Made by a program: the position numbers and the translations under genes | The notes under the pieces: model-generated | The model's input: only the letters and a program-made list of their open reading frames with translations | What the model was told of the DNA's origin: nothing | The model's database searches: none | In this document: positions 1 to 14,104 of the stretch, in pieces | Layout: each line of letters begins with the position of its first letter | Numbering within the stretch: position 1 is the stretch's first letter | Origin: a virus | Lineage: Duplodnaviria > Heunggongvirae > Uroviricota > Caudoviricetes | IMG/VR virus record: IMGVR_UViG_2667527839_000010 | Direction: 5' to 3' (one strand) | Length of the DNA: 14,104 nt

Positions 1-1263
1 ATGAAACTCAACGCTCGCCAGATAGAGACCGCAAAGCCGAAAGAGAAAGCTTATAAAATGGCTGATGGAGGTGGTTTGTATCTTGAGGTCTCCCCTAAAG
101 GTTCTAAGTACTGGCGCATGAAATATCGCCGCCCCTCTGACAAAAAGGAAGATCGACTCGCTTTTGGTGTATACCCGACGGTCACTTTGGCTGAAGCGCG
201 GGGTAAGCGCGATGCAGCAAAGAAATTGTTGTCTCAGGGTATTGACCCCAAAGCTGAGCAAAAGGGGGCACAAGCTGAAATTGAGGGGGCATATTTATTT
301 GAAACTATCGCAAGGCAATGGCACGCAAGTAACCTTACTTGGAGCGAAGATCATAGCCGTCGTGTTCTGCTGACACTTGAGCAGTATATTTTCCCCTCGA
401 TAGGTCAAATCGATGCCAGAACGTTGAGAACCAGCCAGCTTCTCAATCCAATCAAAGCTGTCGATACGGCGGGTAAACATGATGTCGCGCAGCGACTGAT
501 GCAGCGCGTAACCGCAATTATGCGTTTTGGTGTGCAGAATGACCTGCTTGAATCAAATCCTGCATGCGATATGGCTGGAGCGCTTTTAAGCGTTAAAGCA
601 ACCCACCACCCAGCACTACCCCCAAAAAGAATCCCTGAGCTTCTTGAAAGACTATCACGCTATAAAGGGCGACTAATGACACGGCTTGCCGTTGAATTAA
701 CGCTACTCACATTTATACGTTCAAGTGAGATGCGTTTTGCTCGCTGGAGTGAGGTTAACTTTGAACGAAGCGAGTGGACAATACCCGGAATTCGTAAGCC
801 TATTCCCGGCGTAAAACACTCTGAGCGTGGGATGAAGATGAAAACTGAACATATTGTTCCGCTTAGCAAACAAGCATTTGATATTTTTAAACGTTTACAT
901 GCCTTGAGTGGTAAAGGTGAGGTTATATTTCCCAGCGATCATGATCCTAAAAAAGTAATGAGTGAAAATACAGTAAATAACGCCTTACGTGTAATGGGAT
1001 ATGATACGAAAACTGAAGTATGTGGTCATGGGTTTAGAACTATGGCGCGTGGTGCGCTAAGTGAGTCGAAACTATGGAATGATGATGCCATTGAAAGACA
1101 GTTAAGCCACGTTGAACGAAAAAATGTGAAAGGTTCATATATGCATACTTCCGAATATCTTGAAGAAAGAAGATTAATGCTGCAATGGTGGGCTGATTAT
1201 ATTGATGCTAATAAGAATGGATCTGTCACACCATATGATTTTGCGCGTATGCATGGAAAATAA
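1..1263 (+). CDS. int: Tyrosine recombinase, P4-type integrase (complete, 420 aa)
   Basis: ORF begins at window base 1 with N-terminus MKLNARQIETAKPKEKAYKMADGGGLYLEV typical of P4-family integrases; C-terminal catalytic region has HGFRTMARGAL (HxxR) and a downstream Tyr region (GSYMHTSEY). TAA stop at 1261-1263. Nested ORFs 164-373, 295-480, 660-869 are frame shadows. Confidence 0.9.
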   Translation: MKLNARQIETAKPKEKAYKMADGGGLYLEVSPKGSKYWRMKYRRPSDKKEDRLAFGVYPTVTLAEARGKRDAAKKLLSQGIDPKAEQKGAQAEIEGAYLFETIARQWHASNLTWSEDHSRRVLLTLEQYIFPSIGQIDARTLRTSQLLNPIKAVDTAGKHDVAQRLMQRVTAIMRFGVQNDLLESNPACDMAGALLSVKATHHPALPPKRIPELLERLSRYKGRLMTRLAVELTLLTFIRSSEMRFARWSEVNFERSEWTIPGIRKPIPGVKHSERGMKMKTEHIVPLSKQAFDIFKRLHALSGKGEVIFPSDHDPKKVMSENTVNNALRVMGYDTKTEVCGHGFRTMARGALSESKLWNDDAIERQLSHVERKNVKGSYMHTSEYLEERRLMLQWWADYIDANKNGSVTPYDFARMHGK

Positions 1264-1292
1264 TTACCATTGGGGGCTGCGGAGAGATTTAA

Positions 1293-1931
1293 ATGAATAA
1301 TACTCAATTTGATAATAATTTGTTTTATTTTAATAGGTTAACTTACATAACGCCACACGAAGTGGCGCTTGCTATGAATGGTTTTGACTATGATACCGAA
1401 AATGATGAATTGACTGAGGTTCAATTAAAAGAGGTTATTAGATTAAGAAAGGCAATAACCAGAAATCTACAATTAATTAATGAATATAAAAACGTATCCG
1501 CCACGCAAAAAGTGGAGGCGAACTTATTATTAACTGCCGCTTATATCTTTCAGAGGGAAGGTATTGTACCTGTGGAGATTAAGGAGAGAATTGAGAACGC
1601 ATTACGACAACAGGTAAAAAATAAAGATTGGAGTGATATTCTAATGACGTTAGGAGGAAGTGAATTATATGAAGTTGGTAAAAAATTAAGGAGTAATGGT
1701 AGAGGGCAGTACAGAAAAGATGATGAGGATAATTATAGTTGTAAATTAATTTATTTACTAATTGAATTGCTTAAGAGACATGGAAAGGTAAGTTATAGCG
1801 ATAATAGTGTTATATATAATGATATTGTTTCTTTTTGTAATGAGAATGAGATTCTAATGAAAGGGGTTAAAAAAGCTACGTTTTATAAGAAAATAAAGCT
1901 GGGGAAAGACATTATAAAATACGGAGAGTAA
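1293..1931 (+). CDS. Hypothetical protein (212 aa), AT-rich, no recognisable motif; candidate accessory gene
   Basis: ATG at 1293 preceded by GGAGAG (1281-1286, 6 nt spacing). Strongly AT-rich and Lys/Asn/Ile-rich compared with flanking int and alpA, suggesting separate acquisition. No family assigned from sequence. Confidence 0.55.
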   Translation: MNNTQFDNNLFYFNRLTYITPHEVALAMNGFDYDTENDELTEVQLKEVIRLRKAITRNLQLINEYKNVSATQKVEANLLLTAAYIFQREGIVPVEIKERIENALRQQVKNKDWSDILMTLGGSELYEVGKKLRSNGRGQYRKDDEDNYSCKLIYLLIELLKRHGKVSYSDNSVIYNDIVSFCNENEILMKGVKKATFYKKIKLGKDIIKYGE

Positions 1932-1996
1932 ATTTATTAATTTTCTGGCTATCTCTCAATAGAAGGGCCACAAGAGGCTCTAACGGGCTATAGGGG

Positions 1997-2044
1997 GTAA
2001 TACGATGTAATATGGTGTAATACTGTGCTAATTCCTAGGTAATA
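1997..2044. repeat. Helically phased GTAATA direct repeats (3 copies at exact 10-bp spacing plus a 4th)
   Basis: GTAATA at 1997, 2007, 2017 and 2039 (gtaatacgat / gtaatatggt / gtaatactgt ... gtaatatgaa), in the intergenic region between the AT-rich ORF and alpA. Confidence 0.35.
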
Positions 2045-2307
2045 TGAATCGTTAAAATGCAATAATACCTTTTGACATATGATTTTTTGATTTTCCATCC
2101 TATCCATATGAATTCTATTGATTTTATTTTTTTTGTGCATTTCCTTCTCTCCGTGTTCTTTCATATGAATATTACTTCTTTTTTCAGTGGAGATTATTGT
2201 TTTTCAATAGAATCAATATTTGTCTTAATAGATTCCATTATCACTAGAATCACTTTTTCCCAGTGTTTAAAGTCACCGTGAACTTAAGTAGAACACGGAG
2301 TAACAAG

Positions 2308-2538
2308 ATGGAATATGCAAACAGCTTTTCAGATAATCAGACTCTTATCTCAGCAAAAGAGGTCTTAAGACGCGTTCAGCGTAGCAAGGCATGGCTTTAC
2401 AAACAGCTTGCAAACAATACATTTCCCCGTCCGGTGAAAATAGGAACTCGTGCAATTTCATTTGTTGAAAGCGAAGTTGATCACTGGATTCAAGAGCAAA
2501 TATATGCCTCTCGTGGTGAGCGATATGAAAATCACTAA
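2308..2538 (+). CDS. alpA: AlpA/Vis-family small DNA-binding regulator (excisionase-like), 76 aa
   Basis: MEYANSFSDNQTLISAKEVLRRVQRSKAWLYKQLANNTFPRPVKIGTRAISFVESEVDHWIQEQI matches the AlpA/Vis HTH pattern. ATG 2308 preceded by ACGGAG (2295-2300). The ORF track start at 2263 lacks an RBS and lies in AT-rich promoter DNA. Confidence 0.8.
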   Translation: MEYANSFSDNQTLISAKEVLRRVQRSKAWLYKQLANNTFPRPVKIGTRAISFVESEVDHWIQEQIYASRGERYENH

Positions 2539-2543
2539 TAAAA

Positions 2544-2571
2544 AAGCCCGACATAATGAATTTGTGGGCTT
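2544..2571. terminator. Hairpin between convergent alpA and the RHH gene, flanked by A/T runs
   Basis: aagccc (2544-2549) pairs with gggctt (2566-2571), with partial extension; the A-run at 2538-2543 reads as a T-run on the minus strand, so it most plausibly terminates the minus-strand RHH transcript. Confidence 0.4.
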
Positions 2572-2634
2572 AAAAATATTGTCGCTTACTGAAATTAACA
2601 TGGAAACAGAGAGAACGTCTGTTGGCTTCTCTAT

Positions 2635-2820
2635 TCAACTTCCTTGCTCTGGCTTATTTTTCCTGCGCTGTCGGCGTTTAATCTCGCCTTTTACAGCCGT
2701 AACAATGAATTGCGCTTTCGTTTCTCCATCTTCAAGGTTGCTTTCTAATTCTGCAACTACATCATGTGGGAAACGAGCATTAAGTTGCTGCGACTTGTTG
2801 TTAGTTGAACTCGTTGCCAT
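2635..2820 (-). CDS. Small ribbon-helix-helix (Arc/MetJ/CopG-like) DNA-binding protein, 61 aa
   Basis: MATSSTNNKSQQLNARFPHDVVAELESNLEDGETKAQFIVTAVKGEIKRRQRRKNK: short beta-strand (LNARFPHDVV) followed by two helices, basic tail. Strong SD on minus strand (AGGAG, 8 nt before ATG at 2820). Confidence 0.55.
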   Translation of the reverse strand: MATSSTNNKSQQLNARFPHDVVAELESNLEDGETKAQFIVTAVKGEIKRRQRRKNKPEQGS

Positions 2821-2841
2821 TACTGGATCTCCTCGCGTTAG

Positions 2842-2931
2842 GTGCGATTCAGTATATGCAAAAAAAATGATAATAAAAAGCTTGAAGTGCGATTCACTTA
2901 AGGGTAGCTTTAAAATTAAAGGTGCGATTCA
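2842..2931 (+). promoter_or_regulatory. Three direct repeats of GTGCGATTCA in the divergent promoter region (putative operator/iteron)
   Basis: GTGCGATTCA at 2842-2851, 2887-2896 and 2922-2931 (extended consensus aGGTGCGATTCAc), 22-110 bp upstream of the RHH start and upstream of the early operon. Confidence 0.5.
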
Positions 2932-3007
2932 CCTTGTGAGTGCGAAGCCCGACAGTGCAGCAACACTAACCGGGCTTCTGACCAATCCGCTAAATGAGGT
3001 AACGAAG

Positions 3008-3184
3008 ATGGCTAAACAGAAGTGTACCTGGTTATTTGCGGCGATCAACCGCAGTCAACGCAATGCCCGTCCTGTGATGTTAAGGATCACCGCAGATAAC
3101 GAGCGGTCAGCGCGGCGCAGACTTGCCCCGGACTATGTACTGAGCTTTGCCGGGCGCATTCCCTGCGGAGGTGAACATGCGTAA
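3008..3184 (+). CDS. Possible small leader ORF (58 aa) of the early operon
   Basis: ATG 3008 with GAGG at 2996-2999; its stop (TAA 3182-3184) overlaps the next start (ATG 3177), suggesting coupling. This is the only credible part of ORF-track 2450-3184, which is otherwise antisense to the RHH gene. No motif recognised. Confidence 0.3.
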   Translation: MAKQKCTWLFAAINRSQRNARPVMLRITADNERSARRRLAPDYVLSFAGRIPCGGEHA

Positions 3185-3536
3185 TTATCCGCACCCCGGC
3201 GAACGCTGGCAGCATGAACGTGGCTGGACGGTCACGATTATCCGATTAATAGAAGCCTCGCCCTCTGTGGCGCTGGTTAATCCTGAATTCAGCTGTGAAG
3301 TGCTGATACGTCATGACAGCGACAACCAGCTTTCTTCCTGCCCTCTGGCATGGTTTGAACAGCGGTATACGCGCCTGTTTGATGTACCGCTCTTGAAGCC
3401 TGCACCAGCTCCTGCTGGCGGTAGTGGTTCCGGCCCGCTGACACTGCATCCGTCTGTGCTATTTATCCGCTGGCGGGAGCGTAGCATACGGCGTTCTGCT
3501 GAGCCTGACGACGGTCACTATTCAAAGTTTCTCTGA
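3177..3536 (+). CDS. Hypothetical protein (119 aa), early operon
   Basis: ATG 3177 preceded by GGAGGTG (3167-3173). The track start at 3147 is a TTG without RBS. No family assigned. Confidence 0.6.
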   Translation: MRNYPHPGERWQHERGWTVTIIRLIEASPSVALVNPEFSCEVLIRHDSDNQLSSCPLAWFEQRYTRLFDVPLLKPAPAPAGGSGSGPLTLHPSVLFIRWRERSIRRSAEPDDGHYSKFL

Positions 3537-3567
3537 CAAAATACCGCTGAAAACGGAGTAATCCACG

Positions 3568-3852
3568 ATGAATATTTCAAACGGGCACAACGGTGCTCAG
3601 GGCCACACTTTGCCTGAAAAACACAATACCGGTGCTTTTGCCTATGGGTTGTCAGAGGACAGTTTCGGAAAACTGACCCGCGCAAGAAATGCCTGCGACA
3701 TGCTCCAGCTTCTCTTTTCTGAATACCCGTCTCAGGCCGGAGCACTGGACGCTGGCTGTGCGCATGGTGTCGCCGCGCTGATGGAGTACCTGCTGGCAGA
3801 TTTGACGGATATTGCACACAGCTGCGCACTGATTGAAGGAGGTGCCAGATGA
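3568..3852 (+). CDS. Hypothetical protein (94 aa), early operon
   Basis: ATG 3568 with GGAG at 3555-3558; stop overlaps the next start (ATGA at 3849-3852). Confidence 0.65.
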   Translation: MNISNGHNGAQGHTLPEKHNTGAFAYGLSEDSFGKLTRARNACDMLQLLFSEYPSQAGALDAGCAHGVAALMEYLLADLTDIAHSCALIEGGAR

Positions 3853-4232
3853 ACCAGCCGCAGGTTTCCATTTTCCCGGCAGAAATGACCACCGCGCTTT
3901 ACCGGCGGGCTATTGCTTCAGCATGGCGGCAGAAAATGCTGAACGAAACTGGCAGTGATCAGTATGGTCCTCACAGCCTGACGGTGGAGCGTATTGAAAT
4001 GGCCATTGCGCTGCATATCGAGTGCGTACTGATTAACGAGTACGGCGAAGCACAGGGCGCCGCTGCCGCGCTGGCACTGCTGACTGACATGCTGGAGCCG
4101 TCACTGCTGACCGCGCCGCCGGTACTGACCGCGCGCGGCTGTGAAGTGATGGCGGAGATGTACCGCACGCTTCCGGCGGCCTTTGATGACTTCTGCAGTA
4201 CCGGTGTGACGTTGTATCAGGGGGAAGTATGA
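3849..4232 (+). CDS. Hypothetical protein (127 aa), early operon immediately upstream of the primase
   Basis: ATG 3849 preceded by AGGAGG; stop overlaps the primase start (ATGA at 4229-4232). Confidence 0.65.
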   Translation: MNQPQVSIFPAEMTTALYRRAIASAWRQKMLNETGSDQYGPHSLTVERIEMAIALHIECVLINEYGEAQGAAAALALLTDMLEPSLLTAPPVLTARGCEVMAEMYRTLPAAFDDFCSTGVTLYQGEV

Positions 4233-6901
4233 CAATACAGACGGTTACGCAGATTTCAGCTGCCGCACGGGGGAAATGGCCCGTTATTCTCCAGATGCTG
4301 CGTATTGATGTACCTGAAAACGGCAGGCACGGTCCCTGCCCGAAATGTGGGGGCAAGGATCGTTTTCGCCTTGATGACCTTGACGGGCGCGGGACGTGGA
4401 TCTGCAGCCAGTGTGGCAATGGTGACGGTCTGGATCTGGTTAAGCTCGTAACCGGTTACAGCGTCAGAAAGGCTGCGCAGGAGGTGGCGCAGGTGCTTAA
4501 TGTGCCGGATGTGCAGGAACTGCCTGTTAAGCCTGCCAGACAAAAAGCCCCTAAACGCGACATGGGGCTTACCGTGGCGGCGCTGATGAAAGAGAGCCAC
4601 ACGGGAGAAAGCGCCTATCTGACAGGAAAAGGGTTCGCCGGATACCCGGCCTCTCTGACCGGAAGCGTGCAGCATATCAGCGGTAAGGATTTTCCTGCCG
4701 GTTCCCTGCTGTTACCACTCACGACCAACACCGGAGCCGTGACTGGTGCACAGCTTATCGCCCCGACGGGTGAAAAAAGCATACTGCCCGGCAGCACGAT
4801 GAAAGGCGCGTTTGTGTCGCTCAGCCCGTTACCGTCTGAACCACCGGTACAGGTGGTGATTACCGAAGGTTACGCTACGGCGCTGACGGTAAGTCAGCTC
4901 ACTGCCGGATGCGTAGTGGCTGCCATATCTGCGGGCAACCTGCCCAATGTGGCGCAGTCGCTGCGGGCACGCTGGCCTGAGGTAAAAATTATCATCGCCG
5001 GTGATAACGATTTTCAGGACGGAGGTGAGAATCCCGGCAGAGCCTTTGCTGAACGGGCGGCAAAAGCTGTTGGCGGCTGGATGACGCTGCCACCGGGAGA
5101 GATTAAGGCCGACTGGAATGACTTCCATCGGGAGCACGGTATTACCCGCGCCCGTGAAGCCTTTCGTAACGGTCTGGTGCTGTGCGGGGAGGGCCGCACG
5201 CAACTGCCGCACGGGTTCCGTCTTACCCAGGAATATCTCTGGTATGAAAAGCAGGTACAGCGCAACGGTGAGACGGAGATCCAGAACGTCAAAATATGCA
5301 GCCCGCTGCGCGTGACGGCAATCACCTGCGATGCCGATGGCGGTAACTTCGGACGACTGCTGGAATGGGAAGATACGTGGGGTGAGTGTCGCCGCTGGGC
5401 GATGCCGATGGAAATGCTGAGCGGCAGTGGTGAGGAACTGCGCCGGGTACTGCTGGTTAACGGGCTGTCTTATATCAGCACCACCGGTGAGGCACGCGCA
5501 CGCCTGATGGAATATATCTCACTGTGTAAACCGGAACGCCGCGTGACCTGCGTCAGTCGTACTGGCTGGCATGGTCAGGTTTACGTCCTGCAGGATGAGG
5601 TCAGCGGTGAAGGTGCAGAGGGTGTCATTCTCCAGACCACTTCCGTGCAGGGGCGTGATTTCCGCGTGTCGGGCACAACAGAGGAATGGCGGGAGCATGT
5701 ATCCCGCTACTGTACCGGCAACTCCCGCGTGGCATTTGCTGTCAGCCTGGCCTTTGCTGCACCACTGTTACGGCTGGTTGGTATGGACGGCGGCGGCTAC
5801 CACCTCAAAGGGGAATCGACAGACGGTAAGACCACCACCATGAAAGCAGCAACCTCCGTCTGCGGCGGGCCTGACTACTGGCAGACATGGCGGGCCACCG
5901 GCAACGCGCTGGAGGGATGCGCCAGCCGCCGCAACGATGCCGCCATGATGCTTGATGAGATCCGGGAAGTTGACGGACGCGAGGCAGGCAATATCGCCTA
6001 CATGCTGGCAAACGGTCAGGGCAAGGGCCGTGCCGGTACGGACGGTGAGCTGCGTACCCGTAAGCAGTGGCGCCTGTTGTTCTTTTCAACTGGCGAGTTG
6101 TCTCTGACCGAACATGCGGCAAAGGCCGGTGAGCGTACTTTTGCCGGGATGGAAGTCAGGATGATCCAGATCCCCAGCGATTCCGGGAAGTTTGGCGTTT
6201 TTGAGGAGCTGCACGGCTTCGACAGCGGCAAGGCTCTGGCAGAGCATCTTGAATGGGCCACGTCCTGCTACTACGGTTCGCCGTTCCGGGAGTGGCTGAA
6301 AGCACTGACCGCTGATCTTAACGGACTAACGGCACAGGCAAAATCGCTGATGAAGGAATATGCTGCCGCCCTGACTCCGAAAGATGCAGGCAATCAGGTG
6401 GGCCGGGCTGTGAACCGCTTTGCTCTGGTGGCGATGGCAGGTGAACTGGCAACCCGTCTGGGTATCACCGGCTGGCCTGAGGGTGAAGCACTGCGGGCAA
6501 CCCGCGTCTGCCTGAACGCATGGCTGAAAGATCGCGGGCACACCGCCAATCAGGAAGATATCGCCGCACTGGAGCAGGTTCGCAGTTTCTTTACCGCGAA
6601 TCAGTACAGCCGCTTTGCAGACTGGTATGACGAGCGCAACCGCCCCGGCAATATGGTGGGCTGGCGCAGGGTGGAGAAAGGCAGTACCGCGCAGGGCACG
6701 GAAGCTGTCACTACGTTCTATGTCATGCCGTCCGGCTGGAAAGAAATCTGCAGGGGATTTGACCCGCGCAAGGTGGCGCGTCTGTGCGCAGATCGTGGAT
6801 ACCTGCTGCCCTCCACTGATGGCAAACTCCAGACAACCATTCGCCCGCCAGAGATGAATCCCCGCAGGCTCTATGTCTTCAACAGCGAGGTGCCGGGTTA
6901 A
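4229..6901 (+). CDS. Replication primase-helicase, P4 alpha-like (zinc ribbon + TOPRIM + Walker A/B NTPase), 890 aa
   Basis: N-terminal CPKCGGKDRF...WICSQCG (CxxC..CxxC); TOPRIM-like VVITEGYATALTV and IIIAGDNDFQDGG; Walker A HLKGESTDGKTTTM and Walker B-like MMLDEIREV. Uniform coding-like composition over 2.7 kb; internal antisense ORFs are shadows. Confidence 0.9.
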   Translation: MTIQTVTQISAAARGKWPVILQMLRIDVPENGRHGPCPKCGGKDRFRLDDLDGRGTWICSQCGNGDGLDLVKLVTGYSVRKAAQEVAQVLNVPDVQELPVKPARQKAPKRDMGLTVAALMKESHTGESAYLTGKGFAGYPASLTGSVQHISGKDFPAGSLLLPLTTNTGAVTGAQLIAPTGEKSILPGSTMKGAFVSLSPLPSEPPVQVVITEGYATALTVSQLTAGCVVAAISAGNLPNVAQSLRARWPEVKIIIAGDNDFQDGGENPGRAFAERAAKAVGGWMTLPPGEIKADWNDFHREHGITRAREAFRNGLVLCGEGRTQLPHGFRLTQEYLWYEKQVQRNGETEIQNVKICSPLRVTAITCDADGGNFGRLLEWEDTWGECRRWAMPMEMLSGSGEELRRVLLVNGLSYISTTGEARARLMEYISLCKPERRVTCVSRTGWHGQVYVLQDEVSGEGAEGVILQTTSVQGRDFRVSGTTEEWREHVSRYCTGNSRVAFAVSLAFAAPLLRLVGMDGGGYHLKGESTDGKTTTMKAATSVCGGPDYWQTWRATGNALEGCASRRNDAAMMLDEIREVDGREAGNIAYMLANGQGKGRAGTDGELRTRKQWRLLFFSTGELSLTEHAAKAGERTFAGMEVRMIQIPSDSGKFGVFEELHGFDSGKALAEHLEWATSCYYGSPFREWLKALTADLNGLTAQAKSLMKEYAAALTPKDAGNQVGRAVNRFALVAMAGELATRLGITGWPEGEALRATRVCLNAWLKDRGHTANQEDIAALEQVRSFFTANQYSRFADWYDERNRPGNMVGWRRVEKGSTAQGTEAVTTFYVMPSGWKEICRGFDPRKVARLCADRGYLLPSTDGKLQTTIRPPEMNPRRLYVFNSEVPG

Positions 6902-6933
6902 GGCTTTGCGTGAGTCTTATTTATTAAGGGTAA

Positions 6934-7123
6934 CAGGTGAAACAGGTGGAACAACCGTATTTTACAGGGCTGAACCTGTTCCACCTTCTGAAATAGTGAG
7001 GTGGAACAGATGTAACGCCAGCCAATCCGCTGTTCCACCTTGTTACCCGCGATGTTCCACCGGTGCAGTGTATATAAATGCCTTATAAAACAAAGCTGTA
7101 ACACATGTTTCATCTGTTCCACC
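6934..7123. repeat. Iteron cluster: six perfect copies of TGTTCCACC in both orientations (putative ori/crr for the primase-helicase)
   Basis: TGTTCCACC at 6977-6985, 7031-7039, 7053-7061, 7115-7123; its complement GGTGGAACA at 6945-6953 and 7000-7008; degenerate copies at 6934-6944 and 7041-7048. Lies immediately 3' of the primase gene. Confidence 0.6.
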
Positions 7124-7211
7124 GCATCAGGGACATAAAGCAGACTGAAACAGAGGGCATTTTTATCTGGCTGGCTTTCATAGCCACGTCTGAATAACCG
7201 CAAGCGTCCGT

Positions 7212-7267
7212 TGTGCCAGCCACCACACACTGAGCACCGGTAGTGTGCTTGTGTCAGCCACGACACA
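7212..7267 (+). promoter_or_regulatory. Two tandem TGT-N12-ACA dyads upstream of the late operon (Ogr/Delta-type activator site candidates)
   Basis: TGT(7212-7214)-N12-ACA(7227-7229) and TGT(7250-7252)-N12-ACA(7265-7267), within 20-bp direct repeats ttgtgCcagccacCacacaC / ttgtgTcagccacGacacaA (17/20 identical), 35-90 bp upstream of the Sid-like start. Confidence 0.4.
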
Positions 7268-7301
7268 ATTGACGTAACGAACTAACCCGACAGGAGAAGT
7301 C

Positions 7302-8045
7302 ATGAACAACACCGCAGTGAATAACAACCTTTCCACTTTTCCGGCTGTAACGCAGCGGGCACTGGAAACCATGAACACAGCCAGAAACGCATGGCTTGAA
7401 GCACGTCGTCAGCAGAAAGCGGCAGCGGATAATATTGCGACAATCCGCCAGCGTCGCGCTGAAATGGAAGCCACGACGAACACACTGAATGAGGAGTGGC
7501 GCACGCTGTTTCGTGAAAGTCAGGGCGTGGTCTCAAAGGAAATGAAAAAACTGCGCACGGAAATTGCGCTGGGACGAGAAACGCTTGAGGATTTTGATGA
7601 GCTGCTGGCGGCTCAGGAAAGCGAAAATGCACTTTTGCCGCAGAAAGCTGCAGAATTAGCCGGAAAGTATATCCACGCGCATAACATTCTTGTGGATATT
7701 CGCGCAAAACAAATCTGGGAGGATTTTATGCAGTCGCATGGAAAAGCGCTTATTCAGACGCTGAGCCTGCTTAAATCCACAATGGGCCGGGAAGCCAGTG
7801 CCGTTGTGGGTGTGGTGAATTCAGTTAATGACCCGGACACAGTGCTGAAAGACTTTATTCATAAACATATCACCAGACCGGCTCTGGCTAACGATGCGAT
7901 GCCTGAGCAGGACCCGGTGTTTAAACTGGCGGGAGTTGCCCCGGATTATGCGGCGCGTCTGGATTTCAGTAATCAACTCTCTCCGGCAGCTATGCATAAA
8001 ATTAAGGTTCGTCAGGAACTTGCTGAGAAGGAGAAAGCAGTATGA
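7302..8045 (+). CDS. sid: Sid-like (P4 external scaffold / size-determination family), 247 aa
   Basis: ATG 7302 with AGGAG at 7292-7296. Size close to P4 Sid; shares N-terminal and central motifs with the Psu-like gene that follows (NAWLEARRQQKAA..., EDFMQSHGKALIQTL), consistent with the Sid/Psu paralogy. Family assignment is from remembered motifs and context, not alignment. Confidence 0.55.
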   Translation: MNNTAVNNNLSTFPAVTQRALETMNTARNAWLEARRQQKAAADNIATIRQRRAEMEATTNTLNEEWRTLFRESQGVVSKEMKKLRTEIALGRETLEDFDELLAAQESENALLPQKAAELAGKYIHAHNILVDIRAKQIWEDFMQSHGKALIQTLSLLKSTMGREASAVVGVVNSVNDPDTVLKDFIHKHITRPALANDAMPEQDPVFKLAGVAPDYAARLDFSNQLSPAAMHKIKVRQELAEKEKAV

Positions 8046-8593
8046 CGGCCCGAGGCACGCCTGACCAGGCACTTACCAGTTTTCGGAATGCCCGTATTCT
8101 GTGGGCCGGACATAATGAGAGCCGAAAAGCCATTGAACAACAGATAACATCTCTCCTCGCTGCCACAGAAAAACCAGCAGATTATGCCCGACAGCTCGAA
8201 TTACTGCGGGAACGTCTGGATGTGCTGAAATGGCAAATTAACTGTGCTGCGCGCGAATGCATTTACTCGCAGCATTTACTGATGGAGGCCTGCACAGAAG
8301 CCGCTCTCAGCAATTTTATGCAGGCGAATGGGGCAGCCCTGACATCTGCACTGGCTCCGTTCCTGAAGGGGCGCGGAGGGGTTGACGTTGCGTCCCGTAT
8401 ATTACGCAGTGCTCTGGTTCGCCAGCTGGCAATAACACCGCCTGAAATTGCCGGGGATTATCGTGAGATCCTGGATGAATCCGGTTTGATGCCTGACCCC
8501 GGGATGATTCGTGATTGCCAGGGTTCTTACACCCCGGCACAACATCTGCGTTTTCAGCAACGCCTGAATGACATTAACGATATACAGGAGTGA
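8042..8593 (+). CDS. psu: Psu-like (polarity suppression / capsid decoration family), 183 aa
   Basis: Start overlaps the Sid-like stop (ATGA at 8042-8045). Motifs LELLRERLDVLKWQINCAARECIYS, FMQANGAALTSALAP and YTPAQHLRFQQR resemble P4 Psu as I recall it. Confidence 0.6.
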   Translation: MTARGTPDQALTSFRNARILWAGHNESRKAIEQQITSLLAATEKPADYARQLELLRERLDVLKWQINCAARECIYSQHLLMEACTEAALSNFMQANGAALTSALAPFLKGRGGVDVASRILRSALVRQLAITPPEIAGDYREILDESGLMPDPGMIRDCQGSYTPAQHLRFQQRLNDINDIQE

Positions 8594-8598
8594 TATTA

Positions 8599-8871
8599 AT
8601 GGCACTTAAATGTCCGGAATGCGGTACAGTTGCACACGCCAGAACAGCAGCCTATGAAGCTCCGTCAGTTAAACGCTCGTGGTATCAGTGCCAGAATCTG
8701 GAATGTTCCTGCACATTTACGGCACTGGAGAGTGTGGATAAGATAATCATGAAACCCCGGCGCAATGAACAGCTATCAGACAAAGCACAATCCCCGGAAA
8801 AACAACAGAAAACGCTCAATCGCTATGGCTCCGCGTCAAAACTGTCAAGCCGTCAGCAGATTCCTGTCTGA
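8599..8871 (+). CDS. ogr: Ogr/Delta-family zinc-finger late transcription activator, 90 aa
   Basis: MALKCPECGTVAHARTAAYEAPSVKRSWYQCQNLECSCTF has the CxxC-N22-CxxC arrangement and HART/YQCQN signature of P2 Ogr / P4 Delta. ATG 8599 with AGGAG (8586-8590); the track GTG at 8590 overlaps the Psu-like stop. Confidence 0.85.
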   Translation: MALKCPECGTVAHARTAAYEAPSVKRSWYQCQNLECSCTFTALESVDKIIMKPRRNEQLSDKAQSPEKQQKTLNRYGSASKLSSRQQIPV

Positions 8872-8890
8872 TTAGAAAGAACGCCCACGT

Positions 8891-8917
8891 AATCCCGGTC
8901 CAGTACCGGGATTTTTT
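8891..8917 (+). terminator. Rho-independent terminator of the late operon
   Basis: Perfect 9-bp stem aatcccggt (8891-8899) / accgggatt (8905-8913), 5-nt loop, followed by TTTT (8914-8917), 20 bp after the ogr stop. Confidence 0.6.
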
Positions 8918-9072
8918 ACCCCCTTTTCCTGGCTGACATGAGAGCGCATGAGTGCATGTCTATGGCGCATGAAAACGCATGAGTCTTATGCACCATTTTT
9001 GACGAGAAAACCCTTGTGTGCTGGCTTCTGAGACGATTAATGAGGTGCATGAAAACCAGTCTGTTAAGCGAA

Positions 9073-9100
9073 GCGGGCAGGCGTGCGGGGCTGCCCGCAC
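9073..9100. other. GC-rich palindromic element, possible cos-like site
   Basis: gcgggcag(9073-9080)-N10-ctgcccgc(9091-9098); the core ggcgtgcgggg resembles the start of P2/186 cohesive ends as I recall them, and it sits where P4 carries cos (after the late operon). Confidence 0.25.
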
Positions 9101-9278
9101 TAACGGTGATAATTGTGATGTTGCGATATCAAGAGAGATATAAGAATGCTGTATTCAATAAGGTATTGCTTTCAATTGTTAGATTTATTTTTGTTTAAAT
9201 GTCAATGGTTTAGGTGGTTGCTGGCAGCCAGTACGCTTACTTATTGAAAATCTCGCATCTTTTGCTATCCTAACCCTA

Positions 9279-9479
9279 CCTTTACGCGCGGGATAACAGG
9301 TTTATCCTTGTCGGGCGTTTCGCCAGACACTAATTTATTGTGGACATTTAGGGTTGCGCTTTAGCACTTTCAGCAAGATCCTTCATGCCACTGCGTTCCA
9401 TTCAGGATCTTGCTGAAAGTCTAAAGCGCATCCTTTAGGTAAAGGGGTCGAAGGTGGCTGGTTAGCCACCTTTTCTTTT
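9279..9479 (+). ncRNA. Candidate retron msr-msd non-coding RNA (boundaries tentative)
   Basis: Structured leader upstream of the effector-RT operon. Possible promoter: TTGAAA (9244-9249), 16 bp, TGcTATCCT (9263-9271). Short hairpins ggataa-caggt-ttatcc (9291-9307) and gggcg-ttt-cgcc. Long hairpin with arms 9356-9382 and 9404-9429 (26/27 bp complementary, one bulge, 21-nt loop) as candidate msd. Possible short a1/a2 pair cctttac (9279-9285) / gtaaagg (9439-9445), only 7 bp. No covariance model was run. Confidence 0.4.
9453..9479 (+). terminator. Intrinsic-terminator-like hairpin between the ncRNA region and the effector gene (possible attenuator)
   Basis: 7-bp stem ggtggct (9453-9459) / agccacc (9464-9470), 4-nt loop, then TTTTCTTTT (9471-9479); the effector SD (GGAG 9481-9484) and start (9499) follow directly. 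Confidence 0.5.
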
Positions 9480-9498
9480 GGAGTAGGGGGTCACAAGG

Positions 9499-10485
9499 GT
9501 GAGTGATTCTGCATATATGAATGCATTACAAGAGCAGTTTGGAGATTTGAAATATTCAAATTTCACTGTTCAGTTCATGCCTCCTATTATTTTTGTTTGT
9601 GGTGGGCCGATAAATTCCACTCCAATGAGTGTACGAGACCACATATTTACTTATGTAGCAGGCCACAAACCTGAATTGTCAGATTCTCTTATTTTAGCTG
9701 AGAACTTCCATGACTACTTCAGAGAGGGGGCATATTCAGATCTAATGAGCTTTGAAGATGATATTGCAAATATTTCAACATTAGTTGTTATCTGTTTAGA
9801 AAGTGCAGGTTCGTTAGTTGAGCTTGGATTATTTGTTAATAGGAAGTCTCTAGCTCAAAAATTGCATGTAGTCGCACCATTTGAGGAGATTGAGGGAAAT
9901 GAACGAAAAAATATTCCTGCTAGATCTTCTTTTATATATTTAGGCCCTTTGGAGTATCTTAAAAAAATAGATGAGGCCTCAGTATCAGTTTATCCATGGC
10001 CAAAATCGGATCGTATGAAATATGATGAGGTTGAGCTTATCTACCATGATATTCATTCTAGATTAAAACGTGTAAAAAAAACGGAGCGATATAACCCTGA
10101 AAATACTGGGCACCTAGCTATATTGATTTACGAAATAATCCTTTTATCAGAACCAATCAAGAAAAGCGAAATAGAGTGGGCACTATACTGTATGGATATA
10201 GATGTGCCACAAAAAATAATATCTCGTTTACTTTATTTGCTTGAAAAGATGAAATTAACCTCATCATTATCTTACAGTGGTACAGACTACTTTTATTCCC
10301 GAGGGCATAGAGAGAGTAAACTTAAATTTGGTATCAGTGCTAGTGGTAAAATAAAGGATTCTATGAATATTAAGGTTGCAATCCGACAATCTTACTTAAG
10401 TATGGATGCTAAAGATATGGACGAGACTGCAAAAAAAAGGAAAAATGCTCTAAATCAAATCAATATCGTGCGTGGAGGGGCTTAG
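9499..10485 (+). CDS. Retron effector: nucleoside 2-deoxyribosyltransferase-like (NDT-like) domain protein with a C-terminal putative DNA-binding region, 328 aa
   Basis: N-terminal PIIFVCGGP and STLVVICLESAGSLVELGLFV fit the NDT fold (Rossmann-like strand, then a conserved Glu in a VELG context); C-terminal half is a separate, helix-rich region. GTG start at 9499 with GGAG/AGGGGG upstream; alternative ATG at 9517. Stop TAG 10483-10485 abuts the RT start. Confidence 0.8.
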   Translation: MSDSAYMNALQEQFGDLKYSNFTVQFMPPIIFVCGGPINSTPMSVRDHIFTYVAGHKPELSDSLILAENFHDYFREGAYSDLMSFEDDIANISTLVVICLESAGSLVELGLFVNRKSLAQKLHVVAPFEEIEGNERKNIPARSSFIYLGPLEYLKKIDEASVSVYPWPKSDRMKYDEVELIYHDIHSRLKRVKKTERYNPENTGHLAILIYEIILLSEPIKKSEIEWALYCMDIDVPQKIISRLLYLLEKMKLTSSLSYSGTDYFYSRGHRESKLKFGISASGKIKDSMNIKVAIRQSYLSMDAKDMDETAKKRKNALNQINIVRGGA

Positions 10486-10486
10486 A

Positions 10487-11419
10487 ATGGAGTTGCTAAG
10501 TTATATTTCAAAAGGTCTTTTTCTTAGCGAAGAAGAGGCTAAAAGGTATATTGTTACTATTCCACGCAGATATAAAATTTATCCTATCGCCAAAAGAAAT
10601 GGTAATGGATATAGATTAATTGCACAACCAGCTAGGCAAGTTAAAGCCTTACAGAAGGTAGTAATCAATCATATGTTGGCTAATTTGAAAGTTCATGAAA
10701 ATGCTTTCGCTTATGAAGCCGATAAAAGTATTAGATCTAATGCGTTAATGCATTGTAATAATGATTATTTGCTTAAAATGGATTTTAAAAACTTTTTTAT
10801 GAGTATCAAACCCCATAATCTTTTATCTGTCTTAAAAGATTATGGCGTTGAACTAACTGATACTGATATCTTTGTTCTTAAAAATCTTTTCTTCTGGAAG
10901 TTAAGAAGAAATAGCCCATTACGCCTAAGTGTTGGAGCACCTTCTTCTCCCATTATTTCAAATGCAGTAATGTATTTCTTCGATGAGGAAATATCGAAAA
11001 GATGCAAGGATTTGGATATTACCTACTCAAGGTATGCTGATGATCTTACGTTTAGCACCAAAGTCAAAGGAGCTTTATTTGATGTTCCTAAGTTAGTAAG
11101 GGAAGTTCTTAACGTAGTAAATCTTAGGAATATTAAAATAAACCATGAGAAAACAGTTTTTACCTCAAGGAAGTTTAATAGACATGTAACTGGTGTAACT
11201 ATTACGACTGATGGTTATTTGTCTTTAGGTCGTGATAGAAAGCGTCTTTTAAGAAGTAAAATACATTATTACGTGTGTGGGGTTTTATCTGAGAAAGAAA
11301 TTCTAACCCTTAAAGGAGAATTAGGCTATGCGAAATTTATTGAACATAAATTCTTTACCTCCATGATTAAGAAATATGGGGATGATGTAATCAGCGAAAT
11401 TTCAAAATATGAAATTTAA
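10487..11419 (+). CDS. ret: Retron-type reverse transcriptase, 310 aa from ATG 10487 (315 aa if GTG 10472)
   Basis: Retron RT motifs: YRLIAQPARQVKALQKVV; LLKMDFKNFFMSI (cf. DxxxFFPSI); SVGAPSSPIISNAVMYFFD (cf. QGAPTSP); YSRYADDLTFS (YADD); NHEKT; VTGVTIT (retron-specific VTG). GGAGG at 10474-10478 precedes ATG 10487. AT-rich composition matches the effector gene. Confidence 0.9.
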   Translation: MELLSYISKGLFLSEEEAKRYIVTIPRRYKIYPIAKRNGNGYRLIAQPARQVKALQKVVINHMLANLKVHENAFAYEADKSIRSNALMHCNNDYLLKMDFKNFFMSIKPHNLLSVLKDYGVELTDTDIFVLKNLFFWKLRRNSPLRLSVGAPSSPIISNAVMYFFDEEISKRCKDLDITYSRYADDLTFSTKVKGALFDVPKLVREVLNVVNLRNIKINHEKTVFTSRKFNRHVTGVTITTDGYLSLGRDRKRLLRSKIHYYVCGVLSEKEILTLKGELGYAKFIEHKFFTSMIKKYGDDVISEISKYEI

Positions 11420-11664
11420 TAGCTTGTTGTCCTAATAAATCAGCATGACTTTATCTAGCTTGCGCAAGGTTGGTTCAGAGGTTTGGTTGTTCTGGTTAGG
11501 CTCTGTAAGACGGAACCTAACTAGGCAACTCTATCTTGCTAATTCATTTATTGTGCTAGTTAGCAACAATAAGATTTTGTTGGGGGCACAAAATGGGGCA
11601 CAAGTCATAAGCTATAAAATTTTTATCATCATGTTCAATGAGTTATATAGTTATTCTATTCCGG

Positions 11665-11696
11665 CCTTCGCACCTTCGCACCTTCGCACCTTCGCA
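11665..11696. repeat. Perfect tandem repeat (CCTTCGCA)x4 within a tRNA-Leu 3'-end-like sequence (putative degenerate attR)
   Basis: ccttcgca at 11665-11672, 11673-11680, 11681-11688, 11689-11696, preceded by ttctattccgg and followed by ccatcgg. The context TTCtAtTCCGGCCTTCG-CACC...A resembles the 3' end of E. coli tRNA-Leu(CAA) leuX (..TTCGAGTCCGGCCTTCGGCACCA) as I remember it. Confidence 0.85.
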
Positions 11697-11712
11697 CCAT
11701 CGGAACATCAAT

Positions 11713-11735
11713 AGACGTCAACGGACGTTTTTTTT
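11713..11735 (+). terminator. Short hairpin plus T8 run downstream of the retron/att region
   Basis: acgtc (11715-11719) / gacgt (11724-11728), 4-nt loop, then 8 T (11728-11735). The stem is short, so confidence is moderate. Confidence 0.4.
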
Positions 11736-11901
11736 ATGACTGAAATCCGCGCCACACAAGGCTTTTCGCTATTTTTCGCTCAACCTAAGTCAACCTACAT
11801 CAACTTACTGATGTGGATACAGCTACAGCTGCGGCTATATCCCGATTCGATAATGTTTGTACCCACACAAAACCCTTGAAAGGCTACAAGGCTGAAATTG
11901 T

Positions 11902-12087
11902 CTAAACCATAGAGATGATTTTTATGATCCAGTCTTTCTCTTGTTGAGATAGTTCCAGTTTGCTCACTCGTGTTAAGAAGGTATTGATCACCTGAACATC
12001 CGAATTGGTGAGCCTATTTAATAGAGCGGGTGGTATACCTTTACTAACAATTGCTTTGCGGTGACTTTCGTAGTTTTTATTACTCAT
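11902..12087 (-). CDS. Hypothetical small protein (61 aa)
   Basis: Open frame only; no motif recognised; may be a fragment together with the upstream 77-aa ORF. Confidence 0.3.
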   Translation of the reverse strand: MSNKNYESHRKAIVSKGIPPALLNRLTNSDVQVINTFLTRVSKLELSQQEKDWIIKIISMV

Positions 12088-12152
12088 TGGTGATCCTCAA
12101 ATATCATTGTATGGCGGCATTGATCGTTTCCAGCAACCTTTACTTACTCACT

Positions 12153-12386
12153 TCAAACTGCATCCTCGTAGACTGTTCCACTACAATAATCGAAAAGGCG
12201 CGGATGTCCATTCAGGTATCCCGCTAATACGTATAGCAATAACAATGGTTTATGCGGTGCGCGCTGTTCACCCTTATGCCAGATTTTTATATTGGCAATT
12301 GCCTGCTGTAGCGATTTACTGGAAGCCATTGATATCCCTGGCAGTGAAATAATTGCGATCATGCTCGCAAATTTTCTGCTGTTCAA
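12153..12386 (-). CDS. Hypothetical small protein (77 aa), hydrophobic N-terminus
   Basis: Open frame only; overlapped on the + strand by an implausible 81-aa ORF (12107-12352); could be a gene remnant. Confidence 0.25.
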   Translation of the reverse strand: MNSRKFASMIAIISLPGISMASSKSLQQAIANIKIWHKGEQRAPHKPLLLLYVLAGYLNGHPRLFDYCSGTVYEDAV

Positions 12387-12465
12387 GCCTGCAAGTGAAG
12401 ATATATTACCTTGATCTCATTTGTTTTTTTGCTGCTTGTTCTGAGAACGTATAAGGACATTCTCC

Positions 12466-13116
12466 ATGAATAAACTCCCCGATCATCTTCCTCGGCGGTA
12501 TATCATCAAAGCTATTCATTTATGGGATGCGGGAGAAACTCATCAGTTCCAGCCTGCACGGTTGTATGAGATTGAATATCATGGCCGACGTTACCCCTCG
12601 AAGGCGATTGCTGGTATCGCAGCGACATTGATGACGGGGACGCAATTTACCCCTGCGGATTTCACCGGCGGAATAAAATCTAAATGCGTCAAGCTACTTA
12701 TAGATCAGGGATTTCATATTCATCAGGATAAAGCCGCTGCGGCTCCCATAGCCGATGTTCTGTTCCCGGATGAGTTGCCGTCGCAGGGGACCTACGTTGA
12801 AGGTGCGGCGATAAAGGTGACGGTAAACCGCTATGAACGCGATAAAAAAGCTCGCGAGAAAGCAGTCGAACATCACGGATGCCAGTGCAACGTATGCGGC
12901 GTTGATCTGGTGAAGATCTATGGCGATATCGCTGAGGGTTTTATCCATATGCATCACCTGGTGCCGCTTTCAGCCATTAAAGAGGATTACCAGCTGGATC
13001 CAGTTAATGATTTACTTCCTGTGTGCCCTAATTGCCATGCGATGCTGCACCGGCGCAAACCACCGTTTACGCCGGAGGAGTTAAAAGCGCTGATGGATGC
13101 GAATAAATCAAATTAA
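12466..13116 (+). CDS. HNH endonuclease family protein (McrA-like C-terminal HNH nuclease with an N-terminal putative DNA-recognition domain), 216 aa
   Basis: C-terminal CQCNVCGVDL...FIHMHHLVPLS...DPVNDLLPVCPNCHAML matches the HNH zinc-finger nuclease motif. ATG 12466 with AAGGA (12453-12457). Confidence 0.8.
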   Translation: MNKLPDHLPRRYIIKAIHLWDAGETHQFQPARLYEIEYHGRRYPSKAIAGIAATLMTGTQFTPADFTGGIKSKCVKLLIDQGFHIHQDKAAAAPIADVLFPDELPSQGTYVEGAAIKVTVNRYERDKKAREKAVEHHGCQCNVCGVDLVKIYGDIAEGFIHMHHLVPLSAIKEDYQLDPVNDLLPVCPNCHAMLHRRKPPFTPEELKALMDANKSN

Positions 13117-13123
13117 TGAACGC

Positions 13124-14104
13124 TCACCTTTCGCGCCAAAACTGCAAAATTGCTTCTACAAACCTGTCAGAAATAATCCCCCGACGGGCTGCCGCGCTGA
13201 AATGACTGCTTCGCAGTGCCGTCGTCCAGTTCTCCGGTGACCGGTACGCTGAACCGTAATATCCCGTGCTTAAATCGTCCGGATCTTCATCAGGCGCGTT
13301 CGTCAGTCCTCTTTCACCTTGTTGCTGGAAGTCGACGAAAATAATATTGGCTAAAACATTATTTTGATAATTGCCATAAATAACTTCATACGCATGAGGG
13401 AAATTTTCTTTCCAGTACCAGGTGGTATCGCCGCAAAACCATGGTGCGTCAGTAATATTATTAAGCTGAGAATGGTATTGTTTTAGATCCCTACGAAAGG
13501 CTTCAACCATATGATTAAAGTGTTGAGGATGTGACGCGTAGTCACTGGTCATTAAGTCAAATTCGCCTTGCATCCAGCATACGCCGAGGAATTTGTTCTG
13601 CGGGTTTTTTACCAGTGCGGCTCGCGTTCTGCTGACTAAATCCTGGTATAGCGGAGTATCCGTTCCCCAACGACAAGCATCATGGCTGGCTCCGTGCCGT
13701 TCTGAATATGTCCCTTCGCTGCCCGCTGTAAAAGCCGATCCGCCACGGCAACATGGAACGATGAGAACCCCTGCATTATCAGGAATAAAGGGTAGTAATT
13801 TCCGTGCAATATGCAGTGCCTGGCCAACGGTGCCGTACTGTGTTTGATGATTCGTTGCCAGAGGATGGTGATAACCCTGCATATCCTGAACATCGTGTGG
13901 GCAGTGAGTCAGTGGAATAATGTCGTTAAAGTGACATGACGGGCCTCCGGGATGCGTATGCGCAAATCTCGCTAATTGTTTAATTCTGGGATGAGGCGCA
14001 TCTTCACTGTCCGGTAATGGCAGTCCTTCGCCATACGCCATGGCATTAGACTGACCAGCAACGGTAAGAACATAGTAATAATCGGGCGATATTATTGCGT
14101 CCAT
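13124..14104 (-). CDS. nanS: SGNH-hydrolase family sialate O-acetylesterase (NanS/YjhS-like), 326 aa; start codon at the window edge
   Basis: N-terminal YYYVLTVAGQSNAMAYGEG (GQSN block of SGNH/sialate O-acetylesterase family); length 326 aa matches chromosomal NanS as I recall. Converges on the HNH gene with a 7-bp gap. Window ends at its ATG, so an upstream extension cannot be excluded. Confidence 0.75.
   Translation of the reverse strand: MDAIISPDYYYVLTVAGQSNAMAYGEGLPLPDSEDAPHPRIKQLARFAHTHPGGPSCHFNDIIPLTHCPHDVQDMQGYHHPLATNHQTQYGTVGQALHIARKLLPFIPDNAGVLIVPCCRGGSAFTAGSEGTYSERHGASHDACRWGTDTPLYQDLVSRTRAALVKNPQNKFLGVCWMQGEFDLMTSDYASHPQHFNHMVEAFRRDLKQYHSQLNNITDAPWFCGDTTWYWKENFPHAYEVIYGNYQNNVLANIIFVDFQQQGERGLTNAPDEDPDDLSTGYYGSAYRSPENWTTALRSSHFSAAARRGIISDRFVEAILQFWRER

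What the first reader, a model, noticed from the sequence alone, without database searches (positions are those of the whole stretch)
1293..1931. AT-rich orphan gene between integrase and alpA
Seen: a 212-aa ORF with a good RBS and composition very different from the flanking int and alpA, and no motif I can recognise. Inference: a second, small cargo position (cf. the variable gene between intA and alpA in CP4-57-like elements, from memory); candidates include a single-gene defence or anti-defence function. The function is unknown.
Basis: inference. Interest (0 to 1): 0.45.

Follow-up and report, generated by a model that had tools for sequence, protein, structure and literature searches.

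The report
Integrase-coupled orphan gene of phage satellites
The AT-rich 212-codon gene is a real, selected gene of a small uncharacterised family that always sits directly behind the integrase of phage satellites, so it is more likely a helper of satellite excision or integration than a swappable defence gene.

Summary
Window 1293-1931 (+) is a 212-aa ORF with a GGAGAG Shine-Dalgarno 6 nt upstream and 31% GC. It is under purifying selection (dN/dS 0.05-0.16). It has no Pfam, NCBIfam, PADLOC or PDB relative.

The window is a P4-like satellite at tRNA-Leu (leuX). Its order is int, ORF212, alpA, primase, sid/psu/delta, retron.

The "second cargo slot" reading is only partly right. In 5,426 complete E. 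coli genomes the gene and this int allele each occur in 205. In about 30 independent contexts (P4-like, PICI and capsid-forming PICI satellites, three integrase clades) family members always lie immediately after int and before alpA. In several lineages the start codon overlaps the int stop codon. The family is never seen as free cargo.

Other integration modules carry unrelated genes in the same slot. This matches the "int-overlapping/int-contiguous gene" (iolg/icg) class described for Vibrio PICMI satellites, where iolg is needed for excision.

My best reading, by inference, is a constitutively co-expressed accessory of the Int/AlpA excision-integration switch. The confident AF2 model (pLDDT 90.5) has no known fold relative. 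The protein diverges much faster than Int or AlpA. Function is unproven. Interest is moderate to low.

The parts
1..1263 (+). P4-type tyrosine integrase (Arm-DNA-bind_3 + Phage_int_M + Phage_integrase). It is 72% identical to phage P4 Int and specific for leuX.
   Evidence: Pfam. tblastn to P4 int. The tRNA-Leu and the P4 att core lie just upstream in L001.
1281..1286 (+). Shine-Dalgarno GGAGAG, 6 nt before the ORF212 ATG. Only 29 nt separate the int stop from the ORF212 start, and no terminator-like site lies between them.
   Evidence: Sequence. Terminator scan found none in 900-2700.
1293..1931 (+). ORF212 (WP_001066505.1), the int-contiguous gene. It is an all-alpha protein with an acidic N-terminal half and a basic C-terminal half. 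Conserved motifs are TPxEVALAxxG, AAYxF...TP, GRGxxRKxDE, KLIxLLIxLL and KSTFYxK.
1932..2307 (.). AT-rich spacer carrying two repeat arrays. One is GTAATA-type units with a 10-bp period at 1994-2047. The other is TCAATAGAA-type units at 1956, 2113 (-) and 2204, with variants at 2223 and 2241, just upstream of alpA. These are candidate protein-binding sites of unknown partner.
   Evidence: Comparable arrays occur at the same place in L005, L007, L008, L019, L014, L017 and L012.
2308..2538 (+). AlpA/Vis-family HTH protein. It is the satellite activator and/or excisionase.
   Evidence: Pfam PF05930, E 1e-11. Roles of AlpA come from PMC6092414 and PMC10803314.
2635..2820 (-). YlcI/YnfO-family small protein. 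It is the last gene of the exchanged integration block, which ends near 2947.
   Evidence: Annotation in L001.

Best explanation
ORF212 is the 'int-contiguous gene' of the satellite's integration zone. It is the enterobacterial counterpart, by position and gene arrangement, of the iolg/icg genes described in Vibrio PICMI satellites.

**Shown here:**
- It is a genuine gene under purifying selection.
- It belongs to a small family restricted to phage satellites.
- Family members always lie immediately downstream of, and co-oriented with, a P4-type tyrosine integrase and upstream of alpA. In several lineages the start codon overlaps the int stop codon.

**Inferred:**
- It is transcribed with int in the integrated state, and in many relatives its translation is coupled to int.
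- Its two-part all-alpha protein (acidic N-terminal half, basic C-terminal half with the conserved exposed GRGxxRK loop and a KSTFYxK helix) works with Int and AlpA in the excision/integration switch.
- Its role would be as an accessory, architectural or specificity factor, rather than as a mobile defence cargo.
- Its rapid divergence relative to Int and AlpA suggests that it contacts a fast-changing partner, either DNA sites or a helper or host protein.
For: **Synteny.** The order int, X, alpA is seen in all of these:
- the window;
- the eight GTDB loci, where int directly precedes X in all eight and alpA follows in the four intact loci whose DNA extends that far;
- a capsid-forming PICI and a 12-kb circular PICI-like element;
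- loci from distant representatives at 23-45% identity;
- 21 of 21 informative metagenome and IMG/VR loci.

**Coupling to int.** The X start overlaps the int stop by 1 or 4 nt in L012, L013, L017 and L022. Gaps are 2-8 nt in L014 and L019 and 29 nt in the window.

**Linkage in E. coli.** Both int and ORF212 are found in 205 of 5,426 genomes.

**Breadth.** The family spans three integrase clades that are only 25-30% identical to one another. It was not found in any other genomic context, apart from one marginal hit.

**Selection.** dN/dS is 0.05-0.16.

**Charge pattern.** Median pI is 6.2 for the N-terminal half and 9.1 for the C-terminal half across the family.

**Experimental precedent.** In PICMI115 the gene overlapping int by ATGA (iolg) is required, with int and alpA, for helper-induced excision. 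PICMIs carry 13 unrelated iolg/icg families in this slot (PMC10803314).
Against: - No homology to any PICMI iolg could be tested, because the sequences are not held.
- The ORF212-family HMM hits none of the 618 ORFs in 16 fis-att satellite loci. The int-overlapping genes there belong to another superfamily.
- Phage P4 (Int 72% identical) and canonical P4-like elements at leuX lack any ORF212 homologue. They place the defence hotspot directly after int. The protein is therefore not an obligatory cofactor of this integrase clade.
- X does not co-evolve tightly with Int. Int can be 97% identical while X is 65% identical, with a sharp identity break at the int stop codon. The reverse also occurs, with Int at 63% and X at 72%.
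- Three E. coli genomes carry IS1 inside the gene, and one Apirhabdus copy is frameshifted beside an intact int.
- In PICMI115 the iolg deletion was complemented with int plus iolg together, not with iolg alone.
- No significant HTH or other DNA-binding match was found.
Confidence: 0.45

Rival explanations
1. Lysogeny-expressed cargo. On this view ORF212 is a single-gene anti-phage, anti-defence or superinfection-exclusion function that rides on the constitutive int transcript.
For: - GC is lower than int in all nine lineages compared.
- It is the fastest-diverging member of the int-X-alpA trio. One pair shows int 71%, alpA 87% and X 31%.
- The slot holds unrelated families in different elements.
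- In canonical P4 the genes right after int are defence cargo, namely gop-beta-cII or a kinase-kinase-phosphatase module.
- IS1 insertions are tolerated.
Against: - There is no PADLOC hit.
- The family never occurs outside the int-adjacent slot.
- There is no presence/absence polymorphism with conserved flanks. It is 205/205 in E. coli.
- The stop/start overlaps with int persist across deep divergence.
- It is a small all-alpha protein with no enzymatic or sensor domain.
- This element already carries its defence cargo, a retron, in the standard hotspot.
Confidence: 0.2
2. Transcription regulator or helper sensor of the satellite. On this view the basic C-terminal half binds the repeat arrays in the spacer upstream of alpA and sets the threshold for alpA induction. 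It would be functionally comparable to the divergent Stl repressors of SaPIs, and its fast evolution would track different helper phages.
For: - The C-terminal half is basic and carries a KSTFYxK helix resembling HTH recognition helices.
- Scattered sub-threshold HTH hits occur among members: HTH_Tnp_Mu_2, Phage_AlpA, HTH_20 and SpoIIID.
- Conserved repeat arrays lie between X and alpA in many lineages.
- No C4/CI-type immunity RNA was found in the window by Rfam.
- X diverges faster than its neighbours.
Against: - None of the HTH matches is significant.
- The repeat type (TCAATAGAAT versus TTGATGGAAT) does not track X similarity. L014 X is 45% identical to the window's X yet carries the other motif.
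- In PICMI115, loss of the positional analogue abolishes excision rather than derepressing it.
Confidence: 0.2
3. The gene is functionally dispensable and is retained only by linkage to int, with no role in the satellite life cycle.
For: IS1-disrupted and frameshifted copies exist. This copy of the satellite has a degenerate attR and may no longer excise.
Against: dN/dS is 0.05-0.16 and the 206-241-aa frame is conserved across about 20 divergent lineages. The covariation in the alignment was sufficient for a pLDDT 90.5 model.
Confidence: 0.05

Closest known systems
iolg/icg (integrase-overlapping or integrase-contiguous genes) of Vibrionaceae PICMI satellites (Barcia-Cruz et al., Nat Commun 2024, PMC10803314)
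   Same: - Same place and orientation, between int and alpA and co-directional with int.
- Same stop/start overlaps in relatives (ATGA and 1-nt overlaps), or a short gap.
- Many mutually unrelated families of unknown function occupy the slot.
- The host elements are small phage satellites with int, alpA and a primase.
   Different: - No sequence relation could be shown or tested.
- The host elements here are enterobacterial P4-like, PICI and cf-PICI satellites rather than PICMIs.
- The excision requirement was shown only for PICMI115 iolg, and not with iolg alone in trans.
The 274-320-aa int-adjacent proteins of other E. coli satellite integration modules (thrW and argW elements) and of fis-att satellites
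   Same: They occupy the same slot and strand, directly after int, in satellites whose replication module is 97-98% identical to this window's.
   Different: They form a separate superfamily. hhalign between the thrW and argW families gives 96.6% probability. They share an N-terminal domain of about 45 aa with the int-overlapping genes at fis, at E 1e-11 and 1e-8. There is no detectable similarity to ORF212, either whole or by halves.
Phage P4 cII (sce7726 family), the first gene after P4 int
   Same: It is the first co-oriented gene downstream of a 72%-identical leuX integrase.
   Different: It is unrelated in sequence. From my own knowledge of Rousset et al. 2022, cII belongs to the gop-beta-cII unit in the int-psu defence hotspot. 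It is followed by convergent cargo, not by alpA.
Recombination directionality factors and excisionases (lambda Xis, P4 Vis, AlpA, TorI)
   Same: They are encoded next to int, are very diverse and fast-evolving, and act with Int in excision.
   Different: RDFs are typically small (under about 120 aa), basic, winged-helix proteins. ORF212 is 212 aa, near-neutral overall, all-alpha and without a significant HTH_17 or AlpA match. The element already encodes AlpA.
YfjH of E. coli K-12 CP4-57
   Same: It lies between intA and alpA.
   Different: It is on the opposite strand, is 318 aa long and shows no similarity.

Membership tests
iolg/icg class of satellite integration zones (PICMI paper) | The gene lies between int and alpA on the same strand as int. 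| tested here: met
   Window 1-1263, 1293-1931 and 2308-2538, all on the + strand. The same order is seen in about 30 loci.
iolg/icg class of satellite integration zones (PICMI paper) | The start overlaps the int stop (iolg) or is contiguous with it (icg). | tested here: met
   The window has a 29-nt gap, which is the icg type. Relatives overlap by 1 nt (L012, L022) or 4 nt (L013, L017), or have gaps of 2-8 nt.
iolg/icg class of satellite integration zones (PICMI paper) | The gene is required for helper-induced excision. | not testable with these tools
   Shown only for PICMI115 iolg by deletion and int/iolg complementation.
iolg/icg class of satellite integration zones (PICMI paper) | Sequence homology to one of the 13 PICMI iolg/icg families. 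| tested here: inconclusive
   The PICMI protein sequences are not in the paper's held files. The ORF212-family HMM found nothing in 16 fis-att satellite loci from IMG/VR.
P4/P2 defence-hotspot cargo (Rousset et al. 2022; PMC13586616) | Rapid swapping: elements with near-identical core genes carry different genes at the locus. | tested here: not met
   In E. coli, int and ORF212 each occur in 205 genomes, and 204 carry the whole block. Elements sharing the replication module differ by the whole int-X-alpA-ylcI block, not by X alone.
P4/P2 defence-hotspot cargo (Rousset et al. 2022; PMC13586616) | Match to a known or candidate defence protein model. | tested here: not met
   PADLOC gives 0 families at E up to 1. 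In the same window the retron proteins hit at E 1e-87 and 1e-120.
P4/P2 defence-hotspot cargo (Rousset et al. 2022; PMC13586616) | Homologues also occur in other mobile elements or chromosomal defence contexts. | tested here: not met
   All contexts are int-adjacent in satellites. The only exception is a marginal hit (P0063, E 2.8e-4).
Excisionase/RDF (HTH_17, Phage_AlpA, Xis) | A small basic winged-helix DNA-binding protein that matches these profiles. | tested here: not met
sce7726 family (P4 cII) | Match to NCBIfam NF033832. | tested here: not met
   P4 cII matches at E 2.5e-44. ORF212 does not match. hhalign probability is 0.1%.
Superfamily of 234-320-aa int-adjacent proteins (thrW, argW and fis modules) | Shared N-terminal domain of about 45 aa (YxSLExAAxLLGCxxxDLxHxAxIG). 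| tested here: not met
   hhalign of A2 against A3 and A4 gives probability below 1%. Comparison of the N-terminal sub-alignments gives probability 0.4%.

The most novel reading that the evidence does not exclude
The ORF212 family is a new-fold, rapidly diversifying specificity module of satellite integration zones. Its conserved basic loop and C-terminal helices would dock on DNA or on Int/AlpA. Its variable surface would read a helper-phage or host cue. On this reading it decides when, or for which helper, the satellite excises. That would be a protein-level analogue of SaPI Stl diversification, and a missing component in how Gram-negative PICI and P4-like satellites sense their helpers.
Probability: 0.12. 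Interest if true: 0.7.

Novelty: new member of a known kind. Interest (0 to 1): 0.35.

Why it matters
How Gram-negative satellites (PICIs, P4-like elements, PICMIs) assemble their excision complex and sense their helper is still open. The only experimental hint that a third, int-coupled protein is involved comes from one Vibrio PICMI.

This work shows that enterobacterial satellites of three types carry a conserved but fast-evolving family in the same slot, often with its start codon overlapping the int stop codon. That suggests the int-X-alpA trio is a general unit of satellite integration zones. It also gives a tractable E. coli candidate, WP_001066505.1, to test.

There is a practical point as well. 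Genes in this slot should not be counted as defence cargo simply because they are AT-rich orphans next to an integrase.

Tried and rejected
1. **Profile libraries.** Pfam, NCBIfam and PADLOC gave nothing. PHROGs gave only an unannotated family.
2. **PDB sequence searches.** I searched with the full-length profile and the C-terminal profile. The best hits were ING5 at E 0.015 and a designed protein at E 0.54, which I treat as chance.
3. **Structure searches.**
   - The first AF2 model was poor (pLDDT 64), and Foldseek against the PDB found nothing.
   - Foldseek against BFVD found nothing at E below 1.
   - afdb50 was unavailable.
4. **Homology to other slot proteins.** I tested a visual impression that ORF212 shares motifs with the other slot proteins, namely an N-terminal 'S/TxxExAxxLxG' and a C-terminal 'LLxxLIxxL ... 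G-I-x-x-G-x-K-T-F-x-K'. Whole-profile hhalign, half-domain hhalign and an HMM search with shuffled controls all scored at background level.
5. **YfjH and P4 cII as relatives.** Both were rejected.
6. **Tight Int-X co-evolution.** Only a weak correlation was found (Spearman 0.48), and a clear recombination break lies at the int stop codon.
7. **Repeat motifs upstream of alpA as ORF212 operators.** The motif type does not follow X similarity.
8. **Direct comparison with PICMI115 IOLG.** The sequences are not in the held supplements.
9. **An intact attR core.** None was found in the window.

Full report
**What the window is**

The 14.1-kb window is a P4-like phage satellite.
- Its genes, in order:
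  - a tyrosine integrase (1-1263)
  - ORF212 (1293-1931)
  - an AlpA-family gene (2308-2538)
  - a YlcI/YnfO gene on the minus strand
  - an Icd-like gene
  - three small genes including DUF5375
  - a zinc-ribbon/Toprim/DUF927 primase (4229-6901)
  - Sid-like, Psu and Ogr/Delta genes (7302-8871)
  - a type II-A (St85-family) retron with its msr/msd RNA (9278-11419)
- An identical copy lies in E. coli strain 81, directly after tRNA-Leu (leuX). The 20-bp P4 att core forms the 3' end of that tRNA.
- The integrase is 72% identical to phage P4 Int.
- The gene order differs from canonical P4. Here int is followed by alpA and the replication genes, and the sid-psu-delta genes and the defence hotspot come last. 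This layout resembles the 'integration zone first' organisation described for Gram-negative PICIs (PMC10111431).

Yes.
- The ORF is at the stated coordinates, with GGAGAG 6 nt upstream of the ATG, only 29 nt after the int stop codon, and no terminator-like site between them.
- It is 30.8% GC, against 44.5% for int. The last third of int and the spacer before alpA are also AT-rich.
- Orthologues from Enterobacter, Pseudocitrobacter, Izhakiella, Klebsiella indica and other genera keep the 212-codon frame. Within clades dN/dS is 0.05-0.16.
- It is therefore a translated gene under selection, not a chance ORF.

**What family is it?**

It is small and uncharacterised.
- A word-indexed search of 5.8 billion proteins found 23 clusters, all named 'hypothetical protein' or unnamed.
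- An exhaustive profile search of 1.84 billion cluster representatives found only 41 hits, about 20 of them full length (206-241 aa).
- There is no hit in Pfam, NCBIfam or PADLOC. PHROGs has it only as the unannotated phrog_30524.
- With 37 sequences, AlphaFold2 gives a confident all-alpha model (pLDDT 90.5; pTM 0.62, suggesting two loosely coupled halves).
- Across the family the N-terminal half is acidic to neutral (median pI 6.2) and the C-terminal half is basic (median pI 9.1).
- The best conserved motifs are TPxEVALAxxG, AAYxF...TP, the loop GRGxxRKxDE between two long helices, KLIxLLIxLL, SxIYxDI and KSTFYxK.
- I regard the C-terminal half as a plausible nucleic-acid-binding or partner-binding unit. 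No HTH match is significant.

**Where does the family occur?**

This is the most informative result.
- In every context I could recover, the gene lies immediately downstream of, and co-oriented with, a P4-type integrase. In almost all of them it lies upstream of alpA. The contexts are:
  - the leuX P4-like elements;
  - a metagenomic satellite with a 45%-identical protein;
  - the capsid-forming PICI deposited as 'phage vB_KppS-Ant' (27% identity);
  - a 12-kb circular PICI-like element (32% identity);
  - elements next to yicC and at leuX, with proteins about 26% and 35% identical to ORF212 (P0045 and P0026);
  - 21 of 21 informative metagenome and IMG/VR loci.
- The start codon overlaps the int stop codon by 4 nt (L013, L017) or 1 nt (L012, L022). 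Otherwise it follows after 2-98 nt.
- The family accompanies three integrase clades that are only 25-30% identical to one another.
- The only non-int context belongs to a marginal hit (E 2.8e-4).
- In 5,426 complete E. coli genomes, ORF212, this int allele and the whole int-ORF-alpA block are found in 205, 205 and 204 genomes.

**Is the slot 'variable cargo'?**

Between elements yes, but not in the way defence hotspots are.
- The replication module of this satellite (from about position 2947 onward) occurs in 333 E. coli genomes. About 130 of them carry a different integration block at thrW or argW.
- Those blocks also have a gene directly after int (274 and 293 aa). The two are homologous to each other (hhalign probability 96.6%, E 5e-10) but not to ORF212.
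- Their N-terminal 45 residues recur in genes that overlap int by ATGA in satellites integrated at the fis site (E 1e-11 and 1e-8). Two fis-site satellites have no gene in the slot.
- Phage P4 and canonical P4-like elements at leuX, whose int alleles are about 68% identical at the DNA level, have no ORF212 homologue. In them the defence hotspot follows int directly, holding gop-beta-cII or a kinase-kinase-phosphatase module.
- So the slot is filled by different families in different integration modules, and the module moves as a unit.
- ORF212 is not seen to come and go by itself, and it does not appear elsewhere in genomes. Defence systems of P4 and P2 typically do both (PMC13586616).

**Evolutionary behaviour**

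- ORF212 diverges much faster than its neighbours.
- Among leuX elements Int is 97-98% identical while ORF212 is 65% and AlpA about 82%. Nucleotide identity drops from about 95% to about 62% exactly at the int stop codon.
- Other pairs show Int 71%, AlpA 87% and X 31%. The reverse also occurs, with Int 63% and X 72%.
- Int and AlpA co-vary strongly (Spearman 0.77). X co-varies weakly with either (0.48 and 0.41).
- Hence recombination shuffles X alleles relative to int. X is conserved in fold and place but not in surface.
- Three E. coli genomes have IS1 inside the gene, and an Apirhabdus copy is frameshifted next to an intact int. The gene is therefore dispensable for the host.

**Link to published work**

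- Barcia-Cruz et al. (PMC10803314) described exactly this arrangement in Vibrionaceae PICMI satellites.
- Between int and alpA there is a gene overlapping int (iolg; ATGA is the commonest overlap) or contiguous with it (icg).
- Those genes fall into 13 unrelated families of unknown function.
- In PICMI115, deleting iolg abolishes helper-induced excision, packaging and transfer, as deleting int or alpA does.
- The authors propose that Int, IOLG and phage-induced AlpA form the excision complex.
- The iolg deletion was complemented with int plus iolg together, so the evidence is good but not airtight.
- I found no paper in the searchable library that mentions ORF212 (WP_001066505.1), and no other paper on genes of this slot.

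**Most likely function**

Taking these results together, I judge ORF212 to be the int-contiguous gene of this satellite's integration zone.
- It would be expressed with int in the integrated state.
- It would act with Int and AlpA in the excision/integration switch, as an accessory, architectural or specificity factor. My confidence is about 0.45.
- The steps shown are gene reality, family restriction to satellites, invariant adjacency and frequent overlap with int, linkage in E. coli, and the absence of defence-family features.
- The steps inferred are co-transcription, any physical interaction, and the role in recombination.
- The rivals are a lysogeny-expressed defence or anti-defence gene (0.2), a regulator or helper sensor acting on the alpA control region (0.2), and a dispensable passenger (0.05).
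- The absence of the family from P4 itself, and its loose co-evolution with Int, are the main reasons not to be more confident.

**Verdict**

- The 'small cargo/defence' interpretation is only partly supported.
- The gene is best filed as a new, enterobacterial family within the positional class of int-overlapping/int-contiguous satellite genes. That class is itself barely understood.
- It would be worth a deletion-and-complementation experiment, but it is not a striking anomaly.

Noticed in passing
window 11660-11705: The right attachment site looks degenerate. The sequence is TCCGGCCTTCGCACC followed by three extra TTCGCACC units and then A. The P4/leuX core is GAGTCCGGCCTTCGGCACCA. No intact core occurs anywhere in the window at up to 4 mismatches. 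This copy of the satellite may no longer excise precisely. The HNH gene (12466-13116) and the esterase gene lie outside the element.
   Followed up: partly
window 1932-2307; also L005, L007, L008, L019, L014, L017 and L012 at the same place: There are two conserved repeat arrays between the slot gene and alpA. The first is a set of 10-bp-period units just after the slot gene (GTAATA-type here, GCTCTATAA-type or CATTCAACAG-type elsewhere). The second is 3-4 units at 20-21-bp spacing just upstream of alpA (TCAATAGAAT-type or TTGATGGAAT-type). The motif type follows neither X nor AlpA similarity. The binding partner is unknown. It could be a helper activator, the primase or AlpA.
   Followed up: partly
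window 9278-11419: A complete St85-family (type II-A) retron. It comprises msr (9278-9344, below the Rfam gathering score), an STnc400 match covering the msd region (9349-9485), a nucleoside deoxyribosyltransferase-like effector (9499-10485) and the reverse transcriptase (10472-11419). It sits in the satellite's defence hotspot after delta.
   Followed up: partly
window about 1200-1263 and about 2947: Two sharp mosaic boundaries. Identity to the Izhakiella, Klebsiella indica and Apirhabdus elements falls from about 95% to about 60% at the int stop codon. E. coli satellites with other integration modules become 97-98% identical from about 2947 onward, just before the icd-like gene.
   Followed up: yes
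E. coli records NZ_AP021890.1, NZ_CM168000.1 and NZ_CP058355.1 (hits H31, H54, H59); L009 6001-6635: IS1 is inserted inside ORF212 in three complete E. coli genomes. The Apirhabdus apintestini copy is frameshifted although the adjacent int is intact.
   Followed up: no
L002 3483-4307, L003 3481-4362, L056 11155-11955 (-), L060 1532-2236: A second, larger superfamily of int-adjacent or int-overlapping proteins (234-320 aa). It has a shared N-terminal domain of about 45 aa (YxSLExAAxLLGCxxxDLxHxAxIG, reminiscent of excisionase-type HTH) and a strongly conserved C-terminal module in the argW-type branch (AEHHAxNRExLLKAAIYILSKYPxECRGERKEISPEKW). It too is uncharacterised.
   Followed up: partly
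window 7302-8871 relative to 4229-6901: The gene order is sid-like, psu, delta. These genes are co-directional with the primase operon and placed after it. Canonical P4 has sid-delta-psu, divergent from the alpha operon. The element combines a PICI-like integration-zone-first layout with P4 capsid-size and late-control genes.
   Followed up: no
L001 18229-20031 versus window 4229-6901: The otherwise identical copy in E. coli strain 81 has a primase gene of 1803 nt, against 2673 nt in the window. This is an internal deletion of about 870 nt.
   Followed up: no
window 751-1263: The 3' third of int is much more AT-rich (0.34-0.40) than its 5' part (0.48). It is nevertheless 93-100% conserved across genera, so the low GC is not a sign of recent foreign origin there.
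   Followed up: no

Follow-up and report, generated by a model that had tools for sequence, protein, structure and literature searches.

Comparative sequence analysis makes it likely that a 61-aa protein, encoded divergently from the replication operon of a P4-like satellite prophage of E. coli, acts as a sequence-specific repressor of the satellite's early region, and that its gene and three candidate operators together form a self-contained, immunity-like cassette. The satellite makes up the whole stretch of DNA analysed here (the window, 14.1 kb). A first-pass annotation had proposed that a ribbon-helix-helix (RHH) protein, or another regulator, binds repeats in this region and controls early genes. 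Comparison with related loci lends support to this proposal through the placement of the repeats, their footprint and their co-variation with the protein's predicted β-strand. In fact, every element of the earlier interpretation that could be tested computationally held. What the analysis adds is a candidate function for the uncharacterised YlcI/YnfO family and its apparent generality across Gram-negative satellites. The advance lies in this function assignment and generality and not in principle, since an RHH repressor acting on promoter operators is textbook. The literature that we searched contains no functional study of YlcI/YnfO and none on Icd-like proteins with repressors, nor does it describe an RHH regulator for P4-like elements or PICIs.

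In the genome with an exact match to positions 2540–3200, a tRNA-Leu gene adjoins the element. This region of 661 bases is present in 333 of 5426 complete E. coli genomes (≥90% identity), and the phage collection holds no DNA match to it. The window encodes an integrase (1–1263), orf212 (1293–1931) between int and alpA, AlpA (2263–2538) and, on the minus strand, the 61-aa YlcI/YnfO-family gene (2635–2820). A 58-aa Icd-like gene (3008–3184, plus strand; NF033153, E = 5.5e-24) heads the putatively regulated operon, which continues through orf119 (3177–3536), orf94 (3568–3852) and DUF5375 (3849–4232) to a TOPRIM/DUF927 primase (4229–6901). This gapless operon, assigned from the ORF list and the annotation of the identical E. 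coli locus, ends at 6901 and is followed by a Sid-like gene (7302–8045), Psu (8042–8593), Delta (8590–8871) and a retron cargo (9499–11419). The obsolete P4 "cI gene product" ORF (L084, 8168–8584) has an Icd-like protein as its C-terminal part, with 54% identity to the window's. PHROG names Icd-like families "transcriptional repressor"; the label probably descends from the old P4 "cI protein" annotation and is therefore not to be trusted.

We note several features elsewhere on the element and its relatives. Four related islands carry the int-alpA RNA motif (Rfam RF02996; L003 9057–9125, L016 9113–9181, L062 6844–6914 and L079 6120–6185); Rfam did not find RF02996 in the window, where orf212 separates int from alpA. 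In E. coli 2017.15.01CC (L001, 6977–8392), an IS1A splits the orf212 homologue of an otherwise identical island. At 11665–11698, 3′ of the retron reverse transcriptase gene and within a small ORF (11445–11714), the 8-bp unit CCTTCGCA stands in tandem in slightly more than four copies.

The 61-aa ORF starts with ATG, preceded by 8 nt by a Shine–Dalgarno sequence (GGAG, 2829–2832, minus strand) that is kept in relatives. Its product is a member of NCBIfam NF041551 (YlcI/YnfO; 65.7 bits against a cut-off of 30, E = 2.8e-18, residues 9–50), RefSeq calls the identical protein YlcI/YnfO, and it also matches PHROG 949; neither family carries a known function. More than 100 homologues are spread across Enterobacterales, in Escherichia, Klebsiella, Salmonella, Citrobacter, Enterobacter, Pectobacterium, Dickeya, Yersinia, Proteus, Morganella, Hafnia, Xenorhabdus, Cronobacter and others. 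Strong purifying selection acts on the gene, with a dN/dS of 0.02–0.06 among members of the window's class, where dS is saturated. The first-pass annotation had called a minus-strand 61-aa gene here and tied its reading to conservation of that gene in relatives; family match, selection and homologues bear out both.

The predicted layout of the protein comprises a β-strand at about residues 9–17 (KSQQLNARF) and helices at 19–30 and 35–54. The AlphaFold model (pLDDT 71.6) has an extended N-terminus and the same two helices, and as modelled it matches the look of an RHH monomer without its partner. Alignment to P22 Arc with hhalign, using a hand-entered Arc sequence, gives E = 6.7e-4 at a probability of 27% and places Q12, N14 and R16 on the base-contacting Q9, N11 and R13 of that sequence, with a proline next in both. 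Some family members have sub-threshold Pfam matches to CB_ParB_C (seven members, best E 0.011) or PSK_trans_fac (three members, best E 0.0094). No Pfam RHH family (Arc included) reaches threshold, a PDB sequence-profile search was empty and Foldseek gave no match. Strand residues 11–14 change along with the repeat core in the five classes described below, as RHH specificity residues would. We consider the protein probably an Arc-like RHH DNA-binding protein, the evidence from fold being weak.

The repeat GTGCGATTCA occurs in exactly three copies in the window, at 2842–2851, 2887–2896 and 2922–2931, all on the plus strand and with start-to-start spacings of 45 and 35 bp, precisely the three identical direct repeats at about 35–45 bp that had been described before. 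No further copy with up to one mismatch is present anywhere in the window. A given 10-mer is expected by chance in about 0.03 exact copies in the 28 kb of both strands, and none of 300 windows from first-order Markov simulations contained any 10-mer three times inside 120 bp; the triple is not a chance cluster. Copies 1 and 3 have an extra G in common (GGTGCGATTCA), copies 2 and 3 an extra C (GTGCGATTCAC), and the latter pair are 13-bp pseudo-palindromes (aGTG-CGATT-CACt and GGTG-CGATT-CACC). The spacings of 45 and 35 bp correspond to 4.3 and 3.3 helical turns, so that the sites do not share one face of the helix; consequently, cooperative looping is not obvious.

The three repeats lie on two back-to-back promoters, P_L toward the RHH gene and P_R toward the operon, which we read as promoters from their hexamers and their conservation, with predicted starts; a strict consensus promoter scan did not list these hexamers. 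Column conservation was computed over the 17 non-redundant loci of the window's class (class 1). Candidate operator O1 (2842–2851, plus strand; conservation 0.99) covers the predicted leftward start near 2844. Since it abuts the P_L −10 box TATACT (2851–2856, minus strand; conservation 1.0), the leftward transcript should start inside it. The P_L −35 box is weak and A/T-rich, and in other classes the −10 box reads CATAAT or TATAAT. O1 stands 22 nt from the RHH ATG in at least 80 loci and is a candidate autoregulation site of the RHH gene. Candidate operator O2 (2887–2896, plus strand; conservation 1.0) occupies the 17-bp spacer of P_R, between the −35 box TTGAAG (2882–2887, plus strand; 0.97) and the putative −10 box TAGCTT (2905–2910, plus strand; 0.82), from which a start near 2917 is predicted. 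The distance from O2 to the RHH ATG is 67 nt in essentially all loci. In all classes TTGA(A/G/C)G is kept with TAnnnT 17 bp downstream (18 bp in EcCICFT073), and TAnnnT at 17-bp spacing stays conserved though the operator inside the spacer varies. Candidate operator O3 (2922–2931, plus strand; 0.98) would cover about +5 to +14 of P_R and extends to the pseudo-palindrome GGTGCGATTCACC (2921–2933). In relatives the distance of O3 from the RHH ATG is about 102 or 89 nt for direct copies and about 90 or 103 nt for inverted ones, and in compact variants O3 abuts the P_R −10 box.

The most conserved bases of the class-1 intergenic region are the repeats and two of the promoter hexamers. Conservation is 0.72 in the spacers inside and just after P_R and 0.87 in the A-rich tract from O1 to the −35 box, and the operators score 0.98–1.0 while the adjacent gene has dS ≥0.9. 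The earlier placement of the repeats in the early promoter region is thereby resolved to O1 on P_L and O2 and O3 on P_R, with conserved hexamers at each. The rightward leader would measure about 90 nt, and O1 and O2 fall outside the predicted rightward transcript.

At the distal end of the RHH gene, folds of both strands place an intrinsic terminator at 2538–2571 (minus strand), with a hairpin at about 2544–2571 followed by UUUUUU; the terminator part of a weak minus-strand Rfam match falls in the same interval. On the plus strand, that of the alpA transcripts, the 2544–2571 hairpin is followed by UUAAAAAU (region 2538–2576) and not by UUUUUU, which makes it a weak terminator for that strand. 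It is probably leaky in the alpA direction, and transcription from alpA may continue antisense into the repressor gene. A small antisense RNA ending at O3 (minus strand, AAGGTGAATCGCACCTT then TAATTTT, the sole site of the terminator scan) was considered and rejected, since relatives from Pectobacterium, Dickeya, Morganella and Proteus lack the T-run.

The divergent arrangement of small gene and replication operon, with sites on the operon promoter, is found in the window, in the 82 related loci of the comparison set (genomes, assemblies and viral contigs) and in EcCICFT073. In loci with intact repeats, the copies within a locus change in concert and in step with the β-strand of the protein, which yields five classes. 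In the window's class, the strand KSQQLNARFP goes with GTGCGATTCA. KSRQKTARV/IP is found with GTGGGAGTCA together with GTGCAAGTCA, and KSQQKTARV/IP with GTGG(C/T)GTTCA, again together with GTGCAAGTCA. KSQFMTARVP accompanies GTGTGTATCA, and KSQALKARVP, the strand of EcCICFT073, accompanies GTGGGCCACA and GTGGGGGACA. In some classes O1 differs from O2 and O3 by 2–4 bases. The repeats remain identical across genera despite saturation of the neighbouring synonymous sites.

As alternative specificity partners we tested AlpA, the Icd-like protein, the primase and the integrase, and rejected all four because none tracks the operator class. Icd-like variants that are 87–100% identical occur with both class-1 and class-3 cassettes (for example L043 and L048 versus L025 and L075, or L044, L046 and L047 versus L069–L072), and each primase type, D5 and DUF927, is found with several operator classes. 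Identical operators are found in loci where homologues of AlpA, integrase and primase are often undetectable, and the AlpA homologues that can be detected are 50–57% identical to the window's in three different operator classes. Between L043 and L025 the mosaic breakpoint falls directly after O3. From strand co-variation, independent assortment and this breakpoint, we conclude that the gene and the three sites recombine as one exchangeable specificity cassette. Comparable to the immunity regions of temperate phages, such a cassette is the expected signature of a repressor and its operators.

The cassette is also present in the model island EcCICFT073 (L086 8440–8860; E. coli CFT073, NC_004431 1380439–1380859). 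There, the YlcI/YnfO gene annotated by RefSeq (NC_004431 1380473–1380652) is divergent from an Icd-like gene, and repeats GTGGGGGACA, GTGGGCCACA and GTGGGCCACA lie on divergent promoters, with P_R reading TTGACG-18-TATAGT. The late locus tag C_RS30120 suggests that this gene was missing from the original annotation of the island.

In the mechanism that we infer, from the fold of the protein and the transcription starts to binding, the repression it would cause and its lifting, RHH dimers or dimers of dimers would bind each 10–13-bp site, with paired N-terminal β-strands entering the major groove through a polar face formed by Q12, N14 and R16. Binding may serve multiple roles: (I) occupation of O2 and O3 would exclude RNA polymerase from P_R or block it there, (II) the Icd-like-to-primase operon would consequently be off and the integrated satellite silent, and (III) occupation of O1 would set the repressor level via negative autoregulation. 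Over-expression of AlpA alone induces EcCICFT073 (PMC6092414), so repression by the 61-aa protein must be such that AlpA can override it. For derepression we offer a guess from the geometry of the locus, in which helper-induced alpA transcription would pass the weak plus-strand terminator at 2544–2571 and run antisense over the repressor gene into the early operon. A helper-encoded anti-repressor would be an alternative route.

Several other readings of the repeats have to be weighed. That they are chance, or a recent duplication without function, has only their small size in its favour and is refuted by conservation: besides the absence of any such cluster from the 300 simulations, the copies are identical across genera where neighbouring synonymous sites are saturated, and they change in concert within classes. 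A further reading, which we consider improbable, assigns the repeats to a different protein of the island or helper (AlpA, the Icd-like protein, an iteron-binding primase, or a helper factor of the Cox or Ogr kind) and leaves the adjacent small gene unrelated to them. AlpA is indeed a DNA-binding regulator of such islands (PMC6092414), the PHROG label points to the Icd-like families, and P4 origins use short iterons. However, the same operators accompany Icd-like proteins diverged beyond detection as well as primases of both the D5 and the DUF927 type, a given Icd-like or primase type can be found with different operators, the detectable AlpA homologues show the identities given above in three different operator classes, and the PHROG label is probably inherited from the obsolete P4 annotation. 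A helper or host factor would not account for five island-specific repeat classes. Nor do the GTGCGATTCA repeats behave as iterons, their class being independent of primase type, and the island has a separate P4-like iteron cluster at 6935–7123, located between the primase stop codon and the sid-like gene, with at least six iterons in both orientations (CTGTTCCACC / GGTGGAACAG). These resemble the P4 type-1 iteron CTGTTCACC/GGTGAACAG (8-bp annotated core TGTTCACC) found upstream of P4 sid, and the cluster is probably the replication origin. It is less improbable, and still unlikely, that the protein binds the repeats with a main role other than repression of the early operon, as an activator, an architectural or excision cofactor, or an autoregulator only. 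RHH proteins can activate (AmrZ is an example), YlcI/YnfO N-domains occur fused or adjacent to small-terminase genes (as at L025 5679–6041), a hint of functions in further DNA transactions, and EcCICFT073 responds to AlpA alone. Against this stand the sites in the −35/−10 spacer and at the start, which are classic occlusion positions, and the three-site layout on back-to-back promoters, kept in every class. To our knowledge no activator works from within a spacer except the MerR-type regulators, which are unrelated.

The element's kinship with P4 raises the further alternative that the repeats act in RNA, as leader targets of a complementary, processed CI/C4-like RNA that causes premature termination, in the manner of P4 seqA and seqC; we regard this as very improbable. 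The Icd-like first gene is homologous to the ORF after the P4 CI RNA, O3 would make a 5′ hairpin in the transcript and is the reverse complement of O1 and O2 in some relatives, and a conserved structured hairpin lies after O3. Yet Rfam finds no C4 (RF01695), c4-a1b1 (RF03163) or isrK (RF01394) at gathering score in the window, none in 2500–3300 even at E up to 10, and none above gathering scores in 12 diverse relatives. The same search is positive in P4 (C4 74.9 bits, isrK 60.8, c4-a1b1 44.1), where C4, the isrK-like match and the a1b1 targets lie upstream of the "cI" ORF with the Icd-like C-terminal part. By this search P4-type RNA immunity, which the first-pass annotation had called unsupported in its antisense-RNA form, is absent here. 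Its remark that no complementary sequence lies nearby also stands. No complement of the repeat with up to one mismatch exists anywhere in the window, and the sole near-complement, TGAATTGCGC at 2706–2715, has two mismatches, as expected by chance, and is explained by coding constraint, since it specifies A36-Q37-F38-I39, which are invariant in the 61-aa protein. Read as a G-U-tolerant complement, it was rejected on the same two grounds. With O1 and O2 upstream of where rightward transcription is predicted to start, and with O3 changing orientation between close relatives (which would make a "target" an "effector") and occurring at two positions, the repeats fit a DNA site and not an RNA target. 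Their co-variation with the β-strand of a protein argues in the same direction.

The hairpin of the early leader (2944–2984; GAAGCCCG / CGGGCTTC, with an inner AGTG/CACT stem) is always followed by C(T)TGACCA or CTAACCA. Over 32 loci, 10 of its 12 pairs show compensatory changes, and none of 500 shuffles reaches the observed score; its folding energy is −19.1 kcal/mol (z = −3.7). It matches no Rfam family. The minus strand also gave a weak SymR-like Rfam match (24.6 bits, cut-off 61), which was discarded because it reflects this hairpin only. The hairpin travels with the Icd-like operon and not with the repressor cassette, which weighs further against the RNA reading. It might be a processing site, a stabiliser, an attenuator or a protein-binding site.

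A DNA-bound repressor, the reading that we prefer, has parallels in known systems. Like Arc and Mnt of P22 (immI), the 61-aa protein is small and of putative RHH type, with the strand register Q-x-N-x-R followed by a proline, and in each case divergent promoters of a mobile element carry the operators, with probable autoregulation. Similarity to Arc is weak at the E-value and probability given above for the hand-entered sequence, and the Pfam Arc model is unmatched. Moreover, P22 Arc and Mnt have one 21-bp operator each, in contrast to three separate sites of 10–13 bp here, and they serve a phage antirepressor control region rather than a satellite. CopG of pMV158 binds a 13-bp pseudo-symmetric element on the promoter controlling a replication gene, and omega of pSM19035 binds short asymmetric repeats in direct or inverted orientation. 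The repeats recall both systems in being 13-bp pseudo-palindromes whose core is asymmetric and which are found in both orientations; however, sequence membership in either family is not detectable, and the sites here are dispersed (45 and 35 bp) and not contiguous arrays. The region takes the same place as P4 immunity, between an AlpA/Vis-like gene and an Icd-like ORF heading an epsilon/DUF5375/primase operon, and presumably has the same task of keeping the replication operon silent in the prophage. Unlike P4, whose processed CI RNA pairs with leader repeats, the window has an extra, oppositely oriented protein gene with putative DNA operators and a leader of about 90 nt, and no such RNA was found. 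The master repressors Stl and Rpr, from SaPIs and Gram-positive PICIs, are of the helix-turn-helix type; they are larger than the 61-aa protein and share no sequence relationship with it. Their genes are likewise divergent from the replication module, with sites in the shared intergenic region (PMC6092414). For Stl and Rpr, derepression by helper proteins is experimentally shown, whereas derepression here is a guess.

Phage satellites shape gene transfer, phage defence and virulence, and the retron is cargo of the window's own island. Silencing of P4 and of the staphylococcal islands is already understood. In contrast, the paper defining Gram-negative PICIs leaves the global repressor unclear and describes AlpA as activating EcCICFT073, and AlpA is the only regulator of these islands named in the literature (PMC6092414). 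A survey lists the YlcI/YnfO family as an accessory gene of capsid-forming PICIs. The present analysis offers a concrete repressor candidate for Gram-negative satellites, with predicted operators, promoters and specificity residues, in a cassette found in EcCICFT073 and in satellites of at least 12 enterobacterial genera. The natural operator classes would be expected to behave as immunity groups, and closely related satellites would meet one control problem by RNA (P4) or, putatively, by protein.

A wider proposal, which we put forward tentatively and rate as possible rather than probable, is that YlcI/YnfO proteins are the missing master repressors of Gram-negative satellites, in a branch of P4-like elements, in classical PICIs including EcCICFT073 and in capsid-forming PICIs, as part of a two-layer switch with AlpA. 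If so, YlcI/YnfO would take the part of the CI RNA in P4 and of Stl in SaPIs, with at least five specificity classes that do not cross-react and that satellites trade as a cassette of gene plus operators. In the two-layer induction, the helper would switch on AlpA transcription, which converges on the repressor gene and would silence or override the repressor. This would also explain why AlpA seemed the sole regulator in published reporter assays, which predate annotation of the small gene.

Some variants of the family and its sites are worth recording. A C-terminal helical extension marks the 103-aa variants of the protein (L062 4001–4312; P0080 and P0081). The L062 operators have partly degenerated and read GTGGTATTCA and TTGCGATTCA, with TGTGAATCG as an incomplete copy in inverted orientation. 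L081–L083 (about 4001–4090) encode only the first 28 residues of the repressor and retain exact copies of O1 and O2, and their O3 shows the one mismatch typical of the class (GTGCGATGCA); such islands may be in decay or derepressed. In the PICI-like island L025, just downstream of the repressor gene, the 120-aa protein at 5679–6041 matches both DUF3950 (YlcI/YnfO-type; weakly) and Terminase_2. This suggests that the same small DNA-binding domain has been reused beside small-terminase functions, as in the K-12 prophages, where ylcI pairs with nohD and ynfO with nohA.

Follow-up and report, generated by a model that had tools for sequence, protein, structure and literature searches.

The window analysed here, a 14,104 bp stretch of DNA from a tailed-phage record (IMG/VR record IMGVR_UViG_2667527839_000010), includes a dense cluster of short repeated words directly 3′ of a primase-helicase gene, raising the question of what the cluster does and which protein reads it. 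The original prediction was that it is the cis-acting replication site for the adjacent primase-helicase, seen in the framework of the ori and crr sites of P4. The analysis described below indicates that the cluster (~6927–7123) is likely to be the single replication origin of the satellite, of the SaPI/PICI type, where the C-terminal domain of the primase-helicase (Pri-Rep) would bind, an AT-rich stretch would open and the fused P4-type primase would prime.

The window covers an Escherichia coli P4-like satellite prophage adjoining tRNA-Leu, and the region was found at ≥90% identity in ~326 of 5426 complete E. coli genomes. The gene order on the plus strand is int, AlpA, small ORFs, primase-helicase, cluster, sid-psu-delta, retron and HNH, and the features around the cluster are as follows.

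1–1263, plus strand, integrase gene
2263–2538, plus strand, AlpA-type HTH gene
between the AlpA-type HTH and primase-helicase genes, plus strand, small ORFs including an Icd-like gene and DUF5375
4229–6901, plus strand, Pri-Rep gene (890 aa), assigned from Pfam, identity to P4 alpha and PDB sequence matches
6641–6898, plus strand, coding region of the C-terminal winged-helix domain of Pri-Rep (aa ~805–890), with a putative recognition helix at aa 846–855 and a wing at aa 861–884
7212–7229 and 7250–7267, plus strand, a pair of TGT-N12-ACA dyads ahead of the sid-like gene, 38 bp apart, neighbouring the proposed origin and outside it
7302–8045, plus strand, Sid-like gene
8042–8593, plus strand, Psu gene
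8590–8871, plus strand, Delta/Ogr gene
9499–11419, plus strand, retron

The cargo 3′ of delta consists of a retron St85-family effector and reverse transcriptase (9499–11419) and an HNH endonuclease (12466–13116), and no retron ncRNA was detected by Rfam at the gathering threshold. A tandem 8 bp repeat, CCTTCGCA, present ~5 times at 11657–11709, lies within a small ORF (11445–11714) right after the retron reverse transcriptase gene. A fragment of a sialate O-acetylesterase (SASA) gene at 13124–14104 on the minus strand represents host flank (nan region), and the right end of the element therefore lies before ~13120.

Six perfect copies of the word TGTTCCACC, four on the plus strand and two on the minus strand, were found at 6945–7123, where 0.07 would be expected by chance, and this number was reached in none of 200 shuffles. 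About six weaker copies, starting at 6927, accompany them, confirming the earlier count of six perfect 9-mers in both orientations with degenerate copies within 190 bp. The first iteron-like word begins 26 bp past the Pri-Rep stop codon (6899–6901), and the cluster is made up as follows.

6927–6935, minus strand, iteron-like word TGTTACCCT, a variant kept in close (class A) relatives (sequence and alignment)
6936–6944, minus strand, iteron TGTTTCACC with 1 mismatch, abutting the first perfect copy
6945–6953, minus strand, perfect iteron TGTTCCACC (exact match)
6977–6985, plus strand, perfect iteron TGTTCCACC (exact match)
7000–7008, minus strand, perfect iteron TGTTCCACC (exact match)
7009–7017, minus strand, decayed iteron, top strand GATGTAACG, which is GGTGGAACG in most close relatives
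7031–7039, plus strand, perfect iteron TGTTCCACC (exact match)
7041–7049, plus strand, iteron-like word TGTTACCCG, a variant largely kept in close relatives (sequence and alignment)
7053–7061, plus strand, perfect iteron TGTTCCACC (exact match)
7062–7094, no strand, AT-rich stretch between the iteron groups (70% A+T against 53% in the window)
7095–7103, minus strand, degenerate iteron TGTTACAGC with 2 mismatches
7106–7114, plus strand, degenerate iteron TGTTTCATC with 2 mismatches, which is TGTTTCACC or TGTTCCACC in relatives
7115–7123, plus strand, perfect iteron TGTTCCACC (exact match)

The outer iteron copies form an imperfect 39 nt inverted repeat, giving the whole an imperfect dyad, and the AT-rich segment is a modest one (70% over 33 bp) with iterons on each side. 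Alignment with close relatives identified two conserved TGTTACCC words, at 6927–6935 (minus strand) and 7041–7049 (plus strand). When eight close relatives were compared over 6902–7200, variation was seen at 3 of 63 iteron columns versus 55 of 237 other columns (Fisher p = 5e-4). Chance does not account for the repeats, and their conservation exceeds that of the spacers. An unbiased scan of the whole window for clustered 8-mers revealed no second cluster of the TGTTCCACC word, and the one further copy, with 1 mismatch (12174), is within chance, in agreement with the earlier observation that the motif is absent from other intergenic regions and a second site is not found.

As an Rfam scan of the whole window returned no match, the region is not explained by a known RNA, and a promoter and terminator scan of 6800–7350 found neither. 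Two ORFs that cross the cluster (6873–7088, plus strand; 6898–7266, minus strand) were rejected as genes because 1 bp indels occur there among close relatives and the iterons alone are conserved. A packaging site of the P2/P4 cos type was likewise rejected, as the cos 19-mer was absent from the whole window at ≤3 mismatches.

The adjacent Pri-Rep protein includes a Zn-ribbon and Toprim primase (aa ~30–305), a DUF927 helicase (aa 330–612), a helical linker and a C-terminal winged helix. Similarity to P4 alpha was confined to aa 5–316 (38% identity; E 1e-48, BLASTP), and the Zn-ribbon and Toprim Pfam families are common to the two proteins. In the helicase region (aa 415–643), the PDB sequence matches were to the SaPIbov1 Rep (8tch) and SCCmec Cch (5dgk). 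Pfam detected DUF927 but none of D5_N, DUF5906 and the Pox_D5 DNA-binding domain, which are carried by both P4 alpha and the EcCICFT073 Pri-Rep.

AlphaFold models of aa 640–890 and 795–890 were confident over the last 100 residues, and the modelled fold, with a helical bundle, strands, helices at 834–841 and 846–855 and a beta-hairpin at 869–884, is that of a winged helix. The best Foldseek matches in the PDB for aa 640–890 were 8tch (E 1.5e-5) and 5dgk, and the structure of the P4 alpha domain (1KA8) was not among the fold matches listed for either model. The sole Pfam hint for the C-terminal domain was HTH_56 ('Cch helix turn helix'), at a sub-threshold E of 0.04. Pri-Rep is a chimera: its Zn-ribbon/Toprim primase is of the P4-alpha type, and the DUF927 helicase and winged helix that follow are of the SaPIbov1 Rep/Cch type, with homology to SaPIbov1 Rep in both the helicase and the C-terminal domain. 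The winged helix (aa ~805–890) is the putative iteron-recognition domain.

The Pri-Rep family is widespread in Enterobacterales at 57–100% identity. From one-genome-per-species contigs, 55 loci were fetched, 51 of which had enough downstream sequence to be usable. The motif scan of the whole element and its relatives that had been proposed with the original prediction returned the one cluster in the window and clusters of the same layout 3′ of the homologous gene in 50 of the 51 related loci, whatever the next gene. In almost every locus, a repeated TGT-anchored word occupies the ~250 bp past the stop codon. The cluster directly follows the initiator gene in 47 relatives, and in three more (L039, L047 and L056) it follows an inserted recombinase gene, having the usual layout and 10–11 copies of TGTTCCCAC. 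The inserted gene, identified as tyrosine-recombinase-like from its N-terminal sequence alone, encodes ~327 aa and extends from +15 to +1004 past the primase stop codon. The sole locus of the 51 that lacks a cluster, L054, is a frameshifted copy from an insect symbiont.

The layout common to the classes, measured from the stop codon, is minus strand at ~30–50, plus strand at ~77, minus strand at ~100–115, plus strand at ~127–160, a gap, and plus strand at ~190–220, with the gap at the same position as the AT-rich stretch of the window. However, the word itself varies by lineage, with TGTTACACC, TGTTACCAG and TGTTCCCAC being examples that differ from that of the window and eight copies of TGTTACC making up the cluster in L016. 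All positions of one locus change together, and at least eight classes were distinguished, for which the words are listed below.

class A, TGTTCCACC, the class of the window
class B, TGTTACACC
class C, TGTTACCC(C/A)
class D, TGTTACCA(G/C)
class E, TGTAACCNC
class F, TGTATCCAC
class G, TGTAGTACA
class H, TGTTCCCAC

In 46 relatives, the 4 kb on each side contained no second cluster. As sid, psu and delta lie 3′ of the cluster in the closer relatives only, the cluster travels with the primase gene and not with sid. Two loci, L050 and L051, match aa ~324–888 only and thus encode a Rep without the fused primase domain; full iteron clusters are present in both, and L051, at 65% identity, carries 11 perfect copies of TGTTCCACC, the word of the window. 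A 7 kb Salmonella record described as a plasmid, which carries a relative with class D iterons, proved to be one linear contig from a fragmented assembly, and it therefore gives no evidence for autonomous replication.

The word varies together with the C-terminal domain of Pri-Rep. Five pairs of near-identical proteins with different words were compared over aa 330–890, with six frameshifted loci left out of the protein alignment. Of 63 differences, 36 fell in aa 800–890, which accounts for 91 of 561 positions (16% of the length; binomial p 2e-13), whereas in same-class pairs of similar closeness 22% of differences fell there. The Proteus pair L025/L028 (class B versus C) differs at 6 of 565 aligned residues, five of them in 807–887 and including T867P, and the Xenorhabdus pair L023/L024 (B versus D) has 13 differences, seven in 807–887, including K866R and T870S. 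L019 differs from L020 (E versus F) at 17 positions, 11 of which are in 809–878, and from L030 (E versus D) at 10 positions outside a deletion, eight of which are in 854–880. The remaining pair, L007/L046 (A versus B), has 17 differences with five at 827–878. Positions 846, 850 and 854 are on one face of the putative recognition (second) helix, 861–870 and 878 are in the wing, and four of the five pairs differ at position 870.

In their DNA, L025 and L028 are near-identical across the spacers and beyond +218, and the switch from ACACC to ACCC(N) affects every iteron. For such pairs, sliding identity falls over the last ~170 nt of the gene and the cluster, and recovers on both sides. A one-residue code was considered, as Lys866 accompanies C and Arg866 accompanies A at iteron position 8 in classes A–D, F and H. 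However, class G does not follow this code, and in L051 the word of the window goes with a C-terminal domain that is rather different; a simple residue code therefore does not apply. Because the coding region for the C-terminal domain adjoins the iterons, block exchange by recombination would equally yield the covariation; such exchange would still imply a functional module, but it makes inference at the level of single residues weaker.

The SaPI Reps are self-loading hexameric helicase-initiators in which a C-terminal winged helix recognises the iterons, and in SaPI origins 6–12 short iterons directly downstream of rep flank an AT-rich centre, an arrangement that probably accommodates two hexamers (PMC9371898; PMC7581432). 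Gram-negative PICIs have the same origin design, and a pri-rep-ori segment of EcCICFT073 sustained plasmid replication (PMC6092414). In SaPIbov1, SaPI1 and EcCICFT073, the iterons are in both orientations and their specificity is cognate to each element (PMC9371898; PMC6092414). The window likewise has a cluster immediately 3′ of the initiator gene, two opposed iteron sets flanking an AT-rich region and a Rep-type helicase that ends in a winged helix, and in its family the iteron and initiator vary together across at least eight classes, with their physical linkage as a caveat. It differs in iteron length (9 nt versus 5–6 nt in SaPIs) and in that Rep is fused to a P4-alpha-type Zn-ribbon/Toprim primase, unlike in SaPI/PICI, and the EcCICFT073 Pri-Rep belongs to the D5_N/DUF5906/Pox_D5 type, the iterons there being TGTCTACC. 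As the window matches each sequence-level feature of SaPI/PICI origins, the conclusion drawn is that the cluster is probably the single origin of the element.

After induction, Pri-Rep would bind the TGTTCCACC iterons via its C-terminal winged helix, probably with hexamers flanking the AT-rich segment (7062–7094), which it would open as the predicted site of first strand opening. It would then load itself as the replicative helicase, with priming performed by its own Toprim primase domain and the remaining replication by the host polymerase. Binding, melting and self-loading are predicted steps, and a single site would be sufficient.

Another role for the repeats would be mainly regulatory, as operators used by Pri-Rep or a different protein of the element for the sid-psu-delta late promoter or for read-through from the primase gene, or in limiting copy number through origin pairing, rather than as the place where replication starts. 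The two TGT-N12-ACA dyads, which are similar to each other and conserved in close relatives, correspond to the same pair of dyads upstream of sid in P4, where they are 37 bp apart rather than 38 bp, and they are probably a P4 Psid-like late promoter for sid-psu-delta that would be activated by Delta/Ogr. The cluster lies ~90 bp upstream of these dyads and no terminator separates it from the primase gene (scan of 6800–7350), as a regulatory role would lead one to expect. Iterons commonly serve in both initiation and control in iteron plasmids, and regulation may be a function additional to the origin role. However, in relatives where the genes further downstream are unrelated to sid, psu and delta, the cluster is still found behind the primase gene, and the AT-rich gap with opposed iterons matches SaPI/PICI origins, making a purely regulatory role improbable.

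It is less probable still, and quite unlikely, that some other element or host protein, such as the AlpA-like regulator or a small protein, binds the repeats, and that the association with the C-terminus of the primase reflects physical linkage only. Such a protein would fit with the differences that the compared pairs also show in their upstream genes, and with linkage as a confounder of the covariation. However, the divergence is local, centring on the final ~170 nt of the primase gene and the cluster with higher identity on both sides, and the fold of the Pri-Rep C-terminal domain is a DNA-binding one, homologous to the domain with which SaPI Rep binds iterons. Furthermore, Rep and the iterons are retained in L050 and L051, which are without the usual set of upstream genes.

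The iteron TGTTCACC named earlier for P4 is correct, as the P4 record contains 11 copies, all inside the annotated ori and crr. This word was not found in the cluster of the window or downstream of the primase gene in the 51 relatives, and the two isolated copies in the window (3170 and 12265) are 9 kb apart and near the number expected by chance. P4 also has two separated cis sites that contain its iteron, whereas the window has a single cluster, as do relatives within 4 kb, and the D5_N/DUF5906 helicase and Pox_D5 (1KA8) domain of P4 alpha are not present in Pri-Rep; the alpha-type Zn-ribbon and Toprim primase is shared. In P4, crr is directly 3′ of alpha and ori is ~80 bp upstream of the sid dyads, and because the alpha operon is reversed in the window relative to P4, one cluster occupies both the crr and the ori positions. 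With three defining features of P4 ori/crr absent, the cluster is not a member of that system, and what the two have in common is an iteron-based origin in a P2-dependent satellite, a similar word (TGTTCACC and TGTTCCACC) and a homologous primase domain. A P4-type crr, that is, an accessory cis site working only with a separate ori elsewhere in the element, would suit the position immediately 3′ of an alpha-like gene, the resemblance of the word to TGTTCACC and the P4-like N-terminal primase domain, but it is hardly credible given that neither the window nor the 4 kb on each side in 46 relatives holds a second cluster, that the P4 word occurs only as the two isolated copies, that the helicase and DNA-binding domain differ from those of P4 alpha, and that the cluster is also where the P4 ori sits, upstream of the Psid-like dyads.

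Thus, the proposal of a cis-acting replication site for the adjacent primase-helicase is, at the sequence level, strongly supported by the relatives (clusters in 50 of 51 loci, concerted words and C-terminal differences), whereas its P4 frame has to be adjusted, since only the N-terminal primase is P4-like. The pairing of crr with ori also falls, as a single cluster points to an origin in its own right and not to a crr partnering a distant ori.

Two other systems share features with the proposed SaPI/PICI-type origin. SCCmec Cch has in common with Pri-Rep a DUF927 MCM-like helicase and an HTH_56-type C-terminal domain (PMC7581432), but it differs in host and element type and in having no fused primase, and no iteron origin is defined for Cch itself. 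Iteron plasmids of the RepA/pi/TrfA type resemble the window family in that an initiator acts on repeated sites beside an AT-rich unwinding element and in having incompatibility-like specificity classes. However, they have 17–22 bp tandem direct repeats, a non-helicase initiator and a need for host DnaA/DnaB/DnaC, none of which were seen here; in place of tandem repeats and a WH1-WH2 initiator, the window has dispersed 9 nt words in both orientations and a primase-helicase.

In the searchable literature, neither these iterons nor an origin for the Pri-Rep family were found to be described, and a full-text search for the iteron words yielded only primers and unrelated matches. A census of P4-like satellites makes no mention of ori, crr or iterons, and the origins of these elements do not feature in the large surveys consulted. 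As very probably a replication origin built in the manner of those of staphylococcal pathogenicity islands, the cluster is a feature of an ordinary kind that was previously undescribed in this satellite family. A large proportion of Enterobacterales genomes contain P4-like satellites, which carry defence systems (a retron in the present case). If the origin is as proposed, a widespread subgroup of them replicates via a staphylococcal-island-type initiator and a single origin, not via the P4 ori/crr scheme, and the modelling of minimal replicons and of copy-number behaviour would change for these elements. The near-identical initiators with different words offer a ready-made set in which site recognition by a winged helix could be mapped, and the same set would permit testing whether replicon specificity keeps satellites in one cell apart.

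Three genomes carry two elements of the family with different iteron classes in each (L004/L046, A and B; L013/L052, B and D; L012/L042, D and A). This is suggestive of the avoidance of replicon incompatibility, with the three cases not being significant. It is possible, though doubtful, that the initiator-origin pairs of the family form a natural allelic series, with very few winged-helix substitutions reprogramming origin recognition (such as T867P in the Proteus pair, or K866R and T870S in the Xenorhabdus pair), that the classes, at least eight in number, are driven by the need for co-resident satellites to avoid cross-talk, and that the element is a true hybrid of a PICI-type early region and replicon with a P4-type module for capsid hijacking.

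In its gene content, the element is a hybrid of a PICI-like early region and a P4-like late region. The early half, in the order int, AlpA HTH, YlcI/YnfO, Icd-like gene, small ORFs, pri-rep and ori, has an arrangement like that of the Gram-negative PICI EcCICFT073 (window 1–4232 versus L059 5931–11996), whereas the late half (sid, psu and delta) is P4-like and not PICI-like. The YlcI/YnfO gene is on the opposite strand, and all other early genes are co-directional. Iterons resembling TGT...ACC are found in P4 (TGTTCACC; L002 9310–9413), in EcCICFT073 (TGTCTACC; L059 12010–12240) and in the window family (TGTTCCACC and variants; 6927–7123), a likeness seen despite DNA-binding domains from different winged-helix families. 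The same element was also identified in E. coli strain 81 (L001; 7250–9052), where an 870 bp in-frame deletion inside the primase gene reduces the product to 600 aa from 890 aa, and the iteron cluster is intact despite this deletion.

Follow-up and report, generated by a model that had tools for sequence, protein, structure and literature searches.

The satellite and its sid operon

The 14,104-nt stretch of DNA analyzed here, referred to throughout as the window, represents a P4-like satellite of Escherichia coli, integrated beside tRNA-Leu. Of 5426 complete E. coli genomes, 333 (~6%) contain the 500 bases around the pair of TGT-N12-ACA dyads with which this report is concerned, nearly always at a chromosomal position. 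In NZ_AP021890, where the element adjoins a tRNA-Leu gene, its order begins with an integrase, a helix-turn-helix regulator, an Icd-like protein, a DUF5375 protein and a TOPRIM/DUF927 protein, and continues with a "septation initiation protein", a polarity suppression protein, an ogr/Delta-like zinc-finger protein, a retron St85-type effector and a reverse transcriptase. Around the promoter region of the window itself the order is alpha-like primase, iterons, sid-like gene, psu, ogr/delta and terminator.

The sid-like, psu and delta genes lie next to one another on the same strand, with the terminator after them. The first gene of this operon, located on the plus strand at 7302-8045, encodes a 247-aa protein that the initial annotation had called Sid-like. 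That identification was upheld both by a match to the Pfam family Psu (1.8e-9, weak, as expected for Sid) and by a BLASTP alignment to the Sid protein of P4 (24% identity over 226 aa, E = 1e-12); the same product is listed in RefSeq as a 'septation initiation protein'. The second gene, psu (8042-8593, plus strand), encodes a polarity suppression protein of 183 aa, based on its RefSeq annotation and on a Pfam Psu match of 1.4e-44. The third gene, delta/ogr (8599-8871, plus strand), encodes a single-domain C4 zinc-finger protein of 90 aa, whose earlier designation as the ogr product agrees with its match to the Pfam family Ogr_Delta (9.4e-16). This protein aligns to the first as well as to the second half of the 166-aa Delta protein of P4 and is presumed to be the cognate activator, encoded within the operon that it controls. 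The operon is closed by an intrinsic terminator at 8891-8917 on the plus strand (9-bp stem, 5-nt loop and U run), which has a fold energy of -13.2 kcal/mol (z = -3.3), and the same hairpin is present 3' of delta in a related locus, L116. That one promoter serves psu, delta and sid is stated in PMC13586616, citing Reiter et al. 1998.

Upstream of the iterons lies the gene for the alpha-like replication protein (4229-6901), which matches the Zn-ribbon primase, Toprim and DUF927 families of Pfam. The protein is a hybrid: the Zn-ribbon/Toprim primase at its N terminus shares 38% identity with P4 alpha across 321 aa, but DUF927 occupies its C-terminal part in place of the helicase/origin-binding region of the P4 type. 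The iterons, GGTGGAACA, are present in at least seven copies in both orientations at 6935-7125 and are one inserted G apart from the type-1 repeat of P4, GGTGAACA. The alpha-like and sid operons are co-directional in the window, unlike the divergent pair in P4. A search for an intrinsic terminator between the two operons (6901-7302) found none, and read-through from the early operon could therefore supply the first Delta molecules and prime the positive feedback that is proposed below.

Past the delta terminator, a run of GCATG(A/C) repeats at 8945-9055 lies ahead of a stretch at 9071-9100, AAGCGGGCA GGCGTGCGGGGCTGCCCGCAC, that resembles the P4/P2 cos junction, AAGCGGGCG GGCGAGGCGGGGAAAGCAC. 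This stretch is probably the cos site of the satellite, with cohesive ends unlike those of P2 and P4, a difference that is a hint that the helper is not P2 itself but another member of its family. Beyond cos, the satellite carries a retron as cargo (9200-11419), comprising an effector of the retron St85 family (9499-10485) that has no Pfam match and a reverse transcriptase (10472-11419) that matches RVT_1. Long inverted repeats at ~9340-9430 are likely to be the msr/msd RNA.

The dyad pair and the predicted core promoter

The sequence from 7200 to 7304 is gcaagcgtccgTTGTGCCAGCCACCACACActgagcaccggtagtgtgcTTGTGTCAGCCACGACACAattgacgtaacgaactaacccgacaggagaagtcATG. Within it are two TGT-N12-ACA dyads on the plus strand, an upstream dyad at 7212-7229 (TGTGCCAGCCACCACACA), designated site I, and a downstream dyad at 7250-7267 (TGTGTCAGCCACGACACA), designated site II, both of which were perfect for the pattern in a search of the whole window. 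Each is contained in one copy of a direct repeat, at 7211-7229 and 7249-7267, for which the repeat finder returned a length of 19 nt, 17 of 19 identical positions and starts 38 nt apart. The initial annotation had described two 20-bp direct repeats, each with a dyad, just upstream of the Sid-like gene. The dyads and their coordinates were borne out, as was their proximity to the gene, with the downstream dyad ending 34 nt before the ATG at 7302; the length of the repeats is 19 nt and not 20. PMC3931495, with reference to Christie & Calendar 1985 and Julien & Calendar 1995, gives TGT-N12-ACA as the P2 late-promoter consensus.

Taken by itself, the bare pattern is common, as there were five matches to it in the window versus 3.35 expected, and five or more were obtained in 53 of 200 shuffles. 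The non-random part is the configuration of the dyads: by a rough calculation, the chance of finding a dyad no more than 100 nt upstream of a given ATG and a second one exactly 38-39 nt further is ~1e-5. The two sites were also scored with a position weight matrix made solely from the sites of other lineages. Site II scored 26.1 bits and site I 22.6 bits, and the next best position in the window scored 6.8 bits; the maxima of 200 shuffled windows had a mean of 9.6 bits, the highest being 20.7 bits. The remaining TGT-N12-ACA matches, at 855, 4525 and 8611, are within coding sequence and scored 5.9 bits or less. Neither a third Delta-type site nor a second late promoter resembling PLL of P4 was found with the matrix in the 14.1-kb window (6.8 bits or less), and judging from these scores the satellite appears to own just one Delta-responsive promoter.

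The sole -10-like hexamer conserved across the family is CACAAT (7264-7269, plus strand), which matches TATAAT at four of six positions and overlaps the ACA half of site II. The predicted transcription start is the A at 7276 (+/-2 nt) on the plus strand, 7 nt after the hexamer, and would give a leader of 26 nt; this placement of +1 at about 7276 draws on the 4/6 match of the -10 hexamer and on analogy. A Shine-Dalgarno sequence for the sid-like gene, AGGAG, is present at 7292-7296 on the plus strand, and its G7294 does not vary among the representatives of the lineages. A motif in the -35 region (-38 to -32), CGGTAGT (7238-7244, plus strand), recurs in several lineages and is partly conserved but is a poor match to TTGACA, and the -35 candidates TAGTGT and GTAGTG are weak matches to the consensus. 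No sigma-70 consensus promoter was found in 6850-7350, which fits an activator-dependent promoter.

Taking 7276 as the predicted +1, site I starts at -64 and has its center at -55.5, and site II spans -26 to -9 and has its center at -17.5. Site II thus overlaps both the spacer and the predicted -10 hexamer, of which its ACA half makes up bases -11 to -9. The initial annotation had considered the downstream dyad to be too near the ATG to sit at -55, and had not placed either site relative to the start of transcription. The first point holds, given the predicted center of site II at -17.5, and comparison, on the basis of the predicted +1, offers an answer to the second. The upstream dyad alone would be the -55 site and the downstream dyad a promoter-proximal second site.

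Conservation of the dyad pair among sid loci

Loci with sid were gathered through Sid homology, giving a total of 156 usable loci. Sixteen of these were from GTDB contigs (one genome per species, identified by a Sid profile search, with Sid 41-100% identical) and included the genera Shigella, Enterobacter, Citrobacter, Pantoea, Mixta and Scandinavium. The loci from IMG/VR were 79 of the P4 type and 61 of the family of the window (Sid 39-100% identical). Two perfect dyads were present upstream of sid in 156/156 loci, which share descent and so represent far fewer independent events, with the dyads of 148 loci spaced by 38 bp and those of the other eight by 39 bp. The background density of dyads in the surveyed loci was 0.33 per kb (634 kb). 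The constancy of the 38-bp spacing needs no special cause, since each site would be separately anchored to the position of the polymerase.

The 156 loci represent 59 distinct promoter sequences, which fell into 13 lineages upon clustering at 85% ungapped identity. Invariant across the 13 lineages, to which P4 belongs, were the TGT of site II, a C in the N12 of site II (window position 7261), CACAATT (7264-7270), G7294 and the final A of site I, noting that in the anchoring used for this comparison site I is displaced by one column in the 39-bp lineages. The invariance of TGT and ACA is partly circular, because the perfect pattern was used to locate the sites, and yet there were no loci without a pair. 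Within the lineage of the window (18 distinct sequences) variable columns numbered two of 36 in the dyads versus 41 of 107 in the flanking sequence (Fisher p = 1e-4), and the variation in the flanks was 29/60 upstream, 5/20 between the sites and 7/34 after site II. Judged by this contrast, the dyad columns are evidently under purifying selection within the lineage of the window. With only two of the 36 dyad columns variable, the N12 interior is constrained inside the lineage as well, though it differs between lineages. A Delta homologue of ~90 aa with a single domain was identified just downstream of sid in all 16 GTDB loci, and these homologues were 41-49% identical to P2 Ogr.

The pattern of conservation has a bearing on whether the repeats might instead function as RNA or DNA hairpins, for instance as a terminator or attenuator of read-through from the alpha-like gene. 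At site II of the window a 6-nt loop separates the arms of a perfect 7-bp inverted repeat (TTGTGTC/GACACAA), and the alpha operon is co-directional, with no terminator found at 6901-7302, both of which would suit such a function. However, nothing stands out in the RNA fold of 7195-7301 (z = -0.48, with 63 of 200 shuffles folding as well), there is no T run after site II, and the extended stem is unconserved, with pairing confined to TGT and ACA in site II of P4 and in the L015 and L147 types. The elements that are conserved, namely the outer triplets, the right arm and CACAATT, fit a protein site over a promoter and not a helix, and we find it hardly conceivable that the repeats act as hairpins. 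No Rfam family scored above threshold anywhere in the window.

In six related satellites, all of which have the order sid-delta, a second perfect dyad pair was observed, with the two dyads 38 bp apart (2821-2876 in L116; also in L109, L117-L119 and L127). This second pair is located ~290 nt after delta, past the terminator and a cos-like stretch, and 35 nt upstream of a gene for a 103-aa protein with a Phage_TAC_7 match (1.2e-14), that is, a tail assembly chaperone of the P2 gpE type. Its position suggests that the two-dyad cassette has been reused to place cargo or hijacking genes under Delta control. A second dyad pair of this type is absent from the window.

The location of the second pair is also relevant to the possibility that the dyads form part of the origin of replication, with the alpha-like primase-helicase as their binding protein. 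The iterons stop ~90 bp upstream of the dyads, and in P4 the annotated rep_origin (9086-9809) spans the sid promoter, Psid, so a role in replication has some positional appeal. The dyad sequences are nevertheless unrelated to the iterons, their distance is fixed to the sid ATG and the -10 element and not to the iterons, and in those relatives that have a second pair it is far from any origin, before the tail-chaperone gene. Membership of the origin is therefore, in our view, exceedingly improbable.

A further consideration is that the pair might also drive a leftward promoter, in a bidirectional arrangement like that of PP and PO of P2, which would be compatible with a rightward promoter for sid. 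For a minus-strand start at ~7203 the geometry is a mirror image, with site II at -55.5 and site I at -17.5, albeit one that is symmetric by construction, and the reverse complement of 7210-7215, CACAAC, is -10-like. This hexamer, however, has no T at the critical -7 position, conservation between lineages does not extend to the bases 5' of site I, in contrast to the invariant CACAATT after site II, and there is no annotated leftward gene at 6901-7212. As such, additional leftward transcription from the pair is considered very unlikely.

In 112 of the 156 sid loci, P4 included, the survey also identified a box, CCTTTTCCTGGCT(G/T)GCC(A/G)G, whose distance upstream from site I is 23-29 nt. The window has a variant of it, TTTTTATCTGGCTGGCTTTCATAGCCA, ~45 nt upstream of site I (7160-7186) and a second copy, CCTTTTCCTGGCTGAC, just past the delta terminator (8920-8937). 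The box may be the site of another regulator.

Proposed regulation of the sid promoter and comparison with P4 and P2

The genome of P4 (NC_001609) has perfect TGT-N12-ACA dyads at 9493-9510 and 9531-9548 and its sid ATG at 9583. Measured from the sid ATG, the two dyad starts are at -90 and -52, and the spacing is 38 bp, values that are identical in P4 and the window. These offsets were apparent when the sequences were anchored on the dyads and the ATG, which gave an ungapped comparison, whereas pairwise MAFFT alignment with P4 added gaps that hid the register. The CACAAT that overlaps the ACA half of the downstream dyad is at the same position in P4 (9545-9550), the TAAC around window position 7276 is found in P4 at the same offset, and the -35 region is weak in both promoters. 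Moreover, both promoters lie 3' of origin-type iterons and both drive sid, psu and delta. Beyond the dyad ends and the -10 element the window promoter has diverged from that of P4, and the Sid proteins of the two are just 24% identical despite the matching offsets of the dyads. A blastn search of 6900-8900 against the phage collection yielded no DNA-level match, and the orthology with P4 is therefore positional and at the level of proteins only. Based on these correspondences, we consider it very probable that 7212-7276 is the orthologue of the P4 sid late promoter and that it is Delta/Ogr-dependent, the two dyads being the activator-binding sites through which genes for capsid hijacking are turned on.

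P4 Delta is reported to footprint on a -55 site in all of the P2 and P4 late promoters. The P4 sid promoter reportedly has a two-site architecture like that of the window promoter, and the Delta footprints in it are said to be located at -55 and, promoter-proximally, at ~-18. A full-text literature search found no paper describing the Psid sites.

The claim that activator sites of this kind are centered near -55 was checked against the P2 record, in which both the activator sites and the starts of transcription are annotated for the four late promoters, and was confirmed. The dyad-like elements start at -64 (PO and PP), -65 (PV) and -66 (PF) relative to the annotated starts, and at the predicted +1 of 7276 site I of the window, with its start at -64 and center at -55.5, has the same position as those of PO and PP. 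The stretches with activator sites in the P2 record are 3057-3087, 10239-10266 and 17555-17583.

These comparisons are also of value in considering whether the dyads are operators of a different regulator, such as a repressor of the satellite or of its helper, with the likeness to Ogr/Delta sites being coincidental. Dyad symmetry by itself names no binding protein, and site II overlaps the core promoter, as would be typical of a repressor operator. On the other hand, the dyads match the Ogr/Delta signature exactly, site I is located at -64/-55.5 from the predicted +1 as in the annotated P2 activator sites, a Delta homologue was present in the operon at 16/16 of the GTDB loci that were checked, and there is no consensus promoter present for a repressor to shut off. 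It is thus quite improbable that the dyads serve an unrelated regulator.

The initial annotation had proposed that the dyads mark the Ogr/Delta-responsive late promoter of the sid operon, and this proposal is supported by the sequence, including the satellite's own Delta gene, the offsets shared with P4, the presence of the pair at 156/156 loci and the lack of a sigma-70 consensus. PMC8628076, citing Halling & Calendar 1990, states that Delta and Ogr both drive the late genes of P2 and P4. For the window we infer activator dependence and the use of the promoter by helper Ogr as well. In the mechanism that we propose, a promoter with a usable -10 element (CACAAT, 7264-7269) and without a functional -35 element would be silent by itself. 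A dimer of Delta, the product of 8599-8871, or Ogr from a P2-like helper, would bind to site I and, once bound there, recruit RNA polymerase in the manner of a class-I-type activator. Activation by the Ogr/Delta family reportedly requires the C-terminal domain of the alpha subunit of RNA polymerase. The resulting transcript would start at ~7276, span sid, psu and delta and end at the terminator at 8891-8917, and the location of delta inside its own operon would create a positive feedback.

The role of site II is more difficult to assign. The TGT of this site (-26 to -24) is in a part of the spacer that is unconstrained by sigma-70, so its invariance argues for a real protein contact. At the same time, the ACA half consists of -10 bases that are captured by sigma region 2 on melting, and simultaneous occupancy of site II by the activator and of the -10 element by sigma-70 consequently seems unlikely. 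Site II is also closer to the family consensus than is site I, which argues against simple repression. Our best guess is that site II is a second activator site that would cap or tune expression by competing with sigma-70 as Delta accumulates. We favor such a feedback limiter over co-activation, while recognizing that it falls somewhat short of an even chance of being correct; a co-activating role for site II is possible but, on balance, doubtful. We also tentatively suggest that site II might be obligatory in every P4-like sid promoter and not peculiar to the tandem-domain Delta of P4, although the opposite would be less surprising. If site II is indeed a brake, then occlusion of base -11 by Delta would make the promoter a self-limiting pulse generator of satellite late expression contained in 56 bp, and the cassette that precedes cargo genes such as that for the gpE-like tail chaperone would be a portable module.

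Overall, the dyad pair is real, the first reading of it was right, and the feature is an ordinary one. The result assigns the regulatory switch of a helper-exploitation operon in a satellite lineage that is present in ~6% of complete E. coli genomes and that also bears a retron defense system, and it yields a predicted start of transcription along with two defined targets for mutation. In addition, the conservation of the two-site Psid design far beyond P4 should be of use in the annotation of P4-like satellites and to those who employ Delta/Psid pairs as orthogonal activator-promoter parts.

In relation to P2, the activator of the window and P2 Ogr belong to the same family of small zinc-finger proteins, but the P2 promoters have one site each and no promoter-proximal second site, PP and PO sharing a single site bidirectionally, whereas the window promoter has two perfect sites. 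The sites of P2 are imperfect, being TGT-N12-CCA in PO, PP and PF (one mismatch) and TGT-N11-ACA in PV, and all of the satellite Psid sites examined are perfect, which fits higher-affinity sites in satellites than in their helpers. In relation to P4, the genes in the window are ordered sid-psu-delta versus sid-delta-psu. The former order has been reported for ~20% of P4-like elements (PMC8628076). The activator of the window is a single-domain protein of 90 aa versus the tandem 166-aa Delta of P4, and PLL, the second Delta-activated promoter of P4, whose perfect dyad at 9133-9150 precedes the leftward operon, has no counterpart in the window. These differences from P4 (the gene order, the single-domain Delta, the co-directional operons and the lack of a PLL-like site) leave the kind of system unchanged, and the current understanding of P4-like systems is likewise unaltered. 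To that understanding our comparison makes one small addition, which is that, as judged from the aligned loci, every sampled member of the family has the promoter-proximal site, even satellites with a single-domain Delta.

Follow-up and report, generated by a model that had tools for sequence, protein, structure and literature searches.

We analyse here a stretch of 14,104 nucleotides (hereafter the window), which represents a P4-like satellite of E. coli, integrated as a prophage at the tRNA-Leu gene leuX. The gene order is int-ORF212-alpA...primase-sid-psu-delta-cos-cargo-attR, all on the + strand, and the reading frames of int, alpA, primase, sid, psu and delta are all intact. The features of the backbone, up to the left edge of the cargo, are as follows.

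1..1263, + strand: P4-type tyrosine integrase, int (Pfam Arm-DNA-bind_3, Phage_int_M, Phage_integrase)
1293..1931, + strand: ORF212, neighbour of int, GC 0.31, function unknown (PHROG 30524 match)
2263..6901, + strand: early region (Pfam; PGAP annotation of an identical record)
2263-2538, + strand: AlpA/Vis-like regulator (Pfam Phage_AlpA, 44 bits)
3849-4232, + strand: DUF5375 gene (Pfam/PGAP)
4229-6901, + strand: primase with Zn-ribbon, Toprim and DUF927 domains (Pfam/PGAP)
7302..8871, + strand: late operon sid-psu-delta (Pfam Psu, Ogr_Delta; PHROG 6165)
7302-8045, + strand: sid-like gene (P4 Sid match, E 1e-12; PHROG 6165)
8042-8593, + strand: psu (Pfam Psu, 152 bits)
8590-8871, + strand: delta/ogr, single unit (Pfam Ogr_Delta, 57.8 bits)
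8891..8919, + strand: intrinsic terminator of the late operon (9-bp G+C-rich stem, 5-nt loop, U-run)
8920..9106, no strand: cos-like packaging region with GCATGA repeats (alignment to the cos of P4, RE2010 and MLG42)

The backbone and its relation to P4

The core set of P4-like satellites consists of int, alpA, alpha, epsilon, sid, delta and psu (de Sousa & Rocha, 2021). In the window we find the AlpA/Vis-type regulator, the sid, psu and delta genes for capsid size and late control (24%, 30% and 45% identical to P4 Sid, Psu and Delta, respectively) and a P2-family cos site. The N-terminal Zn-ribbon/Toprim part of the primase is 38% identical to P4 alpha; its C-terminal part is DUF927 and is not alignable with the helicase part of P4 alpha. 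No homologue of epsilon turned up: the candidate ORF of 94 aa in the corresponding place (3568-3852) had no BLASTP similarity to P4 epsilon and was rejected, and the satellite may carry a non-homologous analogue. The early region holds further small ORFs, one of them Icd-like, to which the PHROG comparison assigns no function. ORF212 has no match in Pfam, NCBIfam or PADLOC and was rejected as a cII homologue, as it has no similarity to P4 cII; sister satellites with other integrases carry different genes at its position, and this site beside int is a second variable slot.

The map departs from the canonical P4 order, int-(hotspot)-psu-delta-sid / alpA-epsilon-alpha. The layout of the window recurs in the satellites that we label L003, L004, L006 and L009-L011, and the canonical layout is present in L005 and L012. 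Compared with P4 itself (NC_001609), the window shares the leuX site, an Int of 72% identity and an attP made up of arm repeats and a tRNA core. Unlike the diverging late and early operons of P4, those of the window are co-directional, with the cargo at the attR end, and the gene order is psu-delta in the window and delta-psu in P4. The window Delta is a single Ogr unit of 93 aa, whereas P4 Delta has 166 aa; the DUF927 C-terminus of the primase, the undetected epsilon and the 24-45% identity of the late proteins set the two further apart.

The first-pass annotation had placed a terminator at the left edge of the cargo region, and there is indeed a hairpin with a U-run (-13.8 kcal/mol, z -2.3) just past the end of delta, whose stop codon is at 8871. 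It was missed by a simple consensus scan and recovered by folding, and it is kept in the sister satellites L003 and L004. Beyond it, 8920-9106 aligns with the psu-cos-gop junction of P4 and with the cos of the P2-family phages RE2010 and MLG42, and is the last segment common to the sister satellites. The cos core at ~9076-9100 reads GGCAGGCGTGCGGGGCTGCCCGCAC (for comparison with helpers, GGCAGGCGTGCGGGGCTGC); the cos-flanking motif GTGCATGAAAACC is identical to that of P4, RE2010 and MLG42, and the core is related to theirs, not identical. An ORF at 9016-9198 overlaps the cos block and was taken as spurious.

The retron and its base composition

To the right of cos lies a low-GC block that, judged by its sequence, is a complete type II-A retron (class after Mestre et al., 2020) of the St85/Sen2/Eco9-like kind. 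Its parts are:

9244..9271, + strand: putative sigma-70-like promoter of the retron (TTGAAA, 16-nt spacer, TGnTATCCT; consensus scan)
9273..9448, + strand: msr-msd ncRNA (Rfam msr, STnc400; MFE fold)
9273-9285, + strand: a2 (fold)
9286, + strand: putative branching G (fold)
9290-9329, + strand: two msr hairpins (fold)
9350-9435, + strand: long msd hairpin (fold)
9439-9448, + strand: a1, which pairs with a2 (fold)
9450-9473, + strand: hairpin 3' of msr-msd (fold)
9499..10485, + strand: retron effector, NDT-like, RcaT/St85 family (NCBIfam NF038232, PADLOC NDT_II-A)
10487..11419, + strand: retron reverse transcriptase, RT (Pfam RVT_1, NCBIfam retron_St85_RT, PADLOC RT_II-A)

The minimum free energy fold of msr-msd (-90.6 kcal/mol, z -8.9) has the a1/a2 pairing, branching G and msd hairpin of a type II-A ncRNA. 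Two Rfam families match the segment, each below its gathering score: msr at 42.2 bits (E 1e-4; gathering score 52) and STnc400, a gammaproteobacterial sRNA family in Rfam, at 55.4 bits (E 2e-8; gathering score 80). We take STnc400 to cover the msd region of Salmonella St85. The position of the putative promoter, immediately upstream of a2, fits this arrangement; matches in the promoter scan are no commoner in the region than in shuffled sequence, which makes the match weak evidence for a promoter.

As in other type II-A retrons, an NDT-like effector gene lies between msr-msd and the RT gene. The effector scores 223.7 bits against NF038232 (cutoff 100) and 291 bits against PADLOC NDT_II-A, has an alternative ATG start at 9517, and weakly matches the structure of the Ec86 effector (7v9x_C, E 2.6e-6), with the motif ES.GS..ELG kept. 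The RT belongs to the retron clade: it scores 334 bits against NF038233 (retron_St85_RT; cutoff 235) and 401 bits against PADLOC RT_II-A, it also matches retron RTs in the PDB (E 6.5e-30 for Eco1), and its translation carries YADD, NAxxH and VTG, the marks of retron RTs. The NCBIfam models passed here are of the equivalog and exception types. The effector and RT reading frames are intact and the catalytic motifs are retained.

Base composition sets this block apart. GC is 0.551 over the backbone (2800-9106) and 0.353 over the cargo (9107-11560), and GC3, which lies at 0.50-0.64 in sid, psu and primase, falls to 0.28 in the effector and 0.25 in the RT; the cargo is thus of foreign base composition, and the profiling suggested in the first-pass annotation bears out its claim of a drop from backbone to retron. 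The drop had also been called sharp, and here the description needs amending: it comes in steps and not at one clean edge, since GC reaches 0.475 in the structured msr-msd segment (9273-9449).

A cargo slot between cos and attR

The right boundary of the element is formed by two features:

11581..11603, no strand: P4-type integrase arm-binding repeats, P arm of attP/attR (TGGGGGCACAAAATGGGGCA)
11660..11699, no strand: attR core, copy of the tRNA-Leu 3' end (repeat family D1)

Together they give the arm repeats and core of the tRNA-directed attP of a P4-type integrase. The arm repeats (TGGGGGCACAAAATGGGGCA; TGGGGGCACAAAAGGGGGCA in P4) are kept in L003 and L004 and lie at a similar distance from the core in the window and in P4. 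The core is composed as TCCGGCCTTCG-CACC(TTCGCACC)x3-A and matches the tRNA-Leu 3' end (…GAGTCCGGCCTTCGGCACCA) as well as the 20-bp attP core of P4, in agreement with the tRNA-like repeat that had been noted on the right. Its leftmost 11 nt, TCCGGCCTTCG, are intact; the match to attL is otherwise imperfect, with a 1-nt deletion and four copies of an 8-bp unit. Both the tRNA-Leu gene and attL lie outside the window, ~165-250 bp left of its position 1, and ARAGORN finds no tRNA within the window. The record NZ_CP088131 is 100% identical but has lost 870 bp from its primase gene; there, 164 bp separate the end of the tRNA-Leu gene from the int start codon downstream. The DNA to the right of the attR core is identical in L004 and L012, both of which bear other satellites. 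An ORF at 11445-11714 overlaps the attR arm and core and was likewise taken as spurious.

These boundaries bear on where the retron belongs. The low GC and the abrupt loss of homology near 9100 could mark an independent insertion, in which case the retron would lie in a separate island beside the satellite and hence outside it. We consider this extremely improbable: the retron is followed on its right by P4-type arm repeats and a tRNA-derived core, a second integrase and direct repeats around the retron are both absent, and the cargo of sister satellites occupies exactly the same cos-to-attR interval. A second att-like repeat pair or a transposase flanking the retron alone was likewise not found in the window. 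The retron is inside the att-bounded element, between cos and attR, as had been claimed, and the interval 8872-11700 given for the region in the first-pass annotation is apt.

Comparison with relatives shows what else the interval can hold. Megablast matches to relatives stop at 9091-9106, just beyond the cos core, and in pairwise DNA alignment homology to sister satellites resumes at the attR core. Across eight relatives, three other leuX satellites among them, we find seven other cargoes between the same flanks: IetAS; PDC-M38; a further II-A retron, 44% and 35% identical, together with an 8xMP protein; an ABC-three-component system (ABC-3C); SIR2 with an ATPase; genes with unknown function; and, in one sister satellite, a P2-type portal gene. 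Sister satellites with other cargo have late operons 92-98% identical to that of the window. In close relatives, then, other gene sets, most of them related to defence, take the place of the retron, and the comparison at the same tRNA that had been proposed gives the expected picture of conserved flanks around different cargo.

The same picture holds at a larger scale. Of 5426 complete E. coli genomes, 851 contain the late operon and only 156 the retron. One could still suppose that the retron is no exchangeable cargo but a stable, lineage-defining part of the backbone in satellites of this type, and a variant of the element in strains N9 and AMSCJX03, ~94% identical overall and carrying the same retron at 93.9%, shows that retron and backbone have been diverging together for a while. 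This reading is nevertheless very unlikely given the presence of this retron in only 156 of the 851 late-operon genomes, the unrelated genes found between the same flanks in relatives whose late operons are 97-98% identical, and the GC of 0.35 against 0.55. Far from carrying one and the same retron, related satellites fill the slot with other cargo between conserved flanks, and "exchangeable hotspot cargo", the term of the first-pass annotation, is therefore supported.

We conclude that 9107-11560 is very probably a complete II-A retron carried as accessory cargo in the cos-adjacent slot of a leuX P4-like satellite. The slot has the marks of the P4 defence hotspot, being cos-adjacent and varying in content among relatives. 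The description of that hotspot as lying between psu and int is true of the element as a circle (delta-cos-cargo-attP-int); once integrated, the element has its psu/int interval split at attP, and cargo and int end up at opposite ends. Here the slot is bounded by cos and the P arm of attP, at the attR end opposite int. The earlier statement that P4 carries gop/beta/cII at this position is right in that these accessory, non-essential genes sit right beyond cos, downstream of the late operon, as in the window; it does not carry over to the other flank, which in P4 is the int 3' end.

Known counterparts, mobility and proposed function

Retron-Eco1 (Ec86; 7v9x, 8qbk) is like the window retron in its NDT-like effector fold family, the ES.GS..ELG motif and its type II-A class, and unlike it in sequence, which is distant (E 2.6e-6 for the effector, 6.5e-30 for the RT). 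Ec86 presumably adjoins cos in a 186/P2-like prophage, not a satellite; the Simon 2019 review (PMC6868368) lists Dodd and Egan 1996 as the reference. A precedent for the satellite setting is phiR73 with retron-Eco3 (Ec73), reportedly published in 1991, which by its published description is also a P4-like satellite at a tRNA gene carrying a retron, with integration at selC and a different retron. Transfer of the retron-bearing phiR73 depends on P2 (Simon 2019 review, PMC6868368), and phiR73 is cited by Rousset et al. (2022; PMC9122126). Retron-Sen2 (St85) and retron-Eco9 have the same order of msr-msd, RcaT-family effector and RT; this likeness is one of family models and operon order, with both window proteins passing the NCBIfam St85-family cutoffs and STnc400 and msr matching the ncRNA. 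Unlike the window retron, Sen2 is in an old prophage remnant and not in a P4-like hotspot (Simon 2019 review, PMC6868368).

The locus is already catalogued. Rousset et al. (2022, Cell Host Microbe; PMC9122126) describe the cos-adjacent P4 hotspot and its diverse defence systems, as the first-pass annotation had stated, and list a 'type-II retron' as system #8 (Tables S1A and S1B, 141 loci). System #8 adjoins delta/psu and cos at the same place as our retron and has a near-identical effector and RT with only few substitutions, and two of its accessions, WP_001185344 (delta) and WP_060618051 (RT), also occur in NZ_CP088131; the window is an allele of it, with essentially no difference. With principle and specific system both published (Rousset et al., 2022; phiR73), no new question is opened. 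As an example of a defence system housed in the cos-adjacent hotspot of a satellite, the locus is clean and well delimited, and its annotation as an intact II-A retron whose ncRNA is defined could be of use for retron-based editing or for work on defence. Mildly fresh only are the common degenerate attR and the rearranged map, in which the slot lies at the attR end and int at the other, a placement not discussed by Rousset et al. for such satellites.

By analogy with Sen2 and Eco9, for which a tripartite toxin/antitoxin mechanism has been described (Bobonis 2020; bioRxiv 10.1101/2020.06.22.160168), one promoter would drive msr-msd, effector and RT, and the RT would copy the msd hairpin into msDNA, with the branching G at 9286 as the priming site. 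The RT-msDNA complex would keep the NDT-like toxin inactive until a phage disturbed the msDNA; release of the toxin would then abort the infection and so protect the lysogen population and the resident satellite. On the model of P4 and phiR73, a P2-family helper would supply late functions, the satellite would excise via Int/AlpA and replicate via its own primase, and packaging from cos would take place with the retron on board. This co-mobilisation by a P2-like helper, also proposed in the first-pass annotation, is inferred by analogy only: P2, P4 and 186 have cos cores that differ from the one in the window, and the searches for a phage sharing it gave none. A blastn search with 8920-9110 returned only P2-family cos regions of ~70% identity. 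The exact 19-mer of the core occurs in five IMG/VR contigs; both of the two inspected have the sister-satellite layout, with no phage genes on either. Against the phage collection, megablast of the whole window gave a single 95-bp flank match, and a distant-mode search with the late operon gave no match.

How mobile, then, is the satellite? It could be a fixed, immobile remnant, with the retron acting as a chromosomal defence gene passed vertically in one E. coli lineage. Such a remnant would fit the failure to find a helper with a matching cos core or an epsilon homologue, as well as the 1-nt deletion and 8-bp expansion of the attR core relative to attL, the same degenerate junction in unrelated leuX satellites, and the 870-bp primase deletion in the 100%-identical record, a sign of ongoing decay in some carriers. 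So does the near-uniformity of the retron: 154 of the 156 copies are at least 99% identical and single-copy, and because these look largely clonal, many being from related clinical isolates, they do not demonstrate recent horizontal spread of satellite and retron together. We regard immobility as a real but unlikely option, as int, alpA, primase, sid, psu and delta are all intact, TCCGGCCTTCG is preserved in attR, and the same backbone (late operons 97-98% identical) is found at leuX, thrW and argW alongside different integrases, and this implies that the satellite family has been mobile recently.

Beside this reading of the retron as cargo of a mobile satellite, very different leuX satellites have a common degenerate attR core with a variable octamer repeat. 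Cargo or whole satellites might be exchanged in place, as cassettes anchored at cos or att, and not by excision and re-integration, an idea that we hold to be distinctly improbable. The exchange partners would be incoming satellites or helper phages, and the idea draws on the slot lying against attR in the DUF927-primase subfamily, the shared degenerate attR and the P2-type portal gene. If it were true, octamer copy number might modulate excision.

Retron in the low-GC block

GC content falls from 0.551 (2800-9106) to 0.353 (9107-11560), and GC3 is 0.25-0.28 in the two retron genes versus 0.50-0.64 in sid, psu and primase. The first-pass annotation had described such a drop over 8872-11700, with a terminator on the left and a tRNA-like repeat on the right. 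The profiling bears out the drop and the coordinates are apt; the terminator is a hairpin (9-bp G+C stem and U-run, 8891-8919) directly 3' of the delta stop codon, and the repeat is a copy of the tRNA-Leu 3' end at 11660-11699.

By its sequence, this block is an intact type II-A retron. Rfam matches to msr (9278-9344) and STnc400 (9349-9485) are both significant and both below the gathering score; STnc400 is an sRNA family which covers the msd region of Salmonella St85. The RNA at 9266-9480 folds into the canonical retron shape (z = -8.9), with two msr hairpins, a long msd hairpin (9350-9435) and a further hairpin ahead of the first gene; a2 (9273-9285) pairs with a1 (9439-9448), and a G at 9286 directly follows a2. 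Two genes follow.

Retron genes
9499-10485, +: effector; NCBIfam St85-family effector equivalog, 223.7 bits (cutoff 100); PADLOC NDT_II-A
10487-11419, +: reverse transcriptase (RT); retron_St85_RT, 334 bits (cutoff 235); PADLOC RT_II-A

The RT carries the motifs YADD, NAxxH and VTG and matches solved retron RT structures; the effector carries ES.GS..ELG and is matched weakly by the Ec86 effector structure. Operon order is that of the retrons Sen2 and Eco9. These features show the anatomy and family membership of the locus.

Retron cargo in this P4 hotspot is already known, because the effector and RT differ by few residues from those of system #8 of Rousset et al. 2022 (PMC9122126; Table S1B: RVT_1, 141 loci, "type-II retron") and because a retron was first found on a P4-like satellite, phiR73, in 1991 (reviewed in PMC6868368). 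Table S1A of Rousset et al. lists WP_001185344 + WP_060618050 + WP_060618051; the first is delta and the last the RT in the annotation of NZ_CP088131.

A rearranged P4-like satellite

The window is 100% identical to NZ_CP088131 (E. coli strain 81), except that the primase gene of the latter (8229-10031 of its locus L001; window 4229-6901) has an 870-bp deletion that looks in-frame; the window's primase is full length (890 aa). Position 1 is the ATG of the integrase gene, which in NZ_CP088131 lies 164 bp downstream of the tRNA-Leu gene leuX, the attachment site of P4. All satellite genes are on the + strand.

Satellite genes
1-1263, +: int, tyrosine integrase, 72% identity to P4 Int
1293-1931, +: ORF212, low-GC, function unknown, PHROG 30524 only
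after ORF212, +: alpA, then small ORFs
between small ORFs and primase, +: DUF5375 gene
4229-6901, +: primase with Zn-ribbon, Toprim and DUF927 domains
7302-8045, +: sid-like gene
8042-8593, +: psu
8590-8871, +: delta/ogr, single-unit

By this gene content (int, alpA, primase, sid-like, psu, delta) the element belongs with the P4-like satellites, though at some distance: identity to the P4 counterparts is 24-45% for Sid, Psu and Delta, the primase has a different C-terminus, and comparison with P4 epsilon finds no homologue. The positions of P4 epsilon and orf151 are taken by two conserved small ORFs (3568-3852 and 3177-3536; PHROG 14861 and 30862, function unknown), neither resembling epsilon.

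In a P4 prophage the order is attL-int-[cII, beta, gop]-cos-psu-delta-sid, followed by divergent alpA...alpha-attR; in the window it is attL-int-ORF212-alpA...alpha-sid-psu-delta-cos-[cargo]-attR, so that early and late operons share one direction and the attR end holds the late operon, cos and cargo. The cargo slot had been equated with that of P4 gop/beta/cII; the likeness holds in that both adjoin cos, but P4's slot is on the int side and ours at attR, a nuance absent from the first reading. On a circular map the cargo still lies between delta/psu and int, with attP between cargo and int, and therefore the prophage cargo abuts attR, opposite int.

De Sousa and Rocha 2021 found the canonical order, or a psu/delta swap, in 97% of elements, and the window's order is not among their variants. 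It recurs in six related loci (L003, L004, L006, L009-L011) and so marks out a common subfamily; among sampled E. coli genomes it is frequent. L005 and L012 have this type of late operon too, but in the canonical arrangement.

Variable cargo beside cos

Beyond the terminator, a block of 190 bp aligns with the P4 psu-cos-gop junction and with cos of two P2-family phages, RE2010 and vB_YpM_MLG42; in both phages it is bordered by gene A/dinI, and in RE2010 by cargo and portal genes on the other side. The cos-like core lies at ~9076-9100. Upstream (8937-9056) are several GCATGA-containing direct repeats (CATGAGAGCGCATGAGT, CATGAAAACGCATGAGT, GG(C/T)GCATGAAAAC), which are conserved also in the cos regions of P4 and P2-family phages; they may be binding sites for terminase or an accessory factor.

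The sid-psu-delta-cos DNA is present in 851 of 5426 complete E. coli genomes, with matches stopping at 9091-9106, just past the core; retron DNA is found in only 156, always as a single copy. Two sisters aligned to the window keep identity through cos, then become unrelated, retain the arm repeats and resume identity at the attR core.

Cargo of related satellites
L003, near vat: IetA/IetS
L004, leuX, same right flank as the window: PDC-M38 A/B
L005, O157:H7: ABC-three-component system
L006, tRNA-Thr: different II-A retron (RT 44%, effector 35% identity to ours) and 8xMP/RipA membrane protein
L009 and L010, tRNA-Arg: unknown genes
L011, leuX: P2-type portal gene and small ORF
L012, leuX, canonical P4 layout: SIR2 and ATPase

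With relatives holding other cargo and the retron lying between attL and attR, the proposal that it is exchangeable hotspot cargo is supported. In the cos-adjacent slot of L011 (9389-10810, - strand; Pfam Phage_portal gene, 351 aa, and a 120-aa ORF), a satellite seems to have recombined at cos with a P2-family helper.

A second low-GC island (0.31) directly follows int, covering ORF212 (1293-1931) and 1932-2262. In sister satellites whose integrase differs, its place is taken by unrelated ORFs (180, 274 or 293 aa), and P4 cII shows no similarity to ORF212. We read the island as a second variable slot or as one piece of an exchangeable int module.

The leuX junction and mobility

Right-end attachment features
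11581-11603: P4-type Int arm repeats, by comparison with P4 attP
11660-11699: attR core, copy of the tRNA-Leu 3' end and P4 attP core

The core lacks one G and holds an 8-bp unit (CCTTCGCA/TTCGCACC) in four copies; L004 (~12250-12290) and L012 (~1770-1812, - strand) have three each. This degenerate junction and its right flank are common to three quite different satellites, one of canonical layout. The repeat thus belongs to the resident chromosomal junction, a hint that satellites replace one another in situ.

Right of attR, a terminator-like hairpin (11713-11738) is possibly the original leuX terminator. Beyond the hairpin, up to 13116, lie remnants of an older island: an ORF of 61 aa, a fragment whose annotation is phosphorothioated-DNA-binding restriction endonuclease, and an HNH endonuclease (12466-13116) that is intact and has weak PADLOC matches to type IV mREase. 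Next comes nanS.

The original observation is thus confirmed and its hotspot-cargo interpretation supported, helper mobilisation excepted. From the biology of P4 and phiR73 we infer that a P2-family helper would induce excision of the satellite and its packaging from cos, retron included. Several points weaken this: the cos core is unlike those of P2, P4 and 186; five IMG/VR contigs contain its exact 19-mer, and both of those inspected are laid out like the sister satellites; attR is imperfect; there is no epsilon; and clonal descent may account for most of the 154 near-identical retron copies. Recent mobility of the family is favoured by near-identical backbones that are found at leuX, thrW and argW, each time with another integrase.

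Follow-up and report, generated by a model that had tools for sequence, protein, structure and literature searches.

The retron module and its place in a satellite

The window analyzed here, the whole stretch of 14,104 nucleotides, contains between positions 9279 and 11419 a three-part retron in which the order of non-coding RNA (ncRNA), effector gene and reverse transcriptase (RT) gene can be seen directly (Table 1). A preliminary description had called this a complete retron module with the layout of the NDT-effector retrons, and it was right on both counts: all three parts are found between those coordinates, their order is that of Sen2/St85 and Ec73, the profiles agree, and the module is intact, with its genes and motifs whole. 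RefSeq already names both proteins as "retron St85 family", and both score above the curated cut-offs for that family, which equals PADLOC type II-A and Mestre type II-A1; the order msr-msd/effector/RT, the clade-1 RT and the IA/IIA1 ncRNA type by which type II-A1 is defined are all present. The module occurs in 156 of 5426 complete E. coli genomes. It dominates there among the St85-type retrons that have an effector, with at least 99% identity in 154 of the 156 copies.

Table 1. Features of the satellite and of the retron module (positions in the window)
Feature	Position	Strand	Details	Basis
P4-like satellite backbone	1-8871	+		Pfam, PHROGs, RefSeq
Integrase	1-1263	+	satellite backbone	
Alpha primase/helicase	4229-6901	+	satellite backbone	
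Sid/Psu-like	7302-8045	+	satellite backbone	
Psu	8042-8593	+	satellite backbone	
Delta	8590-8871	+	satellite backbone	
Sigma-70-like promoter candidate	9244-9271	+	TTGAAA, 16 nt spacer, TG-n-TATCCT	consensus scan
ncRNA	9279-9445	+	a1 to a2	
a1 inverted repeat	9279-9285	+	CCTTTAC	pairs with a2 in 13/13 aligned relatives
msr	9290-9329	+	two conserved stem-loops, 9290-9308 and 9309-9329	consensus fold
msd	9348-9438	+	long template hairpin (helix 4), 31 pairs, paired GATC site	consensus fold
a2 inverted repeat	9439-9445	+	GTAAAGG	consensus fold with covariation
Terminator-like hairpin and T-tract	9450-9479	+	10 bp, GAAGGTGGCT/AGCCACCTTT; between a2 and effector start	
Effector/toxin	9499-10485	+	GTG start 9499, stop 10485, 328 aa; N-terminal NDT-like and C-terminal winged-helix domains	profiles, AlphaFold, Foldseek
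Retron RT (RT clade 1, St85 family)	10487-11419	+	ATG 10487, stop 11419, 310 aa	profiles, motifs, solved relatives
Probable attR	11661-11703	+	TCCGGCCTTCGCACC..CACCA, octamer CCTTCGCA x4.8	resembles tRNA-Leu 3' end

The module is cargo, as the preliminary description had supposed, and occupies the variable slot of a P4-like satellite whose integration site is tRNA-Leu. It lies between the end of the delta gene at 8871 and a tRNA-Leu remnant resembling an attR at about 11661-11703, and its GC content is 31-36% as against 50-60% for the backbone. In P4-like satellites the stretch from the psu/delta-cos end to the attachment site is variable, and retrons have been reported from it before. As neither the retron nor the satellite backbone was matched in a megablast search of a phage collection, the P4-like assignment rests on protein families; a P2/P4 cos sequence found no match with up to three mismatches. 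In a matching genome a tRNA-Leu gene, the 3' end of which reads GTCCGGCCTTCGGCACCA, is situated just upstream of int. A search for attR through exact repeats of this 3' end returned an irrelevant 13-mer and nothing else, so the probable attR is called from its resemblance, judged by eye rather than by an alignment statistic, to an octamer-expanded sequence, the octamer being repeated in tandem at 11665-11702. An open reading frame at 11445-11714 was rejected as a gene, being without a family match and overlapping the attR-like repeat.

Relatives of the retron recur beside the attachment site in satellites that are P4-like or of the primase-Delta-integrase kind. Close relatives are also found at chromosomal sites outside satellites in Klebsiella and Aeromonas and on a mobilizable element in Pantoea.

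A conserved msr-msd RNA

The region upstream of the effector, earlier described as non-coding and highly structured, folds at -92.2 kcal/mol (z = -6.6), a value that none of 200 shuffled sequences equaled. The consensus fold of 13 sequences has 52 pairs that are 96% paired, 15 of them with compensatory changes, which was reached by none of 500 shuffles, and slid controls were 33-50% paired. Of 39 related loci, 38 have a match to a covariance model of this RNA immediately before the effector gene; Rfam, at its gathering thresholds, gave no family match. The layout is the canonical one for a retron, with a1 and a2 enclosing the msr stem-loops and the msd hairpin and a1 followed by a conserved G. 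In the 13-sequence alignment the columns CTTTACG do not vary, while the outermost a1/a2 pair covaries (CG in seven relatives, UA in four and UG in two). By analogy with the layout of the Eco1 ncRNA sequence, the branching G is predicted to be G9286, directly after a1. The two msr helices (helices 2 and 3) are 94-95% paired with four covarying pairs, GTCGGGCGTTTCGCCAGAC is nearly invariant, and a conserved single-stranded stretch runs 3' of the stem-loops to 9347. Helix 4, the msd hairpin, is 96% paired with compensatory changes in 10 pairs; GATCCT in it is invariant in the alignment, and GATC is found within the msd in 32 of 40 loci.

The exact ends of the msDNA we infer. Homology to a Sen2-type E. 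coli locus (L043), in which an 85-nt St85 msDNA is assumed, puts the template at about 9341-9437. Reverse transcription is predicted to begin at A9437, and the msDNA would then start with 5'-TAAA, at or 4 nt inside 5'-TAAAGGATGCGC. Relatives have TCTA at the site of the predicted template start and thus a 5'-TAGA start, as has been reported for St85.

The promoter candidate ends about 8 nt 5' of the ncRNA and has nine of 12 consensus matches, with an extended -10 TG; the promoter scan overall was not enriched relative to shuffles, and this candidate is proposed from its position.

The reverse transcriptase

The longest mechanically called RT frame starts at a GTG at 10472 whereas RefSeq starts the protein at the ATG at 10487, and with the latter start the gap of a single nucleotide between effector and RT that had been noted previously holds. 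The retron motifs that had been recognized by inspection are indeed there, with NALMH at residue 85, YADD at residue 183 and VTG at residue 234. When both proteins were searched against PADLOC, as had been suggested, retron RT profiles and the NDT_II-A profile were matched, the RT scoring 9.7e-121 with RT_II-A and 1.1e-112 with RT_I-A, and retron RT profiles reaching up to 401 bits. With the NCBIfam profile retron_St85_RT it scores 6e-100 and 334 bits, against a cut-off of 235. Pfam returns the generic RVT_1 domain and no other. Scores with other kinds of RT are far lower, at 45 bits for group II intron RTs (cut-off 300), 37 for Drt2 (cut-off 390) and 32 for Drt3a (cut-off 200), and these profile scores support grouping the protein with retron RTs and not with those of group II introns, DGRs, Abi systems or DRTs. 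The closest solved RTs are those of type I-A retrons (9n69, Ec78 and Ec83; E 4e-83 to 2e-65), followed by Ec86.

The effector

The 328-aa protein had been described as having an NDT-like core with a VELG motif, and both profiles and structure bear this out. It matches PADLOC NDT_II-A at 1.6e-87 and NCBIfam NF038232 (STM3845_fam) at 3.7e-66 and 224 bits (cut-off 100). A Pfam-A profile search found no match for the effector; precomputed annotations place PF28093 on all of its homologs. The effector and RT frames both span their profiles end to end. An AlphaFold model (pLDDT 86.9) has the NDT-like fold, its best Foldseek matches being effector chains of Retron-Eco1 (8qbk_E and 7xjg_J; E ~1e-10) over the full length. 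VELG begins at residue 107 within LESxGSxVELG, which is invariant across 24 effector homologs, and the conserved catalytic glutamate, Glu108, corresponds to the position changed in E106A, the inactive mutant of the Eco1 effector.

The C-terminal part of the model matches winged-helix regulators. The preliminary description had spoken of a C-terminal extra domain; the domain is certainly there, but it is the standard winged-helix domain of the family, full-length in all effector homologs and present in the Retron-Eco1 effector structure, and so is not extra. As for the start codon, 322-aa forms of the effector exist in the same 90% cluster, and the GTG start giving 328 aa is favored by RefSeq and by N-terminal conservation in relatives.

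Relationship to characterized retrons

[quoted passage not shown] The published RcaT-Eco9 residues Ser155, Ser181, Ser254 and Ser292 correspond to Ser161, Ser187, Ser260 and Ser298 here at a constant offset of +6, the sole constant offset within +/-30 that fits the four serines, and in the Sen2-type homolog (L043) none does. Ser187 is found only in relatives that are at least 87% identical. An offset of +6 equals a start at Met7, the published Eco9 numbering thereby implying a protein of 322 aa.

The published identities between Eco9 and Sen2 are 43% for RcaT, 49% for the RT, 58% for the msd and 85% for the msr. As the St85 RT itself was not picked out among the top 120 RT homologs, L043 was used as a proxy, taken to be Sen2-type from its 320-aa effector, D296 (as in published RcaT-Sen2) and 5'-TAGA start alone. 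Against it, with proxy and region boundaries both assumed, the module has identities of 43.3% (effector), 48.2% (RT), 57-58.5% (msd) and about 77% (msr). Three of these four values agree with the published ones; the last differs, possibly through different region boundaries. Identity with Eco9 is indirect, as it rests on four residue positions and three percentages rather than on a sequence. We put at roughly 80% the probability that the module is a functional type II-A1 retron, most likely Retron-Eco9 or a near-identical allele, in the cargo slot of a P4-like satellite.

The question of whether this variant has been described, which the preliminary description had left to a search, can thus be answered with yes, since it is annotated in RefSeq and fits the published Retron-Eco9 in these indirect comparisons. 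No statement on the genomic context of Eco9 itself was found in the literature searched; in the genomes here the module is placed in a P4-like satellite at tRNA-Leu. The retron family, the outline of its mechanism, the NCBI annotation and the residence in the P4-like satellite hotspot have all been published, and the value of the locus is as a clean reference anatomy (a1/a2, branching G, msd limits, catalytic Glu and start-codon issue) for a retron found in ~3% of complete E. coli genomes.

Among other retrons, Sen2/St85 of S. Typhimurium (RcaT = STM3845, RT = STM3846), for which the toxin/antitoxin logic is established, is likewise of type II-A1, with both proteins in the same NCBIfam families and with the gene order, the IA/IIA1 ncRNA architecture and the GATC in the msd stem in common. 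The module here nevertheless differs from the Sen2-type locus in its proteins (effector ~43% and RT ~48% identical), in a longer msd template (~97 nt vs 85), in the predicted msDNA start (TAAA vs the TAGA of St85), in one additional C-G pair in the a1/a2 stem, and in its satellite location, Sen2 being chromosomal. Retron-Eco3/Ec73 of the retronphage phiR73 is also of type II-A1, with an open reading frame between msr-msd and RT and a P4-like satellite as carrier, but the two retrons are not the same, the msDNA of Ec73 being 73 nt long, and phiR73 integrates at a different tRNA gene. Retron-Eco1/Ec86, the RT-msDNA-effector filament of which has been solved (7xjg, 8qbk), has an effector with the same two-domain fold and the same catalytic Glu in ESxGSxxELG, and the same tripartite logic, but the effectors are weakly similar in sequence (E 2.6e-6, 16-19% identity), its RT falls in clade 9, not in clade 1 (RT E 1e-29), it is of type II-A3 and not II-A1, and its gene order differs. 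The type I-A retrons (Ec78/Eco7, Ec83/Eco4 and PDB 9n69) have the closest solved RTs and an ncRNA type common to II-A1, whereas their effectors are an SMC-like ATPase and an HNH nuclease rather than an NDT-like protein, neither of which is encoded in the module.

Alternative readings

The module could truly belong to the St85 family (type II-A1) and work in the same way as Eco9, yet be a separate, experimentally uncharacterized allele or lineage and not Retron-Eco9. The indirect basis of the identification leaves room for this, as does the lower msr identity (~77% against 85%), and Klebsiella and Pantoea have alleles 87-90% identical that are of equal length and share all four serines. We consider it unlikely, however, as Eco9 comes from E. 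coli, where this module dominates the St85-type retrons with an effector and is nearly uniform, and the other E. coli type that was examined (L043) fails the serine comparison. That the locus is decayed, or that its RT is of some class other than the retrons (group II intron, DGR, Abi or DRT) and merely happens to follow a hairpin, might be argued from the missing Rfam match and the generic Pfam domain, but it is contradicted by retron-specific profile scores of 334-401 bits against 45 and 32-37, by frames that cover their profiles from end to end, and by an ncRNA with compensatory changes and synteny in 38 of 39 loci, and we regard it as scarcely credible.

It is a different question whom the retron serves. 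The module might chiefly benefit the satellite, as a toxin/antitoxin cassette for addiction or stabilization or by acting against competing helper phages, instead of protecting the host from lytic phages: Eco9 behaves as a toxin/antitoxin system, linkage to P4-like or primase-Delta-integrase satellites beside the attachment site is repeated, and low GC marks the retron as mobile cargo. Yet phage defense has been measured for Eco9 with T2 and T7, and close relatives live outside satellites, at the Klebsiella and Aeromonas chromosomal sites and on the Pantoea mobilizable element. A chiefly satellite-serving role seems quite improbable to us, and the two roles are in any case not mutually exclusive.

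A model for the activity of the module

Taking the module to be Retron-Eco9 or a near-identical allele, its working can be proposed by joining what was computed here (genes and motifs, family membership, the RNA fold with its covariation, the effector fold with its Glu, and genomic context) to what is drawn from the literature on Sen2 and Eco9 (toxin/antitoxin behavior, the need for RNase H and Exo VII, triggers and phage range). A promoter just upstream of 9279 would transcribe the msr-msd RNA, and the RT would bind the msr stem-loops and prime from the 2'-OH of G9286 beside the a1/a2 stem. The msd hairpin would serve it as template for a single-stranded DNA some 90-100 nt long, to be matured by host RNase H and Exo VII. 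The complex of RT and msDNA would then act as the antitoxin, binding the RcaT-type effector and keeping it inactive until the msDNA is degraded, modified or sequestered by phage functions. The NDT-like (N-glycosidase-type) toxin, thus freed, would arrest the infected cell in abortive infection. For Sen2 and Eco9 it has been shown that the effector is toxic alone and neutralized by its cognate RT and msDNA. Eco9 is reported to produce msDNA and to work as a toxin/antitoxin system by abortive infection, with RNase H and Exo VII required; RecE triggers it and RacC blocks it, and it defends modestly against T2 and also against T7, the kinase of which counters it. The biochemical activity of RcaT-type effectors is called unclear in the literature, and the biochemical target of the toxin is here something that we infer.

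A hairpin ahead of the toxin gene

Between a2 and the effector start lies a terminator-like hairpin followed by a T-tract. Of 40 related loci, 31 have a hairpin with a T-run in this spacer, as against 0-1 of 40 in open reading frame controls; among loci of the family its position is conserved but its sequence is not. No description of a terminator or attenuator hairpin in retrons was found in the searchable literature, an absence that is no proof of novelty. It is tempting to speculate, though we hold it to be less likely than not, that this could be a real intrinsic terminator or attenuator. Were that so, the hairpin would make the ncRNA a mostly separate and abundant transcript, with rcaT and the RT gene receiving limited read-through, and would in this way set the ratio of antitoxin to toxin.

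Components of the module and family placement

All three parts of the NDT-effector retron layout proposed in the preliminary description are found (see the table), and the module is of Mestre type II-A1 (RT clade 1, ncRNA type IA/IIA1), the type that holds Sen2/St85, Vc81 and Ec73. In profile searches both proteins score above curated St85-family cut-offs: the RT matches NCBIfam retron_St85_RT with 334 bits (cut-off 235) and PADLOC RT_II-A and RT_I-A with E-values of 9.7e-121 and 1.1e-112, and the effector matches NCBIfam NF038232 (STM3845 family, "retron St85 family effector protein") with 224 bits (cut-off 100) and PADLOC NDT_II-A with 1.6e-87. Group II intron RT and DRT models fell far under their cut-offs in the search of the RT, which the profiles thus place among retron RTs. 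Its closest solved relatives are type I-A retron RTs (9n69, Ec78, Ec83), with Ec86 much more distant, and this is consistent with the type II-A1 assignment. The longest-ORF list starts the RT at GTG 10472, whereas RefSeq starts it at ATG 10487, one base past the effector stop, in agreement with the 1-nt gap originally noted alongside the retron motifs. In one Klebsiella assembly (L033, 6989-7922), a 90%-identical module has an intact effector and two ORFs, of 165 and 152 aa, in place of a single RT gene; if real, this split would deprive the toxin of its antitoxin.

Features of the retron module and of the satellite core that carries it
Feature	Position	Details
a1/a2 stem	9279-9285 with 9439-9445	7 bp; consensus fold
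msr stem-loops	9290-9308 and 9309-9329	two; consensus fold
Conserved single-stranded stretch	between msr stem-loops and msd hairpin	consensus fold
msd hairpin	9348-9438	31 pairs; consensus fold
Effector	GTG 9499 to stop 10485	328 aa; VELG at residue 107
RT	ATG 10487 to stop 11419	310 aa; NALMH, YADD and VTG present
Tyrosine integrase	within 1-8871	satellite core
Alpha-type primase/helicase	4229-6901	satellite core; Zn-ribbon, Toprim and DUF927
Sid/Psu-like protein	within 1-8871	satellite core
Psu	within 1-8871	satellite core
Ogr/Delta zinc-finger protein	within 1-8871	satellite core

The effector is, as first read, a 328-aa protein with a VELG motif, and the surrounding LESxGSxVELG block is invariant in 24 homologues with identity down to 40%. 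A sequence search of solved structures returned the Ec86 effector as its only relative (E 2.6e-6). The AlphaFold model, built from an alignment of the 24 homologues (pLDDT 86.9, pTM 0.87), supports an NDT-like fold, as its top three PDB matches in Foldseek are Retron-Eco1 effector chains, matched over their full length with E ~1e-10, and its C-terminal part is similar to winged-helix regulators. The NDT-like core therefore stands, but the C-terminal domain is not an "extra" one: two domains are the standard architecture of the family. Glu108 aligns with the position mutated in a deposited inactive form (E106A) of the Eco1 effector. The effector start is ambiguous between the RefSeq GTG 9499 (328 aa) and ATG 9517 (Met7, 322 aa). 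The published residue numbers of RcaT-Eco9 fit the latter; the upstream start is favoured because MSD(S/T)AY is kept even in relatives that lack Met7.

The non-coding RNA

The 220 nt 5' of the effector fold with -92.2 kcal/mol (z = -6.6 versus shuffles), and the highly structured non-coding region described there also has a covarying consensus fold. This fold comes from the upstream regions of homologous effector genes, which align well, in Klebsiella, Pantoea, Dickeya, Providencia, Proteus, Citrobacter, Yersinia, Rahnella, Aeromonas, Photobacterium, Vogesella and one uncultured Enterobacterales genome. Compensatory double changes occur at 15 of its 52 pairs and 96% of cells are paired; none of 500 shuffles matches it in the share of paired cells, the number of compensatory pairs or the covariation score, and pairing falls to 33-50% in a slid-partner control. 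A covariance model derived from the alignment gives a full-length match in 38 of 39 related loci, ending ~50-90 nt before the effector start, and its matches extend to Nitrosomonas and Burkholderia.

With the Eco1 ncRNA layout as a guide, in which the primer sequences show a2 separated from the first template base by an unpaired G, the branching G is predicted to be G9286 and the first template base A9437, by analogy; the msDNA would then start 5'-TAAA. Relatives with TCTA at the template start position would have a 5'-TAGA msDNA start, the tetranucleotide reported for St85. Alignment to a Sen2-type locus, its msDNA assumed to be 85 nt, suggests a template of about 97 nt (~9341-9437) with putative ends, and trimming of four bases by Exo VII, as described for this clade, would leave an msDNA of about 93 nt, again with approximate ends.

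An invariant GATCCT lies in the msd stem of the alignment of relatives. Of 40 loci, 32 have a GATC within the msd, and 9 of the 40 have two such sites. Most close relatives have AGGAGC opposite the invariant GATC and hence a mismatch at A, whereas in the window the GATC is fully paired with a second GATC (9375-9381 and 9404-9410), creating a fully double-stranded Dam site. Methylation of GATC in Sen2 msDNA is a published trigger.

At 9450-9479, directly after a2, a GC-rich 10-bp hairpin leads into TCTTTT. Of the 40 family loci, 31, among them the Sen2-type locus, likewise have a hairpin and T-run in this short spacer, as opposed to 0-1 of 40 same-length control segments within ORFs; across lineages the position is conserved and the sequence variable. 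The hairpin may act as an intrinsic terminator, or as an attenuator, and so restrict read-through to the toxin gene; if it attenuates, it would set the ncRNA-to-toxin ratio. Our literature search for a terminator-like hairpin between ncRNA and effector found no description.

Probable identity with Retron-Eco9

Whether this variant had been described was left to a search. RefSeq annotates both the effector and RT genes as retron St85 family, correctly, and the retron is of a known kind. Of 5426 complete E. coli genomes, 156 have the module, at least 99% identical in 154 of these, and the 90%-identity protein clusters also have Salmonella and Klebsiella members. We consider it probable, at roughly 0.8, that the retron in the window is Retron-Eco9 or an allele almost identical to it, on the indirect evidence of serine positions and of identity to a Sen2-type retron. 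A 2026 paper names Ser155, Ser181, Ser254 and Ser292 of RcaT-Eco9, and the window effector has serines at 161, 187, 260 and 298. Of all constant offsets from -30 to +30 residues, only +6 fits all four. Such a shift is what numbering from Met7 would give, and the cluster that holds the window effector also has 322-aa forms. Ser187 is limited to homologues at least 87% identical.

The stand-in for Sen2 (L043, 2976-5106) is another St85-family retron, found when E. coli genomes were searched for distant matches, in strain MFDS1022581 (NZ_CP169399), where its neighbours are mnmE and an integrase with a frameshift. Its effector of 320 aa with Asp296 agrees with the published orf320 and D296 of RcaT-Sen2, and its predicted msDNA start is TAGA. 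Published Eco9-Sen2 identities are 43% for RcaT, 49% for the RT, 58% for msd and 85% for msr; with this proxy, the window agrees in three of the four, at 43.3% (effector), 48.2% (RT) and 57-58.5% (msd), as opposed to ~77% for msr, the boundaries of which were guessed. Retrons of the L043 type are rare, with weak matches in only ~8 complete E. coli genomes.

Implications for function

The components are intact, the catalytic motifs and synteny conserved, the ncRNA covarying and the effector fold Eco1-like; the initial observation is confirmed and its interpretation supported, and the retron is very probably a known, experimentally studied system. [quoted passage not shown] The defence that Eco9 gives against T2 is modest; it also defends against T7, whose kinase counters it by phosphorylating RcaT. 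The structure of the homologous Eco1 effector in an ADP-ribosylated state points to a possible N-glycosidase-type chemistry for RcaT.

Satellite and genomic context

The window comes from an E. coli chromosome, and its retron is 100% identical to that of strain 81 (NZ_CP088131), where the segment matching the window starts just past tRNA-Leu and reaches into the nan/fim region. A P4-like satellite core is encoded by 1-8871, and the retron is flanked by delta and the sequence at 11661-11703, which resembles a tRNA-Leu 3' end with the octamer CCTTCGCA expanded to 4.8 repeats (11665-11702) and is probably an attR with repeat expansion; the overlapping ORF at 11445-11714 is probably spurious. GC content falls from 50-60% in the satellite backbone to 31-36% over 9500-11500, as is typical for acquired cargo. 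Low GC, the satellite and this slot agree with the earlier view of the module as cargo, and the variable locus of P4-like satellites adjoining cos is a hotspot for defence systems including retrons (Rousset et al.). Satellites of Dickeya, Providencia, Proteus, Yersinia, Rahnella and Citrobacter have homologous modules in the same slot, between Ogr/Delta and integrase, and further ones lie at non-satellite sites in Klebsiella, Pantoea and Aeromonas. The retron-bearing satellites of Dickeya (L036) and Providencia (L037), both at 1-5300, also encode a Phage_cap_P2 capsid, GPO scaffold and Ash, a gene set unlike that of the E. coli element.

The alpha primase/helicase gene of strain 81 (L001, 6000-7802) is 870 bp shorter than that at 4229-6901 in the window, and we therefore place an internal deletion in the strain 81 satellite copy. 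A 212-aa ORF (1293-1931, + strand) directly 3' of the integrase, in a region where GC is 33-35% (1001-2500), has no Pfam, NCBIfam or PADLOC match, its sole match being phrog_30524, to which no function is assigned; it may mark a second cargo slot. Past the attR-like site (11900-13116) lies an HNH endonuclease gene (12466-13116) with weak matches to type IV methyl-directed restriction enzymes, adjoined in the RefSeq record by a pseudogene fragment of a phosphorothioate-DNA-binding restriction endonuclease, and the two may be remnants of another defence island.

Follow-up and report, generated by a model that had tools for sequence, protein, structure and literature searches.

Retrons of type II-A1, as defined by Mestre et al. 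(2020), combine a clade-1 reverse transcriptase (RT) with an NDT-like effector that carries a C-terminal DNA-binding domain and is encoded between the msr-msd RNA and the RT. This group includes Sen2 (St85), Vch2, and Eco3. The msr-msd RNAs of types IA and IIA1 obey a set of rules compiled by Yoo et al. (2016; PMC4838527): two complementary arms, a1 and a2, of 5-10 bp are found 140-200 nt apart, conserved G residues flank this palindrome on both strands, and the RNA lies less than 2 kb upstream of the RT. The functioning of two members, Sen2 and Eco9, has been described experimentally. The RT primes from a branching G and copies the msd, RNase H removes the template, and Exo VII trims the first four deoxynucleotides, which yields an unbranched DNA (PMC11701397; Bobonis preprint; PMC8989520). 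Triggers of the toxin are the methylation by Dam of a GATC duplex that lies in the msDNA stem, RecE degradation, and sequestration by another RT; in Sen2, this duplex is the site of the Dam trigger. Retron-Eco9 defends against T2 and T7, and its msDNA has been documented by gels, by its dependence on RNase H and Exo VII, and by RT-DNA sequencing (Bobonis preprint; PMC8989520). Finally, retrons are known among the cargo of the hotspot that P4-like satellites present beside cos.

We analyzed a window of 14,104 nucleotides, i.e., the whole stretch of viral DNA. The window is a P4-like satellite prophage with an integrase (1-1263), an alpha primase (4229-6901), and a Sid-like protein, Psu, and Delta (7302-8871). 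An E. coli chromosome matching positions 9200-11750 at 100% presents the same satellite genes between a tRNA-Leu and the nan/fim region. We did not find near-identical DNA to the window in the phage collection, where the relatives of the RT were at most 43% identical. A first-pass annotation, made from the letters of the sequence, had proposed that a long intergenic hairpin in this window is the msd template of a retron. Our results support this interpretation based on the St85-family effector and RT found downstream, the covariation of the RNA across relatives, the matches to the Rfam msr and STnc400 models, and the primers published for Retron-Eco9. We estimate at roughly 0.94 the probability that the hairpin is the msd of the msr-msd ncRNA of Retron-Eco9, or of a near-identical allele of this type II-A1 (St85-family) retron, carried in the defense hotspot of a P4-like satellite at tRNA-Leu. 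The features of the locus are listed in Table 1.

Table 1. Features of the retron locus and sites of the published Retron-Eco9 primers, in positions of the window.
Feature	Position	Strand	Evidence or remark
Sigma-70 promoter of the retron ncRNA	9244-9271	+	Promoter scan, 9/12 matches, TG present; boxes align in homologous loci
Primer JB370	9250-9276		
Primer JB455 ("start of msr")	9275-9289		14 nt, the shortest primer
a1, 5' arm CCTTTAC of the closing stem	9279-9285	+	Minimum-energy fold; RNAalifold; two covarying pairs
Candidate branching (priming) G	9286	+	Directly 3' of a1 in all aligned loci; family rule (PMC4838527)
msr stem-loop 1, GGGATAA / CAGGT / TTATCCT	9290-9308	+	Fold; sequence and length vary among relatives
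msr stem-loop 2, UGUC-G-GGCG UUU CGCC-A-GACA	9309-9329	+	Fold; near-invariant; core of the RF00170 match
Conserved linker CTAATTTATTGTGGACATTTAG	9330-9351	+	Highly conserved columns in the 23-locus alignment; Rfam msr model ends at 9344
msd hairpin, putative template for the msDNA stem-loop	9352-9433	+	Fold; repeat finder; compensatory changes
TTTA, predicted template of the first four DNA nucleotides (5'-TAAA)	9434-9437	+	Alignment
Conserved G directly 5' of a2, facing the branching G	9438	+	Alignment; family rule (PMC4838527)
a2, 3' arm GTAAAGG of the closing stem	9439-9445	+	Repeat finder; RNAalifold; fold; published msd end
Intrinsic-terminator-like hairpin, 10 bp, 4-nt loop, then T-run	9450-9479	+	Terminator scan; part of the STnc400 match
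Primer JB456	9479-9494		
rcaT-type effector (toxin), NDT-like, St85 family	9499-10485	+	PADLOC; NCBIfam; primers JB368 and JB369 at its ends
Primer JB368	9502-9529		
Primer JB390	9577-9605		
Primer JB369	10473-10490		
Retron reverse transcriptase	10487-11419	+	Pfam RVT_1; PADLOC; NCBIfam; motifs; primers JB458 and JB371 at its ends
Primer JB458	10487-10517		
Primer JB371	11442-11465		

Sequence reading and a repeat finder both recovered the arms of the hairpin (9356-9382 and 9404-9429), its single bulge, and its 21-nt loop (9383-9403), exactly as the first-pass annotation had described them. The stem itself is real, but it had been counted as 27 bp in a hairpin of 74 nt and neither figure held. 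The stem is composed of 26 bp, nine of which (9356-9364/9421-9429) are separated from the other seventeen (9366-9382/9404-9420) by the bulged C9365 that had been included in the count. Moreover, the helix extends further out: T9355 pairs with A9430 inside of a T9354/T9431 mismatch, and pairing resumes outward of this mismatch with G9353-C9432 and G9352-C9433, for a total extent of 82 nt. The stem contains a GATC duplex, in which positions 9377-9380 are paired with positions 9406-9409. Both the hairpin and the whole ncRNA fold far beyond chance. The RNA fold of the ncRNA (9278-9449) reached -74.2 kcal/mol relative to -42.3 +/- 3.8 for shuffled sequences (z = -8.5, 0/200 shuffles), and the fold of the predicted DNA copy reached -32.2 relative to -9.8 +/- 2.3 (z = -9.9, 0/200 shuffles). 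The minimum-energy structure of the ncRNA contains the two upstream msr-like hairpins, the a1/a2 pair, and G9286, as had been proposed.

The other parts of the ncRNA are arranged as expected for this type of retron. The promoter scan identified a -35 box TTGAAA (9244-9249) and a -10 box TATCCT (9266-9271) with a 16-nt spacer and a TG (9263-9264), which is the sole promoter-like site that the scan detected in this intergenic stretch and the one that the first-pass annotation had picked out, with boxes that align in homologous loci. Transcription would start at about position 9278. The closing stem formed by a1 and a2 is only 7 bp long and spans 167 nt from end to end, within the range of 5-10 bp and 140-200 nt that characterizes the family. 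G9286 and G9438 flank this palindrome on the two sides and the same arrangement was observed in 15 of the 15 loci that we compared side by side. The position of the branching G agrees with the original proposal and its 2'-OH would prime reverse transcription. Between a1 and the msd, a hairpin forms at the place of msr stem-loop 1 in every locus examined, each time with a different sequence, and msr stem-loop 2 was kept in 22 of 40 related loci based on a pattern search. Stem-loop 2 is the hairpin expected to be recognized by the RT, a role that is known from the literature (PMC6868368). The conserved linker that follows is likely where the 3' end of the msr and the 3' end of the msDNA overlap, and reverse transcription would stop there. 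The RNA therefore presents the two msr stem-loops and the single long msd hairpin typical of the family, and these are maintained by compensatory changes. Downstream of a2, the terminator-like hairpin sits between the ncRNA and the effector gene; all the relatives examined have a hairpin followed by a T-run at the equivalent position, and its sequence changes from one locus to the next.

We gathered relatives of the locus protein by protein, by effector homology from 90% down to about 30% identity. They belong to Klebsiella, Pantoea, Dickeya, Providencia, Proteus, Citrobacter, Yersinia, Rahnella, as well as to genera further away, and part of these loci are P4-like. A scan of genome contigs returned only distant relatives (29-47% identity). 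All ten of the closest loci and 13 of 30 distant ones carry the RNA element upstream of the effector; these 23 loci, which represent many genera, were aligned. RNAalifold independently predicted three helices from this alignment (a1/a2, msr hairpin 2, and the msd hairpin) with compensatory changes in 22 of 39 pairs. In the msd hairpin, 19 of the 26 aligned pairs showed changes on both sides. The proportion of paired cells was 93.4% relative to 79.2 +/- 0.8% when columns were shuffled (none of 500 shuffles reached the observed value), and it fell to 38-49% when the partners were slid by 1-3 columns. Likewise, the covariation score was 0.368 relative to 0.129 in the shuffles and 0.07-0.13 in the slid versions. 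The columns GATCC of the msd were nearly invariant. For msr hairpin 2, 96% of the cells were paired.

The pairing of a1 with a2 had been singled out as the weakest part of the first-pass annotation, and it turned out to be well supported by the minimum-energy fold, by RNAalifold, and by covariation. Across the 23 loci, 100% of the a1/a2 cells were paired and two pairs covaried; one of the pairs was UA in 14 loci, CG in 7, and UG in 2. The arms CCTTTAC/GTAAAGG of the window are replaced by CTCTTTAC/GTAAAGAG in Yersinia and by ACCTTTTA/TAAAAGGT in Thorsellia. The inner C:G pair was found either on both sides or on neither (TTTAC-G ... G-GTAAA versus TTTA-G ... G-TAAA), and a G followed a1 and another preceded a2 in every aligned locus.

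The two genes downstream of the ncRNA complete the layout of a type II-A1 retron, in the order ncRNA, effector, and RT, with a clade-1 RT and an NDT-like effector. The effector is 328 amino acids long, with an ambiguous start at either GTG 9499 or ATG 9517, and it matched the PADLOC model NDT_II-A (E = 1.6e-87) and the NCBIfam model STM3845_fam (223.7 bits for a cut-off of 100). The RT matched PADLOC RT_II-A (E = 9.7e-121) and NCBIfam retron_St85_RT (334 bits for a cut-off of 235) and presents the motifs NALMH (NAXXH), YADD (YXDD), and VTG. Its start is located 1042 nt past a2, which is within the 2 kb expected for an ncRNA upstream of its RT.

Long perfect palindromes are known at phage packaging and termination sites. 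The hairpin is located in the intergenic stretch after delta, where the literature places the cos site and the cargo hotspot of P4, and it could in principle belong to the satellite, for instance as a palindrome associated with cos or as a terminator of the sid-psu-delta operon, and have no relation to the retron. An element of the satellite backbone should be kept in P4-like relatives whatever their cargo, and this is not what we observed. Homology of the backbone after delta is shared by about 690 E. coli genomes but ends at about 9100-9113, beyond which these genomes carry other cargo; for instance, a locus of E. coli O157:H7 presents ABC-three-component genes from the point of divergence on. 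In contrast, similarity to positions 9230-9500 was found in only 158 genomes, of which 156 reached 95% identity or more across most of it, and the matches adjoin St85-family retron genes wherever annotation was shown. Loci at tRNA-Leu that are devoid of the retron become homologous again from about 11673-11689, the place of a tRNA-Leu fragment (attR). Furthermore, the same ncRNA accompanies the effector and the RT in loci that are not P4-like, near MalT in Klebsiella and near a relaxase in Pantoea. This genomic distribution and these non-P4 loci indicate that the hairpin travels with the retron genes rather than with the satellite; its presence in retron-free relatives, which had been named as a result that would overturn the msd interpretation, was not observed in the P4-like relatives. 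In addition, the msd hairpin lacks a T-run and the terminator-like site is the separate hairpin found downstream of it. A search for the P2/P4 cos sequence with up to 3 mismatches allowed returned no match in the window, for a query sequence that may be inaccurate. The distribution data contradict the assignment of the hairpin to the satellite, which we consider extremely unlikely.

The assignment to the msd was further examined with covariance models. No Rfam family matched at its gathering threshold across the whole window. Searching in E-value mode, however, we found that the two halves of the ncRNA match two families end to end, both below their gathering scores: RF00170 (msr) over its full 69 positions at 9278-9344 (42.2 bits for a gathering score of 52, E = 3e-6) and RF02058 (STnc400) over its full 125 positions at 9349-9485 (55.4 bits for a gathering score of 80, E = 5e-10). 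The same adjacent pair was found upstream of the effector in 10 of the 10 related loci that were scanned, and at L044, a locus of E. coli adjacent to mnmE, the scores of 74 and 123 bits exceed both thresholds. There was no other match to either model in the window, including the stretch downstream of the RT, which had been named as an alternative source of the msDNA and presents neither msr nor msd signal with these models.

The match to STnc400 raises the question of whether the region could be a stand-alone, trans-acting sRNA whose function is independent of reverse transcription. Rfam indeed files the homologous Salmonella transcript as an sRNA, which was obtained by Hfq co-immunoprecipitation and appears on Northern blots as a stable species of ~55 nt with a precursor of ~190 nt. 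However, STnc400 is encoded between STM3844 and STM3845, which is the position of the msr-msd of Sen2, and its model spans the msd hairpin, a2, and the terminator. Because STM3845 is the toxin gene of Sen2, we conclude that STnc400 is the half of the Sen2 retron RNA that comprises the msd, a2, and the terminator. The precursor of ~190 nt fits the unit delimited by the promoter and the terminator, which here would extend over roughly 200 nt, between 9278 and about 9479. Moreover, the element always co-occurs with the retron RT and effector in the loci examined, and deletion of the Sen2 msrmsd or mutation of its branching G leads to the phenotype of the retron toxin (Bobonis preprint). A stand-alone sRNA explains neither this constant linkage nor the geometry of a1/a2 and of the flanking G residues, and we regard it as very unlikely. 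A second, moonlighting role as an sRNA is conceivable but is not needed to explain the element.

The msr-msd RNA and the two genes can be assigned to a retron that is already known, the anti-phage Retron-Eco9 of E. coli NILS-16 (Bobonis et al. 2020/2022; Palka et al. 2022; T7 kinase study 2026), which presents the same layout of msr-msd, rcaT, and RT. Eight primers are given for this retron in the primer table of Bobonis et al., and every one of them has a site in the window, all in the order and orientation expected. In the machine-read text, each primer lacks one to three letters relative to the window, and JB455 also carries a single substitution. When the window was shuffled, the five primers of at least 23 nt found no match and the three short ones found worse matches (3-4 errors). 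The missing letters look like errors of text extraction, because overlapping Sen2 primers in the same table show the same kind of dropped letters. The offsets given for the primers are also consistent with the window. Primer JB390 is labeled "+107 of rcaT" and its far end, 9605, fits exactly when counted from 9499. With the counting rule fixed in this way, the label of JB456 ("49 nucleotides downstream of msd-Eco9 end") places the end of the msd at 9445, which is the end of a2 as it had been called from the raw sequence.

The proteins point in the same direction. The phosphoserines reported for RcaT-Eco9 (S155, S181, S254, and S292) correspond to serines at four of four positions when the protein of the window is numbered from Met7 (ATG 9517), but not if the count begins at the GTG, and no other offset within +/-30 fits the four residues. 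The effector and the RT are 44% and 48% identical to those of the Sen2-like locus L044, respectively, close to the 43% and 49% published between Eco9 and Sen2 (Bobonis preprint). We found no demonstrable difference between the window and Retron-Eco9 in this comparison, which is based on primers, four residues, and percent identities. It is conceivable that the window carries a distinct, uncharacterized St85-family retron that merely resembles Eco9, to which the published Eco9 data would not directly apply: letters do differ between the primer table and the window, and effector homologs with 90% and 87% identity in other genera suggest that close variants are circulating. Yet, all but one of the differences in the primers are absent letters, the offsets of +107 and 49 nt fit the window exactly, and the four phosphoserines fit at a single offset. 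We therefore consider a distinct retron to be unlikely, and an Eco9-like allele of this kind would not change what the element is.

We then compared the locus of Retron-Eco9 with the other retrons of the group. Sen2 was represented by L044, its E. coli counterpart next to mnmE, which was checked against the published Sen2 primers. The two ncRNAs share the same plan: a promoter, a1, the branching G, two msr hairpins, a linker, an msd hairpin with a GATC, four nucleotides and a G before a2, and a terminator. The effector and the RT likewise belong to the same families, and maturation of Sen2 requires Exo VII and RNase H according to the literature. The differences are that the msd hairpin is 82-83 nt long versus 70-71 nt in Sen2, that a1/a2 contains an extra C:G pair, that the first DNA bases would be TAAA versus TAGA, and that the genomic context is a P4-like satellite at tRNA-Leu versus a site next to mnmE. 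The extra C:G pair, TAAA instead of TAGA, and a hairpin longer by 12 nt constitute the signatures of the Eco9 subgroup.

Eco3 (Ec73) of phiR73, which we compared based on its classification in the literature, is likewise of type II-A1 with an additional ORF that separates the msr-msd from the RT and, as here, a P4-like carrier. It differs by the integration of phiR73 at the selenocysteine tRNA gene, rather than at tRNA-Leu, and by an msDNA of 73 nt (PMC6868368), whereas the hairpin alone is 82 nt in the window. No protein named Ec73 or LT2 St85 was present among the best 120 matches of the RT protein search. Finally, the type I-A retrons Eco4 (Ec83), Eco7 (Ec78), and Vch1 (Vc95) share with the window the IA/IIA1 type of ncRNA and the RT clade 1, and the PADLOC model RT_I-A scored almost as high as RT_II-A on the RT of the window (374 versus 401 bits). 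Their msDNAs are also cut four nucleotides from the 5' end (PMC11701397). Their effectors are a PtuA-like ATPase and an HNH nuclease, in contrast to the NDT-like RcaT of the window.

Based on Sen2 and Eco9, for which msDNA production, the dependence on RNase H and Exo VII, and defense are reported in the literature, we propose the following mechanism for this locus. The sigma-70 promoter would drive an RNA of about 200 nt that starts near 9278 and ends at the terminator, and a1 would pair with a2 in this RNA. The RT would then bind the msr hairpins and prime the cDNA from the 2'-OH of G9286. Starting opposite A9437, the copy would be extended leftwards across the hairpin as far as about 9337-9341, and RNase H would remove the template in the meantime. 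Exo VII would cut TAAA off, leaving an unbranched hairpin DNA with the GATC duplex in its stem. The complex of RT and msDNA is predicted to bind and neutralize the RcaT toxin, and the toxin would be released, and the infection aborted, by phage functions acting on the msDNA through methylation, degradation, or sequestration.

The first-pass annotation had predicted an msDNA of roughly 75-85 nt, which is probably too short. The Sen2-like locus has a hairpin of 71 nt, and the DNA reported for St85 measures 85 nt; therefore, the DNA extends 10-14 nt into the conserved linker. By analogy, the 3' end of the DNA would be found at about 9337-9341 in the window, with a tail that overlaps the 3' end of the msr, and the msDNA would probably measure 97-101 nt before trimming and about 93-97 nt once mature. 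The same analogy, together with published work, suggests that Exo VII would remove four nucleotides at the 5' end, such that the mature DNA would not be branched to RNA. The first bases of the DNA would be 5'-TAAA, and Yersinia, Citrobacter, and Sen2-like relatives carry TAGA at this position. The cleaved msDNAs that have been described start with TAGA or TTGA (PMC11701397 for TAGA); the predicted TAAA departs from both, which counts against the assignment proposed here.

The constant presence of a terminator-like hairpin after a2 leads us to a more tentative suggestion. It is possible, although we regard it as rather doubtful, that this terminator constitutes a built-in attenuator and that the signatures of the Eco9 subgroup might also tune Exo VII processing or the specificity of the trigger. 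The papers that we consulted do not describe such roles. If this suggestion is correct, the ncRNA of ~200 nt would be the main transcript and only read-through would reach rcaT and the RT, which would set an excess of the antitoxin template over the toxin.

Eco9 and its relatives Sen2 and Vmi1 have already been dissected genetically and their msDNAs sequenced, such that the locus carries little weight as a discovery. Its interest lies in annotation: this ncRNA goes unreported at the gathering thresholds of Rfam, the RefSeq annotation is limited to the two proteins, and one half of the Salmonella homolog is listed in Rfam as an sRNA. Our results also indicate that a retron ncRNA can be recovered correctly by a careful reading of the raw sequence. 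The exact coordinates of its parts may help future work on the 156 complete E. coli genomes that carry the element. Many of the carrier genomes listed are human isolates.

The Rfam family RF02058 (STnc400), which the database files under gammaproteobacterial sRNA, corresponds to the part of St85-family retron ncRNAs that comprises msd hairpin, a2 and terminator. It matched both the window and L044, the E. coli locus next to mnmE used here as a proxy for Retron-Sen2. The position originally described for STnc400 in Salmonella, between STM3844 and STM3845, is that of the Sen2 retron.

Features located in the window and at two related loci
Feature	Sequence	Coordinates	Remarks
Alpha primase ORF	Window	4229-6901	890 aa
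Alpha primase, annotated gene	L001 (strain 81)	5900-7702	600 aa
RF02058 (STnc400) match	Window	9349-9485	
RF02058 (STnc400) match	L044	3547-3671	
Terminator-like hairpin and T-run	Window	9450-9479	Between a2 and effector start
8-bp tandem repeat, CCTTCGCA x 4.8	Window	11665-11702	attR region
Phosphorothioated-DNA-binding restriction endonuclease pseudogene (fragment)	Window	within 11900-13116	RefSeq annotation; outside satellite
HNH endonuclease gene	Window	12466-13116	Past attR, outside satellite
Rfam EFASI RNA match	L044	6209-6339	90 bits (gathering score 51)

A hairpin followed by a T-run is retained at the position of the terminator-like element in all 15 of the relatives listed, with stem sequences that vary among them. 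The stem arms are GAAGGTGGCT/AGCCACCTT in the window, whereas those of the corresponding hairpin at the Sen2-like locus are AACGAGCAA/TTGCTCGTT. Expression of the toxin and the reverse transcriptase (RT) would require read-through of this hairpin, which may therefore act as an attenuator. The start codon of the effector is ambiguous, since two candidates lie within 9499-9519: GTG at 9499 (328 aa), chosen by RefSeq and in the Bobonis primers, versus ATG at 9517 (322 aa), which agrees with the residue numbering of the T7 kinase paper. At L044, the EFASI match is strong; it lies about 600 nt 3' of the RT gene and overlaps the start of a toprim-domain gene.

The retron region of strain 81 is 100% identical to that of the window, and its integrase-to-retron distance is 870 bp shorter. 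Together with the unequal lengths of the two primases, this indicates that carriers of the same retron differ in their satellite backbone.

The CCTTCGCA array directly precedes the position at which homology to tRNA-Leu loci lacking the retron begins again, and its copy number differs among strains. Strain M217 has 24 bp (three units) fewer in the array and is identical to the window over the rest of the stretch. These repeats could be binding sites for the integrase or Xis. Beyond attR, approximately 3200 E. coli records have the segment 11900-13116, at least partly, in common with the window; this segment is apparently the remnant of a separate island at the tRNA-Leu locus.

Follow-up and report, generated by a model that had tools for sequence, protein, structure and literature searches.

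The closest analogue of the arrangement described here is found in the type III toxin-antitoxin systems (ToxIN, CptIN, and TenpIN), in which a promoter, an antitoxic RNA gene, a terminator, and a toxin gene follow one another in this order (PMC3401426). The same order of promoter, RNA, terminator, and toxin can be read directly from a retron locus carried by a satellite prophage, and in both, defence works by abortive infection and a component derived from RNA neutralizes a protein toxin. They differ in their parts: the RNA of the retron is an msr-msd transcript that needs reverse transcription, its antitoxin consists of the reverse transcriptase (RT) together with msDNA, and its toxin is NDT-like rather than an endoribonuclease of the ToxN/CptN/TenpN kind; moreover, tandem RNA repeats are lacking. 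The retron locus with its terminator is an analogue, and not a member, of the type III class.

The element itself has been catalogued under another name. STnc400 is a Salmonella sRNA from the STM3844/STM3845 spacer, ahead of the St85 effector, and was listed by Sittka et al. 2008 (PMC2515195); it had earlier been predicted as an orphan promoter/terminator pair and was then recovered as cDNA (PMC2515195). In terms of the retron, it corresponds to the 3' half of the St85/Sen2 ncRNA. On Northern blots, a stable species of ~55 nt was dominant and a band of ~190 nt was faint, and the RNA was described as "almost constitutively expressed" (PMC2515195). Its identity as a part of a retron is absent from the Rfam description line, the words "retron" and "msDNA" occur nowhere in PMC2515195, and neither source discusses read-through into the effector. 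In V. cholerae, the "msr" RNA was reported as a discrete transcript of >100 nt ending upstream of the next ORF (Livny and Waldor 2010, PMC2836559), while RcaT was detectably expressed from the native Sen2 operon (Bobonis et al., bioRxiv 10.1101/2020.06.22.160168). Taken together, these data speak for read-through in the homologues along with termination or processing of the RNA at the hairpin. Reviews treat the retron locus as one polycistronic cassette (PMC6868368); the retron papers examined call it a single operon and leave a terminator unmentioned, and nowhere in the retron literature searched was a native terminator described after msd.

The stretch of DNA analyzed here (the window, 14,104 nucleotides) is a P4-like satellite prophage according to its Pfam matches, and the retron sits downstream of the delta gene. 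Among 5426 complete E. coli genomes, 156 carry an identical copy of the retron locus; in the "phages" collection, neither the retron nor the spacer between delta and the retron was matched. The features of the host element that frame the retron are the following:

4229-6901, primase (Pfam)
8042-8593, Psu (Pfam)
8590-8871, P4-type Delta ORF (Pfam Ogr_Delta)
8893-8917, plus strand, intrinsic terminator after delta, TCCCGGTCCAGTACCGGGA followed by TTTTTT (d = 15.2)
11715-11735, plus strand, weak terminator-like hairpin, ACGTCAACGGACGT followed by TTTTTTT (d = -3.9)

The strong predicted terminator at 8893-8917 lies 22 nt past delta and insulates the retron unit from transcription of the satellite late operon upstream. 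The retron operon may end at the weak hairpin at 11715-11735. Between the delta terminator and the retron promoter, a (G)CATGA(A/G)AAC-like motif recurs several times (8937-8953, 8964-8984, and 9044-9064, plus strand). A GC-rich segment at ~9078-9098, GGCGTGCGGGGCTGCCCGCAC, resembles a P2/P4 cos end; the phage collection gave no match for it. Downstream of the RT, an 89-aa ORF (region 11445-11735, plus strand) has no Pfam or PADLOC match and is not called by RefSeq in the identical locus; the weak hairpin at 11715-11735 comes after it. Farther on, an HNH endonuclease gene (12466-13116, within the region 12107-13116) matches Pfam HNH and, weakly, PADLOC mREase_IV; in the RefSeq record it adjoins a fragment annotated as "phosphorothioated DNA-binding restriction endonuclease", and the stretch from there to the nan (sialate esterase) genes contains no integrase gene. 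The HNH region may constitute a second, partly decayed defence module of the same satellite hotspot.

The retron unit comprises a promoter, a noncoding RNA (ncRNA), an effector, and an RT, with the order ncRNA-effector-RT read directly from the window:

9244-9271, plus strand, retron promoter: -35 TTGAAA at 9244-9249, 16-nt spacer, extended -10 TGcTATCCT at 9263-9271 (promoter scan)
9278-9349, plus strand, msr part: a1 repeat at 9279-9285, stem-loops at 9290-9308 and 9309-9329 (minimum free energy fold)
9350-9445, plus strand, msd part: long hairpin at 9350-9435, a2 repeat at 9439-9445 pairing with a1 (minimum free energy fold)
9485-9501, plus strand, effector ribosome-binding site (RBS) AGGGGG at 9485-9490 and GTG start codon at 9499-9501 (alignment of relatives; RefSeq start)
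9499-10485, plus strand, NDT-like effector of the St85/RcaT family, 328 aa (PADLOC NDT_II-A, 1.6e-87)
10487-11419, plus strand, retron RT, 310 aa (Pfam RVT_1, 3.1e-27; PADLOC RT_II-A, 9.7e-121)

The promoter implies a transcription start at ~9275-9278, and the pattern TTGA...TGnTATnCT is kept in the alignment with Klebsiella, Pantoea, Dickeya, Providencia, and Rahnella relatives. The fold of 9275-9482 is that of a textbook retron ncRNA with a separate 3' hairpin at 9450-9473, and the 246-nt fold of the ncRNA region scores z = -7. Homologues of the effector belong to Pfam PF28093 (the PF28093/STM3845 family) and are named "retron St85 family effector", as is the effector in the RefSeq record of the identical locus (GTG start at 9499; RT at 10487-11419); homologues of the RT are named retron St85 family RT. 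The RT clade, the NDT-like effector, a type with a C-terminal DNA-binding region, between ncRNA and RT, and the msr-msd ncRNA place the locus among the type II-A1 retrons (St85/Sen2, Ec73, Vc81). In a 315-aa frame, the YADD aspartates of the RT fall at 190/191, off by one from the published D189/D190 of Ec73; no sequence matching the retron to Ec73 was found in the papers or in the one supplement searched. The ATG of the RT (10487) lies 1 nt past the effector stop codon; in relatives, the two genes are either 1 nt apart or overlap by 4-17 nt, a spacing that suggests translational coupling of the RT to the effector.

Comparison with Rfam models identifies the region between msr and the effector as a relative of STnc400. 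RF02058 (STnc400) matches 9349-9485 over the full model (1-125) with 55.4 bits (E 3.9e-10), below its gathering threshold of 80, and RF00170 (msr) matches 9278-9344 with 42.2 bits against a threshold of 52 (E 2.6e-6). The consensus of RF02058 consists of the long msd hairpin, CUAG-UAAAGAGU (a2), a second hairpin, and a U-rich tail; in the window, the long hairpin, the UAAAGRG motif, the second hairpin, and the U-rich tail all occur directly 3' of msr, and the 3' hairpin aligns to the second hairpin of the model (positions 88-116). In six relatives, RF02058 scores 87-127 bits, again directly 3' of the RF00170 msr. The window copy differs from Salmonella STnc400 in belonging to a divergent clade, with another stem sequence and a longer msd loop, and it is a homologous, sub-threshold, divergent member of the catalogued element. 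The terminator is thereby a new copy of one already catalogued in Salmonella as STnc400, not new in kind. Rfam splits the retron ncRNA into msr and STnc400; the clade of the window lies below both gathering thresholds and is therefore missed by standard annotation.

The 3' hairpin and its tail are as follows:

9450-9473, plus strand, terminator stem-loop of 10 pairs with the loop GGTT at 9460-9463 (fold and terminator scan)
9471-9479, plus strand, U-tract TTTTCTTTT, predicted region of the RNA 3' end (tail score 4.34)

Positions 9450-9483 read GAAGGTGGCT GGTT AGCCACCTTT TCTTTT GGAG. The core stem GGTGGCT/AGCCACC (9453-9459 / 9464-9470) has 7 bp, five of them G-C, and is lengthened by A-U, A-U, and G.U to the 10 pairs; the first two or three T's of the U-tract are able to pair with the AA at the base of the stem. 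The energy of the core hairpin is -11.1 kcal/mol, and the fold of the surrounding 61 nt reaches -20 kcal/mol (z = -2.5; 3 of 200 shuffles were equally good). The hairpin starts 5 nt past a2, and the U-tract ends 20 nt ahead of the effector GTG at 9499, ~5 nt from the effector RBS. The U-tract is identical in the alignment with Klebsiella, Pantoea, and Dickeya relatives; it is interrupted by one C (UUUUCUUUU), and the termination efficiency of such a tract is not reliably computable. A 3' end at this tract gives a predicted ncRNA of ~200 nt.

On neither strand of the window is there a better candidate for an intrinsic terminator than this hairpin. Its G+C-rich stem-loop is followed directly by a U-tract, with a promoter-like site on the same strand ~200 nt upstream and untranslated RNA between them. 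A sequence-only reading of this DNA had already described a canonical intrinsic terminator with a 7-bp GC-rich stem and a 4-nt loop, and that description is borne out. A consensus terminator scan ranked the hairpin first among 18 terminator-like sites in the window, and a hairpin-plus-T-tail discriminant gave d = 21.6, the highest value on both strands of the 14-kb window, with one other site above zero (the delta terminator) and none of 24 dinucleotide shuffles equal to it. The discriminant follows the form of d'Aubenton Carafa et al. 1990 but uses ViennaRNA energies, and its values are meaningful only against shuffles. The reading of the site as a bidirectional terminator was rejected for the window, as the minus-strand stem is then followed by CGACCCCTTTACC and has no T-run. 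That the hairpin arose by chance, or is a terminator left behind by the P4-like host element and unconnected with the retron, would agree with the overall yield of the consensus scan, which shows no enrichment (18 sites versus 14.9 +/- 3.9 expected in shuffles); however, the hairpin is the top-ranked site, it lies within the curated Rfam model RF02058, and it stays with the retron whether the setting is a chromosome, a plasmid, an ICE-like element, or a satellite. This explanation is hardly credible and is already contradicted by the comparative data.

The same anatomy bears on translation of the effector. The range first proposed for the hairpin, 9453-9498, does contain it, but takes in the spacer and the RBS as well. 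The terminator was also said to end 2 nt before the effector Shine-Dalgarno (SD) sequence. This point needs correction: the conserved SD is AGGGGG at 9485-9490, 8 nt before the GTG, and not the GGAG that abuts the U-tract (9480-9483), for which E. coli N9 has GGAA and which the aligned relatives do not keep. In the 61-nt fold, CUUUUGG pairs with a downstream CAAGGG, and the effector start is a weak GTG or TTG in most relatives (L004-L027, L031-L042; ATG is rare). Both features might be taken to mean that the hairpin and its flank control effector translation by occlusion of the RBS. On the other hand, the SD lies outside the terminator stem, relatives do not share the weak downstream helix, and the distance from hairpin to start codon varies from ~15 to 70 nt among relatives, so that control by occlusion seems very improbable. 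The conserved weak start codon is itself consistent with a low level of toxin translation.

Relatives gathered through the effector protein, DNA searches, and the RT gave 41 loci with effector identities of 29-90%. The stretch scored in each was the 75 nt past the a2 motif …CCTYTAG(G)TAAAGRG, and 24 dinucleotide shuffles per locus (984 in total) served as controls. The discriminant exceeded 0 in 27 of the 41 loci and 10 in 19 of them, compared with 0.3% and 0% of the shuffles (n = 984). In 35 loci, the native sequence scored better than all 24 of its own shuffles. A hairpin, usually accompanied by a U-tract, is found at the equivalent position in ~85% of the 41 relatives. The hairpin lies 3-15 nt past a2 and usually 15-40 nt ahead of the start codon. 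Its stem sequences, by inspection, fall into roughly 20 unrelated ones between lineages (e.g., GGTGGC, ACGGGCC, CGAGCAA, GTGCGGGC, GCGACCC, GAGAC, CGGCCTCC, and GGTGTAAGC), and such unrelated stems at a kept position are the signature of selection on structure. The expectation that a hairpin separates the ncRNA from the effector start is thereby extended to the whole family, in which position and structure are kept and sequence is not. RNAalifold predicted no pairs on a MAFFT alignment of 22 a2-to-start segments, because the unrelated stems do not align by sequence; conservation was judged by the hairpin and tail scores of each locus against the shuffle controls. When metagenome and viral contigs were scanned for exact 15-mers (GGCGTTTCGCCAGAC), ~200 loci came up, nearly all of them chance matches, and only L043-L046 were real retrons. 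One of these, L046 (IMG/VR contig 2558860224_000002, oriented ~30-160), has most of the msd hairpin deleted (…GCAAATCGGCCGCATCC…), with the a2 motif, terminator, effector, and RT all intact.

Some relatives depart from the common pattern. The hairpin has a poor or absent U-tract in Citrobacter L040, Yersinia L041, L017, L021, L042, and the type I-A retron of Klebsiella (L249), and it may have a role independent of termination. Four relatives (L022, L025, L028, and L030) have no hairpin at all, which indicates that the element is not obligatory; L028 and L030 are the most divergent loci, and in them the effector begins directly past a2. The strong hairpins that stand without a usable U-tract in L040, L041, L017, and L249 are what would be expected if the hairpin were mainly an element of RNA stability or processing, with near-constant read-through, cutting of the long transcript, a block to 3' exonucleases, and accumulation of the ncRNA or of an a2-hairpin fragment. 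The Salmonella Northern pattern, with its dominant ~55-nt processed species and only faint ~190-nt band, is equally compatible with processing. Nevertheless, about two thirds of the loci have a T-rich tail right past the stem (tail scores 3.7-5.7), which a stabilizer does not need, and shuffles of the same composition almost never give a hairpin plus tail. A mainly stabilizing or processing function is judged unlikely as an alternative, and the roles of stabilizer and terminator are not mutually exclusive. It is also conceivable, though unlikely, that the a2-plus-hairpin fragment (~45-55 nt) left after RNase H takes the msd template corresponds to the abundant ~55-nt STnc400 species of Salmonella, and that it stays paired to a1 in the mature complex.

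Whether termination is switched or constitutive can be approached from the folds. The sequence-only reading had regarded the hairpin as a possible attenuator; the part of that proposal concerning partial termination is supported, but an attenuator calls for an alternative antiterminator, and in the folds no conserved antiterminator competing for the 5' arm of the terminator was found. Within the full ncRNA, the stem of the terminator is paired with a probability of 0.98 in the window and of at least 0.95 in 34 of 36 relatives. Regulation could act through an antiterminator fold, or through the RT or another factor on the nascent ncRNA that switches termination in response to a signal. In the clade of the window, the 5' arm (GAAGGUGG) is similar to a2 (UAAAGGGG), and pairing with a1 is possible in principle. 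This resemblance is absent in the other clades with their unrelated stems; the high stem probabilities and the nearly constitutive expression reported for STnc400 (PMC2515195) likewise speak against a regulated attenuator, which we consider a distinctly unlikely reading. As no antiterminator is predicted, a constitutive, leaky terminator is favored over a switched one.

That termination must be partial follows from the absence of a second promoter. The promoter scan found no promoter-like site at 9473-9499; with no promoter downstream of the hairpin, transcripts of the effector and RT must arise by read-through, and partial termination is logically required. The earlier suggestion that partial termination leaves the ncRNA in excess over the effector/RT mRNA gains support, by inference, from the lack of room for a downstream promoter, the ~190-nt RNA of the homologue, and the fact that the effector is still expressed.

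The role in control of the toxin that had been attached to the hairpin is upheld as far as its position between ncRNA and effector is concerned, but it is not particular to toxins, as type I-A retrons have the same terminator before the RT. RT-based look-ups for type I-A retrons gave II-A1 loci alone, and further II-A1 loci also carry the terminator; tblastn of plasmids then found type I-A members. All three type I-A (Ec78/PtuAB) retrons have a hairpin, with or without a U-tract, between a2 and the RT start:

L249, 4456-4500, Klebsiella plasmid: GC hairpin with a weak CATTTTC tail
L250, 4454-4500, type I-A hairpin region
L251, 2939-3000, type I-A hairpin region

The discriminant is 32.9 for the type I-A hairpin of Vibrio pectenicida and 9.1 for that of Acinetobacter baumannii. 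These retrons share with the window the msr (RF00170, 58-80 bits), the RT clade, the a2 motif TAAAGAG, and a hairpin directly past a2, and differ in their order, ncRNA-RT-PtuA-PtuB, which puts the terminator ahead of the RT and not of a toxin. Ec86 (Eco1, type II-A3) resembles the present retron in combining an msr-msd ncRNA with an RT and an effector of the NDT type, and differs in its order effector-ncRNA-RT and in its ncRNA/RT clade; there, a2 (GGGTGCGCA) is followed by 6 nt to the RT ATG, with no hairpin and no U-tract between. Because it is shared with type I-A, the terminator belongs to the IA/IIA1 ncRNA module regardless of the protein gene that follows, and is not a toxin-specific device. 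As judged from these gene orders, it appears to set the ncRNA against all of the protein-coding message.

The 3' end of the retron ncRNA is thus probably formed by the hairpin and U-tract, acting together as a Rho-independent terminator that is constitutive and leaky. According to this model, transcription would start at the retron's own promoter (~9275-9278), and the polymerase would pass msr, msd, and a2. The majority of RNA polymerases would be released at 9471-9479, giving a discrete ncRNA of ~200 nt, and the 3' hairpin would also shield this RNA from 3' exonucleases. Message for the effector and for the RT, which is translationally coupled to it, would come solely from the minority that reads through. 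One promoter could in this way supply much ncRNA, which would act as template and primer for multicopy msDNA, and little message for toxin and RT. An excess of ncRNA would favor the loading of every RT with msDNA, and the effector would be kept neutralized. We infer the termination efficiency, the stoichiometry, and the consequences of the hairpin for toxicity.

It is doubtful that the read-through fraction represents the set-point between toxin and antitoxin and a possible sensing point for infection. If this were true, anything that alters intrinsic termination, or transcription itself, in an infected cell would tip the balance between ncRNA/msDNA and effector/RT and free the toxin; candidate triggers would then be antiterminators of the phage, a modified RNA polymerase, and host shut-off.

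The general understanding of retrons is unchanged by these results, and the gain lies mainly in annotation and in the stoichiometry of the retron. A conserved leaky terminator past a2 would explain how one promoter gives multicopy ncRNA and msDNA, yet little toxin and RT. It would be of use for annotation, for defining the native 3' end of the ncRNA, and for engineered retrons, whose DNA production is limited by the ncRNA:RT ratio.

Follow-up and report, generated by a model that had tools for sequence, protein, structure and literature searches.

The right end of a P4-like satellite in the leuX locus of E. coli poses a question of ownership. In a stretch of viral DNA of 14,104 nt (IMGVR_UViG_2667527839_000010; the whole of this stretch is called the window below), an 8-bp sequence is repeated in tandem beside what resembles the 3′ end of a tRNA-Leu gene. 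An earlier note, made from the sequence alone, had read this arrangement as the core copy of the satellite's attR, altered by a 1-nt deletion and by slipped-strand amplification, and had suggested that the alteration may have immobilized the element. The questions are whether the site is an attachment junction, whether its lesion belongs to the satellite or to the chromosome that received it, and whether the repeat has a role of its own.

The window holds a P4-like satellite, with integrase, primase, Psu and a retron St85 cargo, inserted in leuX (Table 1). The corresponding locus of E. coli strain 81 (NZ_CP088131.1, our locus L001) shares 100% identity with the window across 11300-12500. Its genes run in the order ahr, tRNA-Leu, integrase, P4-like genes, retron St85 effector and reverse transcriptase, and then a restriction-enzyme fragment, an HNH gene, the nan genes and the fim genes. 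The tRNA-Leu gene lies at 2823-2907 and int at 3072-4334 of L001; the integrase ATG coincides with base 1 of the window, and intact leuX, whose end is 164 nt further upstream, stands outside the window. This tRNA (anticodon CAA) terminates in ...GGTTCGAGTCCGGCCTTCGGCACCA, which is the leuX 3′ end given in the earlier note, and alignment to the upstream tRNA, the check proposed there, showed the predicted 3′ end and not an unrelated one. The effector and reverse transcriptase genes (9499..11419) are the final genes before the right end of the satellite. About 205 genomes carry the element, and only 3 of them carry it in the setting seen in the window.

Table 1. Features of the window; the last line refers to strain 536.
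Feature	Position	Strand	Basis or remark
P4-family tyrosine integrase, left (attL) end	1..1263	+	Pfam Arm-DNA-bind_3, Phage_int_M, Phage_integrase
Zn-ribbon/Toprim/DUF927 primase	4229-6901		
Two Psu-like proteins	7302-8593		
Retron St85-family effector	9499-10485	+	RefSeq annotation of matching locus
Reverse transcriptase	10472-11419	+	RefSeq annotation of matching locus; Pfam RVT_1
Satellite attachment-site P arm, element-specific	11420..11656	+	Same arm found elsewhere with other right sides
Putative arm-type integrase-binding repeats TTGGGGGCACAA and AATGGGGCACAA (adjacent, 12-bp)	11580..11603	+	Match the P4 pair
att core, left part TATTCCGGCCTTCG	11657..11670	+	11660-11670 identical to leuX
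8-bp tandem array	11665-11698	+	CCTTCGCA x 4.25, equivalently TTCGCACC x 4 after CC
Old leuX trailer TCGGAACATCAAT and Rho-independent terminator	11700..11735	+	Terminator-like match
P′ arm remnant of older KpLE2/L012-type leuX island, integrase gene lost	11736..11885	+	L012/L011 identity
HNH protein	12466-13116		
SASA-domain esterase	13124-14104	-	
PAI II right junction, strain 536	~4,837,390		

Several features of the satellite and its surroundings were noted in passing. The primase ORF of the window encodes 890 aa, and its counterpart in strain 81 is annotated at ~600 aa (L001 7300-9102); the two differ by an 870-bp deletion or insertion inside the gene. The retron St85 pair occupies the P4 cargo position, from the delta/ogr-like gene to the right end (window 9016-11419); no Rfam match at gathering thresholds marked an msr-msd RNA, which would be expected upstream of 9499. 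The G+C content is ~33-35% in the accessory region after int (1000-2500) and in the retron cargo (9500-11500) and 56-60% in the replication core (3000-7000), and such sharp shifts within one element fit modular acquisition of cargo. Beyond the satellite, the SASA-domain esterase, which we take to be nanS from its position beside nanM, is a complete ORF of 326 aa in the window; its counterpart in L001, L002, L003, L011, L014-L016, L018 and strain 536 carries the annotation of a truncated pseudogene.

The perfect fourfold array described from sequence alone was confirmed by two methods. Tandem Repeats Finder reported a period-8 array at 11665-11702 (4.8 copies, 96% matches, consensus CCTTCGCA), and an exact scan located four perfect units, starting at 11665, 11673, 11681 and 11689, within an unbroken period-8 run of 34 nt at 11665-11698 (4.25 copies). 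First-order Markov simulation of the window, repeated 200 times, gave such runs of at most 18 nt, and CCTTCGCA is absent from the rest of the window on both strands. The sequence of 11640-11700 is gagttatatagttattctattccggCCTTCGCACCTTCGCACCTTCGCACCTTCGCACCAtcgg, and the surroundings of the array (ttctattccggCCTTCGCACC...CACCAtcgg) agree with the earlier reader's quotation. At its left, the array overlaps TCCGGCCTTCG (11660-11670), which is identical to leuX and occurs once; nothing else in the window matches the leuX 3′ end. To the right of the array, base 11699 (A) finishes the old ...CCA of the displaced leuX end. Just ~17 nt of the T-arm and the 3′ strand of the acceptor remain, which falls short of a tRNA gene or pseudogene, and neither a tRNA call (ARAGORN) nor an Rfam match at gathering thresholds was obtained in the window.

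The leuX end aligns best to the window at 11654-11674, where 19 of 22 positions match and a single 1-nt gap is opened (local alignment). To the right of CCTTCG the copy departs from leuX, GGC having become GC through a 1-nt deletion. So short an alignment, at a score that was reached in 1 of 200 simulations, could on its own be taken for an unrelated microsatellite that resembles a tRNA end by chance. The position of the site speaks against that explanation. In ~3,180 of 5,426 complete E. coli genomes, homology to the window sets in at position 11653 or 11660, at the core copy, and the sequence to the left of this boundary is common to only 3 genomes. Furthermore, the arm geometry is that of P4, as described below, and an identical flank follows intact leuX in other strains, so that we assign chance resemblance a negligible probability.

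The relation to P4 extends over both sides of the junction. P4 has the same target gene as the satellite (20-bp core GAGTCCGGCCTTCGGCACCA, leuX 3′ end; X51522), and the two agree in the family of the tRNA-proximal integrase, in the left core sequence and in a pair of 12-bp GGGGGCA arm repeats to the left of the core. The candidate arm-type repeats TTGGGGGCACAA and AATGGGGCACAA match the pair annotated in P4 as 'attP arm sequence repeat' (GTGGGGGCACAA and AAGGGGGCATAT; X51522), and the distance from repeats to core is 53 nt in the window and P4 alike. Three matching repeats also lie beside the integrase gene on the attL side in strain 81 (L001 3020-3075). Among 71 distinct left arms, leuX-like conservation is limited to the interval from position -8 (GAGTCCGG) through CCTTCG and drops to background further left; its left edge coincides with the left edge of the annotated 20-bp core of P4. 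In contrast to P4, the left part of the satellite's core has diverged (TAT for GAG). The right copy also differs: it is a G-deleted, 8-bp-amplified chromosomal relic, whereas a perfect repeat is described for P4, and it is followed by the arm of an older island, not by native chromosome.

A competing attachment site, which the earlier note had allowed for near 13117-13123, did not emerge. Searches for the 23-nt leuX end (up to 3 mismatches) and for the 11-nt core (up to 1 mismatch) yielded no window match to the former and no copy of the latter besides 11660-11670, and 13117-13123 was without relevant sequence. The island boundary, the matching leuX end upstream of int, the P4-spaced arm repeats and the single core match together identify the site as the right attachment junction (attR) of the P4-like satellite, bearing out the note's assignment of the core copy: the copy of the tRNA 3′ end is distal to the integrase, and the intact tRNA and the integrase lie at the opposite end. 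For annotation, the right end of the satellite is fixed at about 11656-11670, and 11700-13120 is the remnant of an older, unrelated island outside it. A free attP or circular junction of the element was not found among viral contigs, searched with P-arm and P′-arm patterns, or phage records, and when E. coli replicons were searched with a synthetic P-core-P′ sequence only attL and attR matched; we infer, rather than read, the element's own core sequence.

To the right of the core, 11671-11885 consists of a former 3′ end of leuX, its trailer and terminator, and an arm left by an older KpLE2-like island that no longer has an integrase. This identity follows from the same trailer and arm behind intact leuX in other genomes, from the layout of K-12 and from a homologous terminator. 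In two loci (L012 and L013), intact leuX is followed by exactly TCGGAACATCAATAGACGTCAACGGACGT, the same 37 nt as in the window, and then by an arm that reaches the ATG of a 419-aa integrase; leuX is joined directly to an L012-type arm in about 320 genomes. Window 11700-11885 is 88% identical to the L012 arm, 94% to that of L011 and 75% to that of K-12, and the similarity to L012 stops where the ATG of the L012 integrase sits. The layout in K-12 is leuX, arm, intB and a phosphorothioate-dependent restriction enzyme; the window retains the arm, a fragment of the phosphorothioate-dependent restriction enzyme and the HNH gene.

The predicted terminator, a stem-loop at 11713-11730 with a T8 run at 11728-11735, is the positional homologue of the K-12 leuX Rho-independent terminator, which was shown by experiment to be functional (PMC2811032). 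Its stems have undergone compensatory changes, with GACGTC/GACGTC in the window, GACCTC/GAGGTC in K-12 and L011, and GAGCCGCT/AGCGGCT in L019 and strain 536. As at the left end of KpLE2 in K-12 (PMC2811032), CCA is followed by ~13 nt, a 7-bp hairpin and a T-run. Unlike KpLE2, the trailer of the window no longer stands behind the tRNA, the integrase gene is gone and the arm, which is closer to L012-type islands (88%) than to KpLE2 (75%), is a mosaic. We compared window 11700-11760 with L011, L012, K-12 (L025), L019 and strain 536 (L027); over its first 37 nt the trailer equals the L012 type, and beyond them it is near-identical to the K-12/L011 type. In strain HCP6S3_I1 (L011), intact leuX is joined directly to the remnant, with a K-12-type trailer and without the array; this arrangement may reflect a secondary deletion between homologous arms instead of an ancestral empty site. 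The old arm also contains a second repeat, detected by Tandem Repeats Finder at 11780-11808 and made of 10-bp direct units of the TCAACnTAcA type (TCAACCTAAG, TCAACCTACA and TCAACTTACT). Such units are kept in arms before intact integrases (four copies at L012 5170-5215; K-12 L025 ~3575-3610) and are probably arm-type binding sites of the lost KpLE2/L012-type integrase.

If the deletion and the fourfold amplification had arisen in the element's own attR after integration and had locked the element in place, the array should be a property of the satellite. We compared array copy number across strains, as the earlier note had proposed. With a genome probe, E. coli genomes showed 7, 4, 3, 2 or 1 copies, 3 being the commonest. 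A search of metagenome and viral contigs with the final unit and its flank yielded 94 junctions: 65 with one copy, 4 with two, 18 with three, 6 with four and 1 with five. Adding the E. coli loci brings the total to 104 junctions, among which 68 different left 30-mers occur. Because the lesioned unit was part of the metagenome pattern, lesioned and intact units can be compared without bias only in a small set of viral contigs (8 vs 2). Arrays of two or more copies all had the window-type flank ...GGACGTTTTTTT(T)ATGACTGAAATCCGCGCC (30 of 31 loci of that type), and the other right-arm variants carried one lesioned copy each and no arrays. The window-type right flank itself bears 1-5 or 7 copies across genomes and contigs. 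Copy number, which ranges from 1 to 7, is thus tied to the right flank rather than to the element.

The left sides of the arrays are diverse. At least 14 left-arm families abut arrays, among them P4's own arm (39 array-bearing junctions). Unrelated islands lie to the left of four copies in L002 (ggCGAGTCCGG) and L003 (aaTTCGAGTCCGG), of three copies in L015 (tGTTCGAGTCCGG) and of seven copies, including one variant unit (TTCTCACC), in L014 (ggtgCGG); another P4-like element precedes two copies in L016. Conversely, the window's P arm recurs in L017, L019 and L001, and at ~96% identity in L124 and L125, with differing right sides. The same arm meets a single CCTTCGCACCA in strain AR_0137 (L017, NZ_CP021879.1), where an L012-type island with an integrase pseudogene follows, and a single lesioned copy with a third trailer type in an IMG/VR contig (L019). 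Arrays that track the right flank, unrelated left arms that abut the array and an element arm that meets single-copy lesions elsewhere place the array and the 1-nt deletion on the chromosome side; they are older than the satellite insertion and common to many E. coli strains.

These data leave little room for a lesion that arose within the satellite. The core copy at the element's right end is altered, and the collections searched held no circular form or attP of the element, both as expected of a locked element. However, the same four-copy array and flank follow the unrelated islands L002 and L003 and also occur in L005, many left-arm families share the array, the arrays go with the right flank and not with the element, and three right-hand settings for one element arm mean that the element has been mobile. 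In addition, PAI II of strain 536, described below, is excised and inserted again although its junction has a lesion at the same position. We consider an origin in the element's own attR very improbable. The altered core of the earlier note stands insofar as the deletion and the 8-bp amplification are both present; its attribution to damage of the element's own attR does not, and the suggested immobilization is left unsupported by an array that so many left-arm families share and by an element arm found in other settings.

A second alternative would let the lesion travel with the element: the attP core would lack the G, exchange would take place to the right of the lesion, within CACCA, each insertion would produce a G-less attR, and leuX would be untouched. 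That one P arm is found with CCTTCGCACCA in the window, L017 and L019 would be economically explained in this way. The same 1-nt deletion adjoins at least three trailer and arm variants (the window type, the L012 type in L017 and the L019 type), which requires shared descent with recombination between arms, repeated events or a lesion borne by elements. Against the last of these, the attP core of P4 has GG (X51522), and P4's own P arm meets both lesioned single copies and arrays. Junctions of the attR type with intact GG were also found, in L122 (a P4-like arm) and L123, and a single left arm occurs in both states, intact in L123 and lesioned in L106. The strict linkage of arrays to one right flank and the behavior of PAI II, where the published account of re-insertion ('restoring the complete tRNA gene', PMC3202238) implies an exchange left of the lesion, are likewise difficult to reconcile with an element-borne lesion, which we regard as unlikely. 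Very probably, then, 11657-11699 is a satellite attR of which the satellite supplied the left part and an older leuX relic supplied the right part, with the lesion and the array. Many elements have been exchanged at this lesioned site by site-specific recombination since the lesion arose.

PAI II of uropathogenic E. coli strain 536 offers the closest parallel. It occupies the leuX site with a P4-like integrase and an 18-bp direct repeat, and it ends in GTTCGAGTCCGGCCTTCG|ACCA, the 18-bp leuX repeat followed by a 2-nt lesion. As in the window, the displaced leuX end degenerates right after ...CCGGCCTTCG, and a variant of the same terminator-bearing trailer follows. Unlike the window, PAI II shows a 2-nt deletion (CCTTCG|ACCA) and no tandem array, and its left arm and island are unrelated to the P4-like satellite. 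The consequence of PAI II loss for leuX is reportedly described directly in earlier strain 536 literature. Re-insertion of PAI II took place in the deletion strain 536-21 (PMC3202238); the published wording quoted above implies that excision had left leuX incomplete, and hence that strands are exchanged left of the PAI II lesion. By analogy, the same behavior is predicted for the locus in the window.

Based on these comparisons we propose the following history for the relic. An earlier insertion would have displaced the former leuX 3′ end from the tRNA gene, and the relic, free of tRNA selection, would have lost one acceptor-stem G (CTTCGGC to CTTCGC). This loss would convert CCTTCGGCACC into CC-TTCGCA-CC, and replication slippage between the CC dinucleotides could then duplicate the 8-bp unit, with later gains and losses being easy. 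From the perfection of the units and their polymorphism we infer that slippage was the origin of the array. At the present junction, the satellite side comprises the P arm with its arm-type repeats and core sequence to about ...TCCGG, and the chromosome side the former leuX 3′ end, the old trailer, the terminator and the decayed KpLE2-like island arm.

The same model would account for the diversity of left arms. The lesion falls just right of GAGTCCGGCCTTCG, the segment common to all junctions, so that P4-family integrases could still exchange strands to its left. Exchange left of the lesion means that many elements could replace one another at the lesioned site, each newcomer bringing a good leuX 3′ end at attL and inheriting the relic at attR. 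Judged from the junction sequences, strand exchange would occur within GAGTCCGGCCTTCG, probably inside the leuX-identical 11660-11670, with the lesion in the right half-site and inherited from the target. The junctions thus indicate that, for P4-family integrases, strand exchange would lie to the left of core position 15 and damage to the right half-site would be tolerated, and since many elements stand in exact register with the array, the site must have served repeatedly as a recombination substrate. Replacement could follow either of two routes: a newcomer inserts in tandem and the inner element is then excised, or the resident excises first and leaves a damaged leuX that the insertion of a newcomer repairs. 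The usual tandem neighbor of the retron-bearing satellite is an L012-type island with a frameshifted integrase pseudogene (L017 and many of the ~205 genomes), and one lesioned core separates the two; such a pair is the tandem-island state that the replacement model predicts. The relic can be viewed as a natural record of serial island replacement at a tRNA hotspot, in which one lesion is joined to dozens of elements.

The model also makes a prediction about excision. Precise excision would rejoin the lesioned or arrayed end to leuX and is predicted to yield a non-functional tRNA; in a simulated excision product, ARAGORN found just a shifted, mismatched acceptor stem and no A73. The predicted products are an attP consisting of TTCTATTCCGGCCTTCGGCACCA and TTAACAC... 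and a chromosome of the form leuX...CCTTCG(CACCTTCG)nCACCA. An attP, circular or packaged form that contained TTCTATTCCGGCCTTCGCACC and the array would contradict the chromosome-side reading. Full-length leuX with the array or with the single lesion was not found among the 5,426 complete genomes or the 94 metagenome and viral junctions, and with a single-lesion leuX query the top matches were 246 nt long against the 245-nt query, meaning that leuX was intact in them. The missing damaged intermediate fits counter-selection or a short-lived state. The predicted cost of losing any resident leuX island would be tRNA-Leu5; strain 536 implies this loss on excision for one island, and the junction survey suggests that it is widespread.

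These considerations led us to a more speculative idea, that of a 'tRNA hostage', in which the lesioned leuX end, with the array as one of its alleles, outlasts island exchanges, precise excision kills leuX, empty sites are selected against and re-occupation by any element with a good 3′ end is favored. We put it forward tentatively and doubt it more than we credit it; its basis is the presence of at least 68 distinct left arms at the relic and of damaged leuX in 0 of 5,426 genomes. If true, it would help to explain the near-constant occupation of leuX together with fast island turnover, and the 8-bp amplification would make reversion of the lesion essentially impossible.

We also considered that the repeat is functional, as a stack of core half-sites that tunes excision, as a phase-variable switch or as a regulatory or RNA element of the retron operon. 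The unit does include the would-be right-hand (B′) core half-site sequence, its copy number varies as in contingency loci, and the array is probably transcribed, since terminator prediction gave nothing between the reverse transcriptase gene and the repeat. However, copy numbers from 1 to 7 show no favored functional class and single-copy sites are common. A single ORF spans the array (11445-11714, 89 aa); it is chimeric, part element and part chromosome, and is altered, and not kept, whenever the left arm changes. Neither Rfam nor tRNA prediction recognized the array, and it was found in no other Escherichia species in a scan of one genome per species. The array lies outside the coding sequence and the promoter of any conserved gene, which does not fit a phase-variable contingency locus, and a single weak promoter-like match in 11350-12150 is no more than expected by chance. 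A function of any of these kinds seems to us quite unlikely, and the array itself gives no evidence of one.

The array instead is a variable-number repeat within a displaced, G-deleted old leuX acceptor end. Its identical head-to-tail units differ in number among genomes with the same flanks: N9 and AMSCJX03 (L124 and L125), which carry the ~96%-identical element variant and share both flanks, have 4 and 3 copies, respectively. In its perfect units and strain-variable number it resembles the slipped-strand VNTRs used for typing or found in contingency loci; unlike contingency loci, it stands outside any gene or promoter, provides no expression switch and is located inside a recombination-site relic. 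Degenerate displaced tRNA ends at island borders are already known and slippage repeats are ordinary, and the repeat string was not found in any paper in a literature search. Modestly new are that the array is a widespread, chromosome-linked and variable repeat inside a leuX attR relic and that one lesioned relic has been handed down through dozens of island replacements. The repeat could also serve as a cheap typing marker for the leuX locus.

Two contigs required separate inspection. A 2.8-kb contig labeled as an uncultured Lachnospiraceae MAG (L005, CAKRJY010000038.1) holds an E. coli leuX-locus junction with a four-copy array and is probably an E. coli contig that was misbinned; apart from this E. 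coli-like contig, array matches in other species look like chance occurrences in G+C-rich genomes. A human gut metagenome contig (L042, OWXB01000246.1) has a right junction with a longer leuX fragment, CCGTAGAAATACGTGCCGGTTCGAGTCCGG, which runs from the variable arm onward over ~37 nt left of the lesioned core and is preceded by non-tRNA DNA. We rejected this contig as a case of damaged leuX, as it holds only the 37-nt tRNA fragment; it represents an element of another integrase class, whose core at the leuX hotspot is longer.

Follow-up and report, generated by a model that had tools for sequence, protein, structure and literature searches.

The window, the whole stretch of 14,104 nucleotides that was analysed, is the leuX region of Escherichia coli. 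A review lists the leuX locus as hotspot #37 for defence in E. coli, with the highest occupancy among 41 such islands (PMC12707154). At the left end lies an integrase (1-1263), followed by a type II-A retron consisting of an NDT effector (9499..10485) and a reverse transcriptase (10472..11419). To the right of these we find the attR of the leuX island (11660..11702, plus strand), a spacer (11703..12185), the 5' remnant of the phosphorothioate-dependent SBD-HNH gene ecoWIR (12186..12329, minus strand), a divergent intergenic control region (12330..12465), an HNH endonuclease gene (12466..13116, plus strand) and, converging on it, the chromosomal backbone gene nanS (13124..14104, minus strand). 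nanS encodes a sialate O-acetylesterase of 326 amino acids with a SASA esterase domain and is 97.7% identical in nucleotide sequence to nanS of K-12. The retron sits in a P4-like satellite together with the integrase and an open reading frame (ORF) of primase-helicase size; its effector was assigned as PADLOC NDT_II-A (E 1.6e-87) and overlaps the start of the reverse transcriptase, the two genes spanning 9499-11419.

Right-hand limit of the retron satellite

The attR is composed of an 11-nt repeat of the leuX 3' end, present as a single copy in the window at 11660-11670, followed by an array of the octamer CCTTCGCA. The array has 4.8 copies in the window, and its copy number varies among strains with different leuX islands. 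We took the attR core as 11-19 nt and located it with shorter patterns and alignment; a 25-nt pattern of the leuX 3' end, allowing up to three mismatches, gave no match in the window. ARAGORN identified no tRNA gene in the window, which places leuX itself upstream of position 1. When the window was compared with strains 97.3 and 2013C-3513, which carry unrelated leuX islands, identity of 97-100% began at 11665 and 11673, respectively, at the shared attR. The 2.4 kb from 11665 to 14104 are thus common, at 97-100% identity, to strains with unrelated islands. This flank, and the HNH gene with it, therefore falls outside the retron satellite, being both shared between these strains and to the right of attR. 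The original prediction had placed the gene to the right of a putative attR and outside the satellite, and had named an attR on the far side of the gene as one observation that would speak against this. Its placement agrees with our mapping, in which attR ends at 11702 and the gene starts at 12466. In strain 97.3 a 14-nt leuX repeat was limited to leuX and the junction, with none further rightward as far as uxuB. The analysis of the HNH gene in this way fixes the right boundary of the retron satellite and assigns the gene to the resident leuX hotspot, not to the mobile element.

The spacer between attR and the ecoWIR breakpoint contains a terminator-like hairpin (11713-11738) and is shared with strain 97.3 and a second locus of our set (L004). 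The stretch 11689-11887 shares 76% identity with sequence immediately upstream of a second integrase gene in E. coli W, and on this match the spacer probably represents what is left of an older tandem island, a stub of its left end. Within the spacer we also observed an ORF of 61 amino acids on the minus strand (11902-12087), called hypothetical in some RefSeq records, which had no match in Pfam, NCBIfam or PADLOC.

The HNH gene and its protein

The HNH gene opens with an ATG that is preceded by a Shine-Dalgarno sequence, AAGGA, at 12453-12457, and encodes 216 amino acids identical to RefSeq WP_001037977.1; the identical coding sequence is already annotated in strain 97.3. A database search returned 2638 homologues, the best with an E value of 1e-138, which identifies this as a real gene and no chance ORF. 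A protein of this length with a C-terminal HNH motif had been predicted from the DNA, as had a gap of 7 bp to the nanS stop codon and the lack of a terminator, and all of these were confirmed: Pfam HNH matches residues 141-197, the gap corresponds to 13117-13123, and no terminator-like hairpin is present in or near it. The end of the gene had been set at 13126, which is 10 nt too far: the HNH gene ends at 13116, and the minus-strand stop codon of nanS occupies 13124-13126. A further ORF of 29 codons (13116..13205, plus strand) starts with an ATG that overlaps the HNH stop codon (TAATG) and runs antisense to the 3' end of nanS. Translation and comparison with K-12 showed that it shares its frame and stop with K-12 ythB. 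PGAP calls it a hypothetical protein in strains that bear the HNH gene, and it is probably not an independent gene here.

The protein consists of three parts. Residues 1-90 (12466..12735, plus strand) form a head domain with the ScoMcrA_N fold, arranged alpha-beta-beta-alpha-alpha-beta. Residues 91-121 (12736..12828) make up a flexible linker, predicted to be disordered, with pLDDT below 50 and alignment columns that are variable in length and weakly conserved. The remainder (12829..13065) contains an NRYERD motif and the beta-beta-alpha-metal core of the HNH domain with its Cys4 zinc site. The AlphaFold model of the whole protein has a mean pLDDT of 80.7. Within the HNH domain the zinc ligands are C141, C144, C187 and C190, accompanied by H163/H164, H191 and H195. 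The Pfam HNH match of the window protein is barely above the threshold (21.9 against 21.4 bits, E 2e-4), and its orthologues score 30-36 bits. In an alignment of 34 family sequences the residues of the pattern CxxC...HH...CxxCH (CPNCH)...H are invariant, and the window protein retains all 37 of the 37 family-invariant residues. With the head present and the Cys4 zinc site and catalytic histidines intact, the protein belongs to the ScoMcrA_N-HNH family (PF26345 plus PF01844, ~210 aa).

A profile search of the N-terminal domain, which the original prediction had put forward as a check, identified it as the ScoMcrA_N head. Residues 24-87 align with residues 29-93 of ScoMcrA (Sco4631, PDB 5ZMM), a Type IV enzyme from Streptomyces coelicolor, at an E value of 9e-5. 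The head of ScoMcrA has the same fold as the N-terminal domain of the window protein and has been described as small, flexibly attached and of unassigned function (PMC6224610). ScoMcrA is larger, however, at 561 aa, and carries between its head and HNH domains an SBD, which reads phosphorothioate, and an SRA, which reads 5mC/5hmC; its known specificities come from these two domains, and the window protein has neither. The likeness to EcoKMcrA (6GHC) and TagI (6GHS) is confined to residues 123-198, which align with the EcoKMcrA HNH domain, whereas the N-terminal domain is unrelated to NEco, the 5mC/5hmC-binding domain of EcoKMcrA, and matches the ScoMcrA head instead. The gene had also been described as a stand-alone, Type IV-like or McrA-like restriction gene. 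The stand-alone HNH and the Type IV-like design hold, but the McrA likeness is restricted to the HNH half. The minimal enzymes of Type IV that join a reader to an HNH domain (224-283 aa) are similar in design, and cut near, not within, the modified site.

A search of the full library with the head alone gave 594 clusters at 50% identity, of which we sampled 20 for domain architecture. Among these we observed the head joined to SRA and HNH_2, with or without NUDIX; to EVE and HNH; to EVE and a McrB-type AAA_5, in one case with Mrr_N as well; to DUF3427 and either NOV_C or DUF7669; and to an unassigned region followed by HNH. The usual company of the head is the known readers of modified DNA, SRA, EVE, DUF3427 and SBD, and this recurrence with reader and nuclease domains marks the head as a recurrent module of modification-dependent restriction enzymes. 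We found no characterised structural relative of the head. In the 216-aa form it is the sole non-catalytic domain. The ScoMcrA_N-HNH family is widespread and conserved across phyla, and our literature search found neither a published characterisation of the family nor biochemical reports on head-HNH proteins. In a scan of genome contigs most of the proteins returned shared the HNH half alone, with the head matched by tblastn in 5 of 80 loci.

The divergent ecoWIR neighbour and erosion of the cassette

The HNH gene and ecoWIR form a divergent pair, an old defence cassette of two genes, of which the window keeps the HNH half intact. The ecoWIR remnant, an orthologue of the EcoWI gene, comprises 48 codons and matches positions 2-45 of NF045808, the profile for phosphorothioated DNA-binding restriction endonucleases (44 profile positions, 60 bits), after which its frame continues into unrelated sequence to a stop at 12153; RefSeq annotates it as a partial pseudogene. 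Intact ecoWIR genes of 290 aa lie at the same site in other strains, E. coli W among them, and the window aligns with those of loci L005 and L006 only over 12186-12439. EcoWI, an SBD-HNH enzyme, cuts GpsAAC at N7/N6; it is active in vitro as a homodimer and needs no partner to restrict dnd+ plasmids in vivo (PMC7461809). The product of the strain W locus has a mass of 33.3 kDa, compared with 33.4 kDa reported for EcoWI (PMC7461809). As that paper and its supplement give no accession, we infer from the enzyme name, size and annotation that EcoWI is encoded by the strain W locus. The two neighbours differ in construction. EcoWI combines an SBD reader with an HNH_2-type domain (PF13391), whereas the window protein has an HNH of the PF01844 type and no SBD, scoring 14.7 bits on NF045808 against a cut-off of 180. 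Comparison of EcoWI with head-HNH genes by tblastn gave E values of 0.05-0.45 across just 27 residues, which is not significant.

The intergenic region contains the HNH ribosome binding site (12453-12457) and, at 12353-12370, the palindrome TTGCGATCATGCTCGCAA, which is perfect, reads TTGCGAT(C/G)ATGCTCGCAA and is located 24-41 nt upstream of the start of ecoWIR. Although the remaining intergenic sequence diverges, the palindrome is kept in E. coli, K. aerogenes and C. farmeri; it is partly deleted in K-12, and we regard it as a candidate operator or 5'-UTR hairpin. A simple sigma-70 scan identified no consensus promoter upstream of the HNH gene. Outside E. coli, the divergent pair of SBD-HNH and head-HNH genes was also present in K. 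aerogenes, C. farmeri and Klebsiella sp., where the contexts are unrelated, with head-HNH orthologues 65-72% and EcoWI orthologues 75-80% identical across these genera. Paralogues of both genes are also found on one integrative and conjugative element (ICE), 4 kb apart. Head-HNH genes with neither an SBD-HNH gene nor a methyltransferase nearby occur in Pantoea, Enterobacter, Shewanella and three metagenomic lineages, and solitary copies among ordinary genes, likewise without methyltransferases, in Raoultella and Pseudescherichia. For EcoWI, a commercially relevant enzyme for phosphorothioate mapping, the HNH gene is a conserved divergent neighbour, previously unstudied and lost from strain W by deletion. 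In one Klebsiella aerogenes locus (L093, 4260-6636) genes for Mrr_N-HNH (219 aa), SBD-HNH (289 aa) and ScoMcrA_N-HNH (211 aa) proteins stand side by side and adjoin a Type I restriction-modification system, forming a compact Type IV mini-island.

Of 5426 complete E. coli genomes, 1239 carry the HNH gene over at least 80% of its length and 1707 carry ecoWIR by the same measure. The occupancy across strains, proposed beforehand as a check, accordingly puts the full-length HNH gene in 23% of genomes, and it is not universal core, the other observation that had been named as speaking against the prediction. Some part of the cassette was detected in 4937 genomes, so that it occupies the nanS edge of the leuX hotspot in ~90% of E. 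coli, in varied states of erosion. Both genes are intact and contiguous, as judged with a synthetic query of 1660 nt, in 326 genomes, where ~390 would be expected under independent retention. Approximately 913 of the 1239 genomes with a full HNH gene lack an intact adjacent ecoWIR, and 871 genomes have the window haplotype, with attR, stub, 48-codon ecoWIR and intact HNH gene. The HNH gene is deleted in more than half of E. coli genomes. In strain W and others, 580 bp (12431-13010) have been lost and only the final 105 nt of the gene survive; in O157 the last 48 nt remain, and in strain 4/2-1 both ecoWIR and the HNH gene carry deletions. It had been left open whether the gene was a second small insertion beside the tRNA island or the remnant of an older one, and given this cassette the older remnant fits better and a second insertion less well. 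Carriage on plasmids is negligible: only 5 of 72,556 plasmid records carry 80% or more of the protein, and at least three of the five, at 1.2-5.4 Mb, greatly exceed the size of ordinary plasmids and look like mis-filed chromosomes or megareplicons.

The alleles differ in condition. Pairwise dN/dS among E. coli HNH alleles is 0.10-0.24, over up to 5% nucleotide divergence, and the window allele has no change at invariant positions. The commonest other allele (WP_001037966.1, ~94.9% nucleotide identity; L004 8001-8651, L107 1501-2151) carries C187Y, a substitution of a zinc ligand, which was confirmed in both sampled members and in the cluster representative (P0001). This class makes up about half of the full-length copies, an estimate taken from evenly spaced rows of the hit ranking. 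The allele of strain 1303 has R122C, also at an invariant position, and frameshifted and truncated forms occur as well. The C187Y and R122C changes suggest lineage-specific inactivation. Judged from sequence, the gene appears to be eroding in the species, while the window copy looks intact.

A further product of this erosion is the small protein YthB. In K-12 MG1655 a deletion of ~630 bp has spared the ecoWIR stub, the intergenic region with the promoter and ribosome binding site of the HNH gene, and the gene's opening five codons (MNKLP). These codons are now joined to the frame beyond the HNH stop, which is antisense to the nanS 3' end. The fusion product, MNKLPAHLSRQNCKIASTNLSEIIPRRAAVLK, is the annotated small protein YthB (b4802, 32 aa). 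The related sites are 12466-12489 and 13116-13205 in the window and 12598-12696 in the MG1655 locus (L097). This alignment identifies YthB as the translated scar of the deletion of the HNH gene; we found no paper stating such an origin. YthB has been detected by chromosomal epitope tagging (bioRxiv 10.1101/511675) and by mass spectrometry (PMC12529367), and ythB-nanS has been listed as a convergent excludon (PMC12288877). The K-12 counterpart of the intergenic region 12330..12465 drives expression of YthB. Together these reports show that E. coli both transcribes and translates the start region of the HNH gene, with transcripts entering nanS. Since the sigma-70 scan was blank, the case for expression of the HNH gene is made from K-12 YthB instead. 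YthB also serves as a caution against taking every detected small protein as an evolved gene.

Proposed role of the HNH protein

We consider it probable that the HNH gene encodes a solitary ScoMcrA_N-HNH restriction endonuclease that depends on modified DNA (Type IV). The interval from attR to nanS contains no methyltransferase, and neither a methyltransferase nor an immunity gene accompanies the HNH gene. Autonomy of the protein is favoured by the ~913 genomes that lack an intact adjacent ecoWIR, by the 871 with the window haplotype and by the solitary homologues; the low dN/dS and the retained invariant residues speak for an intact, selected gene, the recurrence of the head beside known readers for a reader role, and YthB for expression. 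Against this reading count the loss of the gene from more than half of E. coli genomes, C187Y in about half of the full-length copies, the frameshifted forms, the blank sigma-70 scan and the marginal Pfam HNH score. The solitary head-HNH homologues sit between housekeeping genes, and their neighbours differ in every genus. The gene is of an ordinary type and adds a few new details.

Other origins for the gene were weighed against this reading. It could be cargo of the retron-bearing P4-like satellite or a homing HNH endonuclease derived from a phage, as it lies 750 bp from the right end of the satellite and phages commonly carry HNH genes. This is extremely improbable, as the gene is to the right of attR in a segment (11665-14104) that is 97-100% identical in strains with unrelated islands, and there is no intron, intein or terminase context. 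A search of 50,697 phage records gave eight matches, all to the HNH half at 33-42% identity and none over the head; with no full-length homologue in these records we rejected a phage origin. Scarcely more probable is a nuclease outside defence, for example a toxin paired with the 29-codon ORF in the manner of a toxin-antitoxin system or a nuclease of repair or competence. The TAATG overlap between the HNH stop and the start of the small ORF would fit a toxin pair, but that ORF is antisense inside nanS, the K-12 YthB frame arose through deletion, and in other genera the downstream context differs and no conserved co-translated partner ORF was seen.

The remaining explanations concern the state of the gene and its neighbour. 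The gene may be a relic without current function, its ORF intact for lack of time since selection ended. The repeated deletions at the locus in K-12 (ythB), strain W, O157 and strain 4/2-1 are consistent with such a relic, as are the C187Y and R122C substitutions at invariant positions, the frameshifted forms and the truncation of ecoWIR in the window itself. We nevertheless think this unlikely, given a dN/dS of 0.10-0.24 over up to 5% divergence, the retention of every invariant residue in the window allele, the conservation of the family across phyla and the demonstrable expression of the start region in K-12. Somewhat more doubtful still is a role as a dedicated EcoWI partner that acts on phosphorothioated DNA as a heteromer or in sequence, in which case the protein would be an inert orphan here beside a truncated ecoWIR. 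The divergent pair in differing contexts in four genera (E. coli, K. aerogenes, C. farmeri and Klebsiella sp.), the paralogues of both genes that ride one ICE, the fusion of head and SBD in the single polypeptide of ScoMcrA and the conserved palindrome in the shared intergenic region all speak for such a partnership. However, EcoWI works alone, both as a homodimer in vitro and in restricting dnd+ plasmids in vivo (PMC7461809), strain W naturally lacks the HNH neighbour, and the HNH domains of the two proteins fall into separate Pfam families with no significant similarity. E. coli genomes keep one gene roughly independently of the other (326 with both against ~390 expected), dN/dS is low between alleles that have the HNH gene only, and head-HNH homologues at greater distance stand alone. 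On account of the near-independent retention, the activity of EcoWI alone and the solitary homologues, we gave less weight to an obligate two-component system with EcoWI.

It is possible, and we put this forward tentatively, that the ScoMcrA head is an autonomous reader of a modification that has no assigned reader, perhaps one related to phosphorothioation, with the 216-aa protein as the minimal enzyme of a new Type IV specificity class and with ecoWIR and the HNH gene as a cooperating cassette of two nucleases instead of two independent genes. The connection of the head to phosphorothioation is drawn from its repeated linkage to SBD-HNH genes and from its fusion with an SBD in ScoMcrA. The 216-aa protein would be the simplest system in which to learn what the ScoMcrA head, described in 2018, recognises.

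For a solitary Type IV endonuclease we envisage the following mechanism. The head domain would bind DNA carrying a modification that E. coli does not make; the Dam (GATC) and Dcm (CCWGG) marks are excluded because the enzyme would otherwise be toxic to its own host. Nearby DNA may then be nicked or cut by the tethered HNH domain, which probably works as a dimer, so that the protein would restrict incoming modified phage or plasmid DNA alone, independently of EcoWI. Transcription from the shared divergent promoter region would be expected to enter the 3' end of nanS, there being no room for a terminator between the two genes. RefSeq PGAP often marks nanS as a partial pseudogene where the 29-30-aa ythB-like ORF is called on the opposite strand (loci L001, L002, L004-L007 and L088). 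The nanS ORF of the window is nonetheless intact over 326 codons, and these pseudogene calls are likely an annotation artefact of the overlap with the ythB-like ORF.
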